This document shows positions 1 to 64,000 of a stretch of DNA of 64,000 nt, in pieces. The position numbers were made by a program, and so were the translations under genes. The notes under the pieces are model-generated. The model worked only from the letters and a program-made list of their open reading frames with translations. It had not been told where the DNA came from and made no database searches. This stretch comes from Amoebidium appalachense (Eukaryota > Protista > Ichthyosporea): positions 4,356,259-4,420,258 of the forward strand of contig CAVNZM010000002.1 in NCBI GenBank assembly GCA_963693365.1. The letters are read 5' to 3'. Position 1 is the first letter of the stretch. The number at the start of each line of letters is the position of its first letter.

Positions 1-79
1 TCCAACCTCCCCCCCACCCTCCCACCCCCGACCCCCGACCCCCCCACCCCCCATCACCCCCACACACACACACACACAC

Positions 80-6088
<6,009 letters not shown>

Positions 6089-7136
6089 TTTCTCGTAACT
6101 GTACAAATGCACCCAGCCAGTTGGCGCAGATGGAGTGAGGTTTTTCTCCCTGTCCCCTGTCCTGTCCTATTGAGCTAGTACAGGCAATAGCTCTGCCCGA
6201 CGATGCATGTTCTCGACAAAAACAAAGACCCAACCCTGGAGGTGGGTCCGCACTCACGCCTACTCTCCTGTCAACGTCTGGACCAGGTAGATGTGCTTCA
6301 CAGAAAATGGTTGTTTGGTTGGGTGGTGGTGCCTAAATACCTCAGCCCTCGTACCAGCTATGTCCTAGACCCAAATTTTAACTGACCCAGACTTCGTCAA
6401 CAACGCCAACAACTACTAGCATATATGTGGTGATAGGTGCAAAGGTGACTGACCAGCGCCGGCGGAATCATATGAGTCGAAGAGCTCGCCGGAACTTTGG
6501 AGTGATGTGTGACTTTGGAAATGCCGGCGTTTGCGCAAACATTTGGCTCATTACTTACTAATCATACAGCGCTGTTTGTAACCTGTTTTGGCTATTTGCA
6601 TTGGTTAGCAGAATGCATGATCATGGTCGAATCAAGTGCGAATACCGTAACAGTTGAACAGCTGAGCTGCTGAGTGACTCTGTAGGCCCTGAGCTGCTGC
6701 TCAGAGGCCAGGTTGGGCGCCCAATAATAGCATGTGAGGCCACAGTTTGCGTTGATTCTTTGCACCTGACATAAAGAGATAGAAAACTTGAGGTGATGCA
6801 TATTTAATGGCGTATAGATCCTTCAAACCTTTTGGGTACGTTGTACCGTACGCATGCATTTGCATTTCGCTTTCTGCCCTAATTGAATAAGCCAATCGCT
6901 GCTGCAAAGGGCAGTTACAGTTTTGTCGGTTACATTTTAGCTGGTGCGCGTTCAGCCAACTGAATGAGAGAACTTAGTCATTTTGGATTGGCTTATTTTC
7001 CCGCCAAATCTTTAGCCTCGAAAACGGTGAGTCGGTGACGCGCCTTTTCACCACCTGCTGCATGCAAGCGGTGGGCTTTCAAACATTTGTTACTTTGGTT
7101 ATCCTTGCATTTTAAACTGCCTACCCAACTACGAAA
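6089..7136. promoter_or_regulatory. Candidate bidirectional promoter between SZT2 and RAD18
   Basis: Divergent start codons about 1.05 kb apart. The interval lacks the simple repeats that fill neighbouring introns and has CCAAT boxes (6892-6896; reverse 6987-6991). Confidence 0.6.
6996..7008 (+). promoter_or_regulatory. E2F-type site TTTTCCCGCCAAA
   Basis: Matches the TTTSSCGC consensus with the CAAA extension, about 130 bp upstream of the RAD18 ATG and next to a reverse CCAAT box. Confidence 0.55.
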
Positions 7137-14894
<7,758 letters not shown>

Positions 14895-15679
14895 ACCTGA
14901 TAGGGTTAGTGGTTTGCAGGCACATCTCTTACTGGGTTTTTAGGGTGGCCATGCATGATCACCTGTTGTGCACCATAGTATGGTTATGGTAATGTGTAAT
15001 GTGTATAGACGGCAGGTTGGGGCGCTGGTCGTATAGAAAACAATGGCAGACTGGAACTGCCAGCCTCCAGCACGTGTCTGGGACATGTGATTGGTAAAAG
15101 ACATGCAGATGCTACAAACATGATTATTTGCATGCATAGGTATGACATGTATTACATGAATCTCTACATACAAGCAGATATAGGAGTAGTGCACGATTAC
15201 AATAAATAGTCATGACGGTGTAACACTGTTGAAAATGTTGCATTGACAATTTTTATTGTTGCCCGGTCGGTCACATTGCTTATGCATAACAGGTAAATCA
15301 TGCACTCGACATGACATGTGTGCTTGTACGTGACACGCGACAGCGCTAACTATATGATAAATAGTGAGAGTCCAACGCTAGATAAAAGTAAAGGTACGCC
15401 CCACAACCCTTCGACGTCGAGTGCTGCGATACCAAATTACACGCACTAAGAATATCAATACTGAAAACATGGTGTCCACCCAGATCGACTTGGGCGGATT
15501 GCTGCCGAAAGGAGGAGCGCAGCGTGGGGGCGGTTTTTTTTTTTTTTTTTTTTTTTTCGGGGGGGGGGGGGGGAGGGGGGGGGGGGGGGGGGGGAGGGGA
15601 GGGATTGGATGATTGCCCAAATCATGGGTTGCAAACTCGACTATGTATCTAGCCTAATGATATGCAGGTGCACTAGCAC

Positions 15680-16178
15680 GTGCCTGTACATGTGTGCGGC
15701 TGTGTGTGGGTGTGTACATGTGTGCACATGGGTGGGTGTGTGGGTGGGTGTGTGGGTGTGTGTGTGTGGGTGGGTGGGTGGGTGGGTGGGTGGGTGGGTG
15801 GGTGGGTGGGTGGGTGTGGGTGTGGGTGGGTGTGGGTGTGGGGTTGTGTGTGTGTGGGTGTGGGTGTGTGTGGGTGTGTACATGTGTGCACATGTGTGTG
15901 TGGGTGGGTGGGTGGGTGGGTGGGTGGGTGGGTGGGTGGGTGTGTGGGTGGGTGTGTGTGTGTGTGTGTGTGTGGGTATTTGTGTGGGTGGGTGTGGGTG
16001 GGTGTGGGTGGGGGGGGGGGGGGGGTGGGTGTGTGTGTGTGTGGGTGTGTACATGTGTGCACATGTGTGTGTGTGGGTGGGTGGGTGGGTGGGTGTGGGT
16101 GTGTGGGTGGGTGGGTGGGTGGGTGGGTGGGTGGGTGGGTGTGGGTATGGGTGTGTGGGTGTGTGGGTGTGTGTGGGT

Positions 16179-16252
<74 letters not shown>
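15680..16252. repeat. Compound (GGGT)n/(GT)n satellite with a recurring GTGTACATGTGTGCACATG anchor
   Basis: The anchor appears three times (~15712, ~15876, ~16047), separated by GGGT/GT arrays. Confidence 0.85.
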
Positions 16253-16257
<5 letters not shown>

Positions 16258-16799
16258 ACCACTTCGTCACCCTGATGTTGTAGATTAAGCCGCAATATCC
16301 GCTAAAAAAAAAAGCTTCAATTAGTTGCCCCTCATGGCCAACACCCACACGAAAATATACACGGACACAAACGTGTGCACAACATCACTGTGACCTGCAC
16401 TACTATTCGTACTTGGGCGCGGAGGCTCTGACTCGCACTGTCGCTGATATCAGCACAGACACGTGTATGTACCCCCCCTCCCTCCCCCTCCCCCCCCCCC
16501 AACCACCCACCCGCCCACTTTCTTCAAAACATCGCACACACATGGGAACCACCACGACCGACACAACTGCCAAAAATTAAAACTATGGGCCAGCAAAAAA
16601 AAAAGAAGAAGAAGAAGAAGAAGAAGAAGAAGAAGAAGAAGAAGAAGAAACAGCAGCATGAGTATGCAATCTACCACTTGTTGAAATATGTATGTGTGAG
16701 AAGAATGGAAACAGTCTTTAGCCAAGTTAAACCCCACAAACGGACGATTTTTGCATTTCCGAAAACTTGTAAATACAATGCCCTTTTTCTTATAATCCT

Positions 16800-17770
16800 T
16801 TAGTCCAGATGCACCCAGAACCACAGTGTGTCGTCCACGACATACTGCCGCTGAGCATCAAGCAGGGTGCTGTGGCTGATGAACTCGGGCCAACCGTAGC
16901 CCTCCTCGTTGTCTGCTTGTGGCTGGTTGATCTCGATGAAAAAGGCCTTCGTGTCCGGTTGGTTTGCGGGTCCAGGGTGAGTGCTCTGTGGCTAAGTTGT
17001 GCACTATGATCGAGTAGCGTGATGGTTGCTTTTCGGTTGAAGGGCCACTGAAGAGAGTCATCCTGAGACCCAGCCTGTAAATCGAAATAGACGGATATGT
17101 ACTTCGTCTTGGTTTCTTCGTTCACACCATTGAAGTCTAGACAGACTTTAAAAGAGTACCCCGAAGGAAGAACTGCCAGCTGGGAGTACGTGTAGTCAAT
17201 CTCTGATGCCTGGTTAAATTTGTAGCGACATTGCCCGCACTGACCAATGCTCCTTGTGTGAGCCGTGCACACCCACGCCGGTCATCCGGGAAAAACACAC
17301 GGACAGGGAGCCTCTCTTTTAACATTTGGTGCCAACCCACCCAACCATCATCGTCAGCCGCTGTCTCGCCGTTGCCTTCAGAAATTGCCAAAATAATGTC
17401 CCGCCGGTGCACGCCCTTTGGCTAACCGACGATTTTCTTCTGCAAGAAGAAGAATATGTTCGGGCATAGAGGCAGAGAGGTGGGTTTGGATGTCCTTGCG
17501 GGCCACTTGGGCCGGACAGCCCCTGACGGGGCAGGGGAGAATGGTGTTGGGGCAGTCGGCGGTGCGGTGACTATCCAACTTATTACGGCCAAAACCCAGG
17601 CCGCAGCCACACGTAGTCTTGCAGGCAAAGGTCACATGAGCTGCATCGGGAAGCACAATTTATGTGTAACTTAGTGTCACAGTAACGGCCCAATGACATG
17701 ATTAATCGATTAATTAGGGCCAAACTAACCCTGATTTCTTTTCCAACCTCCCCGGGCCCCCCTTCCTCCC

Positions 17771-17809
<39 letters not shown>

Positions 17810-18021
17810 ACCACCACCACCACCACCACCACCACCACCACCACCACCACCACCACCACCACAATGAAGAATTCGAAGAAGAAGAAGAAGAAGAAGAAGA
17901 ATTCGAAGAAGAAGAAGAATTCGAAGAAGAAGAAGAAGAAGAAGAAGAAGAAGAATTCGAAGGAGGAGGAGGAGGAGGAGGAGGAGGAGGAGGAGGAGGA
18001 GGAGGAGGAGGAGGAGTAGGA

Positions 18022-18052
<31 letters not shown>

Positions 18053-18408
18053 AAGAAGAAAAAGAAGAAGAAGAAAAGAAAAGAAAAGAACGAAAAAGCA
18101 AAAGTAAAAAGTATCGAGGAAAAAAAAAAAAGAAAAAGAAAGGAAAAAAGAAAACGAGATCGCCCCCATCCCCCTCCCCCCCCCCCCCCCCTTCCTCCCC
18201 TCCTCCCCCCACCCCCCCTCGCGGGGAGCCCCACCCACTCCCCCTCCCCCCCCCCCTCCCCCCCCCCCCCCCCCCCCCCCAATCCCCATAACAAAAATAA
18301 ACATTTTCCTTCACTGACGGAATAGGAACCAGCCAAGATCATGTGGCCTTATAAATATGCTCTCTCCTCAGCATGCTCCTCCCTCGGTGTTATCCCACAA
18401 AATTTAAG

Positions 18409-18443
<35 letters not shown>

Positions 18444-18527
18444 CCCCCCCTTTCCCCCAACCCCTCCCCCGGGGCCCCAATACTTCCCCTTTCCGTGCCC
18501 TGCCTCCCTCTTCCCCTCCCCGCAACC

Positions 18528-18570
<43 letters not shown>

Positions 18571-19248
18571 ACCCTTCCCCTTTCCCCGGACTCTGTAAAA
18601 AAGTCACCGGGTCCGCCCGGTTTGGTTGCATAGGCAAACTTATACCCGGACGTTAGCGTTCATGACTTTATCACTACATACATATATCTCGCAAATGCAA
18701 GATTTAGTCCTATATCGATATCATGATAGGTTCTGAAACGCAAGCCCCACCTTTTAGGTTGGAGACTCTCAGCTCTTGGTCGCGCAGGTCGCACTTCACT
18801 TGACGGTACACGCACTCTCCATGGTGGCGTGCACAGTCTCGCCGCGCAAACGTCACACCCCACCCGTCGTTTAAACACGCCACTTTCTCCTACAGGCACG
18901 TGTTCATGTGCGCCTCAAGGTCCCCCAGTTCACACACCTCCATGCACCCGTCAGCTTGGTTGTGGAAGGGAATTTGCAACGATAAAAAGATGCGTGCGAA
19001 TGCCAAGTTGATGACTTGGGGGGTTTGACGCAGTCTCTCGGAGTCCAGGCTCGAGGGTTTCGTTGCACGTAGGGCATATCTTTTCGATAGCAAAGGCTCC
19101 GTTGATGCAGGGTGCACAGAAGATGTGGCTGTTCTTGCAGCCAAAAACCAGAGGATCCCGGGGAACATCGAGACAGATTGCACACTGCCACTTTTCGGCT
19201 GAGGGCTGGTGCACAAACCGCTCAATGTCGTAAGGCTTTGCCTGCCAT
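16800..19248 (-). pseudogene. TRAF-family pseudogene (RING, TRAF zinc fingers, coiled coil, MATH) with one intron (~17671-18750)
   Basis: RING CAICLDVPRDPLVFGCKNSHIFCAPCI..CPTC; ZnF GCMEVCELGDLEAHMNTCL*EKVAC and HRTADCPNTILPCPVRGCPAQVARKDIQTHL; MATH SGYSFKVCLDFNG..YISVYFDLQAGSQDDSLQWPFNRKATITLLDH, then in another frame GYGWPEFISHSTLL..YVVDDTLWFWVHLD*. In-frame TAG at 18890-18892, several frameshifts, and lost Zn-ligand cysteines. Confidence 0.85.
17760..18290. repeat. Compound microsatellite poly-C/(CAC)n/(GAA)n/(GGA)n inside the TRAF intron
   Basis: Directly visible. The (GAA)n array is punctuated four times by GAATTC. Confidence 0.9.
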
Positions 19249-21145
19249 TATGTTGAAGTGTTGCATCGATATATCTGATTCAGCTGTGCTAAGAAACTGT
19301 TCAATTGCAAGTGTTCGGTTTTTCCTGACATGCGTTTGTCTTCAGGATTGCACTGGCCGTTCTGATGGTAAGAAAAAAATACATACGCCGTAACTTCGGT
19401 ATTATGTGTATGTGGTGTGTTTTGTTCTTGCCAACCTTAAAACTAAAGGAAGCTTAGCCTAGTTGTGCGATGACCCCCGGAAGTAGCAGGCAATGAGTAA
19501 GAAGGGGGGAAGCATGCAGTAAATTGCTGAACGTCTAGCCTGGGTAATTGAATCATTCTTATACATTATTGTTTCCACGTAGTGTTACCGTGTGGTGCCC
19601 AGCACTTGATTCGCAGTGTGTGACCCTCATACACACGGTACGGTAGCAAAACAGCTGACACAGCCGCTACGTAGAATGCATGCCGTCTGCTGCACTCAAG
19701 TCTAAGGGCCGCGCCAGTAGCCACGTGCCCCCAGCGCTGGCCACGGACAAGGCTTGAGCTCAAATTTGGATATAATGCCCCAAAGGCTTCAGGCTCAGTC
19801 TGCCACGTTACCATTTAATTTTCTTAATGTAGTTCACGGTCCGAGTGTGCCTATGATCCCGTGACGGTGCTAAGATTGAGGGATAGTTGCAATTGCAACA
19901 TCTTAATAAAATGCACATTTTCTAAAACAAGCATGATATATACATAACAAGCATAGCTACTTGCAACTACTGTACCCTTCTAGAAACTTTGTCTAAGTAT
20001 ATGTCCGAGCTGTGCGGCTTTCTCAATGACATGTTGAGTGCCACATTTGCAAGTGCACAAGTTTTGTGTCACAAGTTATCGACTGCCCCATGTACATACA
20101 TAGCTTAATTAACTCCGAATTTTCCAACCTGTCGAGGATCATGCATTGTGTTGCCACAACACTGAGGTGATGATATGTGGAGGGGAGGGTGCACGTGGGC
20201 TTAACGCGTACATGTCCGACGTCGTGCAGCTTCCTCCCTACAATGTACATATACAATACCGATTTCACTTATTAAATAATAAAGACAAGCTTGCCTAGGC
20301 TCCTCCCCCTCCCCCCCCCCCCCCCACACACACACACCCCTCCCCCCCCTCCCCCCTCCCCCCCACATACCCCCCTCCCCCCCTCCCCCCCTTCCCCCCC
20401 CCCCCCCCCCCAAAAAAAAAAAAAAAAAAAAAGAAAAAAGAAAAAAAAAACGTAAAAACAACTTGAAAAATAACAACAATAATATTCAATAGTGCAAAAA
20501 AAATACTATTGCATCGATGGTGGGCAATAAGTATTAATATAAAAACATGCAAAAAATACTTATTTAAAAGGCCATGATGGTCCCCATATGCATCCCCCCC
20601 CCCCCCCCCCCTGCAGCCCCCCTCCCCCCTTTCCCCCCCCCCCCGGCCCTTAACCCACCCACCCACACCATGCACACACAACGCCGTCATGATCAGTACT
20701 ACAGTAGAGTGTGTCAGTGCATATGTATTGTACAGTGACCGTCAAGATTATGATACCCATTCAATTTGTCAACATTATTATACCGTGTAGGCCTGTTCTT
20801 ATTCCGAAGTCCCCTTTGTTCGGCCTGTTGAGGTCTCAGGACCTGGTCCTGCGCAGCATGCACTGCAGCTGGAAGGGCCGAAGCAACTTGTGGGCACTCC
20901 AACGTTAACGGTGATATGGCTGTACAGCAGCAGTGCTACAACCAACCGTTGAAGCAGAACTCTGGGTGAATAAATGATTTGAATTCGAACTAAGTCTTTG
21001 GAATTCAATAGAGTATTTCTGTTCCGGTTGATTTAGTTGTCAAACCACATGGTAAACTTTTCAGAATCTGCCGATCACCGATGGGGAAAATCTCCGTGTT
21101 AACGTTCTCTCTTTCTTTCTTTCCCAATTTTTTGGGGGGAGGAAA

Positions 21146-21206
<61 letters not shown>

Positions 21207-21209
<3 letters not shown>

Positions 21210-21356
21210 AAGGGGGGAGGCAGGGCCGGGATCCTCGGAGGAGGGGAGTGGACCAGCCGCGAAGGGCCACTGGGGCCAGGGGAAAGGGGGGAGGCAGGGC
21301 CGGGATCCTCGGAGGAGGGGAGTGGACCAGCCGCGAAGGGCCACTGGGGCCAGGGG
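21207..21356. repeat. 74-bp GC-rich tandem duplication between poly-G tracts
   Basis: Two copies of GGAAAGGGGGGAGGCAGGGCCGGGATCCTCGG...CCACTGGGGCCAGG. Confidence 0.9.
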
Positions 21357-21407
21357 AAGAGGGGGGCGGCCGGGGGGGCCCAGGCCAGCTGGGGGGCCCT
21401 GCTGGGG

Positions 21408-21449
<42 letters not shown>

Positions 21450-22358
21450 GGGGATATCTGGAGGAACACCGTACATGTCAGTTTGAAGTGACCGATGGGG
21501 TGGAGGAATACATAATTTGTTCTGCACATTATCTCATGGGCTCGATGTTTTTCCAAGCCCCGGGGGCAGGATGCAATTCCAGTGTCCGGGGGGATAATTA
21601 TATCAATTTGCCCAGAAACCTTTTCTCATTTCGCTCGCTCTATCATTGAATGGCATATATACCCAGCCTGTTTTTTCGGCTTGGTAAATGCTGGTAATAT
21701 CGATTTATGGTCACTTACAGCACCTTACGTGTATGCACCAAATCATCGTCAACAACATCTGAGCATCACTGAGTACTATGAAGAAAACTTCAGAAGTCGA
21801 CGTTTGGCCAAAAATGTACACAATCCAGGCATGGGCCAGCAGTAGCGCCCAGAATGTGCGTCCCGTTGCACCATACAGGCCACTCATATCAAGTTTTTAA
21901 ATAGGATATTTCCCATATAAGCTTGATGATTGGTGTATCTAAATAGAGTAAAGTTGCCGCCGCTGCAAGTCATGTACGTCGTTCGGCGGATTGCAGCGTA
22001 AGGAGCAAACACGAGTCGTTGCAGGGCTGTTCACTTGTCTGTGTGCCTGCTTTCACGTTGCTGTACATGGCGGGGAGTGCTGTGTAATAGCTATGAAAAA
22101 AGAGGGGAATATAGGATATAAAACGGTTGAATTGCCTTGCCTCTCAGTTGATATGTTAAGGTTACTGCTACTTGGTGCTAGTTCTGTTTTTCAAGTGTCC
22201 ACTCGCACTGAAACCTTTTAGTGTGTGACCTTCTTCGTTGCCCCAGACTGCAACGGGAACAGTGATATCTCTTACCAGCACAGCCAGTTAGGCTGGTCAC
22301 TGGCTTTCGAATCAGAGAAGCACAGAAATTATCATTACGCTCTGTGCTGCTTGCAAAC

Positions 22359-23582
22359 ATGGAGCTAGAGATACCCGTTATCAAAGCTGGTAGGTGGACC
22401 TGCGAAGAAAACCACACGCGTGCCTAGCCTGTCAACTTGTTGTACACAAACTACGCCTGTCGTTTGTGTACATTTTGTGCACATCAAACCATCCACCCTC
22501 ACTGGAAAGCTGATTACAGTTATGCACAAGAAGTAAGTTTTCAACTATTATGCCTTTTATTTTCATTTCTTTTGTAGGAGCCTGTAAGAGCTTCATTTTG
22601 TTCTTTCTTGATTCTTTATATTGAAATCCTCTTGTGTGTACCAATTTGCTCACATAGATTTACCTTACCTCACAGGGCCTCCAGAGGAATCACTTTGGCA
22701 GCTACGCTCTATGTGGGAGCTGGCTGCAACGGTGCATTTTCTCAGCATCTTCAAACCATTTCTGCATTTGGCACAGGGGTTCTCCGTAAAGGTGGAGGTA
22801 AGTTGCCCTCGTGTGCACATTTCTCCCCCCCCCCTCTCCCCCCCCCCCCCCCCCCCCCCCACCTTCCCCTTGTTCTCAAAACTTACATGCGATTGCTAGG
22901 ATATTGAGACTGCGCTGTGTGACCCCGAGTCCCTGCTTATGGCCGAGCTGCACGTCAAGCTGCTGAGGGCACTACTGCACCGTGACGACATAACATACAG
23001 CCACGAGATCGAGTCCAAGTATGTCCTTCAATCCCCGTGTCCTAGGCTCCTTTATGTTGTGGTGCATGTGGCCATGCTATAGCAGAATGGGGAAATGTGC
23101 ACACATTATAAAATTGCCACACCACAAGCTTTTGTTCTACACACTAGCATGTACATATAAGCAGCAGCTCGGTATTATGACTCACACTAAGTGTCCCGCT
23201 AGAGTCCACAGCAAGCTTATCACCACTGTTCTGTGGCAAGACATCCTTGTGGAGGTGCTTAAAGGTGAGTGCCCCGGACATGACCAGGTGTAGCGTTCAT
23301 AACGGCTGTTGATGTTCGCTGCCCCCCCCCCCCCCCCCCCCCCCCCCCTGCCCAGTGAACCCCGCGCCACCCCCACATTAAAAGCACACCCCCTCTCCCT
23401 CTCCTGCAATTACTTTTAGGACTTTGTTTACACGGTCCACCTTTCAGGATGGAAGTACGACCTCTCGTGTGCATGCATGCTTTACTGCATTTGCCAGCAC
23501 GGCTATACACTAGACGAAAGGCGGTGCGCAACCCAGGCTATACACCGTTATCCCCCGCTCCCCCCTCCCCCCCCCCCCCCCC

Positions 23583-23622
<40 letters not shown>

Positions 23623-26600
23623 TTCCCGAGTTCACACACACACACACACACACATACACACACACACGTGTGCCTACCAACCCATCCGCCCAGCACATCT
23701 AGTTCCCTCTCCGCTAGATGGTGATAAGTTGCCGAGCGCGCGGTGCTTATCGTGTAGCCATAGTGACGGCCACTCGCCATTAGCAGTGCTTAGCGAGCTC
23801 GGTTGTGGTGCTTACAAAACGTGTTAGAGCCTGTGGTAAGAGCGGTACCTTAGGTGATTCGGAAACTATGAGCTAACAATAACTAATGAGAGGACGTGTG
23901 GTGCAGAGAGAGGAGACAACTACAATCCTCTGGCTGAGGCTCTCTACGTGGAGATATCACTGCAAGATCGGGTATGGGCTGGTTACGGTTGCTTGTTTTG
24001 TGCTCTGCTGGTTGCCTCAGATCTGTTTGGTTTTTTTTCTGTGTATGGGGCCGCATGAGGAGGTCTAACAGCCTGTTCTTGCAGATGAAGATTCTTCATC
24101 TTCTCTGTGAGCTTCTGATGACAGGTGGGTGATAACCACTCCCCTGTGTGCTGTTATTAGTTAATCAGTTAGTGAAACGGTGCCAGATTGCATCGGCTTC
24201 CCAAAATACATCTATGCTTGCAGTGTGGTTCTAGCTGTGCCTTTGCTGGTGTTGGGCCCCTGCCAATTTCCTGGTAAACCGGGTTTAAGGTTGGCCGCAC
24301 ATACTGACCACACACATGCAGACGAGACCCTTCTGAACTTTGTGGAGGAGAAAGAGCTGGAAGCAGATGCTATGGTAAGTCCCTGTGTGTTTGTGCTTAG
24401 CTGACCATAATGTGGTGGTCTGGAAATGGGGATAATTGCCGTTTTGCATGTTTAAAATGTTGTTAACTGCATGTGTGTGTCCTCGAAAATGGGAACATCT
24501 GCATATGTGCTTTTTGGATAATGAGAATATCTGCTTGTGTGCTTACTGTCCTTGCCCAGAACGAGTATATCTGTCTGTGTGTGTGTGTCTGTTGCCCCAC
24601 ATTCGTGGCCGTACCAACTCCCAGTGTTTTTATGTGATGCACTTACACGAAAATTAAATAGTAGTGCCCAATTGGTTTGGTGTGCGCATGGGTGTGTTTG
24701 ATGCTTAGTTCCACGGGGATCCACCCACCCATATTTGTTTTGACATGTGCAGATGTGTGTGAGTGGTCGCGGGGGGGGGGGGGGGGGGGGGGGGAGGGGG
24801 TAGAACAACACATGTATTTAAGTATAAAGACCAGGACAACACCCACCTTGCCCTCCTATGAGCTGGATTGGAAACGAAGAACCAACACATGAACTACGTG
24901 TTGTCTGGCTATGGCCTCTGCCTGACTGGTACCATTTGCAGAGAGGGCGCAGCATAGGCACAGACAGCCACGGCAGCATATACTGGTACTTTGATGGTAT
25001 ACCCCCCCCCCCTCCCCCCCCCCCCCCCCCCCCCCGGCCGCCGCCCGGTGAATTTTGCATTTCTGTTTTGTGCTTGTCCGTGGTGACTGCTGTACACGCA
25101 TCGCAATGGAGGCCACATTCTATACATTTCTAATCTGTGGACTGGCAAGCGTCACGGTTGCTGCTCTGCCCAACCAAGTGATTGCTTGCGCATTAGACTT
25201 AACATACTTCTTAGTGCTGCATACCTAATGCCTACATATCCTGCTACATGCACACTCTTATGCTCATGTTGCTGGACCTAACATGGGCACACAGATCAGC
25301 GGCTGTACCGGGAGGTGCCGGTAGTGGAGGCCGGCAAGGGCCGCAAGGCCACCCCCACCCCCAAGAAGAGGCAACCGGGCAGGGCACCGTCACGGTCATC
25401 GGCACGGCGCAGGGGCAGGCAGGAAGAGGATGAGCCGTCAGACGATGTACGTGTTCCCTGCAGCCCTACGAGCATATTATGTCCAGGGGTGACGTGTGTT
25501 ACTTTATCTAAATACCTTAAATTTTTCAATAATACGATTCAACTTTTTTTTGCATGGTACGATACGTTTCCGACCATGGTATGTGGATAGTGTGCATGGT
25601 AATGATGCTTCATAGAATAATGTCCGGAAATACCAATTCAGCCCATAGGAAAATTCATATACTGAAAAATTACTCTCCAAATTTCGTGAATTTTCGGCCC
25701 TGTTTATATCCCGCTGCAGCAGGAGTGCAATTTCTCTGTAGTTTGTTTTAATATATGCCCCTGGTATTCAGTCCTTCTATATCGTTTCTGCGAGAATGCA
25801 GTTTTTCACCCATGCAAATGTTCCAAGTCTTCCTGTTGAGGGCATGCAATCAATTCCCACTGCCTGCTGCATATCACCGTGAGATTCTAAGGCTGGGCAG
25901 GGACATTTTGCCGATGCTTTTTGGGTGTGTACTGACGGACACGTTTGGGGGCAGGAGGGGGCAGCACCCAATGGGGTGGACACACCCCGGCCGGTGGACT
26001 TTACGGTGGTCAGGCCGGAAACGGCACAGTGGCCCCACCTGGTCGTCAAGAAGAAATACCAGGTGCGAGCAATGTGGGGAGAGGGAGGAGGAGGAGAGTG
26101 GGGGGGGGGGGGGGGGGGGGGGAGATGCATGGGTGTCTTTTCGGGGGGGGGGGGGGGGGGAGGGGAGGGGGGGATGGTGTGTGGCAAGGTGGGGTAGTGC
26201 TGGTAGGTGGTGGGTGGAGGCGATCGTGGTAAGGGAGGGTAATTGGGTGAGGTGGGTGTGTGTGTGGGGGGGGGGAGGGGGGGGGGGGGAAGTGGGAATG
26301 TATAAGTTTTGGTGTGTGGGTGTGGGGAGGAGGGGGGTCTTTTTTGTGTGTGTGTGTTTTGGGGGGAGGGGGGGAGGGGGGAGGGGGCTGGGGAAGGCGG
26401 GGGTATGAAACGTAGTGTGTGGGTGGGTGCGAGTGTGTGGTTAAGTGCAAAAGGTGTGTGTGTATGTGTGTGCATGTGCGGACAATGTAGTGGATTGTGG
26501 GAAGAGTGCAAGCCAGTATATGATGTTGCCTGTGGGGTTGGTGTGTGTGTGTGTTTGGGGGGGGAGAGGTGTGGGGGGGTTGGTTGGTTCTGACTGTGGG

Positions 26601-27110
26601 GTGAGGGCAGTGGGAAACCGTGTGTGTGACGTCACGAGATTGGGAGGCCATAGTGGCATGGCTGGCAAATCCAAAGGGTCAACACGAGACTGATCTGGCA
26701 AGGTGCAGACCTCCCCCCCCCCCCCCCCCATGCAACCGGGCATGGTTGCTCTGTGTCGTGCATCTGTAAGCACACGCGTTTGTCGCTGCACTGCATTAGT
26801 TTGCACACACATCTTCACCGTTTTGCTCACCTTGCTTGCATAAGCAACCCTGCTCGTCTTTGATCAAGACGGGTTGACCCACCCAAGTTCAGTTGATGCT
26901 GCTGTCTGAGTTGGAGCGTCGTATATACGCGGGCTAAGGGGTCGAAACTCAGACGCAATTGATGACTTGGGCCCTCCCTGAGGATGGGCTCTGCTTATGA
27001 CGCATACTGTGCGCATGGCTGATGCTGCATAGTTGAATGTTTGCCTTTGCATGTGTCCTGCACCATGCTTCTCATCGTGTATGCGTACTTCGTACTGTGT
27101 TCCGCATTCA

Positions 27111-27159
<49 letters not shown>

Positions 27160-27334
27160 AAGCATAGGCTGTACTCACTGCACACCATCTGACCTTTTTT
27201 CCTTATGTCCTTTTTATAGTTCCTCGGACCCCCTCCCCCCCGCTCCCCGCCCGGGGACCCCCCTCCTCCTCCATGACACACACACACAGACACACACACA
27301 CGCACACACATCTGTCTACGCACACACACGCACG

Positions 27335-27376
<42 letters not shown>

Positions 27377-27836
27377 ACCACCGGCCCCTTACACATATCT
27401 TGCTCTCGGATGATCTCCTCGCTGTCTCGGTAATCTCAAGCACAGCCATGTGCACGTGCATGCACTGCACGTGCATTTGTGGGTGTTCACAAGCACAGCC
27501 ATGTGCACGTGCATGCACTGCACGTGCATTTGTGGGTGTTCACAAGCACAGCCATGTGCACGTGCATGCACTGCACGTACATTTGTGGGTGTTCACAAGC
27601 ACAGCCATGTGCACGTGCATGCACTGCACGTGCAATTGTGGGTGTTCACAAGCACAAGCATGTACACGTGCCCCTGTCTGTGACCTTGTAGCACCCACAT
27701 GCCCTTTTTTTTGTGGCCCTGCGTGCCTGCCCATGTACTGACCTGAATGAGCAGTGAGCTGACGGTGATCAGCGAAGCTGTCATTCCCCCCCTCCAGGTA
27801 ACAACCCCCCTCCCCCCCCCCCCCACCACCACCACC

Positions 27837-27886
<50 letters not shown>

Positions 27887-27996
27887 CAAACACACACCTC
27901 GAATCCTGAGTGTCATAAAGCAGAGTTAGCGAGAGCGCATACGTGTTTGGGTCCGTGCAAGGCTGGCAGGGACTGTAGATCGTGAGGAGTGTGTTT

Positions 27997-28027
<31 letters not shown>

Positions 28028-28523
28028 GGGAGGGGGGGGGGGGATGGATGGGTGGTGGAAGATGTTGGAACGTGTTATTGGTGGGAAGAAGGAGGAGGAA
28101 GGGATGAATGTGTTTGTGTGTGTGGGGGGGGGGGAGAAAGGGGGAGGGGGAGGGGGAGGGGGTAATTGAGCCAACAGGGAGGATGGGTACAAAGCAAAGC
28201 ACATGGTACATACAGTAACCTCACCTTTGTGTTGTGACAGGCACGGGAGAGGGAGATCGAGAAACAGAAGTTGTTGGATGCCATCCCAAGAAAGCGCTCT
28301 CACCGCATACAACGCAAGGTGGGTGGGGGTGTGGTTTGGGCAGAAACATGTGGATTGGCTTTGTGCAAGTTCTGTGGGCGATGAAAATACAGAGTGCTAG
28401 GTATTATGTGGGTGCAGGCGTGGTGAGGTGTGGTGGGGCGGCACTCGAGGAGCTATGTGTGCGCTGATGGCAGGGCATAGGCAATGCAGTAGCGTGAGAG
28501 AGAGAGAGTGTGTGTGTGTGTGC

Positions 28524-28575
<52 letters not shown>

Positions 28576-28769
28576 ATGTATGCATGCACTGACACGGAGG
28601 TACAGGAGATCCAATCGCAGGAAGATGAGAGGCTGCAGTTTTTGCGCAAGGAGGAGGAGCGCCTACGTAAGGTGCAGGAGGTACGTGTGGGTGGGGATGG
28701 GGGAGTGTGAGTCTTGAATGGGCAAGGGGGAATGGGGAGGAAGAGATTTGTGGGTGGTGGTGGTGGCGG

Positions 28770-28807
<38 letters not shown>

Positions 28808-29154
28808 GGTGTAGGGTGCATGTGTGTGAGGGGGGGAAGGTGCAAGTTCGCCTTTTGGGGAGGGGAGGGGGGGGGGGGAAAGGGGGGGGGACGGATTGAG
28901 GGCCAGGGAGGTGAGTGCTTGTGTGTGTTGAGGAGTGAAGAGGAGGGGTTGTGCATGGCTGTGTATGTGAGTGTGTGGGTGGAAGGAAGGGTAATGGGGT
29001 GGGGGATTAACGTGCTCTAGTCTGTGGGTCTTGGTTTTCGGGTTTTTGTTTTTTCATTCAGATATTTCTACTTTTTTGGAGGGGCCCCCACGGCGGGGGA
29101 GGGGGCGGGGGAGTGGGCTTAAGAGTTTCTTTTTTTTTTGGGTGGGTGGGTGGG

Positions 29155-29185
<31 letters not shown>

Positions 29186-29561
29186 TCCGGGGAGAAGGGG
29201 GGGGGGAGGGTGTGTGTGTGTGGGGGGGGGGGGGGGGGGGGGCACATCTCACAAATGACTGTGTGCATGTTGATAAGGAGGGAGAAAGGCGGAGCAGAGG
29301 CTTCGGGCATATGACTAGGTGTATGGGTGTATTGTTTGGGGGGGAGGGGGTCTGGCACATTGGTGGATGCTGACAGGCAGGGCATGGTACTTGGCTGGGG
29401 GTTGCAGGAAAAGGCAAGGAAAGAGAAGGAAGAGAAAGAGGCGGCAGAACGGGCAGCAAGAGAGAGAGCGGCAGAGCTTGCTGCACAGAGGGAGAGGGCA
29501 CAGAGGCTGAAGGAGGAGCAGGAGAGGGTGGGTGGTTGTGTGTGTGTGTGTGTGTTTTTGT

Positions 29562-29594
<33 letters not shown>

Positions 29595-30264
29595 TATTCC
29601 ACACTGTCCATATGACACTGCCAGTTCTGGTGTCGGTTCGTTATTTTTTCAGTATGTTATTTTTTTCCTTTTTGGTCTTTTTCCTCTTTAGTTCTGGTGT
29701 CGGTTTAAAAGGGGGTATGGTGTCGGCTTGCTATTTTTCAGTATGTTTATTTTTTTCCTTCTTGGTCTTCTTCCTCTATATTTCTGAAATTTTCTCTCTC
29801 TCTCTCCCTCTCTCTTGCTCTCGCTCTCGCTCTCCCGCGCCCCCCCCCCCCCCCCCCCTCCCTCCTCTTACTCTCTCTCTCTCTCTCTTTCTTCCTCCTA
29901 TTTTCTTTCTCTTCCTCTCCCCCTCTCTGCTCTCTCTCTCTCTCTCCTCCCGATGGTTAGATAAGACGGGGGGGGGGGGGGGGGGGGGGGGAGGGGAGGG
30001 GGGGGGAAGGGTACACCCCTTTCACGGTCCATCACCATGCCGTTCCTGGCCATCCTTTTTTCGCCCCCTTACTCAACCCATTTGGCCGACATGCTTTTTG
30101 TGCGCAGGAGCGGCAGCGACGGCAGCTTGAACGAGAGCAGCGATTGGCTGAGAGGGAGCTGCAGCTGCGGCTGGAGAGGGAGGCTGAGGAGAGGCGCAGG
30201 CTGGAGAGGGAGGAGCGCCTGAGACACAGGAAGGACCCGGCCAGGAGCAGGAACACGTGTACGT

Positions 30265-30314
<50 letters not shown>

Positions 30315-30449
30315 GGGATGGGATGGGAGGATGGTGCTACCGAGGAGGTAGGGGGGAGGGGGGGAGAATTGGTTGGTAGTGCATGGTCGACAAGCTCGAC
30401 CGGGTGCAGGGAGAAGATGTTTGTTTTTCTTTTTCTTTTTCTTTTTTCC

Positions 30450-30480
<31 letters not shown>

Positions 30481-30495
30481 GTCTTCTAAGGAAAA

Positions 30496-30529
<34 letters not shown>

Positions 30530-30595
30530 CCAGTGTTGATGTGCAAAAGCCCCCTGCTACAGGGTATATGGTTGGATGAAGGTTTTTTTTTTTTT

Positions 30596-30626
<31 letters not shown>

Positions 30627-31402
30627 TGGAAGTGGTGTGTGTGTGTGTGTGTGTTTTGTTGGGAGTGGAACCGGGGGTTGGTTGGTTGGTGCTGATGGGT
30701 TTGTGGTGCAGCTGATATCGACACAGCCGAAGAGGCCAAACCTGCTCCAATCCCAGAGCCAGAGGCACCCCCAAAGAAGAGGAGGAGAAAAGGCAAGTGG
30801 TGATTGTGGTGGTGCAAACAGTGTTATTGGTGCAAGCAGTAGGGATGCGCAGTAGGGATTGTGCAAGCAGTGGTGAGGGTGCATGGGGTGGTGATGATGC
30901 AAGCAGTGGTGAGGGTGCATGGGGTGGTGATGGTGCAAGCAGTGGTGAGGGTGCATGGGGTGGTGATGGTGCAAGCAGTGGTGAGGGTGTATGGGGTGGT
31001 GATGGTGCAAGCAGTGGCGAGGGTGTATGGGGTGGTGATGGTGCAAGCAGTGGTGAGGGTGTATGGGGTGGTGATGGTGCAAGCAGTGGTGAGGGTGTAT
31101 GGGGTGGTGATGGTGCAAGCAGTGGTGAGGGTGTATGGGGTGGTGATGGTGCAAGCAGTGGTGAGGGTGTGTGGGGTTGTGATGGTGCAAGCAGTGGTGT
31201 TGGAGGTATTCCAAGTTGATACGTGCAGACACGTGAGCTTGTGGGATGAATGTTTGATTTCTTGGTGTAGAATGGGCCAAGCAGTACTGCCTGCACTCAC
31301 TATGCTTTGCTGTGTGGCTTGTTGGTCGTAAGGTGGACTGCCAGCTGTGCGGCCATGTGCTTGTGACTGGGGTGAAAGAGAGTTGGTGATGGTGGTGGTG
31401 GT

Positions 31403-31437
<35 letters not shown>

Positions 31438-31671
31438 TGGGATGCATGTGAAGGTGCTTTAAATTTGAAGGACTGCCTGGTGCTGGGATTTTTTTACATT
31501 TTTTTTCAGGTTGTCTGGAAACTAACTGGGGCCGTGCAGCCAAGGAGAAGAAGGGGAAGGAGCCAGCGAGTGGGTCGGACACAGAGGATCAGGCAGCCGA
31601 AACCAACACAAAGGAACGGCCAAAGAGGCCAAAGGTGTGTGTGTGTGTGTGTGTGCGCGCACGCGCGCATC

Positions 31672-31702
<31 letters not shown>

Positions 31703-33998
31703 GCGCGCGTGCGCGCCGTTCTCGCAGTGGTGGATGTTGCGTATCGGCAGAGGGGGAGGAGGGGGGGGGGGGGGGGGAGGGGAGGCACAGTCCAATATCG
31801 GCAGAGATGGGGGTGCACAGTCAGTCAGAATGTTGCCGTTGCACATGCTGTCAATGCACATGGTTGGTGGGTTTGCGATTCCGTCCTTATACGCTGTGAT
31901 GCAAGTTGTCCTGGAGCATCATGCAATGATGGTGGTAGGTGGTATGGGTGCGTGTAAGGCAGTCTACACGTAGGTGTGGATTGTTTTGCTTGTCTTCCTA
32001 ACATGAATGGCATCTTGCCTGTGTTTTTCATCATTTTATCCTGCACCTTTTTCTTAACGTGATATCCTGTTTATACTTCTTTGTATTATATCACTTATGT
32101 GTTTCTGACCTTAAACCATGTACGTACCTCCTAAAGTTCAATCCCGCTGGATCCTGTGTGTTAAGCAAGATCATATGTGTACATGCTAACATATCGTTGT
32201 TGCAGCGGCCACGCAAGAGGCCACGGTTCCTCGTAGACGAGCCAGGCAAGCCACGGCGCTACTATGTGTTCTCGACGGCCGTGGCCAATGCTGCTGCACT
32301 GGCTGTCAGGGAGGGCCGGTGTGCAAACATCGTGGACTACCATCTGGAACTGCAGGTGTGTGCACGTACAGATGGTTCCAATCAGATTTATCTCCTTCGC
32401 TACGTTGTTTGCTTGACAGGCAGCTAACCATGAAAGTTTGGTTTTGTTTTCTCTGATGAAAGGTGGTTTTGATGTCTTGTCTGGCGGCACGACTTTAACT
32501 TGTACAGCCAGTCATTGTCTGCGGCACTAGTTTGCAGAGCTTTGATGTCTACAACATGCTTTTGGGGGAGGGGGGGGGAGGGGGTGGGCCACATCGTGAC
32601 AAATCTAAATCTAGTTTGCGATTCACCAATTATTAATGCCACTATGCTAACCATCCGTTAGTTGCTGTTTTATGGGTGCTGACGTCATCTGTGTTGGGTT
32701 GACAGCAACGCGCACAGGCCGGGGTTACAGCCGGGCCAACAGCAGCAGACAGCCGCAAGGGTAAGCCGCAGGCACGGGGCACAATCACAGGGCAGAAACT
32801 CCCCCGCAAGCTCAAGAAGCAGGAGGTCTGGGCACCCCCATCAGGCCAAAAGCCCAACGAGACAGAGCCAGTTCCAGACAAGAAGGATGCAACGGAAGCA
32901 CATCAGCAGGTGAAGGAAAAGACGGTGAGGCAGGAGCCAGCCACACAGCCAAAGCCCCGCAGGCCACGCCCTGCTGAGGGTGCCAAGCAGACAGCTAAGG
33001 CCGCACAGAAAGTAGCCGCTGACGCCGCTGCGGCCGCAACCAAAGGGGCAACACAGGCAGACACCACGGTACAGCGCAAACCAAGCAAGAGCGCACCACA
33101 ACCAGCACAACACCCTGCCCAGCAACAGGCACCCGCCCCAGCCCCCATTCCTACCGCTACCCCTGCACCTGCAGCGTCACCAATAGCAGCACCAATATCG
33201 GCACCAACCCCAGCAGCAGCAGCGGTAGGCGGTGGTGAGCAGAGACCAAGACAACCATCACTACCACATGGGGTTATGCAGCCGCAAGATTCACCCATGG
33301 GCCCACCGCAGACACAGAACCACTACCGGGAACTGGGTGCACACATGTCCCCCCCCATGCAGGGCACAGGCCTAACCCAGCACATGCCCCACAAGCTACC
33401 CCAAGGATATGCCCAGCCCGGGCCATGGGACCTTGGGCCCATGCTACCTGGTGTTCCCACCAGCCGGGCAGGGAGCATGGATGCACCCTATGGCCACATG
33501 GGGCACGATCTGGGCCGCCCTTCTCTTCCTTTTGGTCTGGTGGATAGCCCGCAACCCTACTACCCACTAGGAACACCCACTCATCGTCTTAGTAGTGGGG
33601 CCCAGCAAGGGTACGGGCTGGGTATGGGCTACAGTGCCCAGCCATACATGCACCAGCAGCACTATGGGGGCTGGCCGGGTGCTGGTGTGGGGGGGAGCAC
33701 CCACCCACTAGCTGCGTCGCCACCGCCGCCGGCTGCAAATTGGGCAAGAATGGACCCTGGGCACGGCTACATGGGCCACAACCACATGCCTACTGCTCAC
33801 CCGCTGGCATATGGCAACCCGAGGGACCCGGCTGGATGGGGCCAACAGGTGCCTGCAACCATGCGAGAGCAGGGGAGGGGGCAGGGGGCAGGGGCAGGCA
33901 ACTGGGGTATGGGTATGGGGGATGCAGGCCTGGGGGGTATGGACACGAAGGATATGCAGTTGGTGGCTCAGCTGTCAAAGATGAGACGCATGCCCTGA
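22359..33998 (+). CDS. DDT-WHIM1-WSD chromatin protein (CECR2/RSF1-like ISWI partner) with a coiled coil, a BCL9-HD1-like motif and a P/G/M/Q-rich tail; about 19-20 exons, last exon 32706-33998
   Basis: Spliced blocks [96 protein letters not shown] and PRKRSHRI parallel the CECR2/RSF1 N-terminus as recalled. No bromodomain or PHD exon was found. The exon structure at 26063-27753 is uncertain. Confidence 0.85.
26790..27113 (+). repeat. Dispersed intronic repeat family, copy 1 (~320 bp)
   Basis: Collinear with the reverse complement of 62822-63157 (CATAAGCAAYCCTGCT, AAGACG, GGGGTCGAAA, ATGACTT, TGGGCTYTGCTT, CTGATGYTGCATA, GCATGTGYCCTGCACCATGYTTCTCATCGTGT) and with 59420-59575. Confidence 0.8.
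27437..27672. repeat. 53-bp minisatellite, about 4.4 copies
   Basis: Unit CAAGCACAGCCATGTGCACGTGCATGCACTGCACGTGCATTTGTGGGTGTTCA starts at 27437, 27490, 27543, 27596 and 27649. Confidence 0.95.
30861..31199. repeat. 36-bp intronic minisatellite, about 9.5 copies
   Basis: Unit GTGCAAGCAGTGGTGAGGGTGYATGGGGTGGTGATG. It lies in an intron of the DDT gene and generates spurious repeat ORFs. Confidence 0.95.
32260..32346 (+). other. BCL9/Legless HD1-like (Pygopus PHD-binding) motif within exon 32206-32355
   Basis: [29 protein letters not shown] versus human BCL9 HD1 as recalled, VYVFSTEMANKAAEAVLKGQVETIVSFHI: 15/29 identical with no gaps. The exon is a clean phase 0-0 AG/GT exon, in frame with its neighbours. 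Confidence 0.78.
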
Positions 33999-35388
33999 TA
34001 ACGGCGCGCGCACACACACACACACATACACATACACACACACAGGGATACATGTGCACAAACGCCGTAGCACACTTGGACAAACACAACACACAAGGAA
34101 GCGTAGCTGCACACGTACACAGCAGTCTACCTCAACAAACACAGCAACCCACGCACAAACGCAATTGCATAGTACATGATACGGGTACACGTGTTATACG
34201 CAAAGAGAGGAATCCACTAATTGAATTACAAAGACATGTAGTGACTCAAACAACCATACCTGCGCATACATTGTAACAGGCAGGGGTAAAGGTGGCTGGA
34301 GAGATAGTCTAAGAGACCGTACCTGTCTAGGTAGAAGCTATTCCACTAAGCTTGAGAACATAATAGAAGGTATGCCACTAGCCCTAATATTATCCCACTG
34401 TCCATGATCTAGAGGGCATGAGACAGCCTCACCACTGGTTGGTGCAAATTCGTATGTGGCCTACAACGCAATCGGACTGTCCATATAAGGAAATTCAAAG
34501 ATTTCGTTTTTGTAAAAGGAGCCCCTACGTATCACGTAATTGATGCTGTGTACTGTACTCAGCCTGCAAGCTACAGTAGTTCAAGCTGTTGTTGGTCAAT
34601 ACTCGTCGACATTAGTTAAAAATTAGATTTTTCTGTGACATTGTGTGATAGAGCCAGTTGTTCGTAAATATACCCACTCGATTCACTGAATGCGTTTGAA
34701 ACGTGAATAAATAAATGCCTGTGCCTAATATTGGCAAGCATATGCATGCCCTCACGTGCTCTGTTGTAGTCGCTTGTGCATGTTTTTAGACCATGTGTAA
34801 AGGACTCCCTCTGGTCCCCGTACACGTACGCATACTCGAGCATATATATAGGGGTATCGACCCTCAGGCTGGAACCTCGATCAGATCCACTGCTTTTTGG
34901 GCCCCCCTGGGTTTACCGATGGTGGTCAATTGCAAATTGCAATCGTGATCAGAGTAAGTTGTTTTTTGTACAAGATTTGGCCATGGGTGGGTGGTTGGTT
35001 TTGGGGTGGGATGGCCATGGGGTGGGGTAGTGGGCGGGTGGGGGGGGGGGGGGGGGGGGGGGGGGGACAGGGAGATCTTTCTGCCATCACACCGTGCGCG
35101 CAATTTAGCCCCATGTCCAAATAAGTGCCGCTCCACTATAAATGCTGTACATGTTTGCTGCCAAGTCGGGGTTGGGACCACCGGCGGCATAGGGCCAAAT
35201 AGTGAAAACACCGGGACGTCCTGCGGTGCACGTAGATTTGAGCCTTTTAATTGGGGCCGCAGATACCTCTAAAACATCCCTATTTTTGAATTTATCACTA
35301 GTTCGCCAGATGGGTGGTGGTAAGTGGGTGGGTGACATGTACAATGGGTGGCCCAGGGTGGGATGGAGGAGACGACGGGTGTGTATGT

Positions 35389-35447
<59 letters not shown>

Positions 35448-36103
35448 CAAAGGGGCGATTATGCTAAGCCTTCGAAAGATGGCAGCACACATGTACACAT
35501 GCATACAAATCAATCGTTCAAGCCGGCTTCGACTAATTCATGATTCACATTGTCAGCCGGTTGATTGTTGAATCAGTGTGTGAAGCGATTGCTGCTTCGT
35601 GTTATATAGAGGCAACATCACTGGTCTTTATTATAAAATCATTGAATGGCACACTACTAGCACAGTGTCTATAATAATAATGGCATACTAAGTATACCGA
35701 AGTTAGTGCTATGGTGTATGGGCCAACATTAGAACCAGGTACTGATCCGCTATTGGTCTATAATTATGCCATTGGCATCATGCTATATGCACACGGGTTA
35801 CAGAACTCAAGAAGAGGCAGCACCAACCATTTCGATTGGCAGCTGCCTTTAATAAACACTATTTTCTAGATATCAACATCTACTCTTAGACTACACTTCA
35901 CTGCCTAAACTATGTGTTTGGTTAGATATCCTGCTCACTTCCCTGGCGTACCCAATGATTATAAAGTAGCCTATATGGTATATCAACAAACAACACACAT
36001 CATTATATCCTTTCATATAGCTAACCGTTAATCATAATAACTCTTAACCGTTAGTAAAATGCATTACCCCTCATATATTTTATTTTTGTCACTAAGCTTT
36101 CAC

Positions 36104-52836
<16,733 letters not shown>

Positions 52837-55136
52837 GGTGCAAATGTTTGGTTTCACTGTGGTGTTGTGGCCACACAGTCGCTATGAGAGGCCTCTTCAC
52901 GTGCTGCACTAACTTATTAGTCTTCAAAGTGCCAACGAATTATCGGAATATATAGAATACGGTACTAAGCCGAGTTCAGAAGTACCGAGGGCAAAAAAAA
53001 AAAAAAGTCAAATACTAAGCACCACTACTACTGTCACGGCAGACATGCATTTGTGCTCGGCCGCAGAGTCTGCACGGAACATGTACAATTACCGACGGGG
53101 AACCAACGAACGCGTGCTGGGTAATTACTCCCTGCCACATGTATGTGCAAGCATAGGCGAGTGTGCTATGATGGTGAGCCGTGCAAGGGCCTGACCGTCA
53201 ACAACAGACGGAGGGTGCCCCGATTAAATTTGGCAGCTTTTACAAGCTTAGGGCCTCCGAGCATCGATCGACAGTTTTTCGACTATGTTAGGTAGAATAA
53301 ACAAAGGAATGCCAGTTATTAAATCGTGATTAGGCCATGTAGGCCATGGGCCACTGGCAAGAAAACAAATGAAAATAGAAGTTACATTCTGGCCCATTCA
53401 GAGGGGACAACATATTCAGGAGTTAAAGCTGATATGGCTCCCAAATTAAAACATGCTATAATAAAGGTTTTCTGCGGCTTATATATTAATCCGCTGTATA
53501 TATAATTGTAAATACATAGAAGATTACATTGAATAACAGGTCAAAATTTTAAACCCCCCCAATAATAATCAACTCGGGTGATTCACCAGCAACCAGGGCT
53601 CCATATTATGTGACAAAAGTCGTTTTCATCATCCTGCCCCGGAAGTTCAGTGTGACTCGCCGGCTACAGCTGCAGTAAAAACACAAGCGAATAAAATTTT
53701 CGAAGGCGTCTAAATCAAAAGGCATACACAAATTCACAAGCAAATATACATGTAACATGTACAAGCACGCACACACGCGCAAACCTGCGCACACATCCAC
53801 ATGCATATGCATGTTCGCACACGCTCGTATAGCGTACACCTTTAAACGTACACACACGTGCACGCCTAACTGCTTAAGCAAGTGCTACCCGTGAAACACG
53901 TACGCGTGGTTACACGTGCACGGTACATAAACGGCACCGGGACCGGTCCACCCGATATACGCACACACACATGCAGATATATCGTATACAGGCCTGCGAT
54001 AATAATTGATCAGCACATGTGTACACATCACACACATGATAACAATTGTGTACATACCACATGACACACACCGTGACACCGTATCTCTGACGTGTGAGTC
54101 AGTGACCCAAAACTTCCCTATTAATTAGTTCGGCAAGCAAACAGAGGCAAACGCGTTCGTACTACGTTCTGAGAGGTACTGGGACAGTCGATATATCTAA
54201 TTCGAACCCTTCTTGAATCGAGAAATTCGACAGGCCTGCAGAGGCTTCCTATTGGCTGCCCTATCGAAAATAAATTCCCAGTATGCATTCTCTAGATCTA
54301 GACCTAATCATCGGAACCACTCTCTCTTCTTGTATACGTGTACACGTTGGCTTCGTTGCACACACCCAGAAAAACACAGATATTTGAAATATGATGCTTT
54401 TCTACGTGAATATCTATTCACATTGCCCATGTTAGTGCATTCGAATAATAGCGTGGTGGCTGTTCACATTCCTCGTGATATTCCGATGAACTATGCGAAT
54501 CTGTAGTCCCGCGCATGCGGAATCCTTACGATCGCAATCAGGACGCCTGACTCACCTACAAGTGTTAGCACTCAACCACTGCACACTAGCAATTGCCACG
54601 ACTTGCACGCATATATCTCTGTTAGTAAAATAAATAGCAACATGTAGAACAATCTCAGCCATATGTAACACTTTGTCTAGGCCCACCAGGCATTTCAACG
54701 TTTGGGAACATGGTTCCCTCTGAGAAGTTCGGCCGGGTATGAGCCACCTGTTACGTAATCAATTGTGTTCGGTGCAGGCAAAGCCAATGAAAACAGCCGA
54801 TCGCTGGCGGATCGGTGGTGTTGACAGCTGACGTCATTGCCCGCGGTTTCAAGTGCCAGCAGGCAGAAGTAGCAGCCACGTCTCGTACCACCGTACCTGG
54901 CCTACCTGGCCTGCGAAAGGCCTTTCGAATTCTGTGTGCGAGCCACCGAACATGGCCCCCAAGCTTTGCTAATCGCTCGAAACTGTGATCACACGACATC
55001 CTTGTGTGCATTGTCCGTTGGTTCTCTAAGAAGTTACCACGGCGCGACACCTACCAGTTTTGGCTTATACGTGGTCTTCTGATGTGAGCACGCATCGAAC
55101 ACGCACAAGCAGTCAATTGTGTAGAAGTAGGGCAGC

Positions 55137-55807
55137 ATGCAGGACTCTCTTCCCGAGTGTTGTGTGTGCCAGGCACCTCGCGACACCTGGGCCTGTGCCA
55201 GCTGCTTGCGCGCACAAGTGGGGGCTTTCAGGCTACAACTGAGGCAGGTCCTTGTGTCTGTACCTATGGGTGTATGTGTGTACGAACGCACAGGTTTGCC
55301 TGTGTCTACCAGATGGTTTCTTCCCATACACTGCTCTTTGCATCGCGTTGTGAACAAGATGGTCTACCTTAGTGTTGTGTCGAAACCCTTGCTCTCTGCT
55401 CCTGTGTGTCTGCTCATTGAGAGGATTGGGCCTTTGGGCTGGCTGTTCCTTGAATGCATTCTCCTGTGTGTCTGCTCATCGAGAGGAATGCGCCTTTGGG
55501 CTGGCTGTTCCTTGAATGCATTCTACAAGCACAAGCATCAGGGTTGAGGCTGGTCTTGTTGGTTTCGTATCTACGTGTACTTGATCGCCTGTTTTCTTGT
55601 CTATGTGTACAGGGCAGAGTTCTAACTGGGTAATACCTCATGACATGTTGTGTTGTGTCCGCTTGGTTTTTTCGAAGGCTGGAGTTCTGCTCTGTCAGCT
55701 GTTGTTTTTTGTGCTCATACCCCTTCTCCCTCACAGGAAAAAACGTGAGGCAGCAGACGAAGCAGCACGTGCTGTAACAGCAGTTCTGGACAGGCTGAGG
55801 CCCGTTC

Positions 55808-55883
<76 letters not shown>

Positions 55884-55972
55884 CGCGCGCGTGCGCGCGC
55901 TCACGCGCCTGCGCCTGCGTGTGTGCGTGTGTGCGTGTGTGCGTGTCTGTCCGTCTCTCTCTCTCTCTCTCT

Positions 55973-56041
<69 letters not shown>

Positions 56042-56222
56042 TCTGTGTGTGTGTGTGTGCATGTGTGCGTGTGTGTGTGCGTGTGTGCACGAGCACACGT
56101 ATTTGGACGTGCGTGCTCATTACGTGCTTGGGTGGTTGAGTGTGTGTTCCAGGTGTGCAGTTGCCAGCATTGACTCGTCGAGTCTGGGCCTGAGCACGAT
56201 AAGTTGTACACGTTTTTTATTA

Positions 56223-56259
<37 letters not shown>

Positions 56260-56459
56260 TGTTTTTTGGGGGGGCCGGGGGGCAGAGGGGGAGGGAGGGG
56301 GGGGGGAAGGGGAGGGGGGGGGAGGAGGCAGAGGTCGGGGGTCGGGGACGGGGAAACGACGTCTGGCTCACCAAATATTTCCTGTTTTGCCTTTTGGGAC
56401 TTGGCAATCTAAAAAAATAAGTAGTAAAATGGGATGATATCTTTAGTGCCAGATATCGA

Positions 56460-56491
<32 letters not shown>

Positions 56492-56582
56492 CCCCCGGGC
56501 CTCCCCCCTCCCCCCTCTTCTGATCTCTCTCTCTCTGCCCCCCCAACTCCCCCTTCCCCACTACCAATCCGCCCCAATCCAT

Positions 56583-56617
<35 letters not shown>

Positions 56618-57429
56618 TTCACGCTCTCCCCGTCTCCCCTCCGCTCCCCCTCTTTTCCTTCAGTATCACGTATTGTTACACTTCTCAATTTTCATTTTGG
56701 GTTGCATATCAAAGTCGACTTAATATGAGCAAAAGAAAAAAGAACAACATAATTCATGGTCTAATATACCGTGAAGTAGCCTCCCCCCCCCCCCCCCCCT
56801 CCCCCCCCATACACACACACACAACCAATTCTTACCGACTTCTTTAGGTCCGATATACTGTTCACCTTATGGGACCCTGGGACCTCATTAAACCGCCCTT
56901 CTACTTTTTCTCATTAAAGAAGGAGATGAGAACATTTTAGGCTACCCCCACTGCCTTCCACCCCATTCCCTCTCCCTACTTCTCTCCTGCATTCATCTCA
57001 ACACAGCAGCAAATGCAAACCCCCCTCCCCCTCACCCCCTCCCCAGTTGGTATGGTGTGTGCCTGGGCTTATGATGGGGTGCAGGAGTGCCGTGCCCGGT
57101 GCCTTGTGTTAAGGCGCAGACAGCAGGTGCTAAGGCAACAGGTAGAGGAGACGAGGAGAGAGCTGGAGCTGGAGACACAGAGGGTGTGTGTGTGGGGGTA
57201 CGGCGGGGGGGGGGGGGGGGGGGGGGGGAGGGGGGAAGGGGGGGGGGGGGGGGGGGAGAGGAGGATGTGTGAATCATAATGGGTGGAATGGGGTGTATTT
57301 ACATGGGTGTGTGTGTGGTTGGGGGGAGGGGGGGGGGGTGTATGAAATGATTGTGAGTGTGGATGTAATGGGTGTGTATTTACATGGGTGTGGGGAGAAG
57401 GCGGTTTAGTGAGGCGGGTGCAGGGAGAG

Positions 57430-57471
<42 letters not shown>

Positions 57472-57501
57472 ACCATTACACCCACAACTACACACACACA
57501 C

Positions 57502-57566
<65 letters not shown>

Positions 57567-57841
57567 TATAGTTGTGGGTGTAATGGGTGATGCGTGTGGG
57601 AGAGAGTGTGTGTGTTCAGATGAGTGTGTGACTGCCGTATCGGGCTTCATGGCTGGATGGGTAATAAAGGGGCGATGGACCTATGGTTGAATTAAGGGTG
57701 TTGAAGATTAGATGGGATATTGATGGGGTATTGTAGATACGGTGCATTCTCGTAGGGGTGATTAGGTACGGGGGGCTATTACTGACATCTTTCGGCAACA
57801 AGTCAAGGGATGGGGGTGTTCCTTGTTTGTGTTCCCGTTAG

Positions 57842-57892
<51 letters not shown>

Positions 57893-59571
57893 CACACGCT
57901 GTGTGTGTCTGTGTGTGTGTGTGTGATGCTGACTGGTGGGTCAGATGAAGGAGCTAGCACTCAGCAACAGTGCAAGGAAGATGCAGCTTGCTGGGGCCGT
58001 AAGAACTTTCAGAATGGCCCGACACACGGCAACTATGGCAAACGTGGCTCCCCTGCCCCTCACGATACCCCTGCCCCCAAATGCAAGGTGGGTGTGCCGG
58101 TGGATGTAGGGGATTGAGGGATTGGTGTTGTGTGTGCAGGGGTGTGTGTGTGGGTGGGTGTGGAGGGGGGGATGGGGGGGGAGGGGGCTGGGCAATGGGG
58201 ATGGAGAAAGGGAAATGAGAAGCGGAGTTGTCGGGTTGTGTTGTTGCTTAAAACAGAGGGACTAGGTAAACATGTGGCGTGCACCCGCTTATTTTGGTAA
58301 AGCACCTACCTGATGTGGTGATGTATGCCTGCCTAATATGGCTATATGGACACCTGGTAATGTGATGATGTGCACACCTGCCTAATACGTTAAGACGATC
58401 ACCTGCCTACTGTGGTGATATGCACAAGTGCTTACTGTGGTTATATGCACAAGTGCCCACTGTGGTGATATGCACACCTGCCTAATGTGGTGATATGCAC
58501 AAGTGCCCACTGTGGTGATATGCACACCTGCCTAATGTGGTGATATGCACAAGTGCCCACTGTGGTGATATGCACACCTGCCTAATGTGGTGATATGCAC
58601 AAGTGCCCACTGTGGTGATAAGCACACCTGCCTAATGTGGTGATATGCACAAGTGCCCACTGTGGTGATATGCACACCTGCCTAATGTGGTGATATGCAC
58701 AAGTGCCCACTGTGGTGATGTGCACAAGTGCCTACTGTGGTGATATGTACAAGTGCCTAGTGTGGTGATATGCACACCTGCCTAATATGCAATTGCCCAC
58801 CTGTGCAGGTGGCCCAACCCACCGCCAGTGTTGCCATCTGATACTCTGCTGGTGACGGGGCAGGGGGAGGGCCTAGTGAGTGCCGAGGAGAGGCAGCACC
58901 TGGTGGCCGGCAGGGTGGCCTGTCACAGGCGATTGGTGCAGGCACAGTGGGCACTGGCCTGCTGGAGGCTGCATCTGGCTGCTGCATTGTGCAGAGGTGT
59001 GTGTGTGTGTGTGTGCGTGTGTGGGTGTGTGCACGAGCATGTGGGTTTTTGCGTGCACGTACATTTGTGTGTGTGTGTGTGCGCGCGCGCATGTGCATGT
59101 GTCGTGTGAACGTGGATGTGGGTATAGGTGTCCTTGTGCATGTGCGTGTGTCTGGGAACCTGCAGGTGTGTGTGCGCCCGCGTCAGTCCTTTGCAAACTT
59201 GTATTGTGCGGTCACTGGCCCATCCTACTGTGCGAGTGTTTGTGCACAAGTGCTTGTGTGTGTGTGCCGGATTGGAGTACCATTGAATGGCTCTTCTTCT
59301 TCTGTGCACTCAGTCTGTGCATGTCTCCTCGTTGATACTGCCAGTGCACTGCGGCCACCGCCAGCCCCCTCCCCCCCCCCCCCCCCCCCCCACCCCCCAC
59401 CCCCCTGCCGTTTTTCGTTAATGAGGTGAAAGGGTCGAAACTCGGGTACTGTGGATGACTTGGGTTCCCCTTGAGAATGGACTCTGCTTGTAAGGCATAC
59501 TCTTCATGTGTGCTTTTCGATCTGCATTGCATTCTTCGTCCCGAATGTGTACTTTTTACTCTGCAATGCTC

Positions 59572-59608
<37 letters not shown>

Positions 59609-60857
59609 TTTTTTTCTTGCTGATTCTGACCTATGTGCTGCAGTGGCGCCTGTGAGCATGGATGGCAGCAGGCTATTGGTTGGTGGAGGCAGCATGCCCA
59701 GCCAGCCAAGGACCCACAGCCCCATAGATGCTGCCCCCCTGATGCTGGCCGGCCTGCTGGCTACCCTCTGCACCAGCTACCTCGGTACATGGACCCAGGA
59801 GATACCCATATCTTGCCTAGGCATTTTTTTGGTTTCTCTCATACTAGCTTTTTCTTTTTGAATGTGTGTTGGCTTATTCCCCCCCCCCCCCCCCTCCCCC
59901 CCCCCCAACCCTCCGGCGCTTCCCTGATCCATTTATATCCTACTGTTTTCGTGTGTCCCCGCCATCTACCCTCCCCCCACTCTCCCCCTACACACACACC
60001 TCAAATAGGGGTTTCACTCATTTGCATGTTTCCTAAGTTTATACTTCGTACTGGCATCTATTTTCATGTTTTACCTCCCCCCCCCACCCCCCCCCCCCTC
60101 TCCCGCCCCCGCCTCGCCCTCAGGGCTCAGGTGTGCACACGCAAGCACTATATTTGCCTGCTCAACTCTAACCACCCTGTGCACACACCCCCCGCCCGTC
60201 ACATCCACATCCCCCCCCCCCCCCCCCCCACCACCACCACCACCTCTCATTTCACACCCCTTCCATTTGCAGGCACCAGCATGGGGGTGCCTACGGGCCT
60301 GCAGCCGCACTTTGAGCGCGATGGGTCCAGTGTAGGGGCACTGGCAGAGGGGCCAGGCAGCAGTGCACACAGTGCCGCCTTGCGATTGGTGCGATATCAC
60401 GTGGCATGCTTGGCATTGCACCTGCGCCTGCCCGTGCACGTGCACCAGGTACGTGGGTGGGGGGAGGCCATGTTGCACGGGGAGGGGGGGGGGGGGGGGG
60501 GGAGGGGGGTACCTGCAGCTAAGAAATTTCATCACAGTACAATGCATGCCAAACCTAACAGCAACACACCGTATATAGCTACTGCAACTCCAATAGTCAC
60601 ACCTACATGCTGACCGGCTCCATCTACAGCTGGGCCACCTAGGTACCCTTGCAGCCTGCCACGAGGCCCTGCAGCAGCGGCAGCAGCAGGGGGATGTGGG
60701 GTGGGTGCTGGGGGGGGCAGAGCTATCGCAGTGCGAGGAGTACTGGGCACTGGTAGAGGGCGCCGGGGATGGGGCTGGATTGATGGCTAGTGGGGAGGGG
60801 GAGCTGGGTGATAGTGGCGGGTGGGTGGCTGTCGGGGAGGAGGGTTGGGACGAGTAG
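55137..60857 (+). CDS. ATG14/UVRAG(Vps38)-family PI3K-III subunit-like protein. Exons approx. 55137-55247, 55737-55810, ~57084-57183, 57945-58087, 58809-58996, 59644-59783, 60273-60448, 60630-60857
   Basis: N-terminal CxxC..CxxC (CCVCQAPRDTWACASCL), a long coiled coil (LRRRQQVLRQQVEETRRELELE), LAGLLATLCTSYLG..P, AALRLVRYHVACLA, and an acidic W-containing tail. The architecture fits the Atg14 family but the sequence is divergent, and the exon 2-3 junction is uncertain. Confidence 0.65.
55399..55522. repeat. 62-bp tandem duplication in an intron
   Basis: CTCCTGTGTGTCTGCTCATYGAGAGGA...GGCTGTTCCTTGAATGCATT starts at 55399 and 55461. Confidence 0.9.
58300..58790. repeat. 25-bp minisatellite with a 50-bp higher-order dimer
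   Basis: TGTGGTGATATGCACACCTGCCTAA alternates with TGTGGTGATATGCACAAGTGCCCAC. Five near-perfect dimers span 58461-58710, with degenerate edges. Confidence 0.95.
59420..59575 (+). repeat. Dispersed intronic repeat family, copy 2 (partial)
   Basis: GGGTCGAAACTC..GATGACTTGGG..TGAGAATGGACTCTGCTT..GCATACT aligns with 26939-27010. Confidence 0.7.
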
Positions 60858-60871
60858 AGCTCGAGGCGGAA

Positions 60872-60932
<61 letters not shown>

Positions 60933-61851
60933 ATTGGGACGGTAGGGGGATTTAGAGTGCTGTACAGGGTACGAAGTGCACGCATGACGGACAGCACAAT
61001 GCAGATTGCAGAGCGTACACAAAGAGCATGTGCCATAGGTGCACGGACAAATTCAGCCGGATGGCTGTGGTGGATGAGGGTGATTTTTTTTTCTTTCTTT
61101 CTTTTTTTTTTTTTTTTTTTGTGGGGGGGGGGGGGGGGGGGGGGGGTGATCACATGAATGTATGGTGGGTGCTGCATGATTTGCAGCGTCTCTTTTTGGC
61201 CCCGGTGGCCAGCACACGGGGATATTACCAAGGTCGAATGCAGCCAGTGACTGCAGAGAATAAAATGTAGCTACAGCTACCCCTTTTGCCTATGTGCATG
61301 CTGCAATAGCTATGCTATATGTTGGCCGTGTGCATGTTTTTGCCTGCAGGACTCTTGTAGGCACATGGGAGTGCTTGTGTTTTCCTACGTATGTTGCCTG
61401 CTAGCTGTGACATGCAGCTGCACTTGGTGGCAGCCGTGATGCCCATTTGGTGGCTTTATGGTATCCACATGGTGCCTATCTATATGTGGCGCACGTGTGG
61501 TGACTACTGTAAACGGTGCTCATTTGGCCTATATGGTGCCTATTTCCGTATGGTGGCCAACTGGTCTATCCAGCCAATAAAAACATGTGGCACCAAAATG
61601 AAACCAATCATATTCAAGATAAATGCCGCCGGCAAGCCGGAATACGTTTTTATAGATCAAAAAAAAAAAAAGCAGGAATAATATGGTGGCTACGGCTACA
61701 TGCTGGCTTTTTGGTGACTATGTGAAGCCTTCATGAAGCCTGCGTGGTGCCGATCTACACATGGTGGCCTTCTGACATTACCCTAGTGGTGGCTACAACT
61801 ATACCTGGAGCATGTGATATACATGTATCTGCATAGATGCAACCCCACCAC

Positions 61852-62364
61852 CTATAAGTCTGTATGGCCCATTCTATCGGGTGCACAATAATACGGCCGC
61901 AACACCACCCATGCAGTCAACAGCACATTTGCAGCCAGTGACAGCCCCAGTGCACCCACCAGCCACAGGGGGGTACTGTGTGCCTGCACGGTGGAGGGGG
62001 GCAGGGTGGGGGTGGGGGGTTGGTTCGTGGGGGTAGAGGGCAGAAGGAAGGGCCGTAGGGTGTCGAGGAACACGGCGAAGGACTGCTGCGTGCCCTGAAG
62101 TGTGGTGTGAGCACACAGGCACACAAAGACAGATTATGCAGGCAGATACAGGAAACAGGCAGGTATAAAGGCGTGTTAATAAGTGGGACACTTGAGCAAC
62201 TACAGACATGCGCAATAACCGCCATGCACGTGCACATGAAACACACATACAGCATCGCAGGCGCGGACACACACATACAACATTTGCATCCGTGTGGGCA
62301 CAAATGCATACCACACCTTAAGCATACCACGTCACATGTGTTGCTACGCGATACAGAACAGCAG

Positions 62365-62398
<34 letters not shown>

Positions 62399-62516
62399 AC
62401 ACCACCACCACCCCCTAATTCCCCCCCCCTTTCCCCAGACACGCGACACACACACATGCCAACCCGCCCCCATCCTCACCCACCAACCTTCTCTTCAACA
62501 CCTATGCACGCAAATG

Positions 62517-62569
<53 letters not shown>

Positions 62570-62775
62570 TGTGTGCGCTCGTCTCTATGGTCTTAGCCAG
62601 CATGGGCCGCTTGCTGAAGACCACATCCCCACTGACCCTCAGCCGGCAGCGCCTATCAGCCACCCTCCCAATGGCATACTGCAGTCGGATCTCAAACTGG
62701 CTGCCGTATGGCGCCTGGGGGGTCGTCACCACCTTGTCCACAATGTACATGCCCTGTGTGTGCGTGTGTGCGAGT

Positions 62776-62824
<49 letters not shown>

Positions 62825-62942
62825 GAATGTGAGAAAGTATAAGAACACGATGAGAAACATGGTGCAGGGCACATGCGTAACACAAACATGCAAGTATGCA
62901 ACATCAGAAAACTGTAGCATGCAAGCAAAGCCCACTTCGTGG

Positions 62943-62982
<40 letters not shown>

Positions 62983-63346
62983 AAGTCATTGAATGTATCT
63001 CTTTCGACCCCACAACCTCGCATGTGATATTTGTCCGACGAAACCGAGACAACAGCGTCATTCAATGTTTGACGTGACTCGTCTTTATAGGAGGCAAGCA
63101 GGATTGCTTATGTGAGCAACCCGGTGTGTGTGTGTGTGACTGCCAGATCAATGCAGAAGCATCAAAAATGCTGGGGGAGGAGGGGAGGGGGGGGGGGGCG
63201 GGGGGATGAATTAGAGGGTTGGAAGTATGGAGGAGGCATCAAAGGACAACATATTATACGTTACAAAAATGCAAACCCGAAATAAAACTATAAAATGGAA
63301 CAAATGAAAAACATGCAGGTAGGAGGCACAGAGCCCACCATCGGGG

Positions 63347-63379
<33 letters not shown>

Positions 63380-63778
63380 GGGGTTCCTATGCCTCCACAA
63401 AATAATGGGGTTCGACTCTTTGACCTTTCGTGCATGGTTCCCAACCCATACTTTTTTCCTCACGCAGTAGGCATGTCAACCCGTCTAGGCTCAAGACGAG
63501 CAGGGTTGTTCAAGGGGTGCATCAGAATGTGAAGGCAAAAGAAAGGATCTCAAACCAGAACACGACAAAGCCATTAATAATCAATTCCCACTATGACTGT
63601 GCAGCCATGCGCGCACACACCTTTGCCCTTGAGGTGATTGTGTGTGTCTCGTGGCAGGGCATGGCCTTTGTGAGGGCTGTGGCCGGCATGGTGTACATCA
63701 CTTTGCGCTGCTCCGTGCCATCGGGTAGGGCCTGCCATGGCTCCTCACTGTAGGTGGTGTACTGGCGGGCGTCACAGT

Positions 63779-63780
<2 letters not shown>
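61852..63780 (-). CDS. VASt (StART-like) sterol-transfer protein, GRAMD1/Aster/LAM/VAD1-like, 3' part. Exons 63621-~63780, 62568-62753, 61852-62094
   Basis: PWQALPDGTEQRKVMYTMP..CHETHTI..YIVDKVVTTPQAPYGSQFEIRLQYAI..CRLRVSGDVVFSKRPMLAKTIETSA has the VASt signature (TPxxPYGxxF, CxLxV, KxxIE). A C-terminal TM helix follows (LWLVGALGLSLAANVLLTAWVVL). Confidence 0.88.
62822..63157 (-). repeat. Dispersed intronic repeat family, copy 3 (with internal poly-C expansion)
   Basis: Its reverse complement aligns along its length with 26790-27113, interrupted by a 37-nt G run (+ strand 62944-62980). Confidence 0.8.
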
Positions 63781-63857
<77 letters not shown>

Positions 63858-64000
63858 ATAGCGTGTTTGCGCGCGCACGTGTGCTTGGGGGGGGGGGGGG
63901 GGGGGGGGGGGTCAATGAGATGGAGCAACAGATACATGGACACACACTTAGCAAGATGTTTGTCCAAGGGAGACCATTCTTTACCACTCACACGCCCCGG

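Follow-up and report, generated by a model that had tools for sequence, protein, structure and literature searches.

BCL9, BCL9L and Legless are adaptors of the Wnt enhanceosome. Their HD1 binds the PHD finger of Pygopus, HD2 (PF11502) is a helix that binds beta-catenin, and HD3 is a helix that binds LDB-SSDP. CECR2, a bromodomain protein, is a subunit of the ISWI complex CERF. According to the accessible text of two papers, DDT proteins bind the SLIDE domain of ISWI (PMC10396365) and the DDT domain alone is insufficient for binding (PMC11950633). In flies, an invariant threonine of HD1 is a key contact with the Pygo PHD finger (accessible sections of PMC3851687). Those sections, together with the corresponding parts of PMC4571689 and PMC2959043, trace Wnt enhanceosome components back to placozoa and Pygo to sponges and ctenophores, and give no origin for BCL9.

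Here we describe a gene within a 64,000-nucleotide stretch of genomic DNA (the window) whose protein carries an HD1 behind a DDT-WHIM1-WSD core. The protein resembles BCL9/Legless in the strand, threonine and helix of its HD1 and in the long Pro/Gly/Gln-rich tail downstream of it; unlike BCL9/Legless it has no significant HD2 or HD3, and most BCL9 proteins tested have no DDT domain, though a DDT head is also found on a nemertean protein (Tubulanus P0213) and at an animal metagenomic locus (L042). With CECR2 it shares the core and the charged coiled coil behind it, whereas in CECR2 a bromodomain occupies the slot in which the window protein has HD1. Fungal DDT-WHIM-PHD proteins (Borealophlyctis P0090, Bifiguratus P0091) have the same core but a Bye1/MLL5-like PHD finger in cis and no HD1, and plant DDR4-type proteins have the same core with neither PHD nor HD1. 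We consider it reasonably likely that this combination of a DDT-WHIM1-WSD core and a genuine HD1 represents an ISWI subunit that docks a separate PHD reader, and a pre-animal form ancestral to BCL9/Legless.

To identify the motif, we performed sequence, profile and structure searches with the HD1 exon. The exon is 150 nt long, encodes 50 stop-free residues and is bordered by AG and GT; the motif covers 29 of these residues. All six PDB sequence matches (E ≤ 10) were HD1 chains of BCL9, B9L or Legless, the best at E 0.00093 with 15 of 29 residues identical and no gap, which confirms the in-frame BCL9/Legless HD1 exon that a sequence-only reading of this DNA had reported. That reading had suggested a BCL9 HD1 profile as a check, and we built one from 23 animal proteins with Pfam BCL9, leaving out window and coral sequences. 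The window ORF scored 41.0 bits (E 1.3e-11 across 1,764 window ORFs), far above the best of 20,000 shuffles (10.6 bits) and the second window ORF (6.7 bits). An AlphaFold model of the exon (mean pLDDT 80; helices predicted at 24-35 and 42-49) superposed on B9L with an rmsd of 0.6 Å over 29 residues. Rows 1-7 of its Foldseek search were all HD1 chains, with E values of 0.2-5 that are not significant on their own because the piece is so short. The exon matched no family in Pfam and none of 17 candidates in a word-indexed search with the exon alone, and in the ESM Atlas all matches to the exon and to P0213 were sub-0.9. The threonine that contacts the Pygo PHD finger in flies is retained. Taken as a sequence match, the motif is almost certainly homologous to BCL9-type HD1.

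The 20-exon gene model is open from ATG to stop. We examined contigs from two runs (X1 and X2) of one sample in one study, for which the RNA label was guessed, no run listed with this sequence being catalogued as RNA; the spliced joints show them to be transcripts. These contigs contain 11 GT-AG joints across 22389-29408 and the GT..AG joint 32355/32706, which was found in both X1 and X2; junction 31634/32206 comes from consecutive pieces of one contig. A further contig of 1,753 nt starts at 22250, covers the DDT, WHIM1 and WSD exons, agrees in its coordinates with the 20-exon model at all 10 checkpoints, and has its end placed at 31554 in exon 18, overlapping the HD1 contig. Splicing of HD1 to the DDT exons through both flanking junctions, as first proposed from the letters alone, is therefore supported by transcript contigs, with the refinement that the exon ending at 31634 follows a GC-AG intron. 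The seven junctions not listed as joints, 31634/32206 among them, are based on contig coordinates, on loose ends and, as far as residue 365, on P0002, a EukProt transcript-derived protein that agrees with the 994-aa model through that residue. From window position 28681 onward, the P0002 isoform continues past exon 14 into the following intron and stops before HD1; judging by this sequence, it is a retained-intron or partial transcript with a DDT-only product.

Table 1. Features of the DDT-HD1 gene, in window coordinates.
Feature	Coordinates	Strand	Details
Whole gene	22359..33998	+	20 exons, 994-aa ORF: DDT-WHIM1-WSD, charged coiled coil, basic linker, HD1, long low-complexity tail
DDT domain	22676..23018	+	exons 2-3 (22676-22797, 22900-23018), aa 11-91; joints in transcript contig
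Exons 4-7 with WHIM1 helix	23203..24374	+	helix at aa ~125-148; joints in transcript contig
WSD motif with basic insert	24942..27797	+	exons 8-12: 24942-24996, 25295-25446, 25955-26062, 26611-26702, 27755-27797
Charged coiled coil	28241..30258	+	exons 13-16; from sequence; long helices predicted, aa 293-372 of P0002
GC-AG intron	30793..31539	+	between exon 17 (30712-30792) and exon 18 (31540-31634); GCAAGT donor; X1/X2 contig loose ends on both sides
Exon 19	32206..32355	+	basic stretch, then HD1; core nt 32260-32346, aa 533-561
Exon 20, Pro/Gly/Gln/Ala-rich tail	32706..33998	+	no significant HD2 or HD3

We next assessed the rest of the protein. Pfam DDT matched P0002 at 27.9 bits (cutoff 22), and WHIM1 (E 0.04), KIAA2026_hel (E 3e-4) and WSD (E 0.0024) matched it under cutoff; the WHIM1 and WSD matches are in the expected order, and these regions align with named CECR2 and fungal members. 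The core is likewise shared with the yeast ISW1a subunit Ioc3: the P0002 model (pLDDT 82) found its best fold match in chain B of the ISW1a entry 2y9z, which we take to be Ioc3 (the source gives the entry title only), at Z 12.0, near the chance range for helical proteins, with an rmsd of 6.2 Å over 233 aligned residues; the next match had Z 7.7. Foldseek with this model returned nothing at E ≤ 0.001, and the PDB, searched by sequence with P0002 and with its profile of 76 sequences, returned coiled-coil or low-complexity matches only. As the sequence-only reading had supposed, the 994-aa model has no visible reader domain by local profiles: the bromodomain profile had no match, and the PHD profile, of the fungal type, scored −1.3 bits on a model with four cysteines only, a difference from RSF1-type proteins, which have a PHD finger in cis. 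The exon 20 tail has no Pfam match, its top score against an HD2 profile was −1.0 bit, and an HD3 profile built from 17 BCL9 sequences found nothing on the window protein. The −1.0-bit likeness to the HD2 core is a faint, non-significant one in the final dozen residues (~33957-33995).

A search with P0002 across 1.84e9 representatives gave Sphaeroforma (E 8e-50) and Creolimax (E 2e-48) as top matches and Chromosphaera third (E 1e-24), with CECR2-type proteins also among the top matches (E 6e-21). Five of the 149 other matches carried HD1 by the BCL9-only profile, namely Tubulanus P0213 (55.0 bits), Chromosphaera P0089 (35.0), P0109 (30.1), Sphaeroforma P0087 (18.3) and Creolimax P0088 (16.4); the other 144 scored at most 1.2 bits and reversed sequences at most −0.6. 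HD1 thus recurs at the equivalent place in three named ichthyosporean proteomes, and its conservation in orthologues, one of the points on which the earlier proposal turned, holds. The invariant threonine is kept in the window protein and in Chromosphaera; it is serine in Sphaeroforma and Creolimax, whose HD1s have further changes and may be relaxed or have a different partner. HD2 and HD3 profiles found nothing significant in the window protein or in four other ichthyosporean-type proteins. In a tree of the DDT core, the window protein grouped with Sphaeroforma and Creolimax (100/97). On the basis of this one gene, the genome is non-animal, as had been thought, and probably ichthyosporean, which would make its source a single-celled organism closely related to animals. 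Ichthyophonus hoferi has a second ichthyosporean DDT protein (P0200), without HD1, which groups weakly with CECR2 (85/83, long branch); this placement is a hint that the split between CECR2-type and HD1 proteins is older than animals.

The DDT-HD1 architecture was also found in animals. A metagenome motif scan yielded 73 loci, all HD1-like once translated, and an HD1 profile search yielded 84 proteins among 7,998 candidates scored. In addition to ordinary BCL9, the corals Pocillopora and Oculina yielded proteins of about 1000 aa with the same order and length as the window protein, from DDT core through basic stretch and HD1 to low-complexity tail. These proteins differ from it in being animal and in having, past HD1, an HD2-like helix that is weak (3.4 bits at best; HD3 not detected). 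They are labelled 'SRRM1-like' or uncharacterised (XP_027037558.1, XP_078367104.1) and annotated with neither DDT nor BCL9; P0002 matched the Oculina protein P0065 at 73.6 bits. Tubulanus P0213 combines a DDT core (221 bits) and HD1 with Pfam BCL9/HD2 and HD3. Locus L042 has an open 9-exon DDT-WHIM-WSD-HD1-HD2 model, a gene model without RNA support, which has three introns in common with the window gene at identical column and phase. In all, three distinct animal loci (L042/L064, L026/L065 and L051) show HD1 and HD2 preceded on the same strand by DDT or WSD exons, the preceding exon in L026/L065 and L051 being WSD; most of the 73 loci offer too little upstream sequence, or contain too many introns, for such a test. 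The DDT core was absent from 26 of 27 animal BCL9 sequences tested. The fusion noticed in a non-animal genome is therefore real there but not restricted to non-animals, and because it occurs in corals and as a DDT head on some animal BCL9 proteins, it appears to represent the ancestral state of BCL9.

Two further HD1 proteins were seen in this survey. P0058 (L036:2940-3071, minus strand) has HD1, a basic low-complexity tail and no HD2, with no DDT exon within 2.2 kb upstream, and may represent a further early-branching member. The Saccostrea protein P0022 is actually a BCL9, with HD1, HD2 and no PHD pattern, although its source calls it 'protein pygopus-like'.

To characterize the slot that follows the DDT module, we scored the 149 relatives with local profiles of nine members each. 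Bromodomains were found in 51, PHD fingers in 27, HD1 in 5 and none of these in 66, without a single overlap; the last class includes many short rows, and only 25 of 58 with a core end extend at least 250 aa beyond it. With six corals and two models added, HD1 was found in 13 of 157 proteins, and its overlap with PHD or bromodomain was still zero, as expected if HD1 replaces the reader. The reader or HD1 lies at a median of 134-213 aa past the core. Names were looked up for 22 of the 149 relatives, and the result does not extend to choanoflagellates or filastereans; among the relatives with names, PHD fingers occur in three proteins, all fungal, and bromodomains in CECR2 of Amia and in a protein from Lingula. 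None of the six PDB matches (E ≤ 0.01) of the fungal PHD finger is Pygo. This finger instead resembles those of Bye1 and MLL5, so a simple fission of one PHD-HD1 gene is not supported.

Since HD1 stands in the slot of the fungal PHD finger and the CECR2 bromodomain, a PHD partner in trans, as for Pygo, is likely. By analogy, we lean slightly towards a putative HD1 function of holding such a partner. Family knowledge and the predicted fold suggest that the DDT-WHIM-WSD module would bind ISWI via its SLIDE domain; from the architecture, HD1 would dock and buttress the PHD finger, and the partner would aim the remodeller at H3K4-methylated chromatin. A less probable reading, which nevertheless carries appreciable weight, keeps the ancestry and changes the job: HD1 in holozoans would have bound a non-PHD partner or its own protein, and Pygo binding would be specific to animals. 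The drift of the threonine and its flanking residues in Sphaeroforma and Creolimax fits such a history, as does the report, in the accessible text of PMC7434441, that BCL9 roles are largely PYGO-independent in some tissues; in addition, no Pygo-type PHD finger outside animals was found in the accessible open literature. Against it, the window and Chromosphaera HD1s retain the strand and threonine of the PHD interface, and the 157 DDT proteins show the mutual exclusion expected of reader replacement. A short motif scan for the Pygo PHD gave no viral match and one bacterial chance match, in a frame containing stops.

A full DDT core was present in 121 of the 157 proteins, and careful trees were built from 36 and 30 hand-picked rows. 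The DDT-core tree contained clades of fungal PHD proteins (100/99) and of CECR2-type proteins (95/91, no HD1 proteins), and did not recover a single HD1 clade (3 changes; 10% of bootstrap trees). HD1 proteins fell into 3-4 separate groups in the careful trees, in which all deep nodes are weak, and an AU test did not reject one HD1 clade (p 0.287). The window protein lay outside the CECR2 bromodomain clade in both careful trees; grouping the window trio with CECR2 was not rejected (p 0.11), nor was grouping bilaterian DDT-BCL9 with CECR2 (p 0.366). The CECR2-like identity first given to this gene thus stands as to relatedness, with the best tree placing it outside the CECR2 bromodomain clade in a position that is not statistically forced.

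We think the lineage of the window gene is probably ancestral to BCL9, a claim based on sequence architecture common to ichthyosporeans, cnidarians and bilaterians and not on the tree. It is improbable that HD1 is instead an old mobile module, fused repeatedly to DDT proteins, and that the window gene is CECR2-like and not specifically ancestral to BCL9. The scattered HD1 groups and the unrejected groupings with CECR2 agree with repeated fusion; however, it would need one 30-aa motif to have repeatedly entered a single slot of a single family, in ichthyosporeans, in corals and in bilaterians. All deep nodes are weak, the weakly CECR2-grouped Ichthyophonus protein is a separate paralogue, and FastTree placed all HD1 proteins together (89), though with two dictyostelids and one Mucor protein among them. 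It is very improbable that the likeness arose by chance, that the sequence is animal contamination or that the source is an animal, for although the motif is short, its single-sequence PDB E value is just 1e-3 and the lineage is based on one gene, the profile score is about 30 bits above the shuffle maximum, the exon is spliced within the gene, HD1 is likewise placed in three ichthyosporean proteomes, and the core joins Sphaeroforma and Creolimax.

Under the ancestral reading, DDT-HD1 would have been present in the holozoan ancestor, HD2 and HD3 would have been added in animals, and the DDT head would have been lost from most bilaterian BCL9 proteins. More tentatively, BCL9/Legless may be a repurposed ISWI accessory subunit. 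Before animals and before Wnt, a holozoan DDT-WHIM protein would have exchanged its built-in reader for HD1, into which a free Pygopus-like PHD finger would plug; addition of HD2 in animals would then have connected beta-catenin straight to the ISWI remodeller through one protein in early Wnt signalling. That arrangement would persist in the DDT-bearing BCL9 of nemerteans and of certain other animals, and ichthyosporeans would have kept an ISWI-HD1-PHD complex.

The DDT-HD1 architecture is real, conserved and apparently undescribed, in line with the earlier impression that the fusion was new. No link of BCL9 or HD1 with DDT/WHIM proteins was found among the open-literature papers listed, including the accessible parts of PMC5352222, PMC2874024, PMC5575660, 10.1101/2025.01.14.632903 and 10.1101/2023.12.07.570557; this covers open-access papers and, of the domain databases, Pfam. 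Likewise, no open-literature paper was found that treats BCL9, the DDT domain and ISWI together, and 12 of the 16 supplementary files of PMC6040629 contained no match. The accessible part of a preprint (10.1101/2021.11.30.470311) lists a PYGO1/2 orthogroup, whose taxon range is possibly in its supplements. The window gene supplies a candidate BCL9 ancestor, for which living animals provide a sequence intermediate (DDT-HD1-HD2), and draws attention to coral and protist genes that lack annotation and belong to tractable organisms. Two questions become testable: whether the HD1-PHD pair is older than Wnt, and whether Wnt transcription first worked via ISWI.

Finally, we inspected the introns and neighbours of the gene. 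Many of its introns contain long runs of G or C, and tandem repeats were seen by eye at ~27440-27660 (~51 bp) and, within the GC-AG intron, at ~30860-31190 (~39 bp). Exons at 1-5250 on the minus strand presumably belong to a gene resembling SZT2, with no supporting Pfam match. A TRAF-like gene (16793-19247, minus strand; Pfam RING, TRAF zinc finger and MATH) is transcribed away from the DDT gene. On its other side, a minus-strand gene at ~40200-52900 probably encodes a large surface protein, with Pfam GLEYA/PA14 and PAN matches and, by eye, cysteine-rich EGF-like exons and a signal-like start.
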